A DNA stretch of 64,000 nucleotides from Bacteroidota bacterium (GTDB taxonomy: Bacteria > Bacteroidota > Bacteroidia > Bacteroidales > JAAUTT01): assembly GCA_023429135.1 (NCBI GenBank), contig JAEYWD010000033.1:372-64371 (forward strand). Reading direction: 5' to 3'. Each line of letters begins with the position of its first letter. Position 1 is the first letter of the stretch. Positions 1-64,000 of this stretch are shown piece after piece. Under the pieces are notes generated by a model. That model searched no databases. It was given only the letters and a program-made list of their open reading frames with translations, and was not told the DNA's origin. Both the position numbers and the translations under genes were made by a program.

Positions 1-284
1 TTCCGGTAATCATCAAACATGCCGCGAATAATGAAAGCCTCGAAAAGAGTTCCTCCAAAATACGGTTGCAAGCCTGCCTGCCTGTATACTTCCATTTTCT
101 TTTCAAGATCTTTGGTAATAACGGCAGTGCCGAATCCAAATTTAATCAGGTCACAGTAATCGGCCGATGAGGCAACAAAGTTTTCAGCTTCATTCAAACT
201 CAGTCCTTTGTCCATCATCATAGTAAGTCCATTCTGACGGGGTCTTGCTACACGTTCAGGTAAAAATGGTAATTGAATGTTCAT
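1..284 (-). CDS. phosphosulfolactate synthase (ComA/YitD family), N-terminal part; the rest lies outside the window
   Basis: My translation of the reverse strand from the ATG at 284: MNIQLPFLPERVARPRQNGLTMMMDKGLSLNEAENFVASSADYCDLIKFGFGTAVITKDLEKKMEVYRQAGLQPYFGGTLFE. It matches the family pattern LP.R..KPR..G...D.G ... DY.D..KFG.GT...TKDLE.K ... GGTLFE. Confidence 0.75.
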   Translation of the reverse strand, partial: MNIQLPFLPERVARPRQNGLTMMMDKGLSLNEAENFVASSADYCDLIKFGFGTAVITKDLEKKMEVYRQAGLQPYFGGTLFEAFIIRGMFDDYR

Positions 285-323
285 TTTAGATATTTCTAGG
301 TTCAGTTAGATTCCCAAAGGGAA

Positions 324-1730
324 CTAATTATAATGATTTAGCAATTCGATAATTTTTGGATTAAAAGTGGCTTCAGGAACAAAATCGAAAAACGACTGAC
401 GCTCATGATAGTTAAGCCGTAACCCATTTTCAAAGTATTTAAAACTCAATTTCTCGTTTCCTTTCAGCATGTAATACGAACCGATACGATAGTTGATAAC
501 CGAGCTTCCCTGTATGTAGCCCAAAGCTTTACTTAAAGCCTTGATAGCATCATCAATTTGCTTGTTCTCCACAAGGATTTCGGAGTAAAACATCCAGGCA
601 TCCTCATCAGCAGGATCAAGGTCGATGATGGTTTTAATGGTTTTGATAGCTTTCAGAATATCCTTTTGCTTGTAAAGGATGGTTGCCAGAGTGTATAGAT
701 ATTGGGTATTGTTTTTATCTATATGCAAAGCTTTGTCGATGCATTTGATGGCGCGGTCCAACTGGTTGTTATTGGTATAGGCATTAGCCAGGTTGAACCA
801 TGATTCTCCAGCCTCGGGTTTAATATCGATCGACTTATTGATATAGGTAATTGCCAGCTCGTTCTGATTCAGCTTGATATAGCATTCGCCTATATAATTG
901 TATATTTCATAATTCTGAGGTTCAAGCGTGAGAAAGTCCATATAAACTTTCAGCGAATCTTCGTACCGTTCTTCATTAAAAAGCAGGTTTCCTTTATTGT
1001 AATAGGAAGAAGAAAACGTTTCGTTTAAGGCTATCGCATAATCATATGCCTGCAAAGCCTCTTCTGTTTTTCCCAACAGGGTGTAAACAATCCCAAGGTT
1101 ATACCACACATTTTCCGAAAACGGATCTTCATCGAGATACCTGTTGTAATAAATGGCACTGTCGTTCAATAAGCCGGCTCTTTCCGAAGAGTAGGCAAGA
1201 TCGTAAAGAACACTGATATTTTCGGGATTGAGCTTATAGGCTTCTTTAAAATATTCCAGAGCAATCTCAAACTGACCACGATCTTCAAATGAAATGCCTA
1301 TATTGTAAAGTACTTCATCTTTATTATCGGCGCTGAGCTGAACGGCTTTATCAAAATTCTGGCGGGCCTCCAGGGTTTTATCGAGCAAATTTAAAGCAGT
1401 TCCTTTCAGAATATAGATTTCGTAATTGGAACCTTCAACTTTTTCGATGTAATCCAAAAGCGGAAGAGATTCTTCAACTTTGCCACTATAAATTAAATGA
1501 TGTGCAAATTTGAGCTGTATCGATGTAGATTCGGGGTAAATATTTAAGGCATACTCGGCAGCTAAAGATGCTTGAGTGTAATTATTGAGATCGAAATAGT
1601 AGTTAATGATTTCTTCCAGTTCATGCGCATCGAAGAAATATTTAACATTTTTTTTCTGCATTTCTTCGAAACGGCGTATCGATTCCAATAATTCATTTTC
1701 TTCGAATAACCAATCCTTTTCTTCGTTCAT
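324..1730 (-). CDS. tetratricopeptide (TPR) repeat protein
   Basis: 468-aa ORF made of successive ~34-aa units with the A/Y/L..G....A pattern (ALEYFKEAYKLNPEN, ALQAYDYAIALNE, AITYINKSIDIKPE, AIKCIDKALHIDKNN). Confidence 0.8.
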   Translation of the reverse strand: MNEEKDWLFEENELLESIRRFEEMQKKNVKYFFDAHELEEIINYYFDLNNYTQASLAAEYALNIYPESTSIQLKFAHHLIYSGKVEESLPLLDYIEKVEGSNYEIYILKGTALNLLDKTLEARQNFDKAVQLSADNKDEVLYNIGISFEDRGQFEIALEYFKEAYKLNPENISVLYDLAYSSERAGLLNDSAIYYNRYLDEDPFSENVWYNLGIVYTLLGKTEEALQAYDYAIALNETFSSSYYNKGNLLFNEERYEDSLKVYMDFLTLEPQNYEIYNYIGECYIKLNQNELAITYINKSIDIKPEAGESWFNLANAYTNNNQLDRAIKCIDKALHIDKNNTQYLYTLATILYKQKDILKAIKTIKTIIDLDPADEDAWMFYSEILVENKQIDDAIKALSKALGYIQGSSVINYRIGSYYMLKGNEKLSFKYFENGLRLNYHERQSFFDFVPEATFNPKIIELLNHYN

Positions 1731-1860
1731 CTCCGGGCAGAAATTTATATCGTAAAAATACTAATTATTTAAAGTCGGCCAATTATTTTAAAATTGATTT
1801 ACCAACAATTAGAGAAAGAAATTAACTGTTATGATGAATGGGGTTGGATAGTTGATGAAT

Positions 1861-1930
1861 GAGTTGCGGGTTTCGGGTTTCGGGTTCCGAGTTATCGCGA
1901 AACCCGAAACTCGTAACCCGCAACCCGAAA
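1861..1930. repeat. imperfect palindromic hairpin built from GGGTTTC/GAAACCC words, just downstream of folD
   Basis: The outer arms gttgcgggtt (1863-1872) and aacccgcaac (1915-1924) pair. The inner words tttcgggtttcg and cgaaacccgaaa also pair. No clear T-tract follows on the minus strand. Confidence 0.55.
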
Positions 1931-1935
1931 CAGAA

Positions 1936-2808
1936 TTATTTCCCTTTTGCAGCAAGCAATGTGTTTTTCAGCAGGCTAACTCTTGTCATTGGGCCTACAC
2001 CACCGGGAACTGGAGTGATATAGGAGCATTTGGAAGCCACTTCATCGAAACGGACATCGCCGGTTAATTTGAAGCCTGATTTGGTTTCAGAGCTTTTAAC
2101 CCTTGTGGTACCTACGTCAATTACTACAGCGCCTTCTTTTACCATATCGGCTGTCACAAAGTTCGGACTTCCGATAGCGGCAATTAATATGTCGGCTTTG
2201 AGCGTAAAATCCTTAATGTTTTTGGTACGACTGTGGCAAACTGTAACAGTTGCATCGCCCTGAGGACCCTTTTGTGATAAAAGAATACTCATGGGTTTGC
2301 CAACGATGTTGCTTCGGCCTAATACAACACAATGCTTACCTGCGGTTTCAATTTTATATCTTTTCAGAAGCTCAACAATTCCAGCCGGGGTTGCCGAAAC
2401 AAACGTGGGTAACCCAATAGTCATTTTCCCGACACTTGTAGGGTGAAAACCATCAACATCTTTATTAAAATCAATGGTTTCAATTACTTTTTGTTCCGAA
2501 ATGTGTTTGGGCAAAGGCAACTGAACAATGAGCCCGTCAATATCCGGATCGTTGTTTATTGCTATAACCTTATCAATAAGTTCCTTCTCCGAAACTGTGT
2601 CGTCAAAACGGATTAAAGTAGATTTAAATCCAACTTGCTCACAATCTTTCACCTTATGGGCAACATAGGTTTCGCTTCCGCCGTCGTTTCCAACAAGTAT
2701 GGCAGCAAGGTGGGGAATTTTACCTCCTTTGGAGGCTATTTCTTTAACTTCTGCTGCAATTTCCTGCTTAATTTCTTCTGATATCTTTTTTCCGTCGATA
2801 AGGTTCAT
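1936..2808 (-). CDS. folD: bifunctional methylenetetrahydrofolate dehydrogenase/cyclohydrolase
   Basis: 290 aa with [14 protein letters not shown]...[29 protein letters not shown] and [11 protein letters not shown] signatures. Confidence 0.95.
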
Positions 2809-2817
2809 GGTAAGGTT

Positions 2818-4146
2818 TTAGTTTGGTCGGAGGTTACTCATCATTCGGCTCAGGTTTTTACCATTTGCCATCATCTTCATCAGCTTGCGTGTTTCGTCAA
2901 ATTGTTTGAGCAGGCGGTTTATTTCCTGAATATCGGATCCGCTACCCATGGCGATTCTTTTACGACGACTTCCGTTCATCAGGGAAGGATTTTCTCTTTC
3001 GGCAGGAGTCATCGAGTGAATGATGGCCTCGATGCTTTTGAATGCATTGTCGTCGATATCCAGGTTACGAATGGCTTTGCCAACGCCGGGAATCATGCTT
3101 GCAAGGTCCTTGAGGTTACCCATCTTTTTGATTTGCTGAATTTGCTGCAGGAAGTCGTTGAAGTTAAACTGATCTTTGGCAATTTTTTTCTGCAGTTTAC
3201 GGGCTTCTTCAGCGTCGAATTGTTCCTGGGCACGTTCAACGAGCGAAACGATATCACCCATACCCAGAATACGGTCGGCCATACGACTGGGATGGAACAC
3301 GTCGAGTGCTTCCATCTTTTCGCCTGAGCTGATGAACTTGATGGGTTTATCAACCACAGCACGGATCGAAAGGGCAGCACCACCGCGGGTATCACCGTCG
3401 AGCTTGGTGAGTACCACACCGTCGAAGTTCAGTACGTCGTTAAATTCTTTGGCAGTATTTACAGCATCCTGACCGGTCATGGAGTCGACCACGAACAAAA
3501 TTTCCTGTGGTTTGATAGCATTGCGGATAGCAGCTATTTCGTCCATCATTTCCTGATCTACAGCCAAACGACCTGCGGTATCGACGATTACTGTATTGAA
3601 GCCTCTGGTTTTGGCTTCGCGAATGGCTGCTTCGGCAATTTTAACAGGATTCTTGTTTTCATCTTCCGAATAAACAGGAACATCCACCTGTTTGGCTAAT
3701 ATTTTTAACTGCTCAATAGCTGCGGGACGGTAAACGTCGCCGGCAACCAGCATTACAGAGCGTCCTTTTTTAGTTTTAAGATAATTGGCAAGTTTGCCGG
3801 TGAAAGTTGTTTTACCCGAACCTTGCAAGCCTGCAATCAGGATTACCGTTGGAGAACCTTTGAGGTTAATGTCCTCAGAATTACCACCCATGAGGGTGCT
3901 TAATTCTTCATGAACAATTTTAACCATCATTTCGCCCGGTTTTACTGCTGTTAAAACGTTTTGTCCTAAGGCTTTCTGTTTAACAGTATCAGTAAAGTTC
4001 TTGGCAATTTTATAGTTGACGTCGGCATCCAAAAGCGCTTTGCGGACTTCTTTCAGTGTGTCGGCTATGTTTAACTCGGTAATCCGCGCCTGTCCCTTGA
4101 AGGTTTTAAACGCTCTCTCCAGCTTATCGGATAAATTTTCAAACAT
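2818..4146 (-). CDS. ffh: signal recognition particle protein Ffh
   Basis: 442 aa with MFENLSDKL..AFK, the P-loop GLQGSGKTT, DTAGR, LTKLDGD.RGGAALS and a Met-rich M domain (MGSGS, KMMKMM). Confidence 0.95.
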   Translation of the reverse strand: MFENLSDKLERAFKTFKGQARITELNIADTLKEVRKALLDADVNYKIAKNFTDTVKQKALGQNVLTAVKPGEMMVKIVHEELSTLMGGNSEDINLKGSPTVILIAGLQGSGKTTFTGKLANYLKTKKGRSVMLVAGDVYRPAAIEQLKILAKQVDVPVYSEDENKNPVKIAEAAIREAKTRGFNTVIVDTAGRLAVDQEMMDEIAAIRNAIKPQEILFVVDSMTGQDAVNTAKEFNDVLNFDGVVLTKLDGDTRGGAALSIRAVVDKPIKFISSGEKMEALDVFHPSRMADRILGMGDIVSLVERAQEQFDAEEARKLQKKIAKDQFNFNDFLQQIQQIKKMGNLKDLASMIPGVGKAIRNLDIDDNAFKSIEAIIHSMTPAERENPSLMNGSRRKRIAMGSGSDIQEINRLLKQFDETRKLMKMMANGKNLSRMMSNLRPN

Positions 4147-4200
4147 TTCTTTTCAATTTTTGAGTGTGCAAAAATATTCAAATGCCGCTTATTATCAAAA

Positions 4201-5997
4201 TTACATTCTCTCAGGAACGTCGATTCCTAATAAATTCATTGATTTTTTAATAACTTTTCCGGTATGCTCCGAGAGGTGCAAGCGAAGATTCCTTACCTCG
4301 GAGTTTTCTTCCTTCAAAATAGGGCAATCGTGATAAAACTGGTTGAATTCTTTCGAAAGATCGTACACATAATTTGCGATTACAGCAGGACTAAGGTTTT
4401 TACCGGCGTCAGCCACTACAGCAGGGAACTTGTAAAGCATGCGGATCAGACTTTTCTCTTTATCAACAGATAAGGCAGTTGATTCCTGAATATCGGCCAT
4501 TTTTATATTTTGATCGGCTGCTTTTCTGAAAATAGATTGAATACGTGCATATGAATATTGTACAAAAGGTCCGGTATTTCCGTTGAAGTCGATGGATTCT
4601 TTAGGATCGAACAGCATATTCTTTTTCGGATCCACTTTCAGTATAAAATATTTGAGAGCAGCCAAACCAATCATCCGCACAATTTCTTCAGTTTGCTCAG
4701 GTGAATATTCATCCAATTTTCCAAGTTCTTTGGACATTTCGCGGGCGGTATTCACCATCTCATCCACCAGGTCGTCGGCATCGACTACGGTACCTTCGCG
4801 CGATTTCATTTTGCCGCTGGGGAGTTCAACCATCCCGTACGACATATGCTTCAGGTTTTTTGCCCAGTTGTATCCAAGTTTATCCATTACAAGCGAAAGA
4901 ACCTGGAAGTGATAGTTCTGTTCGTTGCCAACCACATAAATTAATTCCTGCATGTTGTATTCCTCGAAACGCTGAGCCGCAGTACCCAAATCCTGGGTCA
5001 TATAAACCGAAGTGCCATCAGAGCGGAGCAGAAGCTTTTCGTCGAGACCGTCTTTTGTAAGATCGATCCACACGGAACTATCGGGCCGCTGATAGAGAAC
5101 CCCTTTTTCAAGACCTTTCTGAACAAGCACTTTACCCAGCAGGTAGGTTTCCGATTCATAATAAATCCGGTCGAAATCCACCCCCATCTTTTTGTAAGTC
5201 TCGCTAAAGCCTTCGTAAACCCAGCCATTCATCATTTTCCAGAGCGAAGTAACCGACTCGTCGTGTGCTTCCCACTTCTGAAGCATTTCCTGGGCTTCGA
5301 TTATTAAAGGAGCTTTTTTCTCTGCTTCTTCCTGCGAAATATCCTGTTCAATAAGTTCCTTTATTTGCTTTTTGTATTCTAAATCGAATTTTACGTAATA
5401 ATCGCCCACCAAATGGTCGCCTTTTTTTCCTGCTTTTTCGGGAGTAATACCTTCGCCCCATTTCTGCCAGGCAAGCATCGATTTGCAGATATGGATTCCC
5501 CTGTCGTTTACCAGATTTACCTTTATAACCTCATGGCCATTGGCCTGCAGTATTTTTGAAAGAGAGTATCCCAGCAAATTATTACGAACATGACCCAGGT
5601 GTAATGGCTTGTTTGTGTTCGGGGAAGAATATTCAATCATCACTTTCCGTCCCGAACTGTTTGGACCATGGAGTCCATAAGTTTCATCTGCTGAAAGGCT
5701 TCTGATAAATTTCAACCAGTTGGCTTGTTTTACCGACAGATTTAAAAATCCTTTTATAACGTTGAATTTTTCTACCACCTCACAGTTTTGTACAAGATAA
5801 TTTCCAATTTCGTTTGCAGTTACCTCGGGATTTTTCTTCGATATTTTAACAAAAGGGAAAACGACCAAAGTAAAGTCTCCCTCAAACTCCGTGCGGGTTT
5901 CCTGCAACTGAACCACCTCAGGGCTAATACTTGAAGAATACAAATTTTTAATAGCCTCAATAGTCGAATTTAGTACAATACTCTCAAAATCTGCCAT
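4201..5997 (-). CDS. argS: arginine--tRNA ligase
   Basis: Class I signature SPNTNKPLHLGHVRN, an MSTR-like GKMKSREG, and a C-terminal anticodon-binding DALR-type domain. The track ORF begins at a TTG (6030). I prefer the ATG at 5997 (MADFES...). Confidence 0.93.
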   Translation of the reverse strand: MADFESIVLNSTIEAIKNLYSSSISPEVVQLQETRTEFEGDFTLVVFPFVKISKKNPEVTANEIGNYLVQNCEVVEKFNVIKGFLNLSVKQANWLKFIRSLSADETYGLHGPNSSGRKVMIEYSSPNTNKPLHLGHVRNNLLGYSLSKILQANGHEVIKVNLVNDRGIHICKSMLAWQKWGEGITPEKAGKKGDHLVGDYYVKFDLEYKKQIKELIEQDISQEEAEKKAPLIIEAQEMLQKWEAHDESVTSLWKMMNGWVYEGFSETYKKMGVDFDRIYYESETYLLGKVLVQKGLEKGVLYQRPDSSVWIDLTKDGLDEKLLLRSDGTSVYMTQDLGTAAQRFEEYNMQELIYVVGNEQNYHFQVLSLVMDKLGYNWAKNLKHMSYGMVELPSGKMKSREGTVVDADDLVDEMVNTAREMSKELGKLDEYSPEQTEEIVRMIGLAALKYFILKVDPKKNMLFDPKESIDFNGNTGPFVQYSYARIQSIFRKAADQNIKMADIQESTALSVDKEKSLIRMLYKFPAVVADAGKNLSPAVIANYVYDLSKEFNQFYHDCPILKEENSEVRNLRLHLSEHTGKVIKKSMNLLGIDVPERM

Positions 5998-6072
5998 ATC
6001 AATAAAATTGTTGATAAAAAAAGAGTTCAAATATAATAAAGGTGTGAGAAAAAATCTTAAGTTTGGTGGCTA

Positions 6073-6104
6073 CAAAAAAAGAAAGTGCCATCGCACGATG
6101 ACAC
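6073..6104 (-). terminator. intrinsic-terminator-like hairpin upstream of argS (minus strand)
   Basis: The minus strand reads GTGTCAT-CGTGCG-ATGGCAC followed by TTTCTTTTTTT: a 7-bp stem with one G.U pair, a 6-nt loop and a T-tract. It sits 76-107 nt upstream of the argS ATG. Confidence 0.5.
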
Positions 6105-6112
6105 TCCTAACA

Positions 6113-6200
6113 CAGAACTAACTAACTACAAACTAACTACTACTAACTAACTACTACAACTACTAACTAGAACTAACTAAAACTACTACTATGAGACTAC
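6113..6200. repeat. G-poor tract of AACTA / ACTAC short-word repeats
   Basis: cagaactaactaactacaaactaactactactaactaactactacaactactaactagaactaactaaaactactactatgagactac. Only about 4 G in ~88 nt on the plus strand. On the minus strand it reads as (UAGUU/GUAGU)n. Confidence 0.85.
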
Positions 6201-6397
6201 TTTATGTTTTTATAATATCCTTTTCTAACTTTATACCCTATTTCTAGGTGAACAATTTTTTGAAAACAAATACTGTGCCAAAATTTAAGTTATTTAAAGA
6301 TTTTGTTCTTATTTTTAATTGTTCATTTTACAAATAATACGCCATATTTATTCTAAAGTTACAAATTGATATTTCCTTTAACATATTTTCACAATTT

Positions 6398-7324
6398 ATG
6401 ATTTCAGTCTGTATTCCTGTTTATAATTTTAAAATTGGAGATTTGTTGAATCAACTTGTGTTTTTATTGCAAAGAGCAAAGATTGAGTATGAAATAATAG
6501 TTGCAGAAGATGCCTCAGAACCTTTATTTGCTGAAAATAATTTTAAAGCAGCAGAAAATTGTTTGGCACGATATATTTATTTGAAGAAAAACATTGGGCG
6601 TTCGGCAATACGTAATTATCTGTGTAAAGAAGCCAATTACCCGAATTTGCTTTTCCTTGACTGTGATTCTGTTATAATTACTGAGAATTTTATTTCAAAT
6701 TATATTAGCTGTCTAAACAAGAATATAGTTGTTTATGGCGGAACAAAATATTACGCCCAAAAACCTGAAACGAAATATCTGCTTCACTGGAATTATGGTA
6801 GCAAGCGTGAAATAAAGCCTGTAACGGTAAGAAATAAATATCCTGCTCAGTATTTTAAAACAAATAATTTTTTAATTCCGAAGACTATTTTGATAAATCA
6901 TCCATTTAACGAACAATTAAAAGGATATGGTCATGAGGATACGTTAATGGGGTTGGAGTTATCTCAATTTAATATTCCAGTTTATCATATTGATAATCCC
7001 GTTTTACATGCTGGATTGGAATCCAACGATCAGTTCATTTTCAAAACACAAGAAAGCATTCGGAATCTTTTAATTATAAGGGAAAAGGTTGATTTTCAGG
7101 GAATTAATAAACATTTTAAATTATTGGAAGTGCTTTCCAAAATCCAAGAGTTGCATTTAGTCGGGGTAATACGCATAATCTATTGGCTTTCCCGGCCTTT
7201 GCTGTTATTTTTAGTAATAAACTTTTATTTAATGAAAATCTTCGATTTTTATAAGCTTGGTTTTCTCTGTTCCATTTACAAAAAAAGCACCGCTCTTTTG
7301 AACGATGCTTTTTCAGGTAAATAA
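6398..7324 (+). CDS. family 2 glycosyltransferase
   Basis: 308 aa with the N-terminal ISVCIPVYN...EIIVAEDAS and LDCDS (DxD-like) pattern typical of GT2, plus a hydrophobic C-terminal tail. Confidence 0.75.
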   Translation: MISVCIPVYNFKIGDLLNQLVFLLQRAKIEYEIIVAEDASEPLFAENNFKAAENCLARYIYLKKNIGRSAIRNYLCKEANYPNLLFLDCDSVIITENFISNYISCLNKNIVVYGGTKYYAQKPETKYLLHWNYGSKREIKPVTVRNKYPAQYFKTNNFLIPKTILINHPFNEQLKGYGHEDTLMGLELSQFNIPVYHIDNPVLHAGLESNDQFIFKTQESIRNLLIIREKVDFQGINKHFKLLEVLSKIQELHLVGVIRIIYWLSRPLLLFLVINFYLMKIFDFYKLGFLCSIYKKSTALLNDAFSGK

Positions 7325-7333
7325 TATTTAATT

Positions 7334-8827
7334 CTACATGTGTTCACACCAGTTTGTTTGACGCATATCGCCGGATTTTGCAAACTGAACGTGCATGCCG
7401 AAACAAGCAGAAAGCGATTGAGGAGTATGCACTTTTTCTTCGAGTTTAACGTAATCCCAGAGAAGTTGTTTGTATTCAGGGTGAACGCAGTTCTCGATAA
7501 TGGCCTGAGCTCTTTGAATGGGCGATTTACCGCGTAAATCAGCAATACCCTGCTCGGTAATAACTACTTTAACAGAATGCTCGCTATGATCCACGTGGCT
7601 AACCATGGGAACAATGGCACTGATTTTACCACCTTTTGCAACAGATGGACAGGTGAAGATGGAGAAGAAGCTGTTACGGGTGAAATCGCCCGAACCACCT
7701 AGCCCATTCATCATATGTTTTCCTAAAACGTGTGTACTGTTTACATTCCCAAAAATGTCGACTTCGAGAGCAGTATTAATGGTAATTAATCCTAAACGAC
7801 GAACCACTTCAGGGTTATTGGATAATTCCTGAGGGCGGAGAATGAATTTATTTCTGAAGAAATCGAAATTGGCGTAAACTTCTTCGAGTACTGTTGGGCT
7901 AATTGTTAAAGAACAACCACTGGCAAAGGTAACATTGCCTTCTTTCATAAGCTGAATTACAGAATCCTGAATAACTTCAGTATACATTTTGAAAGGAGGA
8001 ATATCGGGGTTAGCTCCTAAAGAACCGAGTACAGCATTCGCAATATTACCAACACCCGACTGAATAGGTAAAAAGTCCTTGGGTATTACACCGCATTTAA
8101 TCTGGCTTGCAAGGAAGTTGGCCACATTTTCGCCAATCTTGGCAGTTACGGCATCTACAGCAGCAAACCCACCAACTTCGTCGGGACGGTTGGTTTCAAC
8201 AACACCGATAATTTTGGACGGATCCACCTTGATGTATTCTTTACCGCAACGGTCGTCCACATTAAAGATAGGAATAGCTTGACGGTGAGGAGGGTCCATG
8301 GGTTCATAAAGATCGTGAACTCCTCTGAGCGCTTTTGGGTGCTTGTGGTTAAGTTCAATGATAATTCTATCGGCTAACCTGGCAACAGTTGGAGAAATAC
8401 CAACACCGGTAGTAGGAATTATTTCACCCTGCTCGGTAACGTCGCAAGCCTCAATGATGGCTATGTCAATTTTACCAAGAAAACCATATCTGAGTTCCTG
8501 AGCAATTTGTGAAAGGTGCATGTCGAAATAATTCGTATCACCTGCATTTAATAAAGCTTTTAAATCACTGTTCGATTGATATGGAGTACGAAAAGCAATT
8601 GCATTGGCTCTTGCCAGAGCTCCATCAAGAGAGTCACCGGTAGATGCTCCGGTGAACATACCTATTTTAAAAGGATTTCCTTTAGCATGTTCAGCTTTGG
8701 CTCTTTCTCCAATAGCTGTTGGAACTGATTTTGGCGACCCTGCAGGCGTAAAACCACTAAACCCCACATTATCTCCATTGTTTACAAAAGAAGCCGCTTC
8801 TTCGGCTGTCATAAAACGTAGCGCCAT
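7334..8827 (-). CDS. acetyl-CoA hydrolase/transferase family protein (succinate/acetate CoA-transferase type)
   Basis: 497 aa with the N-terminal TAEEAASFV..GD.VGFSGFT and a later GLGGSGDF-type motif, characteristic of the Ach1/Cat1/ASCT family. Confidence 0.8.
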   Translation of the reverse strand: MALRFMTAEEAASFVNNGDNVGFSGFTPAGSPKSVPTAIGERAKAEHAKGNPFKIGMFTGASTGDSLDGALARANAIAFRTPYQSNSDLKALLNAGDTNYFDMHLSQIAQELRYGFLGKIDIAIIEACDVTEQGEIIPTTGVGISPTVARLADRIIIELNHKHPKALRGVHDLYEPMDPPHRQAIPIFNVDDRCGKEYIKVDPSKIIGVVETNRPDEVGGFAAVDAVTAKIGENVANFLASQIKCGVIPKDFLPIQSGVGNIANAVLGSLGANPDIPPFKMYTEVIQDSVIQLMKEGNVTFASGCSLTISPTVLEEVYANFDFFRNKFILRPQELSNNPEVVRRLGLITINTALEVDIFGNVNSTHVLGKHMMNGLGGSGDFTRNSFFSIFTCPSVAKGGKISAIVPMVSHVDHSEHSVKVVITEQGIADLRGKSPIQRAQAIIENCVHPEYKQLLWDYVKLEEKVHTPQSLSACFGMHVQFAKSGDMRQTNWCEHM

Positions 8828-9036
8828 TTTAATATATTTAAAAATGTTGACCTAAGAGAATTAATTAAATTTTAATATCAATTTTTAAGAAAACGCAAAA
8901 TTAATCTTTTCTACCTAAAAAGAGACTCAATCGAAAAGCTTTTGTTATAAAAAAAACAGTAAACAGTTTGGTGTTGAAAATGAAATAATTAAATCATAAA
9001 TTTAAATCGCGATTAATAATCCGAAGCATGGTAACT

Positions 9037-12000
9037 TTATTTCACCACTTTCAACTCCACCCTCCGGTTTAACCCTCTGCCTTCCTCCGTCGTGTTAGTA
9101 GCAACCGGCATCTTTTCACCAAAAAACTTAACAGACAGCTTTTCTTTGGGAGCTCCGTTTTTAACTAGATAATTTATGACAGCAGAGGCTCTGGCTTTGG
9201 ATAGATTAAGGTTGTAAGCTTCAGTTCCTACATCGTCAGTATGACCATGGATTTCGAAGGTATGCTGTGGATATTTCTGTATTAACTCGAGAAGTCTCTT
9301 CAGATCGGTTTGAGAACCTGGCAGGAGAGTGGCTTTGTCGAATTCAAAAAAGATACAGTTAAACCGGATAGTAGCTCCCGGTTTTATTTCGGTGAGATAA
9401 ATATCCCGGTAAATTGTATCTGCTGGTATTTTTTCACTCAGATCGATATTCAGACTTGTAGAGATATAATTTTCCTTTTCGGCAATAATTCCAAAGTTTC
9501 TGTCGGCAATAAGTTTTAATGAATACCGCCCATCGCTTTTTGTGGCCTGTTCTTCCATTATTCTGTCGGAACCCAGATCGGTCTTTTTTACAGTTGCCGC
9601 AACAGGGAGACTATCTGAACTGTTCCTGGTTATTCCGGTGAGGATAATTTCGCGTGGTGCCAGACCTTCTCCTTGCATGATAACTTTATTTTCGTCGTCC
9701 AGGGGCGAAAAAGTAAGGGTAGAGGTTGTTTTACCCCGGGTTACAGGGATAAAACGTATTTGAGCTTTCAGGGTGTCGTCGGGTGCCAGTTTGTATTCCT
9801 GGTCCTTTATTATTTTGAACTGATTTTCGTCCGGGCCACCATTCCTGACATTCCTGATGATCAGTATTTCTTTACTTTTATTAACTAGCACAGGTGCTAA
9901 GGTATCTTTATAATTGCCAACCCGGACTTTTCCAAAATCGAGATAATGAAGAAGAGGAAGAATTTTCTGTTCTATACCTTTTCCAATAATAACTGTGGAG
10001 AACGAGTCGGTAGCTGTATATGTTCTGATGATGGCTCTACGTATTCCTATTTTGGCCGGTTGGAACCTGAATTCCTGGTCGAGCTGCGATTTTGCTTCCA
10101 GCCTGTGAGGAAAAATTTTGGCAACAACCTCGAATTCAGTATCATCCTCACCGGTAACCACAATGCGTCTGATGTTTAACGGATATTTGGTTGTATTCCA
10201 GGCGAATTTTTTGATATTAAGTTCTTTTACACTGTTAACCTGTTGTTCGTTAAACCGGACGGTATCAATTACAGATGGTTTGGGCGATGCAATTGTAAAC
10301 TGTCCTGATATCGCATCTTTCATCACCAGATTTGTTGCCGGGGACCATATTTCAATTCTGTTATCGTCCATCAATGTTGCCAGTTGTAAGCTGGCTGGAT
10401 TGATTACCAAATCACGTATTTTCCGGGAGAATTTGTCCATTACACCCAGAAAGGCTCCGGTTGATGTTTCGTAAATCTCTAGAGTGTTATTTAAAGTCAG
10501 GATATAGACTTTATATTCGTTTGCATCGAATCGGGCAAGGCGGAAGGGTTTACCTCCTAATTTCAGAGTGAATTTTTTTTCAGTGAGATTGTAGATTAGG
10601 AGCGAGTCCTGTTGATTGAAGGCCAGGTAATGCGATTGGGATGAAATCTCATAAGTTTTTGCACTAAGCAGGTTTGATGCGATTTTCCCAGTTGAGCTGT
10701 CAATTAATTTTTTATCGTTTGTAATGAAAAATTTACCACCACCAGTGAATTTCTGAAACTGAAGTTGTGAAATTCTGAAGAGTTCTTTCATTGTTTGAAG
10801 GTCTATCATACAAAGTCCCTGAGGGATTTTGACCAGAGCTTTGGTTCCGTCGGGCGAAATGCTAATACTGCTGATAGTTTCTTTCAACTGCATGGTAGCA
10901 ATTAGTTTGGCAGAATCGGTATTGAACAGTCCAATCACATTCTTATCGGTGAGTGTAATTGTCAACTTCCCTTCAGCAGCGATGGCTGCCCATTTTATAT
11001 CCGGTTGATTAAACAGAAATGCCTTGTTTTCGTACATTCCCGACCAGATTTTTGCATTTTTGGCCGGATCGATGGAAACATTCGCCGGAATTAGTACCTG
11101 CGATCCATCAGGCAAAATTAATGTACCGAAAACCTTTTTCCCTGTTTGCAGGATTCTTCCGGTGAGTCGGTTGTTTTGCAAGTCCCATACAAACGTTTCG
11201 TCTTTGAGGAAAAGATAAAGGAGGTTATTATCGAGGCTTATTACAGCCTTTTTAGCATTGTAGCCACCGAGCGAAGTGATTATTTTTCCGGTTTGAACGT
11301 TCCATGTTTTAGCAAAACCGTTATTATCAGCGGTGATTATCCGTGAACCATCGGGGCTGTAACTCATATTTTCAATAGAAATATTGCTGCCCTCTGTAAA
11401 AGCTGAAATTTCGAGATTTTCATCTGCAAGTTTCAAAGGAGTGAGTTTAACCTGCACTTTTGAGCTTGTGTCGCTGGGAAGATGCCATAAATATTTCAGT
11501 TGACTGGCTTTTTCGATTGTTTTCCAATTGTCTTTTTCTTTCATCCGGTAGCTTATCTCAACAGGTTGTGTCTTTTTTACACCTTCCCAGATGATGCTCG
11601 TATCTTCGCCCACCGAAAAAATCTCTCCGCCCTTTGGAAACACAAGCTTAATCTGCTCTTCGCCCCCTGCAAGCAGGGTTACGCTGACTTCGGGGCATTC
11701 TTCGGTTTTTATCAAAAGTTTGTTTTCGTAGAGACCGGCTTCTGCTGCTGTGAATTTTATTTTTGAATTGAATGTTTCTTCGGGCTTCAACTTGATTGGA
11801 AATTTAATGCTGTCTGCAAGTTTAAATGGAGATTGAGGATCAACTTCGATCGATTTTACTGTTGCAGGAATATTTAACGGTGTCACTCTGAGGCCCTGCA
11901 TTTGCTCCAGACCTACTTTTGCAGCGCCAAACTGAATCAGCGAAGGATTAGCTTCCAATTTCCCCGTTTTTTCCGCCGGAACATCATAATCGAATTCCAG

Positions 12001-12876
12001 GAGGGAACTTTTGTACTTAAACTGAACGGGTTTGGTGATTTCACAATTGAGTTTCGACAGCCACCGGATAGTTCCATAGTCGGTGCATTCCAGTTCCTTA
12101 AAAATTACTGAAGCTGCTTGCCGGAACTGACTTTTTGTTCCAATTCTTTCAAACGATTTGCCATTGGTTTTTTCGGTAAGTGCATTCAAATCCTTTGGGA
12201 TGGATAGAACTACATTCAACGCATACACTGTGGCCGACATTTTATTTGCCACAGAAGCAATTTTTTCTGTATCGGTGGCTCCCAAACCATCGGTAACAAA
12301 AACCACCACCTTCTTGTTTTTTGCGCCTTCACCAATGGCAAGAGCTCCCTGATAAGGATTCAGGAATGCATTGTCGAAATTTGTGCCGTTGATGTTTTGC
12401 AGACGATTTAAAGCGGAGATGAGTCTGTTTTTGCTTTGGGTGAAATCGGTGTAAACGTAAGACTCATCACTAAAACAGGCAATTGCCACTTCAGAGGTTT
12501 CTAAAGGGATTTGATCAATAAAATCAACCAGACCTTCTTTAACAAGATCTAGTCTTTTTCCCTGCATGGATAAAGAAATATCAATCATAATTACAACCGA
12601 AACAGGCTGGTAATTATGTTTGGGATTTATAACCTCAAGAATTTTATTTTGATGATTATTTTCGGAAATTGAAAAATCTTCGATAGTGGAGTTATATATC
12701 TTCATTCCCTCCGTGGTGGTTGCTACAAAGCCAGCTTCAATTTCGGGATAATTGTCGGTGTTGAGATAAGTGATTCTGATGTTTTGAGCGTTCAGAATTA
12801 TGGGAAAAAGGCTTATAACAAAGGCAGGAATTGCATTTTTGATCAGGTTGAAAACAGACACCTGTTTAAGATTCAT
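9037..12876 (-). CDS. large secreted multidomain protein: vWA + beta-propeller-like repeats + OmpA-like C-terminal domain
   Basis: 1279 aa. Domains in order: signal peptide; vWA MIDAS (VVIMIDISLSMQG ... VVVFVTDG); a central WD40/PD40-like segment (SPDGSRIITADNNGFAKTWNVQTGK); a CarboxypepD_reg-like segment. The C-terminus is OmpA-like (FEFDKATLLP...IEIHGHTDDVGTEAYNLNLSKARASAV..YL...G...RRVELKV). Confidence 0.8.
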   Translation of the reverse strand: MNLKQVSVFNLIKNAIPAFVISLFPIILNAQNIRITYLNTDNYPEIEAGFVATTTEGMKIYNSTIEDFSISENNHQNKILEVINPKHNYQPVSVVIMIDISLSMQGKRLDLVKEGLVDFIDQIPLETSEVAIACFSDESYVYTDFTQSKNRLISALNRLQNINGTNFDNAFLNPYQGALAIGEGAKNKKVVVFVTDGLGATDTEKIASVANKMSATVYALNVVLSIPKDLNALTEKTNGKSFERIGTKSQFRQAASVIFKELECTDYGTIRWLSKLNCEITKPVQFKYKSSLLEFDYDVPAEKTGKLEANPSLIQFGAAKVGLEQMQGLRVTPLNIPATVKSIEVDPQSPFKLADSIKFPIKLKPEETFNSKIKFTAAEAGLYENKLLIKTEECPEVSVTLLAGGEEQIKLVFPKGGEIFSVGEDTSIIWEGVKKTQPVEISYRMKEKDNWKTIEKASQLKYLWHLPSDTSSKVQVKLTPLKLADENLEISAFTEGSNISIENMSYSPDGSRIITADNNGFAKTWNVQTGKIITSLGGYNAKKAVISLDNNLLYLFLKDETFVWDLQNNRLTGRILQTGKKVFGTLILPDGSQVLIPANVSIDPAKNAKIWSGMYENKAFLFNQPDIKWAAIAAEGKLTITLTDKNVIGLFNTDSAKLIATMQLKETISSISISPDGTKALVKIPQGLCMIDLQTMKELFRISQLQFQKFTGGGKFFITNDKKLIDSSTGKIASNLLSAKTYEISSQSHYLAFNQQDSLLIYNLTEKKFTLKLGGKPFRLARFDANEYKVYILTLNNTLEIYETSTGAFLGVMDKFSRKIRDLVINPASLQLATLMDDNRIEIWSPATNLVMKDAISGQFTIASPKPSVIDTVRFNEQQVNSVKELNIKKFAWNTTKYPLNIRRIVVTGEDDTEFEVVAKIFPHRLEAKSQLDQEFRFQPAKIGIRRAIIRTYTATDSFSTVIIGKGIEQKILPLLHYLDFGKVRVGNYKDTLAPVLVNKSKEILIIRNVRNGGPDENQFKIIKDQEYKLAPDDTLKAQIRFIPVTRGKTTSTLTFSPLDDENKVIMQGEGLAPREIILTGITRNSSDSLPVAATVKKTDLGSDRIMEEQATKSDGRYSLKLIADRNFGIIAEKENYISTSLNIDLSEKIPADTIYRDIYLTEIKPGATIRFNCIFFEFDKATLLPGSQTDLKRLLELIQKYPQHTFEIHGHTDDVGTEAYNLNLSKARASAVINYLVKNGAPKEKLSVKFFGEKMPVATNTTEEGRGLNRRVELKVVK

Positions 12877-13187
12877 GAAGATAGGTTGTAAATGGTTAAG
12901 AACCTTAAATTAACGCTTTTTTGGTTGAGAAATTTTGTTTAGGGGAAATCTTTTTGAAATTCATCAGTAAACAACAGAATAGAATTGCAATTCATTATTG
13001 TCACTTAATGCAACCTCTACAAGTTTGTACGGAAATGACTATCTGGCTATTCTACAATCATGTAACGCCTACAGCGTTATTAGCCCAAAATTATATTCCG
13101 AAAACTATCATAGTGATTACAACCACTAAAGAATTTTTCTCCGCGACCTTTGCGCCTTCTCTGCGTTCTCTGCCTCCTTCTTTAAAC

Positions 13188-13214
13188 AAAAAAAAGCGCA
13201 GCTTTAAGCCGCGC
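13188..13214 (-). terminator. rho-independent terminator downstream of the CHRD gene
   Basis: The minus strand reads GCGCGGC-TTAAA-GCTGCGC followed by T8. Confidence 0.65.
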
Positions 13215-13245
13215 CTTCATCTTGATAATCGGAAATTTAAAAAAG

Positions 13246-14082
13246 TTATCTTATCTGCCCTCGGAGTAACTCGTTAGCAATCTGCTGACTGTTTACCGAA
13301 ACATATACTTCCATATTTTGCAGGAAGTTTGCTTGCGACGAAGTCAGCTTCAGGCTTTTCGCTGTGTTGTAATCGGCCGATCCACTATAAAGCGGAATAA
13401 CAACAGGCCCAACAATTCCTGTCTGGCCTACATTTATCTGCGCTGCAGTCAGGATATCGCCTGTGGTTAGGTTATTCACCGAAACTTTATAATGCAGGGT
13501 CGAATCCTTTGTCATCCTCAGAATGGCAGTTCCGGTTTCGGGCCGGAGGGTGTTAGTCATAGGTGTTAAATCTACATTCTGGGCAAAAATCATTTCCTTA
13601 TCAATTTCACCTCTTAAAAGTCCTAACGGAAGCTTTGTAGAATGTATGTTTACGTAAAAATTACCACCATCTTTCACAGCAGCAAATTGACTTGCATTAA
13701 GTTTTAAAGTGCCCGATGCGCTGGTTCCCTGGAATTTTACCGAGCTGTTATCAACAAGGGTGATAATAGGAGGGCCCGATTCTACCGGACTTCCAGTATG
13801 AATATGTGCCATGGTCAACTGATCGGTGGCATCAAAATTAGAAACGGTAAGATTGAATGACAGCGAGCTGTCCTTCATCAGCTTCAGGTTGGCGGTCCCT
13901 TTTTCATTCCGGTTCATCACCGTTGGAATTTCTTGCTTGGTGTCCATCTTAATATTACGCTCTTTTACAAGGTTATCATCTCCGTCATCGTCATTACAGG
14001 AGATTGAAAATGCCATTAGCAGCGCCAAGCCGAATACTGCTAAGAAATTTTTTGAGCGTTTAAATTTAGGTGTGTGTGTCAT
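13246..14082 (-). CDS. CHRD domain-containing lipoprotein (two CHRD repeats)
   Basis: 278 aa with a lipoprotein signal (LLMAFSISC) and two copies of the CHRD pattern (AHIHTGSPVESGP ... LRGEI; AQINVGQTGIVGP ... LRGQI). Confidence 0.7.
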   Translation of the reverse strand: MTHTPKFKRSKNFLAVFGLALLMAFSISCNDDDGDDNLVKERNIKMDTKQEIPTVMNRNEKGTANLKLMKDSSLSFNLTVSNFDATDQLTMAHIHTGSPVESGPPIITLVDNSSVKFQGTSASGTLKLNASQFAAVKDGGNFYVNIHSTKLPLGLLRGEIDKEMIFAQNVDLTPMTNTLRPETGTAILRMTKDSTLHYKVSVNNLTTGDILTAAQINVGQTGIVGPVVIPLYSGSADYNTAKSLKLTSSQANFLQNMEVYVSVNSQQIANELLRGQIR

Positions 14083-14128
14083 AATTCTGATTTTTAAAGA
14101 TTTAGATTAAATATAATAGGGTGACAAC

Positions 14129-14175
14129 AAAAAAGAGGTTGTCTCAGTCCTGGCGGACTTTATCGAGACAACCTC
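14129..14175 (-). terminator. rho-independent terminator (minus strand) downstream of a 36-codon ORF
   Basis: The arms gaggttgtctc (14135-14145) and gagacaacctc (14165-14175) pair. An inner stem agtcc/ggact also forms. A T6 run follows on the minus strand (A-run 14129-14134). Confidence 0.55.
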
Positions 14176-14201
14176 ATTCAACCATGAAAACATTTATTTA
14201 A

Positions 14202-14312
14202 CTATTTGTTATTGCCTTTTAACTCATCATTTTTGGTGTTCTTCTGAGAACTACTCATATTGCCTCTTTCCTTATTGGTGTGGCCTTTCTGAGTGCTTTT
14301 TGTGTTTGCCAT
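14202..14312 (-). CDS. possible small hydrophilic protein (36 aa); below the ORF-track length cut-off
   Basis: My translation: MANTKSTQKGHTNKERGNMSSSQKNTKNDELKGNNK. It has an ATG start and a TAG stop, and the terminator at 14129-14175 follows directly. No homology support. Confidence 0.3.
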   Translation of the reverse strand: MANTKSTQKGHTNKERGNMSSSQKNTKNDELKGNNK

Positions 14313-14634
14313 AATTTCAAATTTAATGGGTTACATCAGGTATCACTTCAAATCCGTGCCAATTGGTAAGTGTTTGATTTTATGTACTGTGCGTTTTTTG
14401 ACAAATCTACCCTGGGGTTATTATTGGTCATAATTGGGGTAACGAATCCACAGAAAAACTGATGTTCCTAGTGGCTTGGAGACCTCGACACAAAAGAGAA
14501 AGCAAAGGCACAAAAACACAAAAAATTCACTAAAAGAAAAACGTTCATAATCCTGAGAGTTGCAGAATCATTGAAGGAATTGAAATTATTTTTATATTAC
14601 ACCTTTTCTGAACGACGATAATTTAATCAAATAT

Positions 14635-16881
14635 ATGAGCCATTACGATTGGGAAAGAGATGATGAAAAGGATGAGGATGCGGAAAAACCGGCTCTTTTT
14701 AGCTCCGACGATGAACTTCCTCCCTTCCTGCAGGAGAAGGAAGATCTGCTGAATAGTTTTCTGAGCAATATTGTTGTCAGCAAAACTCCACCGAAACCAG
14801 TAATACCTGAAGATTACAATAATTTGCAGCATATTTCGCCCGATGTGTATTCGGCTTTAGCCATGCCAACGCATCTTGAGCAGAAAATAATACAACTGCG
14901 AAAGATTACCGATGCTATTGAAAAGAAGAATATCGACCTGAAGGCGCTATCGACACTCGATTTTTCCAAATTCAAGGTAAAATACGATAAATGTCTCAAT
15001 CCGGCCCAGCTTGCCGGAGCGGTGCTTACCGAAAAACCAATTCTTTGCATTGCTGGTGCCGGTAGTGGAAAAACAAGGGTAATAGTACACCGGGTTTCGT
15101 ACCTCATCGAGAAAGGTGTGGATCCTCAGTCCATTCTGCTGCTTACCTTCACTCGCAAAGCTGCCAACGAAATGCTGCAAAGGGTTGAAACCCTGCTGAA
15201 AGATAAAAACGTTTCGAAAGTTACCGGCGGAACTTTCCATTCCTTTGCAAGCTTTGTGCTTCGGAAGTACGGCAATATGCTGCAACTTCCGCCAAATTTC
15301 ACTATTATCGACAATGGCGATTCCGAAGATATCATCGACCTTATCCGGTCCGAACTTAAATTTAACAGCAAGGACAAGCGTTTCCCGAAGAAGGGCCGCA
15401 TTTACGATATCATTTCCTATTCGCGCAACAAGAAAAGCACGGTTTCAGAAATCATTAAAAAACAATACAGCGGTCTGGAAGAATACATTCAGGCTATTGA
15501 ATTAATTTATTCGGGCTATACAAGGTATAAAAAGATTAGCCAGATTTTCGATTTCGACGACCTGATGGATGTTTTAAACGAATCGCTTAAAAATAACCAG
15601 CGATTCCGCGAAGTCATGCAAAATGCCTTCCAATATGTGATGGTCGACGAGTTTCAGGATACCAACGTGGTGCAGAATGAAATTGTAAACCAGATTGCCG
15701 CAAAGCATCGCCGTATTATGGTGGTGGGCGACGATTCGCAAAGTATTTATGCTTTCCGCGGCGCTGAGTACGAAAATATTCTACGTTTTCCCGAAATTTA
15801 TCCCGATTGCCTGGTGGTCAAAATCGAGGAAAACTACCGCAGCAACCAGCATATTTTGGATTTCACAAACAGTATTATCGACAACGCTGTGGTGGGTTAC
15901 CGTAAAAAGCTTTTCACCAAAAATAAGAATAAGCATCTGCCGGTTATAAAACGTACCTATAACCAGGAAGACGAGGCCGTGTTTATTGTCGACCGCATAA
16001 TGGAACTCAGCGAGCAAGGAGTTGCCCTGGATCAGATGGCAATCCTCAACCGCGCCGACTGGCACAACCGTTATATTCAGGCCGAGTTGAACAAGCGGGG
16101 AATACCTTATGTAGTTGTTGGAGGCTTCAAATTTAACGAGCGTATGCATATCCGCGACATGGTGGCATATTTACGCCTCACGTTTAATCCGGCCGATGCT
16201 GTTTCGTGGCACCGTGTTCTAAAGTATATAGGCGGAATTGGTCAGGTTACGGCCAGTAGTCTTATTGCAACCCTTCAACGGTCGAGTAACTTTGAATTCG
16301 AAGCCTTTAAGCAGCGAAAGTTTTATCTGGAGTTGCTCGAATTGGGTAAAATGCTGTCGAAAGCCAGTCAGCCAGAGTTTACGCTTACCCAGAAGATTGA
16401 AATCATCCGCGACTATTATGCACCACTGTTAAAAGCCAGAGAAGAGGATTATCTCACCCGTATGCAGGATGTGGAAGTACTTCTCGATTTATCGCGCAAA
16501 TACCGCAACCTTGATAACTTTCTAAGCGATTTCGCACTTGATCCGCCTTCGAACCGAATGGCCGATCAGTCGCGTCCATTTATCAACGAAGGGGAGGAGG
16601 CTGGAAAGTTAACCATCAGCACGGTTCATTCGGCCAAGGGATTGGAATGGTATGCTGTTTTTATTCCTCATGCACTCGATGGAATGTTTCCCTCGAACAG
16701 AGCTGTGAATGTTGAGGATATGGAAGAAGAGCGCCGCTTGTTTTACGTGGCTTGCAGCAGGGCCAAGGAAGAACTTTATATAACTTTCCCGCGCAATGTA
16801 TTTGCCTACGATGCATTTTTTCATTTACCTTCGCGATTTTTAATCGGCATCGAAAGGGAAAAGTATATCTTTGAACATTAA
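14635..16881 (+). CDS. UvrD/Rep/PcrA-family (SF1) ATP-dependent DNA helicase with an acidic N-terminal extension
   Basis: 748 aa with Walker A (AGAGSGKTRV), motif II (VMVDEFQDTN), MVVGDDSQSIYAFRGA, TVHSAKGLEW and YVACSRAKEEL. Confidence 0.9.
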   Translation: MSHYDWERDDEKDEDAEKPALFSSDDELPPFLQEKEDLLNSFLSNIVVSKTPPKPVIPEDYNNLQHISPDVYSALAMPTHLEQKIIQLRKITDAIEKKNIDLKALSTLDFSKFKVKYDKCLNPAQLAGAVLTEKPILCIAGAGSGKTRVIVHRVSYLIEKGVDPQSILLLTFTRKAANEMLQRVETLLKDKNVSKVTGGTFHSFASFVLRKYGNMLQLPPNFTIIDNGDSEDIIDLIRSELKFNSKDKRFPKKGRIYDIISYSRNKKSTVSEIIKKQYSGLEEYIQAIELIYSGYTRYKKISQIFDFDDLMDVLNESLKNNQRFREVMQNAFQYVMVDEFQDTNVVQNEIVNQIAAKHRRIMVVGDDSQSIYAFRGAEYENILRFPEIYPDCLVVKIEENYRSNQHILDFTNSIIDNAVVGYRKKLFTKNKNKHLPVIKRTYNQEDEAVFIVDRIMELSEQGVALDQMAILNRADWHNRYIQAELNKRGIPYVVVGGFKFNERMHIRDMVAYLRLTFNPADAVSWHRVLKYIGGIGQVTASSLIATLQRSSNFEFEAFKQRKFYLELLELGKMLSKASQPEFTLTQKIEIIRDYYAPLLKAREEDYLTRMQDVEVLLDLSRKYRNLDNFLSDFALDPPSNRMADQSRPFINEGEEAGKLTISTVHSAKGLEWYAVFIPHALDGMFPSNRAVNVEDMEEERRLFYVACSRAKEELYITFPRNVFAYDAFFHLPSRFLIGIEREKYIFEH

Positions 16882-16893
16882 TTCATTAAATAT

Positions 16894-17313
16894 ATGGCAA
16901 CCATCGTTTTAAATGATCAATCGGTTCATCCCAGTGATGAAATTGTTTTTTCTTTTATTGGAGAAAATAAAGTTTTGTGGAAAATGCTTCATCAGAAACT
17001 TAATGAGGAGCATAAAGATATTTCGACAGAATGGAGATATTATAACGATGGAAAAAGTTGGTTATACCGTGGCCTGAAAAAGGATAAGGTTGTATTTTGG
17101 GTTGGGGTTTTTCAGGACTATTTCAATGTTACCTTTTATTTAAGCAAAAAGGCCGAAGAGCTCATCGCAAACAGCGAATTGCCTGTTAAAATGAAACAGG
17201 ATTTTGAAGATACAAAAGATCAGAAATTTAGGGCTATACAGGTAGCCGTTTCAAATGAAACCGATATTGAAAATATTCTGAAGCTTATTAAAATCAAGCT
17301 GAAGGTTAAATAG
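16894..17313 (+). CDS. DUF3788-like hypothetical protein
   Basis: 139 aa. The pattern ...W(K/R)YYNDGKSWL(Y/F)R.LKK.K..FW..V..D.F.V.FY.. matches my memory of the DUF3788 family. Confidence 0.6.
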   Translation: MATIVLNDQSVHPSDEIVFSFIGENKVLWKMLHQKLNEEHKDISTEWRYYNDGKSWLYRGLKKDKVVFWVGVFQDYFNVTFYLSKKAEELIANSELPVKMKQDFEDTKDQKFRAIQVAVSNETDIENILKLIKIKLKVK

Positions 17314-17320
17314 GAGATAA

Positions 17321-17986
17321 ATGATAGGTGCGGTAATTTTTGACATGGACGGGGTGATTATCGACTCGGAACCTTTATGGGTCGAAGCGCAGAAGGAGAT
17401 ATTTACTGATCTGGGTGTTGAGTATAGTGAAGAACTAGCCACCAAAACTGTTGGCATAGGCACCTATGACACCATCGATTTCTGGTACCGTCAGAAACAA
17501 TGGGAGGGTGTAAGCTTCCAGGAAGTTGAAGAAAGAATTCTGGCCAACATGCGGGTTCTTATCCGTGAAAAGGGAAAGATGATGAACGGTTTGAAAGAAG
17601 TTCTCGAATATTTCAGGTCAAAAGGTTTGAAAATAGCTTTGGCTTCTGGTTCGCCGCTTTCTATTATCAACCAGGTGGTAGATCAGCTTAAAATTCGCGA
17701 TTATTTTGAAGTAATTCACAGCATCGACTTTGAAGAATATGGAAAACCGCACCCGGCTATATTTCTCTCGGTTTCCCGCAAATTTGAAGTTGAGCCTTTA
17801 AAATGTCTCGTAATTGAAGACTCATTCAATGGCCTTATTGCAGCCAAAGCAGCCCGGATGAAAGCTGTGGCATATCTCCCGAACGGTGAATTTAATAATA
17901 CCCGGTTCGACTTCGCCGACCTAAAGCTGAAGTCGTTTACCGAGTTTAATGATACATATTTTAATTATCTACAAAATCTGATTTAA
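17321..17986 (+). CDS. HAD-superfamily hydrolase (sugar-phosphatase / beta-phosphoglucomutase-like, subfamily IA)
   Basis: 221 aa with motif I (VIFDMDGVIIDSE), motif II (ALASGS), a K-containing motif III and VIEDSFNGLIAAKAA. Confidence 0.85.
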   Translation: MIGAVIFDMDGVIIDSEPLWVEAQKEIFTDLGVEYSEELATKTVGIGTYDTIDFWYRQKQWEGVSFQEVEERILANMRVLIREKGKMMNGLKEVLEYFRSKGLKIALASGSPLSIINQVVDQLKIRDYFEVIHSIDFEEYGKPHPAIFLSVSRKFEVEPLKCLVIEDSFNGLIAAKAARMKAVAYLPNGEFNNTRFDFADLKLKSFTEFNDTYFNYLQNLI

Positions 17987-17987
17987 A

Positions 17988-18920
17988 ATGAGTGAATGGG
18001 TAAAGGTTTTTTCTCCTGCTACGGTATCCAACGTAGGTCCTGGTTTCGATGTGCTTGGTTTTGCTATTGATGCGCCAGGCGATGAACTAATTGTGAGGAA
18101 GAATAAAACCGGGAAATTCCATATAGTCAACGAAACTGATATTGGCCTGCCCCTTGAGCCCGATAAAAATGTTGCTACAGTTGCTGTAAAAGCAATGCTA
18201 AGTGAGCTGAAATCCGATCAGGGCTTTGATATTGTTTTTACCCGAAAAATTTATCCCGGCAGTGGAATTGGTTCCAGTGCTGCCAGCTCGGTAGGTGCAG
18301 TTTTTGGCGTAAACGAGCTGTTAGGAAGTCCTTTCCAGCGCAAGGACATGGTGAAATTTGCCATGCAGGGCGAAGTGATCGCCTGCGGATCGGCTCATGC
18401 CGATAATACTGCCCCGGCAATGATGGGCGGTTTTATTCTGGTTCAGAGTTATAATCCGCTTACCATTTGTCCCATACCCAGCCCGGCGAATATGTTTTGC
18501 ACCGTAATCCATCCCGAGATAGAAGTTAAAACCGCCGATGCCCGTAAAATTCTCAAAAAAACAGTTACTCTTCGTGCAGCCATAACCCAGTGGGGTAATC
18601 TTGCAGGTCTGGTTGCAGGTTTGATGCAAAGCGATTTCAATTTGATATCTTCCTCTTTAAAAGATGTAATTGTGGAACCCGTGCGTTCCATCCTTATCCC
18701 TAAGTTTAACGATGTACAAAAGGCGGCCATTGACGCCGGAGCCCTAGGTTGCTCTATTTCCGGTTCGGGACCATCCATATTTGCGCTATCGAATAAAAAA
18801 GAAACCGCCGAAAGTATTGCCCGCATTATGCAGGATACCTTTGCAAGCATCCATATAGGGAGTAAAGTTTTTGTATCGCAGGTAAATCCGGTTGGTGTGA
18901 AGGTGGTTGAAAAGGGTTGA
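17988..18920 (+). CDS. thrB: homoserine kinase
   Basis: 310 aa with the GHMP kinase motif (IYPGSGIGSSAASSV), an N-terminal VFSPATVSNVGPGFD, and a position directly upstream of thrC. Confidence 0.9.
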   Translation: MSEWVKVFSPATVSNVGPGFDVLGFAIDAPGDELIVRKNKTGKFHIVNETDIGLPLEPDKNVATVAVKAMLSELKSDQGFDIVFTRKIYPGSGIGSSAASSVGAVFGVNELLGSPFQRKDMVKFAMQGEVIACGSAHADNTAPAMMGGFILVQSYNPLTICPIPSPANMFCTVIHPEIEVKTADARKILKKTVTLRAAITQWGNLAGLVAGLMQSDFNLISSSLKDVIVEPVRSILIPKFNDVQKAAIDAGALGCSISGSGPSIFALSNKKETAESIARIMQDTFASIHIGSKVFVSQVNPVGVKVVEKG

Positions 18921-19108
18921 TGGGTACTTAGGGTGAGGTCTTTAATGCAAGTTCATGAATTTGTAGATATTCATAAGTCTTTCTTATTTAGAAGAAATTA
19001 CCCGCTCTAAATCATGTTTGTTAGTTCTTAAGATTTGCTTCTTTTTTTAAAGCTATAATTCGTATATTCGCCGCTTGATTAAACTGAACGGGCATAAAAT
19101 ATTACAAA

Positions 19109-20407
19109 ATGAAATTTTGCAGTACAAATAACAGAGAAGCAATAGTAGGGTTAAAAGATGCCGTTTTAAAAGGACTGGCTGATGATAATGGTTTGTATAT
19201 GCCGGTTACTATGCCAAAGCTTCCTGCCAAAGTAATCGATAATATCTCCAACCTTACATTTCAGGAACTTGCCTTCGAAATTGTACGGCCGTTTATGGCC
19301 GAAGATATGCCCGACCATGAACTCTCGCTTATTGTTAACGAAGCTTTGAATTTCGATGTTCCTCTTGTGAAGGTGGAAAGCAATATTTCGGCCCTCGAGT
19401 TATTTCACGGACCAACCCTGGCTTTTAAAGACTTTGGAGCACGTTTTATGGCTCGCCTTTTAGGATATTTTACCAAAGATCTGAATAAAGAAATTCATGT
19501 TTTGGTTGCTACATCTGGCGATACTGGAAGTGCTGTAGCCAATGGTTTTTTAGGCGTTCCCGGAATTAAGGTGCATGTGCTTTTTCCCAGCGGTTTGGTT
19601 ACAAAAATTCAGGAAAAGCAATTTACAACCCTGGGACAAAATATAACAGCGCTCGAAATTGACGGTACCTTCGACGATTGCCAGCACCTGGTTAAAAAAG
19701 CATTTTTGGATGCAGACCTTAAGAATTCGCTTATATTAACTTCGGCAAACTCCATCAATCTTGGCCGGTTAATTCCACAGTCGTTTTACTATGCCTATGC
19801 TTATGGTCAGGCTGCCAAGACTAATTCTGATGTAATTTTTTCGGTTCCCAGTGGTAATTTTGGTAATCTCACTGCCGGTCTCTTTGCCAAAGCAATGGGT
19901 GTTCCCATCAAACATTTTATTGCAGCAACCAATATTAACGATATTTTCCCCAAATACCTCGAAACTGCTCAGTTTGAGCCAAAGGCCTCAGTTGCTACCA
20001 TTGCTAATGCCATGGATGTTGGTAATCCCAGTAATTTTGCACGCATTCTCCATCTTTATAACCAGTCGCACCAGTCAATTTCGAAAGATATTACCGGATA
20101 CCGGTATAAGGACGAAGATGTTAAAGATGTTTTAAGGGATACATATGAAACCACTGGTTATATGCTCGATCCACACGGAGCTATCGGTTATATGGCTTTA
20201 AAAAGTTTTCTGGAAAAAAATAAAGGAAACGGAATTTTCCTCGAAACTGCACACCCTGCCAAATTCCTTGAAACTGTGGAGCCAATAATTGGTAAAAAAA
20301 TTGATATTCCCGCCAAACTCCGGAAGTTTATTGAGGGAGATAGCAAAACTTTACCTTTGTCATCTCGTTTTGAGGATTTTAAAAATTATCTGCAAAGTCT
20401 TAGGTAA
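19109..20407 (+). CDS. thrC: threonine synthase
   Basis: 432 aa with the PLP-lysine motif (HGPTLAFKDFG), ATSGDTGSA and SANSIN.GRL. Confidence 0.92.
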   Translation: MKFCSTNNREAIVGLKDAVLKGLADDNGLYMPVTMPKLPAKVIDNISNLTFQELAFEIVRPFMAEDMPDHELSLIVNEALNFDVPLVKVESNISALELFHGPTLAFKDFGARFMARLLGYFTKDLNKEIHVLVATSGDTGSAVANGFLGVPGIKVHVLFPSGLVTKIQEKQFTTLGQNITALEIDGTFDDCQHLVKKAFLDADLKNSLILTSANSINLGRLIPQSFYYAYAYGQAAKTNSDVIFSVPSGNFGNLTAGLFAKAMGVPIKHFIAATNINDIFPKYLETAQFEPKASVATIANAMDVGNPSNFARILHLYNQSHQSISKDITGYRYKDEDVKDVLRDTYETTGYMLDPHGAIGYMALKSFLEKNKGNGIFLETAHPAKFLETVEPIIGKKIDIPAKLRKFIEGDSKTLPLSSRFEDFKNYLQSLR

Positions 20408-20516
20408 TTGTAGCATCTACTTGGTGAATAAGCTGAATGCCTGAATTTGTATTTTAATATACTTGACATTCGGGTATTATTGTATTAATTTTAAGCTAAC
20501 CAATTTATTTTCCGCC

Positions 20517-21005
20517 ATGAAAAATCTATATGTAATTTTTGCATTAGCAGTGTTTTTTTCTGCATGTCAGAAGAGAGCTGAAACAAAAGTTGACTTGAAC
20601 AGTGTGACTGAAGAAGTGAACACTTTTATGGAAAAGAACAAGAAAATATGGGAAACAAACGACACAACCGCATTAAGGGAAATTTATGCCGACGAGCTGG
20701 TCATTTTTGGAACTGATCCTTCTGAATTATGGACCAAACGTCAATATTTGGACGAATGGAAAAAAATAATAGCGGGAGGTTTTATATTTGAGCATTCGGA
20801 AATAAAGAGAGACATTCGTGTTGCCAAAAACGGGAAATCAGCGATGGTTTCAGAACAATACTTCATACCTATGATCAGTTCTAAATTTCAGGTCAGAGCT
20901 GTTTTTCAAGTTGAGAAAAATGGAGATAACTGGCTGATCAATTATTTAAGTTGGGCAATAATTCCAAGGAATGAAGATATAGAAAAGTTAAATGCTGCTT
21001 TATAA
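20517..21005 (+). CDS. NTF2/SnoaL-like (DUF4440-type) lipoprotein
   Basis: Starts at the ATG at 20517 (MKNLYVIFALAVFFSAC); the track ORF starts at an upstream TTG. About 160 aa with an NTF2-like alpha+beta pattern. Weak family call. Confidence 0.5.
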   Translation: MKNLYVIFALAVFFSACQKRAETKVDLNSVTEEVNTFMEKNKKIWETNDTTALREIYADELVIFGTDPSELWTKRQYLDEWKKIIAGGFIFEHSEIKRDIRVAKNGKSAMVSEQYFIPMISSKFQVRAVFQVEKNGDNWLINYLSWAIIPRNEDIEKLNAAL

Positions 21006-21044
21006 GTGTATCTGAAGCAGTAGCAAGGCCTGCTAATGCTTAAA

Positions 21045-21854
21045 TTATTCGATTACAACTCTAAATCCGTTGTTACTTATAGAATAGGAAATTTCCCTGT
21101 CATCGTAATCGATGAGAATGTCCATATTGGAACCCAGGAATGATCCGCCTCTTACCCGTTGTGCTTTGTTGGAATCTTTGAGGGTAGTCCATTCCCACAC
21201 ATTCCCATTCATGTCGTATATGCCTACTTCATTAGGTGATAATTGTCCTACATCATGAATTTGCATATCAGAATTGTAATAATTCCAGGCAATTTCATTT
21301 TTGATATCGCTTCCACTGTAAAGAAAGTTTTTTGTTAACTGTCCGCCTCGGGCAGCGTACTCCCACTGTTCGAACGAGGGAACTTTATATTTCAGACCGG
21401 TTCTTTTGCTGATCCACTTGCAAAACTTATTGCAGTCAATCCACGATACATGAATCACAGGTTTATTATAATCCGAATCTTTTCTCAACTCATTATTTTC
21501 ATCGTATCTCCAGTTTAGTCCTTTACCTTTCTCAGAAACTTTGGAATCGGTACCTTCAATTTTTTTCCAGTAATAGCTGTATCCGCGTTTTTCCGCTGTT
21601 GTACGATATCCGGTTGCATCAATAAAAGCTTTAAACTGGGCAACAGTTACTTCGTATTTCGAAATCTGAAAATCGTCCATGTGTTTTATATATGCCTTTA
21701 TCAGATCACTCTTGCACTTTGAGGTGTCGTTATACTGACAGTTGAAAACGAATTCTCCACCTTTTATAGTAACCATTTCAATTTCAGGTAATTTGACTTT
21801 AGTCTGACAGGCCATTAAAAATGGTACAATAAAAACAAATAGCCTTTTATTCAT
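21045..21854 (-). CDS. FGE-sulfatase (SUMF1/formylglycine-generating-enzyme-like) domain lipoprotein
   Basis: Starts at MNKRLFVFIVPFLMAC. Carries ISKYEVTVAQFKAFIDATGY, PVIHVSWIDCNKFCKW, VPSFEQWEYAARGG, GIYDMNGNVWEW and RVRGGSF. Confidence 0.8.
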   Translation of the reverse strand: MNKRLFVFIVPFLMACQTKVKLPEIEMVTIKGGEFVFNCQYNDTSKCKSDLIKAYIKHMDDFQISKYEVTVAQFKAFIDATGYRTTAEKRGYSYYWKKIEGTDSKVSEKGKGLNWRYDENNELRKDSDYNKPVIHVSWIDCNKFCKWISKRTGLKYKVPSFEQWEYAARGGQLTKNFLYSGSDIKNEIAWNYYNSDMQIHDVGQLSPNEVGIYDMNGNVWEWTTLKDSNKAQRVRGGSFLGSNMDILIDYDDREISYSISNNGFRVVIE

Positions 21855-22003
21855 AATTGATGGGGGTTTGTTATTTTGCAGAAGCTTAAACAAAACAAAT
21901 GTAGAAATTTAGAATAATCAGTATTAATTATTCTAATAATTGATTTTTGCTAACTACTTTTTTCAAATTTCACGTAAAAGAGATCTGGCAAATAATCCAA
22001 TTT

Positions 22004-23581
22004 ATGCAATACATTTCGCCTTTCTCAGTATTGGGGATAGATATAGAAGAATTTAGTCAAAAGCCTGAGGCCATCAATATATCTTTTCTTCGCAAGAAAA
22101 TACTTGCTGAATTTGAACTTAGCAACACAGTTACTATTGAAACTCCTGCCGGAGAACTTTCGAAGAACGATGTATTAGTGGTTTTGGATCAGTTGCAGAA
22201 TGCCGACATTTTTAACTTCCACATTCAGATCACTAAAGATCCAATTCTTTTGGACTTTTTGCAATACGGCGCCCTGGAAGGTGTATTTATTAAAAATCCG
22301 CTTTACAATGACGCTGACTTCCTGAAATTTATATCACCTTATTTTGCTCATTCATATTGTTCTCTTGTTATTTTTATTCTCGAGAACGAGGGAGAGGCTA
22401 ACCCAAACTTATATAGAATACCTCTTCTCATTACTCCAAGTGAAAAACTTTCGCTACTTCAACCCATCAGGCGAAAAATCCTGGACCTGGTTTCAGAAAT
22501 TGAAAAAAATACTTCCTTAATAGCAGATAATAAACGTTTACCCCCTCAAATAAACGAGCAACTTTTCGGCTATAATATCATAAGAATTTTAAACATAATC
22601 GATTACACGGTTTTTGAGCACGATATTGAAGCTTATGTGAATGCCTCCATTGAACTCTTAAATGCTTGTATTACCGATTCAGCCAAAAGATTCCACAAAG
22701 GCGAGCAGGTGCATTTTATACTGAAGCGGCTGGAAATGCTGAAAATGAGTGATGAAAATGCCGAGATTGTTAAGCATTATCTTTCCTTTTTTCAGGAGCA
22801 GCCTAAAGTGGAAGAAAGTTCGGGCGAGAGTATTGTTAAAGCAATTTCATTTATTATTATTGTAATCGTCCTTATGCAAATTGTGCCGAAATGTAACAGG
22901 GGCGATACACCCAATTACCGAAGCTCTTTGAATAATATGATTACAGAGGCGGCAGATACCACCTCCGATACCGATTCAATAAAACACCGGCGCATTTTCA
23001 ATTATTTGAAATTCGGATTTGTTGGAATTTACAAATTTGGTATAAAAAACCCTACATCACGGCATCAATCCTTTAGAACCGGCGATAATCCTTATCCTGC
23101 TCTTTCGTGTCTCGATATTAGTACAAAGGATAAAGCAAATAGTTTAAAGGTTGTTAACCGCACCGATAGAGATCTTGTAAGCATTTTAAATACAGGATCC
23201 GGAAATGCTTTTGTATATATTACTTCACACGACAGTGTATTTATTGGAATAAATATATCAAGTGCCGATGTAATTTTTATGGCCGGGCGTAATTGGGATG
23301 CCAATAGTAAGCTGGTAAAAGTTATTTGGCCAGGCGAAAAAACTTATCATAAGGATATTTATGGAGCCTTTTCGGAGGTTCCTGTAAATTTTTTCAGTTT
23401 GTTATCTGTCACAAAAATCAGGTTTTTAACTAAAGCTGAAAAGACCAGTAAACAGCTCAGGAAAATGCCAGAATTTTCCTTTTTTAACAAGGGGGATTCG
23501 ATTAAGATGAATGAATTTCTTCCGCATAAAATCCTGGAAGAAGATGCCAGGCTTGAAAGTACAGTGGAAATAAATAATTAA
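22004..23581 (+). CDS. paralog 1 (525 aa) of a tandem family: J-like HPD-less N-terminus, helical region, one TM helix (aa ~277-294), ~230-aa C-terminal extracytoplasmic domain
   Basis: Starts at the ATG at 22004 (MQYISPFSVLGIDIEEF...); the track begins at an upstream TTG. The first ~150 aa are roughly two-thirds identical to paralog 2 by eye. The first 20 nt are identical to paralog 2. The TM segment is AISFIIIVIVLMQIV. Confidence 0.8.
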   Translation: MQYISPFSVLGIDIEEFSQKPEAINISFLRKKILAEFELSNTVTIETPAGELSKNDVLVVLDQLQNADIFNFHIQITKDPILLDFLQYGALEGVFIKNPLYNDADFLKFISPYFAHSYCSLVIFILENEGEANPNLYRIPLLITPSEKLSLLQPIRRKILDLVSEIEKNTSLIADNKRLPPQINEQLFGYNIIRILNIIDYTVFEHDIEAYVNASIELLNACITDSAKRFHKGEQVHFILKRLEMLKMSDENAEIVKHYLSFFQEQPKVEESSGESIVKAISFIIIVIVLMQIVPKCNRGDTPNYRSSLNNMITEAADTTSDTDSIKHRRIFNYLKFGFVGIYKFGIKNPTSRHQSFRTGDNPYPALSCLDISTKDKANSLKVVNRTDRDLVSILNTGSGNAFVYITSHDSVFIGINISSADVIFMAGRNWDANSKLVKVIWPGEKTYHKDIYGAFSEVPVNFFSLLSVTKIRFLTKAEKTSKQLRKMPEFSFFNKGDSIKMNEFLPHKILEEDARLESTVEINN

Positions 23582-23603
23582 TATTGTTCAGAACAAAATT
23601 TAT

Positions 23604-25202
23604 ATGCAATACATTTCGCCTTTTTCTTTACTGGGGATTGATATAAAGGAAATTAACCAAAATCCTGATTCCATCAATGTTTCCTTTCTAAGAAAGAAGA
23701 TGCTTGCTGAGTTTGAGCTCAATCAATCGGTAACTATAAAAACTCATGCCGGAGAGCTTTCGAAAAACGATGTTCTGGTGGTATTGGATCAGTTGCAGAA
23801 TCCCCAGATTTTGAGATTCCACATGGAAATTGCAAAGGATAATATTTTGCTAGATTTTTTACAGCGCAATGTCCTGGAAGACACTTTTCTTAAGAACCCG
23901 GTTTACTCACAAAAGGATTTTATTGATTTTATTACACCTTATTTTGCTAACTCATACTGTACACTAATTATCCGTATTTTGGAGACTGAAGGAGAATCCA
24001 ATCCTAATTTGCACAAAATACCTATGTTGATTACTTCCGGCGAAGAACTTAAATGGCTCAACCCTATTAGGAGGAAATTATTCGATTTTATATCAACAAT
24101 TGAGGGTTGGGCACCAAAGGTTAAAACTGCGTACAGAGTAAAGCCTAACCATAATGTTCATAGAGTATTCGGCTTCAATGTTTTAAGAACACTGAATATT
24201 CTGAATCCTTATTTTGAACACCAGGTCGAAGCTTATGTAAAAGCAACTTTTACTGTGGTTGAAAGTTGTATAAACGACAAAAACAATGGCTTCCGGAATA
24301 ATGAACTGGTTTGGTTTCTTCTTAACAGAATACACACCCTGAATTTATCGCCCGAAAATTTAAAACTGGTAAATCACTATTTAAGATTTACAAACCGTAG
24401 TGAGGAAGTTCAGGTTACGAAAAAGGAAAAGAAGACAGGCTCTTTACATGGAATATGGGTGTTGTTTGTAATTGTTTTTGCTGTTGTCCGCATAGCCTCA
24501 ACATGCGATAGTAGCCGTTCTTCGATGGATTCAAATTTTTATGAGAAATATAAAAATACCTTTGCGACAAGTGATATTTATGAATCTGACTCTGCAAAGT
24601 CCAAGAGATTATTTTACAGGTTTAAAAGAGCTTATTCTAATATTTATCGGGATTCCAAAGTGAATACCACTCCGATTTATTCGCCGTTCAAAACCGGAGA
24701 AAATCCTTTCGTCCATTTACTGTCTTTCAATACCCATTACAACGATAAAAAGTTCATATTACGCTTCTCAAATAAATCCGATAAAAATATTCTTGCCATT
24801 TTTAATACACCCGATAGTAATGCTTACTTTTTTATTAAACAAAAGGAAAGCTTTACAATGGGTACAAACTCCGAAAAAGGTAAAATTTTCTTTATTGCTG
24901 GCGAAAAATGGGACTCAGATTTTGATTTGCCAGAACCTGTCTATCAAGGAGAAAGAACATACGGAGATGCCATCAGCGGTAACTTCACCAATCCACCCGA
25001 TAATTTGATGGAGATCATGAACAACGTCTCCATCCGGTTCGACGAAAAGTCCGAAGCTAAATCGGCTTCTTTTACATTTTTAAAGTCGGGCGGCTGTATC
25101 GAAATTAAAAAGAAACTGCCTGCCATACCCGTTGAAACGGTCTCCGCGAAACAAGATCAACCGGAAGTTTTAGAAGTAAAGGAAGCAACAATCGCACATT
25201 AG
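23604..25202 (+). CDS. paralog 2 (532 aa) of the same family; same architecture as paralog 1
   Basis: MQYISPFSLLGIDIKEI...LRKKMLAEFEL...ELSKNDVLVVLDQLQN. The TM segment is GIWVLFVIVFAVVRIAS. The C-terminal domain shares FKTGENPF, NKSDKNILAIFNT, FIAGEKWD and GERTYGD with paralog 1. Confidence 0.8.
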   Translation: MQYISPFSLLGIDIKEINQNPDSINVSFLRKKMLAEFELNQSVTIKTHAGELSKNDVLVVLDQLQNPQILRFHMEIAKDNILLDFLQRNVLEDTFLKNPVYSQKDFIDFITPYFANSYCTLIIRILETEGESNPNLHKIPMLITSGEELKWLNPIRRKLFDFISTIEGWAPKVKTAYRVKPNHNVHRVFGFNVLRTLNILNPYFEHQVEAYVKATFTVVESCINDKNNGFRNNELVWFLLNRIHTLNLSPENLKLVNHYLRFTNRSEEVQVTKKEKKTGSLHGIWVLFVIVFAVVRIASTCDSSRSSMDSNFYEKYKNTFATSDIYESDSAKSKRLFYRFKRAYSNIYRDSKVNTTPIYSPFKTGENPFVHLLSFNTHYNDKKFILRFSNKSDKNILAIFNTPDSNAYFFIKQKESFTMGTNSEKGKIFFIAGEKWDSDFDLPEPVYQGERTYGDAISGNFTNPPDNLMEIMNNVSIRFDEKSEAKSASFTFLKSGGCIEIKKKLPAIPVETVSAKQDQPEVLEVKEATIAH

Positions 25203-25205
25203 AAA

Positions 25206-26117
25206 ATGCAATATTTTTCGCCTTTTACCCAAATGGGGATATCGATTGATGAACTGAAAGCAGAACCTCTTCTTCTCAATTTTAATGTTTTTAAAAAAAG
25301 AGTACTGGCTGAATTTGAGCTTCATAAAAAGGTATCTATAAATTTGCCAATTGGGGAATTGTCGAAAAACGATGTTCTTTTGTTTTTTGAACGTATTCAG
25401 AAGGATTTTCAATATCATACCTGCATTGTTAAGGATGCGCCGTTATTGAAGTTTCTGGAGACGAACCATGTCGAAGAGCCATTTCTGAATTCATACAACA
25501 ATGAGGATTTCCTTTCTTTTTTAGAACCGCATTTTGTCCATTCCTATTGTACTTTTGGAATTGAGTTGCTCAACAACCAGGATCTCTCTACTGAAGTATT
25601 TTCAGCCATTCCGCTCCTAATTCCTGAGGAATTTAACCCAGACTTATTTGAACCTTTAAAAGCCCGGATAAATTCTTTAACCCATGAGATTGAAGAAATT
25701 GCCTCCATGATAACAGAAACCGATGGTATAAAACCTGCCGGCATTTATTTCCAGATTTATGGGAATAATACAATAAAAGTGCTGAATGCCCTGGATAATA
25801 AGCTTTTTTGTGATGAAAAGAATAATTACTTGCACGCAGCTGTTCAGCTTGTAAGGGCTTGTAAGAAGGAAACGGAAGCGGGTTTCCGAAACGAACAACT
25901 GGTTGAATTTATTCTTACAGGAATTGAAAAGCTGAAATCTAATATCCTTAGAGATGAAATTAAACGGCTTTCTTCCATGAAAAAAAGAATATACGATATG
26001 CCAGGAGTCGAAGAACCGGTAAACCCTTTCGCGTCCTTTTTGGTTCTGGGTGGACTTTGTATTCTGTTATTCTTTGTTATAAAGGGTATTATATTCGTGC
26101 TTCAACAGATATTTTAA
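25206..26117 (+). CDS. paralog 3 (303 aa); same N-terminal and helical region, ends right after the TM helix (no C-terminal domain)
   Basis: MQYFSPFTQMGISIDEL...FKKRVLAEFEL...ELSKNDVLLFFERIQ. The TM segment FASFLVLGGLCILLFFVIKGIIFVL lies at the C-terminus. Its stop codon overlaps the Hsp70 stop. Confidence 0.75.
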   Translation: MQYFSPFTQMGISIDELKAEPLLLNFNVFKKRVLAEFELHKKVSINLPIGELSKNDVLLFFERIQKDFQYHTCIVKDAPLLKFLETNHVEEPFLNSYNNEDFLSFLEPHFVHSYCTFGIELLNNQDLSTEVFSAIPLLIPEEFNPDLFEPLKARINSLTHEIEEIASMITETDGIKPAGIYFQIYGNNTIKVLNALDNKLFCDEKNNYLHAAVQLVRACKKETEAGFRNEQLVEFILTGIEKLKSNILRDEIKRLSSMKKRIYDMPGVEEPVNPFASFLVLGGLCILLFFVIKGIIFVLQQIF

Positions 26118-28612
26118 CCGATCCCGGTGCCTTTGATTCTGAAATCGTCTTTTTCTTCCGGCGGAAGAATAGCATTCAACTGATAAACCACACTCAGTAC
26201 TTCATCGTAATTCTTGCGTTCGAGGGCTTTTTCGCCCAATGCAATCAGTTGTTTCGCCCTTTCTTCGTTAAGGTAGTTTCTTTCCTTAAGATCGGCATAA
26301 TGGTGAAAAATCATGATGACCATATAAGGCTCTTTCTGCGATATTTTCCACTTGAGGTTACGCAGCTTTTCAGTAAGAACCGAAATGGCTCTTTTGTTGT
26401 CGGTTGCAAGCACTTCCTTTTCGCGTGCAATAAGCTTTTCCAGTTCTCTTTTATCTTCGTCGGTACCCTTGGATGTTACCCAGCTTTCGCAGGAGTTTTT
26501 GGCATCGAAGTATTCCGATTTAACCTGAACAATATGAGCGTCAACTGATACCTGATCAAAGAGCCGGGACAGTTTCCGTAGCTTATCTTCCATTTGGTAG
26601 CGGGTGTCGGTAACATCGTCCTGCGAGAGCGTGCGCGAATTCTGGTGCAGTTCCTCCAACTGGTCGAGAATTTTTTTCAGCTTGCCGGCATCTTCATATT
26701 TTTCCTCATCCTGCAACATCTTCAGATCTTGCTTGGCACGCATTATCAAAGTATAAATGTCGTCGCGGAGTTTGGTGAGATTCACCTGCCTTTCCGAAGG
26801 ACTGAACACGTTCATGAATTCTTGGTCGGTCATCAAAAAGTAGGTAGTAATTTTAAGATCGCGCGATTCGCTTATTTCCAGGGTAATTTCCACATCCGAG
26901 CCCTTCACCAGGTTACGTGCTATGTCTTTGGCATTAATCTCAATCACACCAATCGGTTGGTTTGATGAAGGACTTGAGAACCGGTCACCTTCCACAATAT
27001 TGATAATTACACTTTCATCACTGCCTTTCTGGAGAGTCTTTGATATTTCGCGAGTAATTGTTTTTTTGATGGGAAGAATGGCGTTCTTTTCGAAAATAAC
27101 CTCAAGCCGGGTGGTATTGTTTTCCAGGTCGTCAACCTCAATACAAATATCGTTTGGCAATGGCTGTCCGGTAATGTTGAATTTACCCTGTAAAATTCCT
27201 ATCGAAGGAATATCGACATCCAGCACGTTATTTTTGGAATCGTATATTTTTAAGGAAAAGCAATTAAAGGTATTTCGTGAGAGGGGTAACATTTCGGAGA
27301 TTCTCATGCCGGCAGCTTTTGTTCCCGAGTCGTAGCCTCCGTCTTCGCGGACTATACGATACGAAAGTCCTTCCCAGTTACCATCAATTTCGGCAACAAA
27401 ATATTCTTCATTATCGTGACTGGTTTTCTGATAAGCCATCCGCACTTTGATATCCGTTTTCAAAGCTCCCGCTTTTATTTCCTGTGGCCCGGCAGTTATT
27501 GTTTTAGCTTTGGAACCTGCATAATAAGCAGCGCCCACGGCAATTGCCGTTGTAGGATCTATGCTGCAGTTAACCTCTATACCCAGATTTTCCCTGATGG
27601 AATTACGCACAAAAGGTATATAGGTGCTTCCGCCAACCATAAGGATATGGTTAACATCTGCCGACGATATTCCGTTTTTTTCGAGTATTGAGCAAATCAT
27701 TTCAATGGTTGAGTCAATGCGTGGTTTAATGCATTGTTCAAACTGTGAGCGGGTAATTGTCATAAAAACTTCGTGAAGTTCTCCTTCGTCGTCGTCTGTT
27801 TCGAATTCTATTTCGGTTTTTTCGTTGAGCGAAAGCATTACTTTGGCCTCTTCGGCTTTATGCAACAGTATATAATATAATTTGTTGTATTTGCCGCTAT
27901 TGCTTTTCATTTCATGTTCCAGGTTGTTGAAATTCCCGATCTTATTCAAATGGGGAATAATAAACGATTCAATAATCTGATTATCAAAATCGAGTCCTCC
28001 CAGGAAATTATCACCTTCATGATCCACAATTTTCATTTCTCCGTCTTCGGTCTTAACAAGAGCAACGTCAAAAGTGCCCCCGCCAAGATCGTATACCAGC
28101 CATTGTTCTTTTCCGGTATTGTTGCTTTCGGTGCTGTTGGCATAGGCTAGACTGGCCGCTATGGGTTCCTGAAGCAGAAGTACTTCCCGGAACCCGGCTT
28201 CGTAACCGGCTTTTTTGGTTGCGTTGGACTGAATGGTATCGAAAGATGCCGGAATGGTTATAACCACTGATTCGATTGCTTCGTTGGTATATACAAAGTT
28301 CTTAAGCTCCTTCAGTACATACGACGACAAGTTGATAGGAGTGGTTCTGCTTCCAAGGCATTTTACATGGAAACTTTCGCTGGTTCCCATTTTACGCTTG
28401 AAAGAGCCGAACACATTCTCGGGATCTTTTTCGACATATTCCTTAGCTTTGTCTCCTACAATTACCCGTTCCTTGCGGAAACCAACCACTGATGGGAGCG
28501 TTTCTTTATGTCCGACGGGGTTTTTGAATACTTCAACTTTCCCCTGAGAGTATTTCGCGATTAATGAATTTGTGGTGCCTAAATCGATACCAAAATCAAC
28601 TGTTGATGCCAT
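26114..28612 (-). CDS. atypical Hsp70-family ATPase (832 aa) with a long helical C-terminal extension
   Basis: Actin-fold/Hsp70 motifs: FGIDLGTTNS, VITIPASF, LLQEPIAASLAY, VYDLGGGTFDVALV and MVGGSTYIPFV. A beta-sandwich-like middle region and a ~230-aa charged helical tail follow. There is no EEVD. Confidence 0.9.
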   Translation of the reverse strand: MASTVDFGIDLGTTNSLIAKYSQGKVEVFKNPVGHKETLPSVVGFRKERVIVGDKAKEYVEKDPENVFGSFKRKMGTSESFHVKCLGSRTTPINLSSYVLKELKNFVYTNEAIESVVITIPASFDTIQSNATKKAGYEAGFREVLLLQEPIAASLAYANSTESNNTGKEQWLVYDLGGGTFDVALVKTEDGEMKIVDHEGDNFLGGLDFDNQIIESFIIPHLNKIGNFNNLEHEMKSNSGKYNKLYYILLHKAEEAKVMLSLNEKTEIEFETDDDEGELHEVFMTITRSQFEQCIKPRIDSTIEMICSILEKNGISSADVNHILMVGGSTYIPFVRNSIRENLGIEVNCSIDPTTAIAVGAAYYAGSKAKTITAGPQEIKAGALKTDIKVRMAYQKTSHDNEEYFVAEIDGNWEGLSYRIVREDGGYDSGTKAAGMRISEMLPLSRNTFNCFSLKIYDSKNNVLDVDIPSIGILQGKFNITGQPLPNDICIEVDDLENNTTRLEVIFEKNAILPIKKTITREISKTLQKGSDESVIINIVEGDRFSSPSSNQPIGVIEINAKDIARNLVKGSDVEITLEISESRDLKITTYFLMTDQEFMNVFSPSERQVNLTKLRDDIYTLIMRAKQDLKMLQDEEKYEDAGKLKKILDQLEELHQNSRTLSQDDVTDTRYQMEDKLRKLSRLFDQVSVDAHIVQVKSEYFDAKNSCESWVTSKGTDEDKRELEKLIAREKEVLATDNKRAISVLTEKLRNLKWKISQKEPYMVIMIFHHYADLKERNYLNEERAKQLIALGEKALERKNYDEVLSVVYQLNAILPPEEKDDFRIKGTGIG

Positions 28613-28622
28613 ATTATTTTCT

Positions 28623-28946
28623 TTATGCCGATTGAACTATTACTACTCCGCGTTGTACGATAGTTTTACGGCTTTCGTTTCCTGAATATATAATAGGTTT
28701 TATAACTTCGGCGATCACCATTTTATCCGATATTTTGCCTGCAATATCGGCTTCGCAATCGGTGCGCGTTTCGTTATATGCTTCACCAACAGGGTTGTGG
28801 ACCGATAAACCTATTTCTCCCATGTATTCGTGAATACGGGCCAGGTTTCTGCTTATTCCAGTCAGCTCGGGTTTACCATCTGTTTTCTTTTGAATCTCGA
28901 AAAGCTGATTCATAATTTTTATCAGGATTTTCTGCTGATCATCCAT
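28623..28946 (-). CDS. mini GrpE-like protein (107 aa), co-operonic with the Hsp70
   Basis: The C-terminal part aligns by eye with the GrpE C-terminal domain. [23 protein letters not shown] corresponds to E. coli [47 protein letters not shown] corresponds to [23 protein letters not shown]. It lacks the long N-terminal helix. The gap to the Hsp70 start is 10 nt. Confidence 0.6.
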   Translation of the reverse strand: [107 protein letters not shown]

Positions 28947-29052
28947 GGTTTTGTTGTTTTCAGATTGAAGGTATAATAATATTTATTTTATTCTTATAAA
29001 CCTACTCTTACATCAATTTTTAATCAACAATACCATTGGTGGAATGTTATAG

Positions 29053-29397
29053 ATGTCTAACTCAAATCGAACGATTATGAAAGCAAGAAATCTATTCTAT
29101 ATAATTGGAATTAGTGCATTGTCACTTATACCGGTTTCGGTGAATGCTCAGGTTGGAACTACCGAAAATGCTTATGGTACCATTAACGTTGAAGATCAGA
29201 ATGCACAAAGAATCACCGACCTGGAGCAACGGGTAAAAGATGCCGATGCTGAGTTAAAAAGGGTACAAAGGGCCGAAAAATCGGCCAGAAACACTGTTAA
29301 GGAAGCAAAAGCTGCCCTGAGAGCAGAAAAGCAGGCACAAAAAGCTAGAAAAAGAGCTGACGACCAGGCCCGGAAAGCTGAAAAGATGATGAACTAG
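29053..29397 (+). CDS. secreted Lys/Ala/Glu-rich coiled-coil protein (hypothetical)
   Basis: A signal peptide (MKARNLFYIIGISALSLIPVSVNAQ) is followed by a charged helical repeat (AELKRVQRAEKSARNTVKEAKAALRAEKQAQKARKRADDQARKAEK). Confidence 0.5.
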   Translation: MSNSNRTIMKARNLFYIIGISALSLIPVSVNAQVGTTENAYGTINVEDQNAQRITDLEQRVKDADAELKRVQRAEKSARNTVKEAKAALRAEKQAQKARKRADDQARKAEKMMN

Positions 29398-29410
29398 CCG
29401 GTTGTTGAGG

Positions 29411-30709
29411 TTAAGATTTTCCTGGTGTTTCAGCCCCCTTTTGTTTTGGTTTTATTATGAGACGCAGCGATTGGTCGTAGGTAATATAGTTCCAGACCCA
29501 GTTGATAAATGTTATTACTTTATTTTTAAAGCCAATAAGCGAAACAAGATGAACAAACATCCAGATAAGCCAGGCAACAAATCCCGAGAGGGATAAACCT
29601 TTCAGGTCGGCTACAGCCAGGTTGCGACCGACGGTAGCCATACTGCCCTTATCCTTGTACGAAAAAGGAACAAGAGGCTGTTTGCTGCGCATTTTGCAGA
29701 AATTAACGGCCAGTTGCAGGGCTTGCTGAATGGCCACCTGAGCAACCTGAGGATGTCCGTTAGGATATTTTTCTTCGGTCATAAGGGCTATGTCGCCAAT
29801 GGCAAAAACATCGGTAAACCCTTGCACCATGTTGATGCGGTTCACAAGCAACCGGCCTCCGCGACCATGCGACTCTGCCGGCAGACCTTCGAGTTTCGCG
29901 GCGCTAACTCCTGCGGTCCATATCATCATGTTACTACGGATGGTACTGTTGTCGGCAAGCTTAACATTTTTTCCGTCGTAATCACTCACTTTGGTGTTAA
30001 GCATTACCTTCACACCTAATCCTTTAAGGTAATGATATACCTTTTCCGAGGCTTTTTTCGACATAGCATTCAGTAGCGCCGGAAGTGCTTCAATAAGGTA
30101 AATATTCATCTCGTTAAAATCGAGCTCAGGATAATCTTTGGGCAATATAAACTTCTTCATTTCGGCTATTGCACCTGAAAGTTCAACACCTGTTGGGCCA
30201 CCTCCAATAATAACCAGGTTCAGCAAACCTTCACGCTCATCAGCATCGTCGGTTATAAGTGCTGCTTCCAGATTCTGCAGCAAAGTGTTTCTTAAAAGCA
30301 AAGCCTCTGGTACCGATTTCATCGGGTATGACTTTTCCCTGAAATGTTCGTTTCCGAAATAATTTGTTACAACTCCGGTGGCAATTACCAGATAATCGTA
30401 ATTAATATGCCCAATAGGGGTGATTACTTTCTTATTTTGTGTATCAACAGCAGTTACCTGTGTTACACGAATAAATATGTTTTTTCGCGATTGAAATATT
30501 TTACGGAACGGGAACGATATAGAACTGGGCTCCAAGCCGGAAGTAGCTACCTGATAAAAAAGCGGTTGAAACTGGTGATAGTTATACTGATCGATAAGTA
30601 CAATCTGAAAGTTCTTTTTTCTTAATTTACGCAAAAGGGTTAGCCCGGCAAATCCTCCGCCTATAATAACCACCCGGCTTTGATTTACCTCGGGAATTCT
30701 TGCTCTCAT
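29411..30709 (-). CDS. ndh: type II NADH dehydrogenase (NDH-2) / FAD-dependent pyridine-nucleotide oxidoreductase
   Basis: Two Rossmann GxGxxG motifs (VVIIGGGFAGL; VIIGGGPTGVE), a late AIGD motif and a C-terminal amphipathic/TM tail. I use the ATG at 30709; the track starts at the TTG at 30718. Confidence 0.85.
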   Translation of the reverse strand: MRARIPEVNQSRVVIIGGGFAGLTLLRKLRKKNFQIVLIDQYNYHQFQPLFYQVATSGLEPSSISFPFRKIFQSRKNIFIRVTQVTAVDTQNKKVITPIGHINYDYLVIATGVVTNYFGNEHFREKSYPMKSVPEALLLRNTLLQNLEAALITDDADEREGLLNLVIIGGGPTGVELSGAIAEMKKFILPKDYPELDFNEMNIYLIEALPALLNAMSKKASEKVYHYLKGLGVKVMLNTKVSDYDGKNVKLADNSTIRSNMMIWTAGVSAAKLEGLPAESHGRGGRLLVNRINMVQGFTDVFAIGDIALMTEEKYPNGHPQVAQVAIQQALQLAVNFCKMRSKQPLVPFSYKDKGSMATVGRNLAVADLKGLSLSGFVAWLIWMFVHLVSLIGFKNKVITFINWVWNYITYDQSLRLIIKPKQKGAETPGKS

Positions 30710-30732
30710 TAATTTCAATATCAGTTTATTTG

Positions 30733-30769
30733 AAAAATAAAACCCGGAGAATTTTCCAGGTTCTCCGGG
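30733..30769 (-). terminator. rho-independent terminator after the YtxH gene
   Basis: The minus strand reads CCCGGAGAA-CCTGGAAAA-TTCTCCGGG followed by TTTTATTTTT. Confidence 0.8.
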
Positions 30770-30778
30770 TGAGTTATC

Positions 30779-31054
30779 TTATAATTGCGAACGTACATCT
30801 TTCTGAAAATCGTCGGCACCATAGTTTGGGTTTTGAGCAAACTGACTGGCATCGTCTTTAACAGCTTCATACCTTTCGGTTAAACTGTCGATAAAGTCGT
30901 GTAATTTTTGTTTCAGGTCCGAAACGTAGTCGTGTGCTTTTTGGATAATTTTTAGGCGGGTTTCCGAACCTTTATCGGGTGCTAACATAATTCCCAATAA
31001 TGCTCCTGCAGCAGCGCCGGCAGCAATTCCAAGTATCATTTTTCCTGTACTCAT
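30779..31054 (-). CDS. YtxH domain-containing protein
   Basis: 91 aa with an N-terminal glycine-zipper TM (ILGIAAGAAAGALLGIMLAPDKGSETR) and then a charged helix; the typical YtxH pattern. Confidence 0.75.
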   Translation of the reverse strand: MSTGKMILGIAAGAAAGALLGIMLAPDKGSETRLKIIQKAHDYVSDLKQKLHDFIDSLTERYEAVKDDASQFAQNPNYGADDFQKDVRSQL

Positions 31055-31084
31055 GGTGTGAAGTATTTAATGGTTAATAAAAGA

Positions 31085-31678
31085 TTATGCATAATTACTC
31101 ACCAGACTTTCGTTTTTACCTTCTTGCGGTTGCGAGGTGAGATAAAGCTTTTTCCGCTTTAATTCTTTAAACTGTGATGGTGTTAGTCCGGTTATTTTTT
31201 TAAATTGGTTCGACAGATGGGCTACACTGCTGTAATTCATTGTGTAAGCAATTTCGGTAAGGTTAAGTTGCTCATTGAGAATCAATTCCTTAACTCTTTC
31301 AATTTTTTGGGTTATGTAAAACTTCTCAATTGATATACCTTCATTTTCCGAGAAAATATTTGCCAGGTAAGTATAAGCATAGTTTAACTTATTGCTTATA
31401 TAAGTGGAAAGGTTAGTTTTATATTGCTCGTCGGAGTTATAAACCAACTCCATAATAATGTTTTTAATTTTATCAATAATTACATTTTTGTGGCTACCAA
31501 TAAGTTCCAGGCCATACTTCCTGAGAGTAAGATTTATTTTTTCCCTCTGCTCAGCAGTAAAAGCTCCTTTAAACTTTTCATTTGGTCCAATTTCTCTGTA
31601 ATGCAATCCGAGTTTTTTTAACTCGGACTGCATTCTCAATTTACATTGGTTGCAAGTTTCAGTATTATGAGATCCCAT
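31085..31678 (-). CDS. short AraC-family transcriptional regulator
   Basis: 197 aa with a C-terminal AraC HTH (LTEIAYTMNYSSVAHLSNQFKKITGLTPSQFK). Confidence 0.8.
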   Translation of the reverse strand: MGSHNTETCNQCKLRMQSELKKLGLHYREIGPNEKFKGAFTAEQREKINLTLRKYGLELIGSHKNVIIDKIKNIIMELVYNSDEQYKTNLSTYISNKLNYAYTYLANIFSENEGISIEKFYITQKIERVKELILNEQLNLTEIAYTMNYSSVAHLSNQFKKITGLTPSQFKELKRKKLYLTSQPQEGKNESLVSNYA

Positions 31679-31704
31679 ATAAATTCGTTTAAAATTTGAA
31701 AAAT

Positions 31705-31863
31705 TTACACTGCGCTGGTTCCTCCACGAATTAGCCGGAGAATAATTGCTATGATGGCTATAACCAGCAGAATATGAATAAGAGACCCAGCCGAATAGGC
31801 AAAGAATCCAACTGCCCAGGCAATGATTAGAATAACCGCTATAATATAAAGTAAGCTTCCCAT
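31705..31863 (-). CDS. lmo0937-family small membrane protein (52 aa); missed by the ORF track
   Basis: My translation: MGSLLYIIAVILIIAWAVGFFAYSAGSLIHILLVIAIIAIILRLIRGGTSAV. It is a clear paralog of the N-terminal 45 aa of 35259..35459 (IAAAVLIVIWAVGFFVYALGALVHLLLILAILLIAFRV). Confidence 0.7.
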   Translation of the reverse strand: MGSLLYIIAVILIIAWAVGFFAYSAGSLIHILLVIAIIAIILRLIRGGTSAV

Positions 31864-31895
31864 GACATTAAAATTTTAAGGTTTATATTTTAGAA

Positions 31896-32081
31896 CTAAA
31901 GATCACGTAACATTGATCGTATTTCTTCATTTGTCTTTCCCAGTTTTTTCTGGAGCCTACCAAGAAGTTCGTCTTCTTTTCCTTCTTCGAAAAGAAGGTC
32001 ATCGTCTGTAAGGCTGGAATATCTCTGTTTAAGTCTACCTTTCAGTTCATTCCAGTTTCCTTTAAAAATTGACATGTTCAT
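31896..32081 (-). CDS. CsbD-family general stress protein
   Basis: 61 aa: GNWNELKGRLKQRYSSLTDDDL...GK.DEL.GRLQKKLGKT.EE matches the CsbD pattern. Confidence 0.8.
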   Translation of the reverse strand: MNMSIFKGNWNELKGRLKQRYSSLTDDDLLFEEGKEDELLGRLQKKLGKTNEEIRSMLRDL

Positions 32082-32103
32082 AATATTAAGATTTAAGGTT
32101 TAT

Positions 32104-32751
32104 TTATAAGCGAACACCAAGAGTTGCTTGTGCAACAACATTTTTATACCTGGGCGAAGTTGAGGTGCCATCACCATCGTTATGTTGCAGATCCCATGAA
32201 AGTCTACCTGATAAAACCAATCTTGAAAAATTGAAGTCTAAACCAACAACAGCTCCCAGCGTATTTTTGCGGATATCATTATTTTCAATATCGTTTTGCT
32301 GGTCTACTGTAACTGATCCCGAATTAAAGCTGATTCCTTTACTTAGTAAAAAGGAATACTGTGGTCCCGCAAGTATTGTAAGAAAAGGAGCAGGTTTTAC
32401 CTGTAATTGTAAGGGTACATCCAGATAATCAGTTTTACGGGTATAATCATAATTTGCCCCGAGGATGCTACCATTTCCTTTGTATCCCTTTTGTGAATAC
32501 ATTAACTCTGGTTGAAAACCAATTACTTTTCCCAGGGGAACTGAAAGATATCCGCCAAACGCCAAACCTATTTTGGCCTTGTGATCAAAACTCTCACTTT
32601 TGGTGTCGTATAGGTTCGAACTGTTAATACCGGCTTTGAAACCTATTCCTACTTTGTCCCTCAGATCTTCGTCCTGGGCTGAAACCTGGAGGCCGAAAAC
32701 CGATGAAAAAAACAAAGTAAGTGCAATGATGTTGATGTATTTAATTTTCAT
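32104..32751 (-). CDS. outer-membrane beta-barrel (porin-family / OmpW-like) protein
   Basis: Starts at MKIKYINIIALTLFFSSVFGLQVSAQ. It has alternating beta-strand hydrophobicity and ends in an aromatic/aliphatic terminal strand (ATLGVRL). Confidence 0.7.
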   Translation of the reverse strand: MKIKYINIIALTLFFSSVFGLQVSAQDEDLRDKVGIGFKAGINSSNLYDTKSESFDHKAKIGLAFGGYLSVPLGKVIGFQPELMYSQKGYKGNGSILGANYDYTRKTDYLDVPLQLQVKPAPFLTILAGPQYSFLLSKGISFNSGSVTVDQQNDIENNDIRKNTLGAVVGLDFNFSRLVLSGRLSWDLQHNDGDGTSTSPRYKNVVAQATLGVRL

Positions 32752-32767
32752 AATGTTCAATTTTAAA

Positions 32768-33328
32768 TTAGAGATCCATTCGTTCTTTAGTTGCCAGCAC
32801 CTCCTCGTATTGCAATTTAACTGAGGCAAGGCACGATATAGCTACTGTTGAAATCTCGTTATCTTCCGATTCTTTGGAGATTTTTTCGAGAAGAGTCATT
32901 CCTTCCTTATGCTCTGCTTCCATCTGATTTAAGAATAGTTTTTCCGGGTTGGTATCGTTTGCCAGCTTGTTCAGATCGGTAATCTGAGCCATATTCAGGT
33001 TCGATGGCAATGATATTTTTTTTGAGCTTGCCAACTTGTCTAGCTCCGAAAAAATTTTCTTATTTGCGGCTTCTATTTTTTCAGCGACCGATTTTATGTC
33101 ATCCCTTTTGGTGTTTCTCTTAACAACTTCTGCCGCTTTAATGGCATAGAGAGCATTCGCATAAGTGTCTACTACGTATTCCGCATCTTTGGTGGCATCG
33201 ATTACCACTTTACCTGCAACGGGAGTTTCGGCTACCTGTGTAACGCTCTCCACCATTTGCGGTTGTTGCTTGTTTCGGCACGATAACAGTAATGATGCGA
33301 ATACCAGAAAAATTGATAATGTCCTCAT
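32768..33328 (-). CDS. DUF4142-like periplasmic lipoprotein
   Basis: Lipoprotein signal (MRTLSIFLVFASLLLSC) followed by a helical, ferritin-like two-repeat region (MEAEHKEGMTLLEK). Family call from memory. An alternative start lies at 33349. Confidence 0.55.
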   Translation of the reverse strand: MRTLSIFLVFASLLLSCRNKQQPQMVESVTQVAETPVAGKVVIDATKDAEYVVDTYANALYAIKAAEVVKRNTKRDDIKSVAEKIEAANKKIFSELDKLASSKKISLPSNLNMAQITDLNKLANDTNPEKLFLNQMEAEHKEGMTLLEKISKESEDNEISTVAISCLASVKLQYEEVLATKERMDL

Positions 33329-33335
33329 AAATCTA

Positions 33336-33881
33336 TTATTTACTTTCATTACTTGCTTTATAATTAATCTCGTTTTTGGCTATTTCAGAAAGCAACTCGT
33401 CGCTTTCTTTTTCTTCACCCAGTGTTTCTTTCAAAAGCGTTGATATTTTTTCAAACCCCAGTGTGGTGGCAAGCTGAGTTAAACTACCATATGTTGCAAT
33501 TTCATAATGTTCAACTTTTTGAGCAGCAATTACAAGTGCAACATCCCTGGTGGCCGAGTTTTTTTCAGTACTTTTTATGATGTTATTCGCTTCCTGTATT
33601 AACCCGTCCATTGCTTCGCATTTTTTCGCCTGGGGTCGGAAACCCATGAGCTTGAAAGCATCTTCAAGTCGCGAAATCTGGTCAACAGTAACCATATTGT
33701 GATCTTTAAATGCTTTTTTTAACCTGGGCGACATGGCAGCTTCATGAAACTTATTCAAATGCTTCTGAAGTTGCTTTTCTGCCCCATATATGTCCTTGAG
33801 CTCTTCAACAAAAAATTTCTCTAATATGGAGTTTTGAATAGCCGGCTTATGTTTATACGTTAACGTTTCCATACATTGCAA
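33336..33881 (-). CDS. DUF892 (YciE/YciF-like, ferritin-like) stress protein
   Basis: 181 aa with LKDIYGAEKQL.K.L.K....A..P.LK.AF..H...T..QI.RLE..F, KC.AM.GLI.E and VEHYEIA.YG.L. Confidence 0.75.
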   Translation of the reverse strand: MQCMETLTYKHKPAIQNSILEKFFVEELKDIYGAEKQLQKHLNKFHEAAMSPRLKKAFKDHNMVTVDQISRLEDAFKLMGFRPQAKKCEAMDGLIQEANNIIKSTEKNSATRDVALVIAAQKVEHYEIATYGSLTQLATTLGFEKISTLLKETLGEEKESDELLSEIAKNEINYKASNESK

Positions 33882-33986
33882 TTTTGAGTCTTACATTACA
33901 TTGATTAAAAACTATGCCACGAGAATTATACGTCTGTATAACAGTGGATTACGTTTTGTGCTTATGGTTTTTTATTATAAATTTCC

Positions 33987-34012
33987 CTACAAACAGGGGA
34001 ATTTTTTACTCA
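33987..34012 (-). promoter_or_regulatory. copy A of the conserved 26-nt motif (plus strand CTACAAACAGGGGAATTTTTTACTCA)
   Basis: An exact 26-mer shared with copy C; the 19-nt core is shared with copy B. It lies 106 nt upstream of the DUF892 gene start on the minus strand. Confidence 0.5.
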
Positions 34013-34033
34013 ACCGTAAATTCCCAATGCACG

Positions 34034-34249
34034 TTACCCTTTGTCGGGGGTCGGAGCCTCTTCATTTTCGGGTTTATCAATTTTTGGATCCTTTTTAATT
34101 TGAGGACTTTCAATGTCTCCATCCTTATCTTCCTTGTTAATTTCAATGTCGAAAGTTGGATAGGGTTCGGAATTTTGAACGTTGGGATTTAGCAATATGG
34201 ACAGAACGTTATCCCTGTAAAGGTTTTGGTAAATCGATTTTGAAACCAT
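34034..34249 (-). CDS. hypothetical acidic hydrophilic protein (71 aa)
   Basis: The start lies 4 nt after the stop of the upstream membrane-protein ORF (translational coupling geometry). The C-terminal half is Asp/Glu/Lys/Pro-rich. No recognisable family. Confidence 0.4.
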   Translation of the reverse strand: MVSKSIYQNLYRDNVLSILLNPNVQNSEPYPTFDIEINKEDKDGDIESPQIKKDPKIDKPENEEAPTPDKG

Positions 34250-34252
34250 AAA

Positions 34253-34621
34253 TCAAGGTTTTAAATGGATAATGGAATCGGTTTTTCGGATAATTAGGTA
34301 GGCAAAACGACCACTCCTGTTAAACAGATAAATTGTAGTTTTTCTCAGATTTTCAGCAATGCCCGCACGTTTTACCTTTCTGGATACTATAATCTGATAA
34401 TAGGAAAGCAATCGTCCAAAATCAATGGTAAGTGCAAAAGGGAGCATAAAAGTTCCTAACCCCAGTAAAACAAACGTTCTTACAAGGTCGAATGCAGACA
34501 ACAAGATGACAAAAAATTTATTTTCCTCCTGGTAGAAAAAACGGTTTATAAATAAATTGCCATAAATCAGATAACGGGTGTATTTCATCCCAAAACTTCT
34601 ATAAGGCTTCGATTTGTTCAT
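34253..34621 (-). CDS. hypothetical membrane protein (122 aa)
   Basis: Two predicted TM segments (FFVILLSAFDLVRTFVLLGLGTFMLPFALTIDF). No recognisable family. Confidence 0.45.
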   Translation of the reverse strand: MNKSKPYRSFGMKYTRYLIYGNLFINRFFYQEENKFFVILLSAFDLVRTFVLLGLGTFMLPFALTIDFGRLLSYYQIIVSRKVKRAGIAENLRKTTIYLFNRSGRFAYLIIRKTDSIIHLKP

Positions 34622-34739
34622 GTTACAAGTAGTATAGATCTATCAATAGGAAAAGGGTTTAAGGTTTGCGAAATTTTAAATACTTTTAACGAATTAAGTT
34701 CGAACCTCTAATTTTTCTAAGGAAAGTTAAGGCAAGAAT

Positions 34740-34758
34740 CAGGGGAATTTTTTACTCA
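34740..34758 (-). promoter_or_regulatory. copy B of the conserved motif (19-nt core CAGGGGAATTTTTTACTCA)
   Basis: An exact 19-mer shared with copies A and C. Its last three nt are the TGA stop of the deaminase gene. It lies 119 nt upstream of the next minus-strand gene start (34621). Confidence 0.5.
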
Positions 34759-35256
34759 TCGCTCCTGAGGTATGACAACCTCCTCAACGCGATTTTGCTT
34801 CTGTTTACCACCTTCAAAAACACTGAGTGCTTTACTCTCCGGTATTTGAACAGCATTTATGAAACTGCGAACTTTTGGTCTTTGCTGAGCGTTAGCTACA
34901 CAATTGTTAATGTATCCGAACGATTTAATCTTGTTTTCGGAGTTACAGTAATAAATCTCACTTATTTGTGCCCAGTAAATGACTGCCAAACACATGGGGC
35001 AAGGTTCTGACGATGAATAAATCTGACATCCCGAAAGATCGAGGGTTTTTAAATTACGACAGGCATCTCTAATAGCTCTGACTTCGGCATGGGTTTCAGG
35101 TTTCTGCTCCTGGTAAATTTGGCTTAATGAAGTTCCCACAATATTGCCATTTTTAACAATTACAGCTCCAAAAGGTCCTCCCGTATTACTGTCAACCGAA
35201 TATTGAGATAAGTTGACAGCTATTTGCATAAAACATTGTTGTTCCTCTGAGTTCAT
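34756..35256 (-). CDS. CMP/dCMP-type zinc deaminase (guanine deaminase / nucleoside deaminase-like)
   Basis: 166 aa with HAEVRAI and the SSEPCPMC zinc-binding motifs. Confidence 0.8.
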   Translation of the reverse strand: MNSEEQQCFMQIAVNLSQYSVDSNTGGPFGAVIVKNGNIVGTSLSQIYQEQKPETHAEVRAIRDACRNLKTLDLSGCQIYSSSEPCPMCLAVIYWAQISEIYYCNSENKIKSFGYINNCVANAQQRPKVRSFINAVQIPESKALSVFEGGKQKQNRVEEVVIPQER

Positions 35257-35258
35257 AA

Positions 35259-35459
35259 TTAATATTTATTTTGCGGATATCGATGATAAACATCTTGTTT
35301 GGGCTTTTTCTTCGACCCACGGGCCACTCTGAAAGCGATAAGGAGTATGGCAAGAATAAGCAACAAATGCACCAAAGCTCCGAGGGCATAAACAAAAAAA
35401 CCAACAGCCCATATTACTATGAGAACTGCAGCAGCTATATAAAATATCTTTTTAATCAT
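35259..35459 (-). CDS. lmo0937-family small membrane protein with a basic tail
   Basis: 66 aa, MIKKIFYIAAAVLIVIWAVGFFVYALGALVHLLLILAILLIAFRVARG...; a paralog of 31705..31863. Confidence 0.7.
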   Translation of the reverse strand: MIKKIFYIAAAVLIVIWAVGFFVYALGALVHLLLILAILLIAFRVARGSKKKPKQDVYHRYPQNKY

Positions 35460-35540
35460 AACTTTTTTTCATCAAAAGGCCTGAACCAGTTGCAAACAGC
35501 TTCCGGTCCAGGTTCCTTCAATTCATGTAATAATCAATAT

Positions 35541-36152
35541 TTATCTGTTCCAGTTAGCATCGTTGTTTTGATAGGACGTCTGGCGGTCGCGTGTTCCGTA
35601 AATATCTTCAACCCTGTTTTCGCGCCAGTCGTTTTCAATAAATTCTTCATCGGCCTGATCTTTTGGATTAACACCCATCACAATACCGCCTTCTTTAATT
35701 TTCGATTCGTAAATACGGGCACGTTCTTCAGGAATTCCCCATCCAATTAAACCACCAATGAGCCCGCCTGTAAAACCGCCAGCACCAGCACCTGCTAATC
35801 CTGCTGCAATTGGGCCTGCTACCACAATTCCCAACCCGGGAATAACCAAACTTGTTCCTAATGCTGCTATAACACCGGCCACTGCGCCAATTGCACCACC
35901 AATGGCCGAGCCTTTTCCGGCTCCTTCCATAGCTTTTGTACCTATTTCGGTTTCTCCTTTGGTTTCATCAAAGTGACGTTTGCGGGTTTCGTCCGACATA
36001 ATAAGATTTATTTCGTCTTTTGAATATCCGCGGTCGTGCAGGTAGTTATATGCTCTTTCGGCACTTTCGCGATCTTTAAACAAGCCTGTCATCATGGTTC
36101 GATCCGATATATTCGAACCTGTAGTATTATCATTATAATCTTTCATAATCAA
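35541..36152 (-). CDS. general-stress-type protein with a central glycine-zipper segment
   Basis: 203 aa with an N-terminal FKDRESAERAYNYLHDRGYSKDEI and C-terminal IPEERARIYESKIKEGGIVMGV repeats flanking a Gly/Ala-rich membrane-like segment. Confidence 0.6.
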   Translation of the reverse strand: MIMKDYNDNTTGSNISDRTMMTGLFKDRESAERAYNYLHDRGYSKDEINLIMSDETRKRHFDETKGETEIGTKAMEGAGKGSAIGGAIGAVAGVIAALGTSLVIPGLGIVVAGPIAAGLAGAGAGGFTGGLIGGLIGWGIPEERARIYESKIKEGGIVMGVNPKDQADEEFIENDWRENRVEDIYGTRDRQTSYQNNDANWNR

Positions 36153-36336
36153 TTAATTTTATGATTAATAGATGAATAGTTTGCACCACTTTGTATGTAG
36201 TTGATGATTATTGAGTTCATTTATTCTTATAACGCTAACCATCAAATGGAAAAAATTATGCCGAACTTGTAAGCTTCAATATTTCAGTTATCTATAATTG
36301 AACTGCTATTGGCTCTGTGGAAAGAAATCCACAACA

Positions 36337-36717
36337 TTACCCCTGTGGATACTGGATAATGAGAAATAGCGTTTGGGTTAATGCTTCCAGCTTGTATTTT
36401 GTTTTGTGATCAAGCACAAACTTCTGATCGTTAATTAAAATTGAAGAGTCTTTATGTATGCTGATTTTTAATGCGCCTTCCAAAATATGAAGCACAGTTG
36501 TATGTGTGTTCTTCGATTCAATTTCTGAATAGGGATGCAACCCTGTTAACACCACCTGCATGTCGGGCTGGTTTATTACGACAAGAGATTTTAAATCGCC
36601 CATTTTCCAACCGCAATCGTTTTTTATTTTATTGATTAAAGCAGGTAGTTCCTGCAGGAGGAAGGACTGCTTCAGCGGTTTAAACCTGGGATGCTCAACA
36701 AAGGTTAAAGTTTCCAT
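36337..36717 (-). CDS. hypothetical protein, possibly cupin-like
   Basis: I prefer the ATG at 36717 (METLTF...), which avoids overlap with the topoisomerase stop. The beta-rich pattern (VLHILEGALKISIH...) is only weak fold evidence. Confidence 0.4.
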   Translation of the reverse strand: METLTFVEHPRFKPLKQSFLLQELPALINKIKNDCGWKMGDLKSLVVINQPDMQVVLTGLHPYSEIESKNTHTTVLHILEGALKISIHKDSSILINDQKFVLDHKTKYKLEALTQTLFLIIQYPQG

Positions 36718-36724
36718 ACTTAGT

Positions 36725-37855
36725 TTATTTAATGCTTTCAAGTATTTTCATTACCACTTTCTCTTCTTTCGTGAGATCGGTTTTATTATCGTTTTCTTCA
36801 ATCGAATCGAGTTCTTTCAGGTAATCTGTAAGACTTTTGCTCTCGTAAAGCTCAATTAACGACGGGTGCACATAATATTTCTTACACACATTACGGGTGT
36901 TGCCTAAATGTTTTGAAACCATTTCCATTGCTGCAACGATCGATTTTTGGGTGTCTTTTTTTGTTTCGCTTACTCCTAGCTCTTTGAATGCCAAAAAAGT
37001 TTGAACGGTTCCGGCCCAGGTTCTAAAGTCTTTGGTAGTAAAATCGCCGCCGCTCAGCTTTTTAATATAATCGTTAACCATTCCCGAGTCCACGCTTTTG
37101 CGTTGTCCGTTTTCGTCGAAATACTGAAAGAGTTCCTTACCAGGGATGTCGCGGCAACGTTTCACAATGTTTGCTAAACGACGGCTTCGTATGTTAATAT
37201 CATGTTCAATACCTTTTTTGCCCTTGAACTTAAAATGAAGTTCGGTGCCATTTATTTTAACATGCTTGTCCTTTAAAGTAGTTAAACCATAGGAACCATT
37301 TTGTTTCTCGTAGCTTGTATTGCCCACCCTTATAGGTGTACGTTCCATTAAACTGACAATGGTGGCAAGCACCTTATCATGTGAAAGTTCGGACCTGGCC
37401 AGATCCTTTTCCAGTTGCAATCTTATGGATGGTAGAATTTTAGCGAATTCGTACATCCTGAAAAATTTGGTTTGATTGCGGACCTCGTTCCAGTTACTAT
37501 GATACTTGTATTGTTTCCGGCCTTTGCTATCAATGCCTGTGGCCTGTAAATGTCCGTTTTCGCTGGCGCAGATCCACACATCTTCCCAAGCAGGAGGTAA
37601 TGCGAGCTTCTTTATCCGCGCCAGCGTTTCTTCATCTTTAATGGTTTTTCTTCCTAACTTATAGATAAAGATGTCGTTTTCTTTTATTCTCCTAATCCCT
37701 GGCTGTTGGTCGTTAACATAAACCAGGTTAACGGCTCGGGCACTTTTTTCGGGATTTTGGATAATACTTTTTATTTTGCGCCGTGAAAGTTTTAACTCAG
37801 GGTATAAGTCTTGTTTCTTCTTAACAGCAACTACAATATCGTTGTCAACTTCCAT
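36725..37855 (-). CDS. DNA topoisomerase IB (poxvirus/eukaryote-like type IB enzyme)
   Basis: 376 aa with GRKQYKYH, RVGN..Y, L.FKGKKG and a C-terminal HLGNTRNVCKKYYVHP (catalytic Tyr context). Confidence 0.8.
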   Translation of the reverse strand: MEVDNDIVVAVKKKQDLYPELKLSRRKIKSIIQNPEKSARAVNLVYVNDQQPGIRRIKENDIFIYKLGRKTIKDEETLARIKKLALPPAWEDVWICASENGHLQATGIDSKGRKQYKYHSNWNEVRNQTKFFRMYEFAKILPSIRLQLEKDLARSELSHDKVLATIVSLMERTPIRVGNTSYEKQNGSYGLTTLKDKHVKINGTELHFKFKGKKGIEHDINIRSRRLANIVKRCRDIPGKELFQYFDENGQRKSVDSGMVNDYIKKLSGGDFTTKDFRTWAGTVQTFLAFKELGVSETKKDTQKSIVAAMEMVSKHLGNTRNVCKKYYVHPSLIELYESKSLTDYLKELDSIEENDNKTDLTKEEKVVMKILESIK

Positions 37856-37859
37856 GTAA

Positions 37860-38393
37860 TTAAGCTTCCTCCAGAACAGGAATTTGTTGTTTTGTTTTTA
37901 TTTGTTTAAACTGGTAGGGTGTAATTCCGGTTATTAGCTTAAACTGTTCTACAAAAATATCGGTGCTGGTATAACCAAGCTGATAAGTTACCTCGGTAAT
38001 GGTGAGGTTATAATAGGCGAGCAGTTTTTTTGCCCAGTCAATTTTCTTTTTATTGAAATATTCTTCAATGGTGATGCCTGTCTCAAGGCTAAAAAGATTG
38101 TCGAGATAAGTAAAACTTGGTTTACGGGCCTGAACCAGCGAAGGAAGCATGCTTTTCATTTCTTCGTCGGAATAGTTCAAAAGCTCCTTCAGATATGATT
38201 TTATTTTCTTAACGGTTACGGAATTATTTTCGGAAATCAATACCAGGTTACAAGGTTGAAGCGTTTTATCCAGTTCTTTTTTTAAGCCATCGGTAACTGA
38301 ACTTGTAATTTCAATACCTAACTCATCAATTTTATAGTTTACGCCCAGCTTTTCCAAATCGGGACATACAATATTTTTCAGATAGATTTTCAT
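37860..38393 (-). CDS. short AraC-family transcriptional regulator (second copy in this block)
   Basis: 177 aa with a C-terminal HTH (ITEVTYQLGYTSTDIFVEQFKLITGITPYQFK). The stop-start gap to the topoisomerase IB gene is 4 nt. Confidence 0.8.
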   Translation of the reverse strand: MKIYLKNIVCPDLEKLGVNYKIDELGIEITSSVTDGLKKELDKTLQPCNLVLISENNSVTVKKIKSYLKELLNYSDEEMKSMLPSLVQARKPSFTYLDNLFSLETGITIEEYFNKKKIDWAKKLLAYYNLTITEVTYQLGYTSTDIFVEQFKLITGITPYQFKQIKTKQQIPVLEEA

Positions 38394-38653
38394 ATTAATA
38401 TTTTTAGATGTTTATTGGTACATTTAAAACCTGTAACTTTTAAGTTCAGGTAATCCGGGAACATATACCACAATTCAATTACCTGAAATTTCCAGAAAAA
38501 AGATCATGGAATACTTTAGTTTATTTTTAGATTCCCTTTATACTTAATCTTAAAATTCTGTAAGTTTTCTACTAAAAATATTATGCCAACAAGTTAACCG
38601 GTTGAAATTATTGAATTTAATAAAATGCTTTCCATAACCGTTTTGGCAAAAAT

Positions 38654-38679
38654 CTACAAACAGGGGAATTTTTTACTCA
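38654..38679 (-). promoter_or_regulatory. copy C of the conserved 26-nt motif
   Basis: Exact CTACAAACAGGGGAATTTTTTACTCA. Its last three nt are the TGA stop of the LigD-polymerase gene. It lies 261 nt upstream of the AraC gene start (38393). Confidence 0.5.
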
Positions 38680-39618
38680 TTGCGAGCCCAGACTTTGCAT
38701 GCATTGGGGTATGTTTGTTTCCCCGCTTAGCAGGCCGGTATACAAATCACCACTTTTTTTAAGGCGTTCGGGAACTGTGAATATATTGAAATCATAAGGG
38801 TTAAACTCATCGGTTAATTCTTCCCAGGCTACTGGTGTCGAAACTGGAGCTCCCGGTAGGTCGCGTACACTATAAACGGATACAATTGATTTTCCTTTTA
38901 TATTCTGCGTGTAATCCAAATGAATTTTTTGGTGTTTATGGGCTTTTTTCTTGTCCATGCTTGTAATCTCAGGTATGCGCTTGTTTGTAAGCATGCAGAT
39001 TGTGAAAGCAAAATCTTTAACAATAGAAAAAGGATATCGCATTTTTATCGGGATGAATATGTGAATTCCTGCAGCTCCTGAAGTTTTGCAGAAGCTTTCG
39101 GCTCCTGCTTTGTCAAGCACCGATTTTACAATTCGTGCAACCCGTTTAACCTGGGAAAAGGTATTGTGTTCCGATGGATCCAGGTCAATAACCAGATAAT
39201 CGGGTTGGTCTATACTCTCGATGCTTGAATGCCAGAGATTTATTTCGGTAAGTCCTTTTTTTACTAGATAAAGAAGGGAATGGGCATTATTGCATAATAT
39301 TGTAGCAAGCCCTTTTCCAGCCGGAGATGTACCTTTCATATGATTCAGCAACACTGGTACCGCAGGATCTCCTTCCTTCAGAAATATGGCCTCGTCAAAA
39401 GTAAGCTTACGGCTAACATACTGAGGCCTTTTTTCAATATAAGGCATTATGTAATTGGCTACTTTATGATAGTAATCAATAATCATCTCCTGGGTAATGG
39501 GGTCGCCCGGAGTATAGCTGTTACCAGCCTGAGCAGTTCTTGGAGGCATGTAACCGAAAGCCAGTAATTCGTCATCGGGAAGTTGCCTTTTAATTTCTGT
39601 ACTATTTATCATGGGCAT
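38677..39618 (-). CDS. ligD: LigD polymerase/primase (AEP) domain protein for NHEJ
   Basis: 313 aa with YLVIDLDPSE (DxD), KTSGAAGIHIFIPI, HLDYTQN, VSVYSVR and PVSTPVAWEEL. Confidence 0.85.
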   Translation of the reverse strand: MPMINSTEIKRQLPDDELLAFGYMPPRTAQAGNSYTPGDPITQEMIIDYYHKVANYIMPYIEKRPQYVSRKLTFDEAIFLKEGDPAVPVLLNHMKGTSPAGKGLATILCNNAHSLLYLVKKGLTEINLWHSSIESIDQPDYLVIDLDPSEHNTFSQVKRVARIVKSVLDKAGAESFCKTSGAAGIHIFIPIKMRYPFSIVKDFAFTICMLTNKRIPEITSMDKKKAHKHQKIHLDYTQNIKGKSIVSVYSVRDLPGAPVSTPVAWEELTDEFNPYDFNIFTVPERLKKSGDLYTGLLSGETNIPQCMQSLGSQ

Positions 39619-40276
39619 GTTTTATCTCCGTTTGTTCAGCAATAACTGAGCCTGTTTTTTTATGAACTATATGAGGTTGAATTAATCCGTGTAAATGAAT
39701 TTCGGGGTCTTTTCTGACTCTTACCTTAAGCCAGTCGGAACTTATTTTCCCGGGACGGTAAACCCCATAGATGTTTTTAGCTGTAATGCCTTCAATATCT
39801 TCTAAGATTGCTGAGCGGTAAAGGTCACATCCATTTCCGGTGACAAAGTTCAGAAATTGAACGTGTAGGGTGTTTGGTGGCAAAACTTTTTTCAGAAATT
39901 CTTTCCGGTTCATAAGAGGTGTTCTTAAAAGTGACTGACCTTCTACCTGCAACAGGTCGAAAGCAAGAAACCTTACCGGTTGGTTTTTGTAATCATGATA
40001 TCTTATAAGTTTTTCTGGGTCGGGCCATCCTGATTCGTCCAGGACTACAATTTCTCCATCGATTACAAAATCAGATGGGAAATTGCTTAATTCACTTACA
40101 ATCTCAGGGAAATCCTGATTAAGCAATTGGCTTTTATTTGCATAAATATGGGCTTTCCCCTTCGACTTAACAGCGATTGTTCTGAAACCGCCGTAATTTT
40201 TTTCGAACAACCAATCTTCATTATCAAATGGTCGTGAAAGTTCAGCCGGCAACATTGGCTTGATATATTCCTGCAT
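39602..40276 (-). CDS. ATP-dependent DNA ligase-like nucleotidyltransferase domain protein; motif I degenerate and OB fold absent
   Basis: 224 aa. Motifs III (VIDGEIVVLD), IIIa (FLAFDLLQVEG), IV (EGITAK) and V (PGKISSDWLKVRV) are present. Motif I reads WLFEKNYGGFR where LigD enzymes have WxxExKxDGxR. The ORF ends ~35 aa after motif V. It overlaps the polymerase ORF by 17 nt. Confidence 0.65.
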   Translation of the reverse strand: MQEYIKPMLPAELSRPFDNEDWLFEKNYGGFRTIAVKSKGKAHIYANKSQLLNQDFPEIVSELSNFPSDFVIDGEIVVLDESGWPDPEKLIRYHDYKNQPVRFLAFDLLQVEGQSLLRTPLMNRKEFLKKVLPPNTLHVQFLNFVTGNGCDLYRSAILEDIEGITAKNIYGVYRPGKISSDWLKVRVRKDPEIHLHGLIQPHIVHKKTGSVIAEQTEIKHAHDK

Positions 40277-40297
40277 AATAGTAGTATTTTCTAACGT

Positions 40298-41074
40298 TTA
40301 TGATACCTTTTTATGCTTAATTTCCAAACTGGCTTTGAGTTGTTCCATAAGGTTCTGGGTTGATTTATTTACAACTTTCAGCTTTTGAACAGGCTTTTGA
40401 ATACCCTCTGATTTCTCCTTAATTATCTTCATTATCTCTTCCTTGTAATTGTCCTTGTATTTGGAAATATCAAACGGTGCTGTAAGCTGATCAATCAAAG
40501 TAACAGCCATCTTAAGCTCCTGACTTTTAAGCTCAGCGGTTTCGGGGATTTCCAGATCGTCGGGTTTTCTTATTTCTTCCTGAAAATGAATGCGTTGTAA
40601 AATGATTAGTTTTTCAGTTGCCCTAAGTACAGCAAGACCTTCCTTATTCCGCATTACAAAACTACCCACTCCTGCTTTTCCGCTTTGCAATAAGGCTTCC
40701 TTCAGAAGGAAATAGGCTTTAATCCCTGTTTTATCAGGTAAAACATAATAAGGAGCCTCGTAATAAATGCTGTCAATTTCTTCTTTGCTGACAAAGTCGT
40801 TTATCTCAATTGTTTTGGTCTTTTTAGCGTTGGCTCGTTCAAAATCGGTATCATCCAATACTACATAATCACCTTCAAGGTTATACCCTTTAACTATATT
40901 TTCCCAAGGCACTTCTTCGCCCGTATTTTCGTTCACCCGCTTATATTTTATTTTTCCATGATCATTTTTATCGAGCATATCCAGGTCTAATCCCGTTGGC
41001 TCTATCGCACTGAACAACTTTACAGGTATATTCACTAATCCAAATCCAACTGAACCGGTCCAAACTGGTCTCAT
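40298..41074 (-). CDS. ku: Ku protein (NHEJ DNA end-binding)
   Basis: 258 aa with MRPVWTGSVGFGLVNIPVKLFSA, E.P...IVKGY and the usual basic C-terminal tail. Confidence 0.92.
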   Translation of the reverse strand: MRPVWTGSVGFGLVNIPVKLFSAIEPTGLDLDMLDKNDHGKIKYKRVNENTGEEVPWENIVKGYNLEGDYVVLDDTDFERANAKKTKTIEINDFVSKEEIDSIYYEAPYYVLPDKTGIKAYFLLKEALLQSGKAGVGSFVMRNKEGLAVLRATEKLIILQRIHFQEEIRKPDDLEIPETAELKSQELKMAVTLIDQLTAPFDISKYKDNYKEEIMKIIKEKSEGIQKPVQKLKVVNKSTQNLMEQLKASLEIKHKKVS

Positions 41075-41228
41075 ATCGCAATATCATTAGGGAAACGACA
41101 TAGTATAAATTATATGCCAACCTTTAAAAGCTCAATTCTGCGTGATTAAAGGAACATAGCTTAGTTTTTTTTCCACAAGGTGAGGAATTTGTTGGACAGA
41201 GCAAAGAAGACTTTCACCCCACAACCCG

Positions 41229-43382
41229 TTAAAATCTCAGCACATACTTCATTTTAAGGTTCAGGGTTCCTTCGGTTATGGTAAAACGTTCCAGAGGATC
41301 GGCTGAAATGGAGTTCCATACAAGCATAATTTCGTGCTCTGGCTTGAGAATCCACTGAAATCGGGATTGCCAGCCCAATGTTTTCGAAAAATTATCGTAT
41401 TGCAGGAAATTATAGAGTGTAATGCCCGGTGAAAACAGAATGTTGATGTTTGAACGGTAAACTTCGGCAGAAAATGAGCCACTTTCGATATCGATCTTAT
41501 TTTGTTGGAACTCCATTCCTACAAACAGCGGAACAAATATTTTATATCCGAAGGCTAGATTGAAATCCTGACGGTTACCGTCGTAGAAAGTTCCCTTACT
41601 GAATTTTACTGTCGACCAGAAATTTCTTCGCATGGCCGATTCCAGTGAAATACTTGTTTTGGTGAAATGATAGGCACCAGCAGGAATAATATAAGTTGAG
41701 TATATTTTAAAAGGAGCCTCCAGGTATTCGTATTGGTTTGAAGAGTTGAACCGAATTATTTCGCCCGATTTAAAACGAATCTGCAAAGGTGTAAAATCAA
41801 TTTGGCGTGTAAGCATCCTGTTATCAAGGTTGGTAATATAATCAATACCTCCCAGAATCTGCACCTGTAATATTCCCCATTTTTTAGGACGCGGACCTAT
41901 TCCGGCATTTAAATAACTTTCGCGTATTCCTTTGCGGGGCACAAAACCCGCACCCGCATGAAAGGCTTCACCAATTTCGTGGAACCCGCCTAAAAAATTA
42001 AAGAAATCGTTAGGGTAATAAACAGAGCCTCCAATCGCATGGTTTTTTCCTGCTGTTTTTTCGGTGTGCGATTTCAGTGCAAATAATGTTAAATCAAGAT
42101 TTTTATTTTTTCTGAATTTGGAAGTTGCCAGGTGAATATCGGCACCAAAAACAGCATTTTCTACACCGCTGGTTGCGTTTCCAAGTGTACCGATGATTCC
42201 CATGGATGATTGTTTTCCTATATTTCGCGAGACGCGGGCTACTGAGAAGTTTCCCAGGGTCGAATCCCGGTCATCGGTAACATGCTGCAGTCCAAGGTTC
42301 CATTTTCCCGCCTGCCCTGTCATGCGGGCTCCCCAAAGGATAGGAACCGGATTACCTTTAGCATCCAAACCAATACGCCGCGAAAAGAAAGGGATAATCC
42401 GCTGTGAATAAGGACTTTCGGTATTTGCGTCGGAGCCAAATGAAAAATAATTTGACCCGTCAAGAAAAAAATCGCGTTTTTCAGGAAAAAACAAACTGAA
42501 ACGTGTGAGGTTAATCTGTCGGGTATCTACTTCAGTTTGAGCAAAGTCGGTGTTGATGGTAACTGATGCTTTAAGCTGAGGTGTAAGCCGGTAAAAAATA
42601 TCCAGTCCACCATCAGCTTTTACCTTGTTTTTTCTGCCATCGTTACCTTGAGTGGTTTTAACTCCTAACAGTCCATAAGGACTTACATCCAGTCCAATTC
42701 CCTGAGAAATATCTTCCAGACCCTCCATTATACCTGCGTCCGAAATTTGAAATTTATAAGAGTTAAGATTGGCTTCGGGCCAGTACGACGATTCCAAAGA
42801 TCGGCGTATATGGCGTATTAACTTCAGTCCCCAGGTGGTTTCGCCTTTTTTAAACGAAAGGGTTTTAAAAGGAATAGAGAGTTCAGCATCCCAGCCGTTC
42901 TCATGAATACGAGCTTTGCCATCCCATAAACCATCCCAGTCCTTGTTCATGTTGGCTCCGTTCTGACTTATCAAAGCATCGCCAATAGAACCCCGGGGAC
43001 CAATCTGAAACCAATAGCCGTTACGTTTATCAAGAAAAGTATCAAATATCACCTGAACCCTGTCGTCCTCGCCAAGACTCACATCGCGAGCCATTTCCTT
43101 GGCGGTAATACCTCCGGGAGCACTGTAACAATGTATTCCTACATAAATATTATTCTGATCGTAACAAATAAATACTTCTGTTTTCTCCGAAATTGCTGCT
43201 CCCGGGTTGGGCTCGCGTTGGTAGAACTCAGTAATAGTAGCAGCCTGTTTCCAGAGATCTTCATTTACCCATCCATCAATCTGGGGAGCAACACTGGTTT
43301 TAACTATTTTAATTGCTTTTTGTGCCGGTAGGTTCGTCGAAACGCATAGCAGCACTAGCAAAAACAGGTTAAGTTGTTTCAT
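41229..43382 (-). CDS. CBM9-like/DUF5916 family outer-membrane-associated protein
   Basis: Starts at MKQLNLFLLVLLCVSTNLPAQ. The N-terminus (APQIDGWVNEDLWKQAATITEFYQREPNPG...) is typical of the CBM9-like domain. A long beta-rich C-terminal region ends in an aromatic residue (LRF). Confidence 0.65.
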   Translation of the reverse strand: MKQLNLFLLVLLCVSTNLPAQKAIKIVKTSVAPQIDGWVNEDLWKQAATITEFYQREPNPGAAISEKTEVFICYDQNNIYVGIHCYSAPGGITAKEMARDVSLGEDDRVQVIFDTFLDKRNGYWFQIGPRGSIGDALISQNGANMNKDWDGLWDGKARIHENGWDAELSIPFKTLSFKKGETTWGLKLIRHIRRSLESSYWPEANLNSYKFQISDAGIMEGLEDISQGIGLDVSPYGLLGVKTTQGNDGRKNKVKADGGLDIFYRLTPQLKASVTINTDFAQTEVDTRQINLTRFSLFFPEKRDFFLDGSNYFSFGSDANTESPYSQRIIPFFSRRIGLDAKGNPVPILWGARMTGQAGKWNLGLQHVTDDRDSTLGNFSVARVSRNIGKQSSMGIIGTLGNATSGVENAVFGADIHLATSKFRKNKNLDLTLFALKSHTEKTAGKNHAIGGSVYYPNDFFNFLGGFHEIGEAFHAGAGFVPRKGIRESYLNAGIGPRPKKWGILQVQILGGIDYITNLDNRMLTRQIDFTPLQIRFKSGEIIRFNSSNQYEYLEAPFKIYSTYIIPAGAYHFTKTSISLESAMRRNFWSTVKFSKGTFYDGNRQDFNLAFGYKIFVPLFVGMEFQQNKIDIESGSFSAEVYRSNINILFSPGITLYNFLQYDNFSKTLGWQSRFQWILKPEHEIMLVWNSISADPLERFTITEGTLNLKMKYVLRF

Positions 43383-43488
43383 TATAAATTTATCAGACTT
43401 TAAAAGTAACAAAAGTCTTCATAAAAAGATGAATTAAGGAAGGCGATCAGGAGAATGAGAAGAATGGGATACAATGAAAGTCTTTCAT

Positions 43489-43911
43489 TCAATCACTTTT
43501 TTTATCCAGGTCCTCAATATCATCCAAAAAGTAACAGGCCATATGTTGCTTCATACCAATTCCGGGATAATACTCTATTGCTGCAGGAGCTGCAAGCAGG
43601 ATGAGCTTTGCCTGTAAACAGGCCTTTTTGGTGTACCTTATCAACTCTTTCCCAATTCCCAGCATCTGATATTCTTTTGAAACAGCCAGATCGGACAGAT
43701 AGGTGGCATAACCGTAGTCGGTGATTGACCTTGCAACACCGATAATTTTTTTGTCAATCCTGGCGGTTATAATCAGGTTAGAGTTTTTAAGCATGGTGAT
43801 AATTCGGGGCATATCATCCACCGGTCGGCGCTCAGCAAGTCCCGATTCATTAAGAATCTGCACAAACTCTTCCGGATTTAGGGTATTTTCAATGGTATAG
43901 GTTATTTTCAT
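43489..43911 (-). CDS. GNAT-family N-acetyltransferase
   Basis: 140 aa with the acetyl-CoA binding motif (VSKEYQMLGIGKELI). Confidence 0.8.
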   Translation of the reverse strand: MKITYTIENTLNPEEFVQILNESGLAERRPVDDMPRIITMLKNSNLIITARIDKKIIGVARSITDYGYATYLSDLAVSKEYQMLGIGKELIRYTKKACLQAKLILLAAPAAIEYYPGIGMKQHMACYFLDDIEDLDKKSD

Positions 43912-44022
43912 CTGTTAATTTTTCTTTTAAAGTCAATTGTATCATCAATGGCAGTAATTATAACATTCATTGATGATTCATAAACCGAAGTTTATGAAAA
44001 TAACAAGCAGAAACGATTAAGG

Positions 44023-44712
44023 TTAATTGGTGTTCTTGTCCTTTTTGTTGGCTCTAAAATCCTTTTTAAAGAAGAAATAACTTAAAGAAACGCTGTAAAG
44101 TTGGTTTTGAGACTTGTCGACATTCGAAACATTGTTGGCAAAGAAAATATTCTGTAAACCATAGTGAAAACGAACCTCTAGCTGAAAATCTCCAATTCCG
44201 GTTTCCTGAATCATACCAATTCCGCCTACCAGTCCAAGTTCAAACTTACGGTCTATTGGCCGCTGATAATAGGAGAGAGTGTCTCCTGCCTGGAGCAGTT
44301 TAAAGGTTTCCTTATCCGACAAAAAATAGGATAAATTTGGCCCGGCATTGATAATAACCTTTGTACTGTTTTTCCCGATAGTAAAGTGAGAAAGTATGGG
44401 TACTTCGAAGTAATTCAGTTTTCTTTTGTACGACATGGTGGTGTCGAATTTTTCGGTCCAGCCACGCTCCGAGTAATTGAATTCAGCCTGAATGCCGGCA
44501 TGAGTTTCCGACATGTATTTGATAACCAACCCACCATTATATCCCAAATTAATATCCTGACTAACAGGAGGCTCAAAAATAATCTTGGAAAAATTTATGC
44601 CATGGCGCGTTCCGATGCTTAATTTGGATTGGTTGCTTCCCTGCGCGGATAAATTTCCTAAAGTCGTAATAAATAGAAAAAATGCCAAAAATATCCTGTA
44701 AGTTGTTTTCAT
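44023..44712 (-). CDS. outer-membrane beta-barrel protein (PorT/OmpA-beta-barrel-like)
   Basis: Signal peptide (MKTTYRIFLAFFLFITTLGNLSAQ), alternating beta-strand pattern, C-terminal ..YSVSLSYFF. Confidence 0.65.
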   Translation of the reverse strand: MKTTYRIFLAFFLFITTLGNLSAQGSNQSKLSIGTRHGINFSKIIFEPPVSQDINLGYNGGLVIKYMSETHAGIQAEFNYSERGWTEKFDTTMSYKRKLNYFEVPILSHFTIGKNSTKVIINAGPNLSYFLSDKETFKLLQAGDTLSYYQRPIDRKFELGLVGGIGMIQETGIGDFQLEVRFHYGLQNIFFANNVSNVDKSQNQLYSVSLSYFFFKKDFRANKKDKNTN

Positions 44713-44829
44713 GAACAATTTTAGAATGAGCATTCAAAGAAAGAAAACATTTTTATAAATGAGAAATTAAGATAACAAAATTACAGGAAGAGGAAGACGA
44801 TTATGCCAGGGATAGTGTTCTAAATTGAA

Positions 44830-44858
44830 AGCCCGGAACGGTAATGACGAACCGGGCT
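44830..44858 (-). terminator. probable terminator hairpin downstream of the ferritin gene
   Basis: AGCCCGG (44830-36) pairs with CCGGGCT (44852-58) around a 15-nt loop. The minus strand continues TTCAATTT. Confidence 0.45.
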
Positions 44859-44930
44859 GTGGAATGTTCAATATTTTCCATTGCAGAAAGGCTGGGTATT
44901 ATTCAATTCATCGACTCCAATACTTAAATG

Positions 44931-45440
44931 CTAAGTAGTTTCGTTACCACCCGATTTTTTGCGCATGGCAAGAATATCTTTGTCAAAAAGATAAAGATTG
45001 CCATCGCCCAAAAGTTTAAGCTTATCTTTTATTGCTCGTACCGAAGCCTCTTCCTCGATTTGTTCGGTTACAAACCACTGCACCCAGTTTTGAGTTGTAA
45101 AATCTTTTTCTGCAATACATACTGCAACAATTTCGTTAATCGAAGCCGTAATATATTCCTCATGTTTCAATACTTCATCGAAAAGATGACGAACAGAATC
45201 GAAATTGGTTGGTGGTTGCTGAATGGCCGGTACAATTGCTTTACCACCCCTTTCGTTTACATAATGAATAAACTTCAGCATGTGCACCTTTTCTTCCTCG
45301 GCTTGTTGGTAAAGCCATTCCGAAGTACCTTGTATTCCTTCTGCTTCGGCCCACGAAGCCATAGCCAAATACAAAAAAGACGAATATGCCTCTTTCTGTA
45401 TTTGCTTCACCAGAATTTCTTCTACATTTTTAGTTAACAT
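44931..45440 (-). CDS. ferritin (non-haem, bacterial Ftn type)
   Basis: 169 aa with LVKQIQKEAYSSFLYLAMASW, EEEKVHMLKFIHYVNERGG and EHEEYIT.SIN.I. The ferroxidase-centre Glu/His pattern is present. Confidence 0.88.
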   Translation of the reverse strand: MLTKNVEEILVKQIQKEAYSSFLYLAMASWAEAEGIQGTSEWLYQQAEEEKVHMLKFIHYVNERGGKAIVPAIQQPPTNFDSVRHLFDEVLKHEEYITASINEIVAVCIAEKDFTTQNWVQWFVTEQIEEEASVRAIKDKLKLLGDGNLYLFDKDILAMRKKSGGNETT

Positions 45441-45468
45441 AGTTTTGTATTGTTGTGGTTAATAATTT

Positions 45469-45548
45469 AAGTCCATAGTCGATAGACTTTTAGTCCATAG
45501 CCAAAATGTATTTAGCCATGGACTATGGACTATCGACTATCGACTAGC
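45469..45548. repeat. imperfect long hairpin made of GTCCATAG / GACTATCG words, between icd and the ferritin gene
   Basis: aagtccatagtcgatagacttttagtccatagcc...gccatggactatggactatcgactatcgacta. The left and right halves are approximate reverse complements. It contains the 14-mer agtccatagtcgat, also found at 48576-48589. Confidence 0.7.
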
Positions 45549-45549
45549 T

Positions 45550-46776
45550 CTACATATTCTTAACAATCTCATCACCAAACTCTGAGCATTTTAGCTTTGT
45601 GGCTCCCTGCATCAGGCGTTCGAAATCGTAAGTTACGCGTTTGTTTTTTATGGCACCCTGAAGTCCTTTTACAATCAGGTCGCCAGCTTCCTTCCAGCCC
45701 ATGTGCTCCAGCATCATTACTCCCGAAAGAATTACAGATCCGGGGTTTACCATATCCTTACCGGCATATTTTGGAGCGGTGCCGTGTGTTGCTTCAAAAA
45801 CGGCATGTCCCGTTTCGTAATTGATGTTAGCTCCAGGGGCTATGCCAATACCACCAACTATTGCAGCAAGGGCATCGGAGATGTAGTCGCCGTTCAGGTT
45901 GAGGGTTGCTATAACCGAGTATTCGGCTGGACGGGTCAATATCTGTTGAAGGAAGGCATCGGCAATAGCATCTTTGATAACGATGTCCTTACCGGTGCGA
46001 GGGTTCTTCAAAGTACACCATGGACCACCATCAATTTCAGTGGCATTAAATTCTTTTTTAGCCAATGCATAACCCCAGTCGCGGAAACCACCTTCGGTAA
46101 ATTTCATGATGTTACCCTTATGAACGAGTGTCAGGGAGGGAAGGTCGTGTTCAATGGTGTATTCAATGGCAGCTCTTACGAGGCGATCGGTTCCTGCTTT
46201 GGAAACGGGTTTGATGCCGATGGAGGACGATTCGGGGAAACGGATTTTCTTCACTTTCATTTCGTTGATGAGGAAGTCGATTACTTTCTTTACCTCATCG
46301 GTTCCCGACATCCACTCAATTCCTGCATAGATATCTTCGGAGTTCTCGCGGAAAATAACCATGTTGGTTGTTGTCGGATCTTTTACAGGTGTGGGAACAC
46401 CTTCGTAATAACGAACAGGACGCAGACAAACGTACAGATCGAGCTCCTGACGGAGAGCAACGTTTAACGAGCGGATACCGCCACCTACCGGAGTGGTAAG
46501 AGGTCCTTTTATGGCAACCAGATATTCGCGGATAATGTCGAGAGTTTCGGTTGGAAGCCATTCATTTTTAAGCTTATAGGCTTTTTCTCCGGCATAAACT
46601 TCCTTCCATACAATTTTCTTTTTACCCTGGTATGCCTTTTCTACAGCCGCATCTAGAACTTTTACCGATGCAGCCCAGATATCAGGTCCTGTACCATCGC
46701 CTTCAATAAAAGGCACAACAGGAAAATCGGGTACATTCAGAATACCATTCGTACATGTAATTTTCTGTCCTTCCAT
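45550..46776 (-). CDS. icd: NADP-dependent isocitrate dehydrogenase (prokaryotic homodimeric type)
   Basis: 408 aa with the phosphorylatable-Ser context ([13 protein letters not shown]), NLNGDYISD and GTAPKYAG. Confidence 0.93.
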
Positions 46777-46796
46777 TTGTTACTTATATTAATTAA

Positions 46797-48488
46797 CTAT
46801 TCAAAATCGAGGTTGAATTGTTGTTTCAACTTCAACAGTTCCGGATATTGTTTCGCCAAGTGATCAAATTTATCCTCGGCTGTGTAAAGTCTGTTACTTT
46901 CTACTTTATCTGTAATAATGGTAACAATGTCGAGGCTAAAGTTGTTTAAGTTTTTTCTGAGATAAGTTAATAATTTTATTCGAATGTTGCGTATTAAATC
47001 TTCCTGTAACGGGTTGCTTACAGGAAATTCAATTATACCGTTTTCTTTGAGTATAGGTTGATATGCAACCAGTGTGCTATAAATCCGGGGTTCGCTGTCT
47101 TTCAGATTTTCAGCATAACTTTTCCAGGAATTTTCGAGCTGCTGTTGATTTACCGGCTGATTGTCTGCTGGTAAATTCTGTTGCTGCACAGGGTCCTCAT
47201 TAACCTGTTTCTCCTTTATTTCGGGTTTTGTATACGACCCTTTCATGGCATCTTTCAACGATGGGGTGGAAGGTCGGGGCTGAGTAGGTGGAGTTACTGC
47301 TTTAGCTTCGTTTTGAGGGGTAACTGTGTTATTATCAGCCTTAACAGCGGGGTTTGCCTTGGCCGATGTTACTTCAGGTTCAGAGTTTTTTTTTTCGGGG
47401 TCGATATTGCTGAGTTGGATGAGGGCAAGTTCGACGTGCAGACGCTGGTTTTTGCTGATTTTGTATTGGACATCGCATTGATTGCAGATGGTCAGTGCTT
47501 CGAATATGAAGTCGGGGACACATCGTGCTGCCTGAACTTTGTATTGCTCCCTGATGCTGGCCGAGACCTCCAGCAGTTGAAGGGTTATCGCATCCTTGCA
47601 TACCAGCAGATCGCGAAAGTGTGAGCTTAATCCACTGATAAAGTTATGCCCGTCGAACCCTTTATCCAGAATTTCATCGAAAAGCAGCAAAGCTTTACCA
47701 ACATTATGCTCCAGAAAAGCATCCACAAGCTTAAAATAGAATTCATAATCGAGCACGTTGAGGCTCTCAATCACACCCTTGTAGGTGAGGTTGTTACCTA
47801 CGAAGCTCACCATCTGGTCGTAAATAGACAGAGCGTCGCGCATACCACCATCGGCTTTCTGGGCAATAACACTGAGCGCTTCCACTTCGTAATTTACTGA
47901 TTCGTTTTTCGAAATATGTTCGAGGTATTGAACGGTATCTTCTATACGGATGCGGTGAAAATCAAATATCTGACAGCGTGATAAAATCGTTGGGATAATC
48001 TTGTGTTTTTCGGTCGTGGCCAGAATAAAGATAGCATGAGCAGGCGGCTCTTCCAGTGTTTTTAGAAAAGCATTGAAAGCCTGGGACGACAACATATGAA
48101 CCTCGTCGATGATATAGATGCTGTATTTGCCAATTTGTGGCGGGATGCGCACCTGATCAATAAGGGTGCGGATATCTTCAACCGAGTTATTCGAAGCGGC
48201 ATCGAGCTCATGGATGTTGTAGGAGCGCGATTCGCTGAAGGCTTTACACGATTCACATTCGTTACAAGCTTCAGTATCGGGAGTACGGTTTAAACAGTTG
48301 AGCGTTTTGGCAAAAATACGCGCACAGGTTGTTTTACCAACACCCCTGGGACCACAAAACAAGTATGCATGTGCAATATGATTTGTTTTAATGGCATTTT
48401 TAAGCGTATTGGTAACAGCATGCTGACCAACCACCGAAATAAACGTGGCAGGCCTGTATTTACGCGCTGAAACTATAAAATCACTCAT
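46797..48488 (-). CDS. dnaX: DNA polymerase III subunits gamma/tau
   Basis: Starts at MSDFIVSARKYRP. Carries Walker A (GPRGVGKTT), a Zn module (CNECESC), IYIIDEVHMLS and SRCQ.F.F, then a Pro/Gln-rich tau-specific tail. The track ORF starts at an upstream TTG (48509). Confidence 0.93.
   Translation of the reverse strand: MSDFIVSARKYRPATFISVVGQHAVTNTLKNAIKTNHIAHAYLFCGPRGVGKTTCARIFAKTLNCLNRTPDTEACNECESCKAFSESRSYNIHELDAASNNSVEDIRTLIDQVRIPPQIGKYSIYIIDEVHMLSSQAFNAFLKTLEEPPAHAIFILATTEKHKIIPTILSRCQIFDFHRIRIEDTVQYLEHISKNESVNYEVEALSVIAQKADGGMRDALSIYDQMVSFVGNNLTYKGVIESLNVLDYEFYFKLVDAFLEHNVGKALLLFDEILDKGFDGHNFISGLSSHFRDLLVCKDAITLQLLEVSASIREQYKVQAARCVPDFIFEALTICNQCDVQYKISKNQRLHVELALIQLSNIDPEKKNSEPEVTSAKANPAVKADNNTVTPQNEAKAVTPPTQPRPSTPSLKDAMKGSYTKPEIKEKQVNEDPVQQQNLPADNQPVNQQQLENSWKSYAENLKDSEPRIYSTLVAYQPILKENGIIEFPVSNPLQEDLIRNIRIKLLTYLRKNLNNFSLDIVTIITDKVESNRLYTAEDKFDHLAKQYPELLKLKQQFNLDFE
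47386..47395 (-). other. A10 homopolymer inside dnaX (candidate recoding / transcriptional-slippage site)
   Basis: The coding strand reads GAA AAA AAA AAC TCT GAA CCT GAA GTA A. The -1 frame reads AAA CTC TGA (stop at 47380-47382), confirmed by the track ORF 47380..47601 that ends ...KKKL. The +1 frame reads ACT CTG AAC CTG AAG TAA. Confidence 0.5.
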
Positions 48489-48537
48489 CTTTGATTCTCC
48501 TTGTTGCAAAGATATGTATTTATAGTTTCCGCAAAAG

Positions 48538-48600
48538 GGCTGTTGATAAATTTAGTAGGTTAGTCGATAGCTGTTAGTCCATAGTCGATTGCCAACAGCC
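48538..48600. repeat. second copy of the GTCCATAG/GTCGATAG word element, flanked by an 8-bp inverted repeat
   Basis: ggctgttg (48538-45) pairs with caacagcc (48593-600). The interior tagtcgatagctgttagtccatagtcgat shares the exact 14-mer agtccatagtcgat with 45470-45483. Confidence 0.65.
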
Positions 48601-48620
48601 GGATTCTAATTTTCATTTTT

Positions 48621-48657
48621 CGGTCACCCTCTCCATATGGAGAGGGCCGGGGTGAGG
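48621..48657. repeat. REP-like GC-rich palindrome downstream of the DoxX-fusion gene
   Basis: ccctctcc-atat-ggagaggg is a perfect 8-bp stem (48627-48646), with outer pairing tcaccc/ggggtga. No T-tract follows on the minus strand. Confidence 0.6.
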
Positions 48658-48658
48658 C

Positions 48659-50182
48659 TTATCCCCGCCACTCTCTTTCCCGCTTCAAATCCTTCAAAAC
48701 ATCGAGGGTAATGTTAATATTATCCACCACCTGGAAATCAAACATACCGACGCAAATAAAGTCTGCGCCATTTTCGAAAGCCCAGCGGAAACCATCTTTA
48801 GGTTCGATAGCTCCTGCGGCCAGCACTTTGAAGCCCATCACCGGAACTTTTGCTTTACTTACAAAATCGACTGTTTTCTCTGGAAACAAGCAGAAACAGT
48901 TATCGTGAAATTTGTTATGATCCAAATGTTTTTGGCCGTCTACTTCAAAGGGAACACGGAACTCGCGTGGATGTGCCGACCAATACTTGTCGTGGTGCAT
49001 CGTTTTCATATAATAATCGGGAATAATGCCTTGTTCCTCACAGGCAACAAGCGACTCGATAGAATGAGAGGCCAGTCCGGCTGTGTATCCTTGTTTGCGT
49101 ATGTGATCCATCATTTTCTGTATCACCTCCATTTTTTGATCTCTAACGAGCCAGTCGCACCAGTTTCCCTGAATCTGAACAATGTCCACTCCAAAGTCAA
49201 TGGCTTTATCTATATTAACAAAGTAGTCGTTTTTATCCATTTCGGGTCCCACCTGCGATATGACATTAATTTTACTGCCGAACAGTTTTTTATATTTTGC
49301 AATCAACGGGTTGGACGGGAAGCCGATGTTAATTGTATTGATTCCGGCCTGTTCAGCCAACATCAGGGTTTCGTATACCTTTTTTTCCGTATTGTAGGCT
49401 TTGAATAGCGAAGGAACATAAAGCAGATCCCTGGAATGAGCCCAGCCTCCAATAAGATTACCTCCTAAAACCAGACGGCTAATTTCGTGTTTACCAATTA
49501 TGCCTTTCGGCAATTCACCTTTCAGTTCCGATAGCGATAATTGCTTTACCTGGATGGTGGCACCCGAAGTAACATCTACTCCATTGCTTTTTTCGTTCCT
49601 GAAAGCTCCCCAACCCATCAGACCAAGTATTGGTAGAGAAGCCAGATTCTTCAAAGCCTCTCTTCTTGAAGAAGTTGTATCAGGTTTAGGTTCGTTCATT
49701 TTTTGTACCCGGAAATAATCGACCAGGTTGTCAATTCCATACCCTTTTTCGTTGAAAAGAGCAATAAAAATAAGCGCCGCGGCTTCAATAAGAAGTTTAT
49801 CGACTATAAAAAGATGTCCTTCGGTGGCCCCAAACAAATTGGTCCCGAATGGCGGATAGGCAAAATAATAAAGTGTCAATAGCAAAGCGCCGGCGAGAGA
49901 GGCGTATCGAATGGCAAAACCAATAGACAATGCAAGGCCAATGAGCAGCAGACCGTACATGTTCATCAGGTCGCTTACTTTCAGGAGTGCTGGTGAGTTT
50001 GCAATGCCATGATAGAAACCCGACATAAACCCCGTGGTATTCAATAGATAACCAGAGGCGGTCCAATCTGGCGTGAATATCTTTGAAAGGCCTTCGTAAA
50101 GAAAGTGCCATCCGATAGCAATTCTAAGGATGGTAATGAGTAAACGACGGTAGTTGTGTTTGATAGTCATATAAACTTGCAT
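48659..50182 (-). CDS. DoxX-like membrane domain fused to a ~340-aa domain that is preceded by an internal twin-arginine-like signal
   Basis: The N-terminal 150 aa look DoxX-like (RIAIGWHFLYEGLSKI plus 4 hydrophobic helices). At aa 162 the sequence reads MNEPKPDTTSSRREALKNLASLPILGLMGWGAF, a Tat-signal pattern (SRRxxLK plus h-region). An uncharacterised soluble domain follows. Confidence 0.6.
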   Translation of the reverse strand: MQVYMTIKHNYRRLLITILRIAIGWHFLYEGLSKIFTPDWTASGYLLNTTGFMSGFYHGIANSPALLKVSDLMNMYGLLLIGLALSIGFAIRYASLAGALLLTLYYFAYPPFGTNLFGATEGHLFIVDKLLIEAAALIFIALFNEKGYGIDNLVDYFRVQKMNEPKPDTTSSRREALKNLASLPILGLMGWGAFRNEKSNGVDVTSGATIQVKQLSLSELKGELPKGIIGKHEISRLVLGGNLIGGWAHSRDLLYVPSLFKAYNTEKKVYETLMLAEQAGINTINIGFPSNPLIAKYKKLFGSKINVISQVGPEMDKNDYFVNIDKAIDFGVDIVQIQGNWCDWLVRDQKMEVIQKMMDHIRKQGYTAGLASHSIESLVACEEQGIIPDYYMKTMHHDKYWSAHPREFRVPFEVDGQKHLDHNKFHDNCFCLFPEKTVDFVSKAKVPVMGFKVLAAGAIEPKDGFRWAFENGADFICVGMFDFQVVDNINITLDVLKDLKREREWRG

Positions 50183-50244
50183 TTAGATTTGAAGTGAAAT
50201 TAATTATTTAGGTAATCGGTTGGCAAAAAGCTGCTGGTCATTTG

Positions 50245-50266
50245 CTGGCCAAAGTCTGGCCAAAGT
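50245..50266. promoter_or_regulatory. tandem direct 11-mer (CTGGCCAAAGT x2) in a divergent intergenic region
   Basis: tgCTGGCCAAAGTCTGGCCAAAGTg, with a degenerate third copy (ctggtca) at 50234-50240. It lies between the DoxX-fusion gene and the 50334 gene. Confidence 0.35.
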
Positions 50267-50333
50267 GTTTTTTATTCACAAACAAAGATTTTTTATTTTT
50301 TAATTACTTTAGTGCAGGCAACTAAATTAACTG

Positions 50334-51575
50334 ATGCACGAGAATTCATATCTGGAGGAATGTATACGAATGCTGGAAAGGAAGTTGAACCAGGGACCTT
50401 ATAGTCAATGGACAGCATCCGATTTCTCCGTGCTTAGCCAGCAAATTTTTGATGCCACAGGTAAAACAGTGAGCGATTCCACTTTAAAAAGAATTTTTGG
50501 GAAGAAAGATGCTGGCGAAAATTACACACCACAATTATATACCCGGAATGCCTTAGTCGAATATTTGGGATTTAGAGATTGGCAACAATTTAAAAATGAG
50601 TTGAAGGCAGAGGGACCTTCCACACACCAAATAGAAAAGAAATATCCTTTAGGATTAACTGGTATTTTGATTCTTTGTACCGTTGCTATGGTGGTTATAA
50701 TTTACTTCACTGGTGTAATCGGGGGAGGAGAAAAGGTATGGTTGAAAGCGGAACGAACATCACAAACGGTACCCATTACAACGGTTTTTCACTACGATGT
50801 TTCTGAAGTAAAAGACAGTGTTTTTATCGATTTTGGAAACAATACCACTGTGCCACTTCCAAAGGATAAGCATACAATTACCGAGTATTATAAAGCTGCC
50901 GGAATATTTTATCCCCGTATCCTTACAAGAAAAAAGGTGTTGGATTCGGTTCGAATTGTGAATTTTTCCGCTGGCTGGCAGGGCGGCTATTCTCCAAACG
51001 ATGATTATCGCATGTTTATTCCATTTGAAGATTCAGCAGTTTTCAGGCAGAACGATCGTCTTTACATTGCTCCCTTTGATTTAAAAATTCCTGATCCGCT
51101 TTACAATAAAGGAATTTATGCCGAGTACCGGTTGATGCGCGATTTTAATGTTTCGTTGGACAACCTGGAATTTTCTGCCACCGTTAAAAACTCTCCGCAG
51201 GAGGGTGGAAAGCTATGTTACGATGTTGAGATCTGGCTTATAGGATCGGACGATAACTGTAAGGTAAGATTTGTGGAACCGGGCTGTTTTCGTTATGGTC
51301 AGTTGAAAATAAGTGAAGAAGTTTTTAGTGGTAGATATGACGATCTATCAGCCTTGGCCCGCGACCTTAAAAACTGGACCACTATTTGTATTAAACTGGA
51401 AAGTAAACAGGTTACTGTCCAATACAATAGCTCAGATATTTTAAAACAACAATATCAAAATACTCTGGGAAAGCTCCTTGGCTTTTATTTTCGTTTTTAT
51501 GGAACAGGATCTCTCAGGGAAGTTTCAATCCGAAACTCAAAAGAGAACTCGTTGATATATAAAGGTAATTTCTGA
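50334..51575 (+). CDS. single-pass transmembrane protein of unknown function heading the glycoside hydrolase cluster
   Basis: 413 aa: a ~100-aa cytoplasmic N-terminal region (..SDSTLKRIFGKK..), a TM helix (LGLTGILILCTVAMVVIIYFTGVIG) and a ~280-aa extracytoplasmic beta-rich region. No recognisable family. Confidence 0.5.
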   Translation: MHENSYLEECIRMLERKLNQGPYSQWTASDFSVLSQQIFDATGKTVSDSTLKRIFGKKDAGENYTPQLYTRNALVEYLGFRDWQQFKNELKAEGPSTHQIEKKYPLGLTGILILCTVAMVVIIYFTGVIGGGEKVWLKAERTSQTVPITTVFHYDVSEVKDSVFIDFGNNTTVPLPKDKHTITEYYKAAGIFYPRILTRKKVLDSVRIVNFSAGWQGGYSPNDDYRMFIPFEDSAVFRQNDRLYIAPFDLKIPDPLYNKGIYAEYRLMRDFNVSLDNLEFSATVKNSPQEGGKLCYDVEIWLIGSDDNCKVRFVEPGCFRYGQLKISEEVFSGRYDDLSALARDLKNWTTICIKLESKQVTVQYNSSDILKQQYQNTLGKLLGFYFRFYGTGSLREVSIRNSKENSLIYKGNF

Positions 51576-51713
51576 AGCCAGACAATTTTTAACCCGAAAT
51601 TTTACTATTAATGCATACAATTTAGATAAAAAAGGCTTTTATAAATTGGATATAGATGGATTAATACAAGCATAATCCCATATTTCCGGTTTAAAAATTA
51701 ACTATTAAGCTGC

Positions 51714-53642
51714 ATGAAACTAGCTGGTTTATTGATTCTGTTTTCTGGTTTTATCTGTTTTCAGAACACATTTTCTCAGACTGATCAGGTTTTTTTTCTG
51801 GATTCGTGGAAACAACGAACCCTTACTTTGCCCGATTATAGTGATGTTCCTCAAACTTCTGGTAGAGTAAATGTTTCGGTTAAAATAGATGTGAACGATA
51901 CGGTAACAAAAGTCTCCAATTACATTTTTGGTGATAACGCAAATGCTTATACTTCCAGTATGTCCGACAATCCCACTCTGATGGGATATATGGTCGACAG
52001 GGATATGGGTGTGTTACGTGGCCCCTCCGGGAGTATTTCCGATGTTTATTTCTGGAACCGATATGATACCGATCCTCCAACTGATGTTCCCAAAAGACTT
52101 GCCGGGGAAACTTCCGATTTTAGTCCCTGGTACGGGAAACGTCAATCATGGGCTAACTGGAGCATGGATGTCGATTCGTTTTACCGGATTTTATCGCAGG
52201 TGAAAGCAACGGGAATGATAACCGTTAATTATGGGTATGCCCGGTATGGTACAAGCGACAATCCTGTTGCAAAAGCGGCACACCTTGCTGCCGATTGGGT
52301 ACGATATGATAAAGGTCGTTCCAGGTTCTGGGAAATAGGCAATGAGGTTTTCGGAAGCTGGGAGGCAGGATACAGAATTGATAAGGCGCTGAATAAAGAT
52401 AATCAGCCTGAATATATCAACGGAACCATTTACGGGAAGCATTGCCTGGTTTTTATCGATTCCATGAAAAAAGCCGCTGCCGAAATTGGTGCTGACATCA
52501 AAATAGGGGTAGTGCTGGTTGAAGAAAACAACACATCGGCACCCAACTGGAATGATGATGTCTTCAACCAGGTTGCCGATAAAACTGATTTTTATGTAAT
52601 TCACAGTTATTTCACGCCTTATAATCAAAATTCTACTGCTGCCGTTATCCTAAACTCCTATTCAAAAACAGGTAATTACCGTGATTATATCTGGAATGCG
52701 CTTGCTGCAAAAGGTAAGCTCAAACGTCCCATTGCACTTACTGAATATAATATTTTTGCAGTAGGTTCCATGCAGGCGGTTTCACATATTAACGCGTTAC
52801 ATGCCCCTCTTGTTATGGGAGAAGGTATCCGTACAGGATTAGGTGCGGCATTGCGATGGGATTTGGCAAACGGGTGGGATAATGGTAACGACCATGGAAT
52901 GTTTTCCTACGGAAATGAACCCAATGTCGAAAATTTTTCGCCGCGTCCCGCTTTTTACAGCATGTATATGTTTCGTAAGTATTTTGGCGATGTAATGGTT
53001 AAAAGCACTGTGTTGGGGAGCAGCGATATTGTCGTTTTTGCCTCGCGGTTTTCTTCCGGACAGGCGAGTGCCATGATAATTAATAAAGGTAATGCGTCAC
53101 AAACAGCACGTATAAATGTTGCAAATTTCAAATTTGGCCAGAAATATTATACTTACACACTCACAGGCGGCACCGATAATGGAAGTTTCTCCAGAAAAAT
53201 ATATATTAATTCTGTAGGTCCGGCAGGTGTGGCTGGCGGACCATTAAACTATAAAACCATCAAGGCTAATGCTTCAATAATCGACAATGAAATAAAAGTC
53301 GAAATACCAGCGTACTCCATGGTTGTATTTTTAGCTGATAAAGGAGAAAAGAGTCTGGTTATTGATGAAACTTATTCGGGATTAGGAATTGAGTCCGATT
53401 TGAAATCAAAATCCGGAGTTTCGTTTTATCCGGTTCCCGCTCGTGAAAAAGTAAGTATTGCAACCAATGGGCAAATTTTCAATAAATTGGAAATTATTGA
53501 TTTATATGGGAAGACAATTCAGACTTGTCGCGATGAAATTACGGATGATTATTCAATTGATTTAAACATTCCCGGTGGGCTCTACCTTGTAAAGCTTTCC
53601 GGGGAAAATGAAGAAGTTACAGGGAAAATTTTGAAAGAATAA
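51714..53642 (+). CDS. secreted clan GH-A-like glycoside hydrolase with a T9SS C-terminal sorting domain (family not assigned)
   Basis: Signal peptide, then FWEIGNEVFGSWEAGY (acid/base NE context) and ALTEYNIF (nucleophile-like E). The C-terminal ~75 aa (FYPVPAREKVSI...GGLYLVKL...GKILKE) match the type-A Por/T9SS CTD pattern. Confidence 0.65.
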   Translation: MKLAGLLILFSGFICFQNTFSQTDQVFFLDSWKQRTLTLPDYSDVPQTSGRVNVSVKIDVNDTVTKVSNYIFGDNANAYTSSMSDNPTLMGYMVDRDMGVLRGPSGSISDVYFWNRYDTDPPTDVPKRLAGETSDFSPWYGKRQSWANWSMDVDSFYRILSQVKATGMITVNYGYARYGTSDNPVAKAAHLAADWVRYDKGRSRFWEIGNEVFGSWEAGYRIDKALNKDNQPEYINGTIYGKHCLVFIDSMKKAAAEIGADIKIGVVLVEENNTSAPNWNDDVFNQVADKTDFYVIHSYFTPYNQNSTAAVILNSYSKTGNYRDYIWNALAAKGKLKRPIALTEYNIFAVGSMQAVSHINALHAPLVMGEGIRTGLGAALRWDLANGWDNGNDHGMFSYGNEPNVENFSPRPAFYSMYMFRKYFGDVMVKSTVLGSSDIVVFASRFSSGQASAMIINKGNASQTARINVANFKFGQKYYTYTLTGGTDNGSFSRKIYINSVGPAGVAGGPLNYKTIKANASIIDNEIKVEIPAYSMVVFLADKGEKSLVIDETYSGLGIESDLKSKSGVSFYPVPAREKVSIATNGQIFNKLEIIDLYGKTIQTCRDEITDDYSIDLNIPGGLYLVKLSGENEEVTGKILKE

Positions 53643-55615
53643 TGATGTCACGATATATTATAATTATAGCCTTTACCTGGGTCTGGAATCTGAACATAAC
53701 TGCCCAGGTTAATTTTAACCGCGGTGTTAACCTTACCAACTGGTTTCAGGAAGCAAGTGCTCGTCAGATTCAGTTTACAAAATATACCAGGGACGATTTT
53801 GTCCAGATCAAAAGTCTGGGATGCGACGTAATACGTCTGCCTATCAATCTTCATGCAATGACAAACGGATCGCCCGACTATACGCTGGATCCGCTCTTTC
53901 TGGAGTTTCTCGACAAAGCTGTGACCTGGGCTGAAGAATTGCAGATCAATCTTATCCTGGATAATCATACCTTTAGTCCCGATGTGAATACCGATCTTAA
54001 CATAGGTACTATTCTCAATAAAGTCTGGAAACAGATGGCCCAGCATTATAAGGACCGGTCGGAATATATTCTTTACGAAATACTGAATGAGCCGCATGGC
54101 ATAACTACTGCGCAGTGGGGTGCAATTCAGAAGGGGGCCATCGATGCAATCCGCTCGGTCGACACCAAGCATACAATAATAGTAGGAGCCTCCGGGTTCA
54201 ATACTTACAGCGAACTAAAGGATTTGCCTGTTTATAGCGATTCCAAACTTATTTACACCTTTCACTTTTACGATCCTTTTATTTTTACTCACCAGGGTGC
54301 ATCCTGGGGATCTCCTTCAATGGTTCCTCTGGCAGGTGTGCCATTTCCTTATAATTCCGCTTCTATGCCTGCATGCCCCGCATCTCTTAAAGGAACCTGG
54401 GTAGAAAGTAACCTGAACAGTTATTCCTCTAACGGAACTGATGCCAAGGTTAAATCTCTGATTGACATAGCTGTGAATTTCAAAACCTCTCGCAATGTAA
54501 AAGTATTCTGCGGAGAGTTTGGCGTGTACATACCAAATAGTCCAAATGCCGACAGGGTTTACTGGTACGAGGTTGTGAGGAAATATCTTGAAGAAAAAGG
54601 GATACCATGGACTATATGGGATTATAATGGTGGATTCGGATTGTTTAAAAAGGATTCGAACGAACAGTTCGATTACGATTTAAATACGGAGATTCTTCAA
54701 TCGCTTGGTTTTACTGTGCCCCCGCAGAAAACTTTTATTCTAAGGCCCGACAGTGTTGGATTTCCGATGTATACCGATTTAATCGAAAATAAAATCACGG
54801 GATCGGGCGCCAATAATGCCACTATCGATTTTTATAACGACAATAAACCCAACAATGGCAAGTACTGTTTGTATTGGGGCAATGCACCACAGTACAGTAA
54901 CATTACTTTCAAATTCAACACCGCAAGAGATTTTTCCAAACTTGTAAGCGAGGGCTATGCACTGGATTTTATAGTTCGTGGCATGCCATCAACAGCCAAA
55001 TTCGACATTCGTTTTATAGATACTAAAACTTCAGATCCGGCCGATCACCCATGGCGAATGCGGATTTCCGTGGATAATACCCGGGCAGCGTGGGATAAAT
55101 ACTGGCATCATGTGCATGTTCCATTATCTGCATTTACCGAACAGGGATCATGGGATAATAATAGCTGGTATAACCCCGAAGGCAAGTTCGACTGGAAAGC
55201 AATTGACCGGATGGAAATTGTCGCTGAGCAGGAGTCTCTTACGGGAAAGAACTTCTGGTTCGATAATATTCATATCACAAATAAGGATACGGCCATTGTG
55301 CGAGAAAACAGCATCATCAGCAAAAGAGAAAGCTTAACCGAAGAAAATAAAGTTCTGATTTATCCTAATCCAATGAGTAACTATCTCCATTTGTCGTATA
55401 AGCTGGGTGAATCTGAATATACAAAAATTGAAATTTTTAATATGACTGGTAAAAAGGTATTTGAAAATGCCGGAATGCAACCTGCCGGAGATTATAATCA
55501 ACTGTGGAATGGGAGAGATATGGCAGGAAACGTCTTGCCTTCTGGTCTATACCTTCTTAATATCTCTTTTGGTAAAACTGGCTATACCTTTAAAATATTC
55601 GTAAATCCAATCTAA
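53642..55615 (+). CDS. GH5 endoglucanase (cellulase family) + carbohydrate-binding-like module + T9SS C-terminal sorting domain
   Basis: NRGVNLTNWFQ, RLPI, ILYEILNEPHG and GEFG motifs of GH5. The CTD reads IYPNPMSNYLHL...SGLYLLNI...FKIFV. The start overlaps the previous stop (TAATG). Confidence 0.8.
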   Translation: MMSRYIIIIAFTWVWNLNITAQVNFNRGVNLTNWFQEASARQIQFTKYTRDDFVQIKSLGCDVIRLPINLHAMTNGSPDYTLDPLFLEFLDKAVTWAEELQINLILDNHTFSPDVNTDLNIGTILNKVWKQMAQHYKDRSEYILYEILNEPHGITTAQWGAIQKGAIDAIRSVDTKHTIIVGASGFNTYSELKDLPVYSDSKLIYTFHFYDPFIFTHQGASWGSPSMVPLAGVPFPYNSASMPACPASLKGTWVESNLNSYSSNGTDAKVKSLIDIAVNFKTSRNVKVFCGEFGVYIPNSPNADRVYWYEVVRKYLEEKGIPWTIWDYNGGFGLFKKDSNEQFDYDLNTEILQSLGFTVPPQKTFILRPDSVGFPMYTDLIENKITGSGANNATIDFYNDNKPNNGKYCLYWGNAPQYSNITFKFNTARDFSKLVSEGYALDFIVRGMPSTAKFDIRFIDTKTSDPADHPWRMRISVDNTRAAWDKYWHHVHVPLSAFTEQGSWDNNSWYNPEGKFDWKAIDRMEIVAEQESLTGKNFWFDNIHITNKDTAIVRENSIISKRESLTEENKVLIYPNPMSNYLHLSYKLGESEYTKIEIFNMTGKKVFENAGMQPAGDYNQLWNGRDMAGNVLPSGLYLLNISFGKTGYTFKIFVNPI

Positions 55616-55619
55616 TTGC

Positions 55620-57518
55620 ATGAAAACTCTGGTTCTTATCCTTTGTGGAACTTTGCTGTTAGGCATAAATCTGAATTCGCAAACTGTGAATGTAACAGTT
55701 GATGTAAATGCCGGTAAGCATAAAATTTCACCTTATATTTACGGAAGGAATAACTCCCTGAGTTCCGATCCTTCTAAACCCTTAACAGAAGTTCAATGGC
55801 AGTTTTTGCGCGATGCCGGTGTGAGAATTGTAAGAGAGAATGGTGGAAATAATTCAACCAAATATAACTGGCGTAAGAAAATATCCAGTCACCCCGACTG
55901 GTACAACAATGTTTACGCATCCGACTGGGATTTTAAAGTAATCTCCATGCAGCAGAAGATGCCCGAATTGGCTGCCATTTTTGCTTTTCAGCTTATTGGC
56001 AAAGCAGCCTCCAATACCTCTAACAATTTTAACGATTGGGGATATAATCAATCCAAATGGTGGAGCGGAATAAATCAGAACCTTGCCGGTGGCGGACAGA
56101 TAAACACCGCGGGCGGGGATAAGGCTCTGGTAAATGGCAATCCCGATTTGTATACCATGAACTGGAATGCCGATTCTACAACAGGAATACTGAATCATTG
56201 GATTAATAACCTGAATATTGATAAAAGCAGAATCCTTTACTGGAACATGGACAATGAACCCGAAATTTGGAGCGGTACCCACGACGATGTTATGCCAACA
56301 CAGTTACCGGCAGAAGATTTTATCCAGCGGTATGTTGTAACTGCTAAAAAAGCCAGGGAATTATTTCCCGAAATAAAGCTAATGGGTCCTGTTCCCGCGA
56401 ACGAATGGCAGTGGTATGTTTACGATGGTAAGAAAATCAATCATCAGGGTGTAAGTTATGTTTGGCTCGAGTATTTTATTAAACGTGTTGCCGAAGAGCA
56501 AAAGAGCTCAGGAGTGCGGTTGCTCGATGTGCTCGATATTCACTTTTATCCCGGAGAAACCAAAGCTGAAGATATTGTTCAGTTACACAGGGTCTACTTC
56601 GACAGGAACTACAATTACCCCGGTGCAAATGGCGTTAAAAAAAGTGGCACCAGCGAATGGGATAATACCATCACCAAGGAATATATTTTTGAACGCTGTA
56701 AGGACTGGTTAAATCTGTATTTTGGCGAAAATCACGGTATTACCTTTGGCGTTACCGAAACCGGTATCAAAGTTGTGAATCCAAGTGTAACATCTGTTTG
56801 GTATGCTTCTACATTAGGGGAATTTGCAAAGCAGAGAGTTGAAATATTTTCGCCCTGGAGTTGGGAAACAGGGATGTGGGAAACCCTTCATCTTTTCAGT
56901 CGTTATGGTAAGGAAAATTATGTGAATGGAGTTTCATCAAACGAAACGCTGGTTTCAGCGTATCCATCGTTAAGCAATACCAACGATTCACTTACTATAT
57001 TCCTGGTAAACAGGTCAGTCGACAAATCTCAAACGGTTACAGTTCAGCTTTCAAATTATTTTATAGGAAATGGTACCTATAATGCGCTTACCTTGGAAAA
57101 TCTTCCCGCCGATGAAACATTCAAGTCTCACACAAACAATGCGTTGGCAAAAAGGATAGAAAGTGCTTCGAATAATTCCACCACGGTTGTTTTACCTAAA
57201 ATGTCGGTAACTGCTCTTTTGCTGAAGGGAAGTACAAATTCTGCCAGAGAAAAGATTAACGAATCGGTTAATATTTCGCTTTTCCCCAATCCTGCTGAAA
57301 CTAAAGCAACTCTGAACTTTTCGCTTAAAAACGAAGAAACAGTGTTCGTTCAGTTATGCAATCTGCAGGGGAAACTGATACAAAACATTCTCAACAAAAA
57401 ATTTAATTCCGGTAACCATAGTCTTGAAATTTTGACAAATGATCTCGATCCGGGAATTTATTTGGTTAAGGTTGAAATTGGTAGCAAAATAATTCAGAAG
57501 AAACTGGTGGTACAATAG
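55620..57518 (+). CDS. GH44-like endoglucanase/xyloglucanase + T9SS C-terminal sorting domain
   Basis: ISPYIYGRN, RENGGNNSTKYNWR and WNMDNEPEIWSGTHDDV resemble GH44 signatures. The CTD reads LFPNPAETKATLNF...PGIYLVKVE...KKLVVQ. Confidence 0.65.
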   Translation: MKTLVLILCGTLLLGINLNSQTVNVTVDVNAGKHKISPYIYGRNNSLSSDPSKPLTEVQWQFLRDAGVRIVRENGGNNSTKYNWRKKISSHPDWYNNVYASDWDFKVISMQQKMPELAAIFAFQLIGKAASNTSNNFNDWGYNQSKWWSGINQNLAGGGQINTAGGDKALVNGNPDLYTMNWNADSTTGILNHWINNLNIDKSRILYWNMDNEPEIWSGTHDDVMPTQLPAEDFIQRYVVTAKKARELFPEIKLMGPVPANEWQWYVYDGKKINHQGVSYVWLEYFIKRVAEEQKSSGVRLLDVLDIHFYPGETKAEDIVQLHRVYFDRNYNYPGANGVKKSGTSEWDNTITKEYIFERCKDWLNLYFGENHGITFGVTETGIKVVNPSVTSVWYASTLGEFAKQRVEIFSPWSWETGMWETLHLFSRYGKENYVNGVSSNETLVSAYPSLSNTNDSLTIFLVNRSVDKSQTVTVQLSNYFIGNGTYNALTLENLPADETFKSHTNNALAKRIESASNNSTTVVLPKMSVTALLLKGSTNSAREKINESVNISLFPNPAETKATLNFSLKNEETVFVQLCNLQGKLIQNILNKKFNSGNHSLEILTNDLDPGIYLVKVEIGSKIIQKKLVVQ

Positions 57519-57645
57519 CTAAATTTAGCTATTATATAGTGTTTACCTGAATTTGATGTTAGAATTTACGTAACAAGCATAAAATTAAGGAAATAAGGTT
57601 AAAGAAGTATACTGATCGAGTGTACCAAGGTCGAAATACAAGTAA

Positions 57646-57674
57646 AAATAAGGTTTTAAAAAGAAACCTTATTT
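57646..57674. terminator. AT-rich 11-bp hairpin between convergent genes (possible bidirectional terminator)
   Basis: aaataaggttt-taaaaag-aaaccttattt is a perfect 11-bp stem, but it contains only two G:C pairs. Confidence 0.4.
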
Positions 57675-57757
57675 CGATCTATTAACCTTCATAGAAATAG
57701 TAACGAATTTAACCTTATTATCTGATATTTAACAAATGACATTTCATCGATGGGACT

Positions 57758-58984
57758 TTACTTTACAAGAATGCTGGCATTGCGGATAACGGCAATACTT
57801 CCTTTTTCTGCGTCAATTAAAGGTTGGATATCTTTTTCATCAATTTTCCGAACACCAAGTGTTTTGCAGGTTGTTTCGTCCAGCGATGTGAGCATATGAA
57901 TTTTAATGCGTCTGGCTTTGGTCATCATGGATAGGGCAGTTCCGCCATTTCCTTCGTAATTTTCGGCCAACATGTTAAAGGCCGCATCGAAACTTCCTGC
58001 TTCCAGGTATTTCATAAAATAATTGGAGCCGATTTTATCAATACATTCACTCAAAATGATGAGTTTACCTCCATCTTTTACAAAGGCCGCAGCATGGTGA
58101 ACCGATTTATGGGCTTGTATAAAATTGATATCTTTTGGATATCCACCACTTGAAGCTACAACCAGATCGTATTGCTCAGCGGAATTATGCCTGTAATAAC
58201 TGTCGTGAATTCTGCAGACTTCTTCAAATTCGGCATAAGTCTTCCCGGCGATCAACTGGCAAACTTTTCCCGATGCATTCATTATTCCGTGAATAGAGAT
58301 CTTTTCGGGAATAAAATCGTCTATTTCCTTTAAATCTTCAGCCAGTGGATTTCCGTTGAGCTGTCCTGGCTGACAACCTGTAGCAAGAGCCCGTGAGCTT
58401 AGGTCCAGGAACAAGCCATGATTGTGGTAAATGGCTTTGCGCTGTGCTAATCCTGGGAATAATAGCTTCCGGCCACCGCCATATCCCGCAAAATAGTGAT
58501 GCGAAATAGCTCCGAAAGTAATCAGGAGTGTACTCTTGAGAATATCTTTCCGGATGGTTACGGGGGTTCCTCGTTTTGTGGTACCACAAATTTCGAAAAC
58601 GCTGTCGTCCGTGCAATCGTGGTGCACAAAAAGATATTCCTTGTAAATGGGGCCGTAGGTTTTAAGGCTTTCTCCTTCAGTTTGAGGAGGATGAGTTCCG
58701 TAAGCAATATAGATATGAATATTTTCTTTTGCAGCGCCTTTGCTTAAAAGAAGACCGGTAAGCCAGGGTAAGTATTCGGGGTAGCCGCAAAGCCGCGTTT
58801 TGTCGGAAACCACAATGGCTACATTTTCAAATTTTTTACGGTCATCAGGCAGGAGTTTATTCAAATCGTTTGTAAAAGACTCTTTGGTAATGTTAAACTC
58901 AGGCTGTGTAAAATCGGGGATGACAGCTTTGGATGGTATTTGTATATTAATTTCTTTGGAACCGTATTTTAAGCTAAAAGTCAT
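57758..58984 (-). CDS. LarA-like (nickel-dependent lactate racemase, DUF2088) family protein
   Basis: 408 aa with VAIVVSDKTR, AYGTHP, HHYFAGYGGGRKLLFPG and AHKS.H. Confidence 0.75.
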   Translation of the reverse strand: MTFSLKYGSKEINIQIPSKAVIPDFTQPEFNITKESFTNDLNKLLPDDRKKFENVAIVVSDKTRLCGYPEYLPWLTGLLLSKGAAKENIHIYIAYGTHPPQTEGESLKTYGPIYKEYLFVHHDCTDDSVFEICGTTKRGTPVTIRKDILKSTLLITFGAISHHYFAGYGGGRKLLFPGLAQRKAIYHNHGLFLDLSSRALATGCQPGQLNGNPLAEDLKEIDDFIPEKISIHGIMNASGKVCQLIAGKTYAEFEEVCRIHDSYYRHNSAEQYDLVVASSGGYPKDINFIQAHKSVHHAAAFVKDGGKLIILSECIDKIGSNYFMKYLEAGSFDAAFNMLAENYEGNGGTALSMMTKARRIKIHMLTSLDETTCKTLGVRKIDEKDIQPLIDAEKGSIAVIRNASILVK

Positions 58985-59174
58985 AATCTTAAATTTTGCG
59001 TAAAATTAAGGAGTAAAATGTAATTACCGTCTTTGTTTTTGATAAAATGGCTTATTGTTAATAACAACCGTCAACACAAAAGAGCAATTATTTTATTATT
59101 TTAACGCACTCTGTGAAATAACCGTATTGTTTTGTATTTTTCGGTATCAAATTATAAACCTTAACCGCTTAATC

Positions 59175-59969
59175 ATGAAAAGAAAAGAGTTTTTAGCTTC
59201 CGCCGGTTTATTAGGAGTAATGCCTTTTGTATCCGGATTTTCCAGCGAACAACCTGGTAAAAAGAATACCAACCAATTTGTGGAGTTAATCAAATATCAG
59301 TTGCATCCAGGTACCAGGAAGTCAATGGTTGCCGATTTCTATAAGAATGTAGCCATACCGGCACTAAACAGAATTGGAATATCAAAAGTCGGCGTATTTA
59401 GTCCTGTTTATGGGCCCGATAACTTAACCATTTATGTGATGATTCCCCATGAGTCTATGGAAGCTGTTTTTGTCGATAATGAGAAGCTTTTACTGGATAA
59501 AACCTACACAACCGACGGTGAGAAGTTTTTGAATGCTCCAATGAGCGAAACCGCTTTTGTAAGAATGGAAAAATCGGTTTTCCGTTGTTTCAATAACTTG
59601 CCGGCAATTGAATTACCCACTGACCTGATGAATGTAAGCAGCCGTATTTATGAGATCAGAATTTACGAAAGTCCCAGTATGGTTTCGGCCAAGAAAAAGG
59701 TGCATATGTTTAACGAAGGCGGTGAAATTGATATTTTCAAGAAAACAGGATTGCGTCCGGTATTTTTTGGTGAATGCTTATCAGGACCAGCCATGCCAAA
59801 CCTCCACTACATGTTAGCATTTAAAGATATGCAGGAAAGAGATGCCAACTGGGATGTTTTCCGCAAGAGTCCGGAGTGGGGTAAATTAAGCAAAGATCCA
59901 TATTATGCCGATACGGTTTCGTGTATTACCGATATTATTCTTAAGCCGGAAGGTTATTCGCAGATATAA
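59175..59969 (+). CDS. NIPSNAP-domain protein with a Tat-like signal
   Basis: Starts at the ATG at 59175 (MKRKEFLASAGLLGVMPFVSG). Two NIPSNAP-like halves (FVELIKYQLHPG...; IYEIRIYESPS...). The track ORF extends upstream from a TTG. Confidence 0.65.
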   Translation: MKRKEFLASAGLLGVMPFVSGFSSEQPGKKNTNQFVELIKYQLHPGTRKSMVADFYKNVAIPALNRIGISKVGVFSPVYGPDNLTIYVMIPHESMEAVFVDNEKLLLDKTYTTDGEKFLNAPMSETAFVRMEKSVFRCFNNLPAIELPTDLMNVSSRIYEIRIYESPSMVSAKKKVHMFNEGGEIDIFKKTGLRPVFFGECLSGPAMPNLHYMLAFKDMQERDANWDVFRKSPEWGKLSKDPYYADTVSCITDIILKPEGYSQI

Positions 59970-60410
59970 TCTTATTTTTAAAGCCTGTGGAGATAATTTC
60001 AAAGCAGGTTTTATTTATAATACCCTTTTAGATTAATTAACCAACATGTTTCTTTTACTTCTTCAACGATATTTAGTTCGGAGTTTTCTAACGTTTTCAA
60101 GGCAAGCTTAGATGATAAACATCAATGTGTCCGGTGATATATCTCATCACTTATAAAAGTCGTTTATTTTCAGATTTTTACGATATTTAATAGATTCTAT
60201 GAAGTTTATTATCAAGGCAATTCATTTTTGATAATATAGATAACTAATATGGCATTAAACTCGTAAATGACTTTAGTTATTTTTTGCAATATGTAGGAAG
60301 GGTAGGTTTTTTCGAATAATAAGGTTTCTTTAAAACTACTTAAAGTATTCTTTTTAAGTATTATTTAATGTTTTGTAACTTATCTTCTATCTACTGAATA
60401 ATAGAATAGT

Positions 60411-63400
60411 ATGTACTTTTTTTTTGTTCTCCCAAGGTTGTTTTCAAGTAAGGCATTTCTATTCCTTATTGTTCTTTCTGTGCTTTTTTCTTCCAATTTG
60501 GATGCTCAGGTTTCGAATCAGGATTCAGACTATATTTGCGATAATGATAATAATTCCTATACGTTTACAACCTGGACTAACAGGGTTGGTACCTGGGTAG
60601 TTTTTAAAGGTTCCGGACAATTTTCAAATCCAGCGAGCCATACAAATTGTACAATTTCAAATATAGGTTTTGGAGAGAACATATTCTATTATTGGGATAA
60701 CAGCTTTTCAACAACAATTCCAGAGCATATACTCACAATATATAACACAAAAGTAAATGCAGGCGCCGATGCCGCAATATGTTGGCCGACAACCTCGTAT
60801 CAACTTAATGGTTCCGATGTTTCTGCAGCTTTTGGTGGGGGCAGCAATGGGGAGTGGACGGTTATTTCTGGTACAGGAACTTTTACTAATAAGAATGACC
60901 CTAAAACTGTAGTCTCCGGTTTAAGCCTGGGAGCAAACCAGTTCAGGTGGATGGGAAAATCTTTGCCAGGTGGTTGTGGAAATAGTTCAGATATAGTTCA
61001 GATTACTGTTACAAACGTTGCTCCAAATGCTTTCGCCGGAAACGACCAAACAATTTGTCCGGGTGGTTCTGCTACCATTACAGCACCTGCAGGAGTAGGT
61101 TATACCTATTTATGGAATACAGGTGCTACAACCCAATCAATTACGGTTTCTCCAATCGCGGCTAAAACAACTTATCAGGTCACTGTTACCAATGCCAGTA
61201 ACTGTTCAGCTACTGATGCGGTTGATATTAATGTCGATAATGTTGATTTTTACAATTTAAGTTCTAATGCTACAACATACTGCGCAGGAGGAACAGGTGT
61301 TACCCTTTCGCTTTCCGGATCGAAGACGAATGTAAGTTACCAACTGAAAAAGAACGGTAACAATGAGGGATCTGCAGTGGCGGGAACTGGAGGCGTATTG
61401 AACTGGACAAACAAAACCGCCGGAACTTACACTGTTGTTGCTACTAACCTTACCAACTGCAGCGAAGTAATGAATGGTTCGGTGGTTGTGACCGCCGATC
61501 CGTTGCCTGTTGCTTACAATCTCACAGCATCTTCAGCTACATATTGCAGCCATACATCAGGAGTTACACTGAATTTAAGTAGCACGGAAAACGGTGCCAA
61601 TTATCAATATCAGCTTTATAAAAATGGGGCAATATTTGGAGCTATTGTTGAAGGTATCGGGGATCCCATTTCCTGGGATAATATTACTGCTGGAACGTAT
61701 TCAGTTAAAACCACAAATACATTAACAACCTGCTCGTCCACTATGACTGGCACACCATCCGTAACTTCCATTGTTTCCCCTACTATTTTTAAAGTAGAAG
61801 GAGGTGGTGTGTTTTGTGAAACCACAGGGGGTTTAGATGTTACTTTGGACGATTCGGAAGTGGGTGTAAATTACCAGCTTTTGAAAGACGGTTTTGTTGC
61901 GGGAGCTCCTAAGGCAGGAAGTGGAGGAGTTTTAACCTGGACCGGAAATCTCGAGGGAACCTATACAGTAACTGCAACAAGTGGAGGTGGTTTCTGTCCA
62001 AGAACCATGAACAGCAGTGCTATTGTTGTTAAAGAAACTTTACCAATATTATTCAACCTAACAGCAAATACTACAGGATATTGTACCGGAGATGCAGGAG
62101 TAACCATCTCTTTATCAGGATCACAGGTAGGAGTGAACTACCAACTTATTAAAGATGGGGTTCCCTCAGGAGCTCCAGTATCGGGAGATGGGAATCCTTT
62201 ATCTTGGGTAAATAACCAACAGGGAGTTTATAAGGTTCAGGCAACTAAAACTTCAGTTACCTGTGCTCTGGAAATGAACGGATCAATAACCGTAGTTGAA
62301 AATCCTTTACCGGTTCAATTTATAATTCCTGCCAATTTAACTTACTGTTCAAATACTACCGGGGCAACAATAGTGCTAAATTCCTCACAGAATGGACCCA
62401 ATTACAAATATCAGTTATATAAAAATGGGATAGCCGAAGGTGCTCCAGTTTCAGGTACAGGTGCTCCTTTGCAATGGACTGCTAAAACAACTGGTTCTTA
62501 CACAGTAATTGCAACAAATACAACCTCCGGGTGCACCCAGAGCATGGCAGGCACAACAACTGTGGCTGTTTTGCAAGCTCCATCGGTTTTTAATATTTCA
62601 GCGGACGATTATTATTGCCAGGCAGGAGCAGGAGTTTCCATCGAACTGGCAAATTCAGAAGGCGCTTCCATCAGTTATCAATTGTATAAAGATGGTCTCA
62701 GCGACGGAGTCCCCGTTGCTGGAAATTCCGGAGTCCTTACTTGGGCCAACAAAAAGGCGGGGGTATACACAATAAAGGCCACAAATACCGGAAACAGTTG
62801 TGCTATCCCTATGAACGGTTCAGAAACTGTAAACGAAGTTGCTTTACCGGCAATATACAATCTTTCGGGTGCTACAGCTTATTGTGCGGGCACATCCGGG
62901 GTTACCCTTACTTTATCGGGTTCACAGGTCGGGATAAACTATACCCTGAAAAAAGGGGGAGTGGCTGTTGGTACAATTGTTGGAACTGGTGCTGCAATCA
63001 GTTGGCAAAATGTTTTATCGGGAAGTTATACTGTAGATGCAGTTACCTCAAATCCCATTGCTTGCTCAGTTCCCATGAACGGAAGTGTTAATGTCAACCA
63101 AGTAGGGTTACCGGCGGTAAATGCAGGTGCTGACGTTGCCATCTGTTACGGAAGCTCAACCCAACTTCAGGCAGCAGGTGCAAATACATATTCATGGTCT
63201 CCTGCCGTTAGCCTGAACGATCCTTCGGTAGCAAATCCCATTGCCACGCCCACATCAACAACATTATATACGGTAACAGGTACGGATGCCAATGGTTGTG
63301 TCAATACCAGTCAGGTTACGGTTACGGTGAGGGCATTGCCTAATGCGGTGGCCAGTACCCCAACCACCATCTGCAACGGAGATAAGGCCATATTAACGGC

Positions 63401-64000
63401 TACTGATAACATTATAGGCAACAACGAAACTTACCTTTGGAACACAGGTTCTTCCAACGATACTATTATTGTTAATCCTTCGACCAATACAACATACACG
63501 GTTACCATCACCGATGCTTTTGGCTGTAAAAAATCAGCTTCCACTTCGGTTACAGTTAATTTAAAACCAGGTGTGAATGCTGGGTCCGATGTAGAAATAT
63601 GTGCCGGTAATACTGTTACTTTAAATGGCAATGGCGATGCTAACACCTGGCTGTGGAGCAATGGTGCAACAACCCTTTCCACTTCCGTTACCCCGGCCAT
63701 TACCACTAGTTATGTTTTGAAAGGAACTTACACAGCTACAGGATGCTATACATTAGATACTGTTAAAGTTACTGTAAACAATTTGCCGGTAACATCTTTC
63801 ACTCTTAACGGAGCGAATAATACACAATTTTGTTCAAACGGGAATTTGGTAACCCTGGCAGGAACTCCGGTAGGTGGCCTTTTTGCCTCATCAGCAGCAA
63901 GCGCAATTTCTGGAAACTTTTTCAATCCTGCTACTGCTGGAGTAGGCACTCATACGATCACCTATACATACACTAATGCTAAGTCGTGCACGGGAATAAA
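60411..64000 (+). CDS. giant repeat-rich cell-surface protein (adhesin-like), 5' part; continues beyond the window
   Basis: The frame is open from the ATG at 60411 to the window end (~1196 codons), so it is not in the ORF track. It has a signal-like N-terminus (MYFFFVLPRLFSSKAFLFLIVLSVLFSSNLDAQ). The body is Cys-paired Ig/PKD-like modules (AG.D..IC.G....L; YTVT.TD..GC). Confidence 0.8.
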   Translation, partial: MYFFFVLPRLFSSKAFLFLIVLSVLFSSNLDAQVSNQDSDYICDNDNNSYTFTTWTNRVGTWVVFKGSGQFSNPASHTNCTISNIGFGENIFYYWDNSFSTTIPEHILTIYNTKVNAGADAAICWPTTSYQLNGSDVSAAFGGGSNGEWTVISGTGTFTNKNDPKTVVSGLSLGANQFRWMGKSLPGGCGNSSDIVQITVTNVAPNAFAGNDQTICPGGSATITAPAGVGYTYLWNTGATTQSITVSPIAAKTTYQVTVTNASNCSATDAVDINVDNVDFYNLSSNATTYCAGGTGVTLSLSGSKTNVSYQLKKNGNNEGSAVAGTGGVLNWTNKTAGTYTVVATNLTNCSEVMNGSVVVTADPLPVAYNLTASSATYCSHTSGVTLNLSSTENGANYQYQLYKNGAIFGAIVEGIGDPISWDNITAGTYSVKTTNTLTTCSSTMTGTPSVTSIVSPTIFKVEGGGVFCETTGGLDVTLDDSEVGVNYQLLKDGFVAGAPKAGSGGVLTWTGNLEGTYTVTATSGGGFCPRTMNSSAIVVKETLPILFNLTANTTGYCTGDAGVTISLSGSQVGVNYQLIKDGVPSGAPVSGDGNPLSWVNNQQGVYKVQATKTSVTCALEMNGSITVVENPLPVQFIIPANLTYCSNTTGATIVLNSSQNGPNYKYQLYKNGIAEGAPVSGTGAPLQWTAKTTGSYTVIATNTTSGCTQSMAGTTTVAVLQAPSVFNISADDYYCQAGAGVSIELANSEGASISYQLYKDGLSDGVPVAGNSGVLTWANKKAGVYTIKATNTGNSCAIPMNGSETVNEVALPAIYNLSGATAYCAGTSGVTLTLSGSQVGINYTLKKGGVAVGTIVGTGAAISWQNVLSGSYTVDAVTSNPIACSVPMNGSVNVNQVGLPAVNAGADVAICYGSSTQLQAAGANTYSWSPAVSLNDPSVANPIATPTSTTLYTVTGTDANGCVNTSQVTVTVRALPNAVASTPTTICNGDKAILTATDNIIGNNETYLWNTGSSNDTIIVNPSTNTTYTVTITDAFGCKKSASTSVTVNLKPGVNAGSDVEICAGNTVTLNGNGDANTWLWSNGATTLSTSVTPAITTSYVLKGTYTATGCYTLDTVKVTVNNLPVTSFTLNGANNTQFCSNGNLVTLAGTPVGGLFASSAASAISGNFFNPATAGVGTHTITYTYTNAKSCTGI
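61242..63107 (+). repeat. seven tandem ~89-aa (~267-nt) coding repeats inside the surface protein
   Basis: Each unit reads LP..(F/Y)NL.....YC....GV(T/S)(L/I).L..S..G..YQL.K.G...G..V.G.G..L.W.N...G.Y.V.ATN....C...MNGS..V. The repeats are diverged at the nucleotide level. Confidence 0.8.

Follow-up and report, generated by a model that had tools for sequence, protein, structure and literature searches.

A divergent Hsp70 encoded with a stalk-less GrpE-like protein and a family of membrane-anchored partner proteins

Bacterial Hsp70 biology rests on three types, DnaK, HscA, and HscC (PMC8215388), and a 2026 review describes other DnaK derivatives as unexplored "dark matter" (PMC13580251). A locus in a 64,000-nucleotide stretch of DNA from a Bacteroidota bacterium (the window) raises the question of which partners serve one such derivative and how they might engage it. 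A first-pass annotation of the window had described a gene for an 832-aa Hsp70, a gene for a 107-aa protein (mini-GrpE) 10 nt upstream of it, and three tandem genes for membrane-anchored paralogs that converge on this pair. All five ORFs and the 10-nt spacing are borne out by the ORF list. The annotation knew of no account of such a gene set, and our literature searches likewise found no description of the module, which gives one DnaK derivative a defined, testable partner set. Its features are as follows.

22004..23581, + strand: paralog 1, 525 aa counted from the conserved MQY start; presumed cytoplasmic domain, TM helix at about residues 277-294 (22832-22885), Cys297 (22892-22894), and outer domain at residues 298-525
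23604..25202, + strand: paralog 2, 532 aa; presumed cytoplasmic domain, TM helix at about residues 283-300 (24450-24503), Cys301 (24504-24506), and outer domain at residues 302-532
25206..26117, + strand: paralog 3, a tail-anchored short form of 303 aa (family HMM 8e-70; AF2 pLDDT 91.8); presumed cytoplasmic domain at residues 1-~265 and TM helix at residues 274-302 (26025-26111)
26114..28612, - strand: Hsp70, 832 aa (ORF)
27512..28612, - strand: Hsp70 nucleotide-binding domain (NBD), residues 1-367 (Pfam HSP70 1.8e-71, residues 7-366)
27170..27511, - strand: Hsp70 linker and extra segment, residues 368-481; a variable Ser/Thr/Lys-rich linker, then a conserved ~95 aa
26807..27169, - strand: putative, diverged SBD-β-like domain of the Hsp70, residues 482-602 (hhalign P = 0.0088, 87 columns)
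26117..26806, - strand: Hsp70 C-terminal region of ~225 aa (lid and extension), from the family alignment and apparent helicity
26117-26134, - strand: conserved Hsp70 tail KGTG[IL]G, KGTGIG in the window protein
28623..28946, - strand: mini-GrpE, 107 aa (ORF; AF2 fold)

The MQY start of paralog 1, at 22004, falls inside a longer, TTG-initiated ORF of 544 aa (21947..23581, + strand). At the other end of the tandem array, the stop codons of paralog 3 and the Hsp70 overlap in the TTAA at 26114-26117.

Catalytic centre and J-contact surface of the Hsp70

The nucleotide-binding motifs quoted in the first-pass annotation are found at residues 10-16, 149-157, 173-183, and 325-335, and both the Pfam match to the NBD and matches to DnaK structures in the PDB (4e-58) uphold the assignment to Hsp70. 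Six residues, D8, K70, E171, D194, T199, and D201 in DnaK numbering, are invariant in 60/60 aligned family members; as judged from sequence, the protein is an ATPase-competent Hsp70 derivative. It belongs to neither of two established equivalog families, scoring 242 bits against the DnaK model TIGR02350 (cut-off 822) and 228 bits against the HscA model TIGR01991 (cut-off 708).

The catalytic centre is kept, yet the residues by which DnaK reads the universally required HPD tripeptide of J-proteins are lost. In the same 60-member alignment, the position of DnaK R167 is occupied by V/L/I/F/Y/K, that of Q378 by Y/F, and those of E206, E217, and D326 by K/R. Alignments to PDB 2v7y and to the HscC of the E. 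coli record show the R167 change independently. Read with the roles assigned to these J-contact and docking residues in DnaK (PMC8215388), the substitutions mark a remodelled J-binding and docking surface. HscA has a deletion of the GrpE-signature loop and HscC lacks it (PMC8215388); here the loop is kept and is one residue shorter.

The short hydrophobic interdomain linker of DnaK (389-VLLLD-393) is missing after the NBD. Its place is taken by a variable Ser/Thr/Lys-rich stretch of 20-40 aa and a conserved extra segment of ~95 aa (~115 aa in total). This region (residues 368-481) has no match in Pfam or the PDB by sequence, and its extra segment is probably β-rich. The loss of the linker and of the docking residues R167 and D326 may mean that the protein has ceased to be an allosteric chaperone.

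Pfam offers no coverage past residue 366, and the earlier description of a β-sandwich-like middle region fared unevenly. When aligned with the E. coli DnaK SBD by hhalign, the family profile gives a weak match in the correct register (P = 0.0088 over 87 columns) that spans the LIAKNTTIP...VLQGER...IEVTFDID strands, and HscC aligns in this same register, also weakly (E = 0.16). The PDB, searched by profile HMM with the C-terminal half, yielded no DnaK SBD. The C-terminal region that follows contains a family-conserved DDVTD.KYQLED.KRK motif and ends, as previously remarked, without EEVD; the conserved KGTG[IL]G tail stands there. For the SBD comparison, the J-domain and GrpE tests described below, and the residue mapping, the sequences of E. 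coli DnaK, DnaJ, CbpA, HscB, DjlA, and GrpE and of eukaryotic and Thermus J-domains were entered by hand.

The GrpE-like protein and the membrane paralogs

The AF2 model of mini-GrpE (pLDDT 92.4) contains helices at residues 3-22 and 26-44 followed by six strands, forming a two-helix hairpin (residues 3-44) and a β-wing (residues 47-106) with the long N-terminal stalk missing. A Foldseek search of the PDB ranks GrpE or GrpEL1 structures in all of its 12 best places (probability up to 1.00, E = 1.7e-3, TMq 0.45-0.59, 101-119 alignment columns), with GrpEL1 as the best match. The earlier proposal of a GrpE-like protein without the long N-terminal helix is thus corroborated at the level of the predicted fold, where mini-GrpE comprises one half of the four-helix bundle and the β-wing. 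A long α-helical N-terminal stalk is common to all described GrpE-like factors (PMC12987570), and GrpE also has a disordered N-terminus. Mini-GrpE is the smallest GrpE-like protein met in this analysis; we found 344 homologs of 100-140 aa, and homolog lengths span 99-142 aa. Its relationship to GrpE rests on this predicted fold, with moderate TM-scores, and is invisible to sequence profiles: Pfam GrpE (PF01025) misses the window protein and matches 1/34 homologs at E = 0.025, a mini-GrpE profile finds no GrpE in the PDB, and hhalign of that profile against E. coli GrpE is not significant.

The paralogy of the three membrane protein genes is evident from identities of 42% and 35% to paralog 1 and from the shared invariant motifs MQY.SPF, LAEFEL, and SKND; the first 20 nt of paralogs 1 and 2 are identical, as the first-pass annotation had noted. 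A word-indexed homolog search with paralog 3 returned just two proteins, and the family emerged from an exhaustive HMMER search that yielded 617 cluster representatives. RefSeq and UniProt annotate these proteins as hypothetical, and scans with Pfam, NCBIfam, and PADLOC models returned nothing for either the paralogs or the 107-aa protein. Each paralog has, as described before, one hydrophobic helix at about residues 275-300 and, in paralogs 1 and 2, ~230 aa beyond it; 119/149 family members carry a TM helix at this position. The family plan is a ~265-aa N-terminal domain followed by a single TM helix and, in some members, an outer domain, making these proteins single-pass or tail-anchored. 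The N-terminal domain is assumed to be cytoplasmic because no signal peptide precedes it. An outer-domain profile matched the PDB only through spurious C2H2 zinc-finger linkers (TGxxPY). Alignments of the paralog family contain no conserved stretch of 7-10 columns.

Does the N-terminus of these proteins represent a J-domain, as its spacing had suggested? The HPD/HPE tripeptide is missing, and the sequence A-E-F/L-E-L, invariant in the family, stands in its place, followed by a predicted β-hairpin. Pfam DnaJ (PF00226) matches 0/40 family members at E ≤ 1. Against a J-domain profile, hhalign recovers the very register that had been proposed, with a probability of 0.3% and P = 0.2, and single-sequence tests against DnaJ and HscB gave nothing. 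The AF2 model of paralog 3 has helices at residues 6-9, 26-40, 54-76, and 78-86 and a hairpin at 44-53; Foldseek with this whole 303-aa model found no J-domain among the 50 matches listed, all with E ≥ 0.15. A J-domain relationship thus finds no support in motif, Pfam, or hhalign, nor among the Foldseek matches listed. A J-like role, as distinct from J-domain ancestry, is plausible from gene context. The N-terminal domain is not significantly similar to DjlB or DjlC either (P about 0.2). It might just as well serve as client, anchor, or effector.

The membrane anchor bears on the first of these options. A cysteine directly follows the TM helix in 73/124 family members, against ~16% expected, often in a lipobox-like context (I/L-A-T/S/A-C). 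Together with the unusually conserved extreme N-terminus (Y.SPF) and the tail anchors of the short forms, a class often needing chaperoned post-translational insertion, this could mean that the Hsp70 and mini-GrpE hold tail- or signal-anchored proteins and deliver them for insertion or C-terminal export, in which case the Cys next to the membrane could be a site of lipidation or of a disulfide bond. We consider it improbable that the partners are clients of this kind. What is conserved is a whole 265-aa domain that is confidently folded (pLDDT 92), unlike a mere client segment, and in a plasmid-borne variant this domain lies inside the protein and is joined to TPR repeats, an arrangement like that of an adaptor. 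Moreover, Thr at -1 is atypical for a lipobox, and paralog 3 lacks the distal Cys.

Linkage, distribution, and mobility of the genes

The genome survey used mini-GrpE as its query, and the reverse direction was covered by four contig look-ups from the partner family. At least 153 species-representative genomes share the gene set. An Hsp70 of this subtype lies directly after the mini-GrpE gene in 77/82 loci (the remaining 5/82 have no adjoining Hsp70), and 31/38 loci with full flanks have a gene of the paralog family within 2 kb; all four partner-family members looked up converge on the gene for this Hsp70. The expected preferential linkage between the paralogs and this Hsp70 was thus found in both directions, and the paralogs vary between 0 and 3 copies per locus. 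Gene adjacency and the retained GrpE-signature loop of the Hsp70 point to an exchange-factor role, and on the modelled fold we predict that mini-GrpE is a private nucleotide-exchange factor.

Linkage of this extent is far beyond chance. In 7 of the 38 well-flanked loci no partner gene lies within 10 kb, as would be expected if an orphan Hsp70 paralog merely happened to sit beside unrelated membrane genes and a small ORF. Such a coincidence is effectively refuted by the survey and highly improbable, given that the adjacency recurs in four gene orders, in various taxonomic orders and phyla, and among otherwise unrelated flanks, and that the trio has been co-transferred on a plasmid.

The module is distributed patchily across Bacteroidota, Calditrichota, Ignavibacteria, KSB1, Acidobacteria, and Gammaproteobacteria. 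The trio is also present on the conjugative IncP plasmid pSDM007 (Pseudomonas), beside IS66 and a RelE/ParE pair, and it is here that the partner domain is internal and TPR-fused. As a set, the three gene families recur in different phyla and have reached a plasmid, and the Pseudomonas copy makes experiments practical.

This mobility, the patchy distribution with non-syntenic flanks, and the variable paralog copy number and outer domains are also what a conflict or defence module might display. There, the Hsp70 and its exchange factor would form a switch and the membrane proteins would be sensors or effectors, for instance membrane-perturbing ones, with diversifying outer domains. A distant Vibrio plasmid variant even encodes an extra AAA ATPase that matches the PADLOC IetA models, and proposals exist for conflict systems with Hsp70 and GrpE in other phyla. 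The latter, described by Kaur et al. 2020 mainly in actinobacteria and firmicutes, are linked to GAP1-N2 GTPases, which form their core together with FNIII-repeat proteins that carry a fused DnaJ domain or TPR repeats (PMC7159879). They resemble the present loci in setting an extra Hsp70 and GrpE among the genes of a dedicated system, and some of their partners are TPR fusions; the loci examined here contain no GTPase or FNIII protein, and identity with the GTPase-centred systems is ruled out. We judge a defence function unlikely. The IetA match is a generic AAA match confined to the remote variant, PADLOC-DB 2.0 has no match for the five window proteins, the plasmid Hsp70, or the plasmid partner, and neither the INPHARED phages nor IMG/VR contain relatives. 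The proteins carry no recognisable toxin or nuclease domain, and the neighbouring genes in the window are of a housekeeping kind (thrC, NDH-2, and an FGE-sulfatase-like protein).

Proposed mechanism and comparison with known Hsp70 systems

We consider it fairly probable that the module is a self-contained, specialised Hsp70 system, private and recruited to the inner membrane on its cytoplasmic side. The N-terminal domain of the partners would bring in the Hsp70, and the partners would thereby replace J-proteins as the targeting or activating factor. The interface would be a different one, probably charge-swapped, with the acidic AEFEL of the partner facing the K/R at DnaK positions 206 and 217. 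Mini-GrpE would then reset the ATPase by ADP release, and the remodelled surfaces would shield the module from the housekeeping proteins DnaJ, DnaK, and GrpE. Because the outer domains are optional and fast-evolving and the paralogs number 0-3 per locus, several inputs or sites at the membrane or envelope may act on a single ATPase. Membrane proteins, or else the partners, may be its client. Should the partners indeed stimulate the ATPase, nature would offer a case of Hsp70 control that does not depend on J-proteins, and mini-GrpE would, if its predicted role is correct, give structural studies a compact exchange factor. More tentatively, as something possible rather than probable, the module could represent a fourth type of bacterial Hsp70 machine, one independent of J-domains, with HPD-less partners, a charge-swapped interface, a stalk-less GrpE, and a cassette that passes horizontally from phylum to phylum and couples envelope input to a cytoplasmic ATPase.

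The analogy with E. coli HscC, DjlB, and DjlC drawn in the first-pass annotation holds, down to the convergent gene geometry in the E. coli record. In both cases a specialised, non-housekeeping Hsp70 is encoded beside paralogous tail-anchored partner genes, one of which is convergent with the gene for the Hsp70, and an inner-membrane function is presumed. Neither DnaJ nor CbpA serves the HscC system; HscC-type proteins have ~550-580 aa, no GrpE signature, and DjlB and DjlC as partners (PMC8215388), and these partners carry a real J-domain with an HPE variant (PMC10410713). HscC itself has 556 aa, keeps the R167 equivalent, and has neither a GrpE signature nor an exchange factor. The window Hsp70, in contrast, has 832 aa, an extra segment, a long C-terminal region, and a private mini-GrpE, has lost R167 and Q378, and is 30% identical to HscC in the NBD only; its partners resemble neither DjlB nor DjlC.

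Parallels with DnaK-DnaJ-GrpE are the Hsp70 ATPase with its catalytic residues and GrpE-signature loop all kept, the GrpE-fold protein encoded directly upstream, and, as proposed here, a third, targeting component. The differences lie in the score well under the DnaK cut-off, the absent VLLLD linker, the replaced J-contact residues, the stalk-less GrpE-like protein to which Pfam GrpE is blind, and the HPD-less third component.

The mitochondrial import motor combines mtHsp70, Mge1/GrpEL1, Pam18, and the HPD-less J-like Pam16. By analogy, the present module may likewise run a membrane-tethered Hsp70 cycle with a GrpE-type factor and an HPD-less membrane component. Its partners, however, have no detectable homology to Pam16, and the loci contain neither a translocase nor an HPD-bearing Pam18 equivalent; a single canonical J-protein occurs in the flanks of 84 loci (~1.2 Mb).

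DjlA joins a TM segment, a TerB-like domain, and a J-domain, and thus offers another case of membrane-anchored Hsp70 recruitment. The window lacks a TerB gene and the partners lack a J-domain, whereas in 14 related loci a separate ~165-aa TerB-domain protein (PF05099, E = 5e-7) is encoded by a fourth gene of the operon.

A linked set of Hsp70, GrpE-like and membrane-protein genes

All five open reading frames proposed in the first-pass annotation are present in the window, with the 10-nt spacing between the 107-aa gene and the Hsp70 start and the identical first 20 nt of paralogs 1 and 2 that it had described:

22004..23581, + strand: paralog 1, 525 aa counted from the conserved MQY start (the TTG ORF opens at 21947)
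23604..25202, + strand: paralog 2, 532 aa
25206..26117, + strand: paralog 3, 303 aa
26114..28612, - strand: Hsp70-like protein, 832 aa
28623..28946, - strand: mini-GrpE, 107 aa

Paralog 3 and the Hsp70 gene have stop codons that overlap in a single TTAA (26114-26117), leaving no space for a terminator between the convergent genes. The same 4-nt TTAA is common to convergent Hsp70 and partner genes at L001 (3356-3359; a close relative of the window locus with two paralogs versus three), L011 (12809-12812) and L087 (7722-7725), and gaps of ≤25 nt, read from survey coordinates, occur in ~10 of the convergent loci. Such tight ends suggest overlapping 3′ transcripts or transcriptional interference. 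The set is flanked by ordinary genes, namely thrC, NDH-2, and those for SnoaL-like and FGE-sulfatase-like proteins. G+C content is 0.36 at 22001-26000, which holds the paralog genes, against 0.40-0.44 over most of the window, the Hsp70/mini-GrpE segment included.

One genome per species was scanned with a mini-GrpE profile, which found relatives in at least 153 species genomes, mostly Bacteroidota (Cytophagales, Chitinophagales, Saprospiraceae, Sphingobacteriales, and Flavobacterium) with a few in Calditrichota, Ignavibacteria, KSB1, Acidobacteria, and one Methylococcales MAG. Custom HMMs were then run on 80 retained loci, earlier loci, and the window. The atypical Hsp70 gene lies directly 3′ of the mini-GrpE gene in 77/82 loci, and at least one partner gene lies within 2 kb in 31 of the 38 loci in which the Hsp70 is full-length and each flank measures 2.5 kb or more. 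Copy number ranges from zero to three among these 38 (0 in 7, 1 in 24, 2 in 6, 3 in 1), the window being the sole three-copy locus. Counted by partner gene, there are four arrangements: downstream convergent (16), upstream same-strand (12), upstream divergent (7), and downstream same-strand (4). In the reverse look-up, started from four divergent partner-family members, all four genes converge on an atypical Hsp70 gene from its 3′ side. The neighborhood check suggested in the first-pass annotation thus reveals preferential linkage in both directions; the membrane-anchored family co-travels with the Hsp70 and mini-GrpE, and a coincidental neighborhood is effectively refuted.

Some loci depart from this pattern. 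Orphan mini-GrpE genes with no adjacent Hsp70 occur in a few genomes (L020, L028, L051, L078, and L035); at L035 (10001-12330) a partner gene comes immediately after mini-GrpE. Among seven well-flanked partner-less loci, four (L055, L056, L063, and L066) have a gene for a DAGK/YegS-type lipid kinase just 5′ of mini-GrpE, as does the short contig L058; a histidine kinase is also encoded downstream in L056 and L063. Either an alternative partner or synteny peculiar to the clade may account for this. A TerB-domain protein of ~165 aa (PF05099, E 5e-7; L082 12812-13363, L081 4403-4903, and 12 other loci) completes the operon in one sub-clade, in the order partner, mini-GrpE, Hsp70, TerB, recalling DjlA, which carries a TerB-like domain. 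No TerB gene was found in the window. The sole canonical J-protein in all flanks (L077 5388-6011, 207 aa, Pfam DnaJ 1e-18) lies ~700 bp downstream of that module's TerB gene.

An Hsp70 with altered J-contact residues

The Hsp70 identity assigned to the 832-aa protein is borne out by a Pfam HSP70 match (1.8e-71) limited to residues 7-366 and by its best solved relatives, the nucleotide-binding domains (NBDs) of DnaK (4e-58). It scores far under the NCBIfam cut-offs for DnaK and HscA, and is an equivalog of neither. Sixty full-length proteins of the family, all taken from the survey, were aligned to E. coli DnaK, whose hand-entered sequence supplies the numbering used here. Catalytic residues D8, K70, E171, D194, T199, and D201 are invariant, from which the protein is predicted to be an ATPase-competent Hsp70 derivative.

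In DnaK, Arg167 and Gln378 form hydrogen bonds with D35 of the J-domain HPD tripeptide, E206, D211, and E217 seat the basic J-domain helix II, and the clamp between the NBD and the substrate-binding domain (SBD) includes R167 and D326 (Mayer review, PMC8215388). In the family, position 167 is V/L/I/F/Y in 53/60 and K in 3/60, with R absent among the six commonest residues listed; position 378 is Y or F in 60/60; and K or R occupies positions 206 (46/60), 217 (55/60), and the docking position 326 (55/60). The R167-to-L change in the window protein also appears in alignments independent of the hand-entered sequence (a DnaK structure and HscC). Given their documented J-contacts, the changes at 167, 378, 206, and 217 indicate a rebuilt J-reading surface in place of the canonical one and, as judged from sequence, loss of the residues that read HPD. 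The GrpE signature loop, missing from HscC and removed by a deletion in HscA (PMC8215388), is kept here, shorter by just one residue.

Following the NBD, a variable Ser/Thr/Lys-rich stretch and a conserved ~95-aa segment (residues ~388-481) replace the VLLLD linker. Residues 482-602 align weakly, in the correct register, to the DnaK substrate-binding β-domain (hhalign P=0.0088), and the HscC alignment over this region is likewise weak (E=0.16); a profile HMM search of the PDB gave no match for the region after the NBD, including the putative SBD-β. The last ~230 residues, putatively helical, contain a conserved DDVTD.KYQLED.KRK motif and end, as claimed, with no EEVD, a conserved KGTG[IL]G tail standing in its place.

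A reduced GrpE fold and an HPD-less membrane partner

Across 344 homologs of the 107-aa protein (~100-140 aa), the motifs ETRTDCEA and EVIKPI are strongly conserved. Sequence methods (Pfam, a profile search of the PDB, and hhalign against E. coli GrpE) did not link it to GrpE. Its confident AlphaFold model (pLDDT 92.4) contains helices at 3-22 and 26-44 followed by six strands. When this model is compared with the PDB by Foldseek, GrpE or GrpEL1 chains fill the top 12 places (probability up to 1.00, E from 1.7e-3, TMq 0.45-0.59, essentially the whole protein aligned). The model and these matches point to a GrpE fold cut down to the bundle hairpin and β-wing, upholding the proposed GrpE-like fold that lacks the long N-terminal helix. 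A canonical GrpE is rejected by the absent Pfam GrpE match and the reduced fold. The protein is predicted to lack the stalk that belongs to the conserved architecture shared by known GrpE-like factors (2025 review, PMC12987570).

The three paralogs share 35-42% identity and invariant MQY.SPF, LAEFEL, and SKND motifs, and, as first described, only paralogs 1 and 2 extend ~230 residues beyond the hydrophobic helix. An exhaustive profile search recovers 617 cluster representatives (270 at E≤1e-10), labeled hypothetical in RefSeq and UniProt, with lengths of ~300 or ~500-650 aa. Conservation is concentrated in the first ~265 residues, and a single hydrophobic helix is present at about residues 275-300 in 119 of 149 representatives. 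The C-terminal part is optional, diverges quickly, and has no relative in Pfam or the PDB. The paralog 3 model (pLDDT 91.8) is all-helical save a hairpin at 44-53, with the transmembrane (TM) helix at its end (274-302).

The J-domain homology suggested for the N-terminus is not supported. AEFEL is invariant at the HPD position throughout the family; 0/40 members match Pfam DnaJ, even at E≤1; and neither DjlB nor DjlC shows similarity. Comparison with a J-domain profile by hhalign gives Prob 0.3% and P=0.2, this low-confidence alignment falling in the register first suggested. The Foldseek matches listed for whole paralog 3 are generic helical proteins, all at E≥0.15. The partners are not recognizable J-domain proteins; the modeled helix order (6-9, 26-40, hairpin, 54-76, 78-86) is compatible with a much-modified J-like layout.

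A Cys directly follows the TM helix in 73/124 members versus ~16% expected (Cys297 of paralog 1, window 22892-22894; Cys301 of paralog 2, 24504-24506) and in 24/32 of those short forms that end 0-3 residues further on. It often lies within a lipobox-like R-I/L-A-T/S/A-C behind a basic stretch, and lipidation, cleavage or a disulfide is possible.

A probable membrane-recruited chaperone cycle and its relatives

We consider it probable that these proteins form a dedicated membrane-recruited chaperone cycle. The cytoplasmic domain of the membrane proteins would recruit, and perhaps activate, the Hsp70 via a new interface, the GrpE-fold protein encoded just upstream would recycle it, and the remodeled Hsp70 surfaces would insulate the module from housekeeping chaperones. 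About one-third to one-half of the weight we give this cycle falls on a more tentative version in which the partner stimulates ATP hydrolysis. A charge swap between the invariant acidic AEFEL residues and K/R at Hsp70 positions 206 and 217 is suggestive, if speculative. That the partners are clients or pro-proteins seems unlikely.

E. coli HscC, accompanied by two tail-anchored J-protein paralogs (DjlB and DjlC), offers the closest analog, a comparison drawn in the first-pass annotation. The likeness extends to layout, as djlC converges on hscC just as the paralogs converge on the Hsp70, but not to the partners, which show no similarity to DjlB or DjlC. HscC has 556 aa rather than 832, retains R167, works without an exchange factor, and pairs with true J-domains; identity to it is 30% and confined to the NBD. 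These differences exclude HscC-type membership. The standard review recognizes only DnaK, HscA, and HscC among bacterial Hsp70 types (PMC8215388), and according to a 2026 review, DnaK derivatives beyond these are unexplored (PMC13580251). No description of the module was found in the searched literature; its parts are recognizable Hsp70-system parts, and what is new is the architecture, a predicted exchange factor that lacks the stalk, and a family of membrane partners without HPD.

A role in defense or conflict is improbable. The Hsp70-GrpE conflict systems that Kaur et al. 2020 describe center on GTPases and occur in other phyla (PMC7159879), and phage collections yielded no relatives.

The complete trio also occurs in Pseudomonas hygromyciniae, on its conjugative IncP plasmid pSDM007 (NZ_CP070507.1, 3418-8398), near an IS66 element and a RelE/ParE pair, where the partner domain (residues 249-498) is fused to N-terminal TPR repeats. 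Plasmid 2 of Vibrio rumoiensis (4374-11057) carries a remote variant with a 114-aa protein and an 832-aa Hsp70. Also encoded there are an AAA ATPase (PADLOC IetA-like, 1e-24), a peptidoglycan-binding protein, and a 539-aa product that starts ...NPFNLL...; the variant seems to be an enlarged system based on this type of Hsp70.
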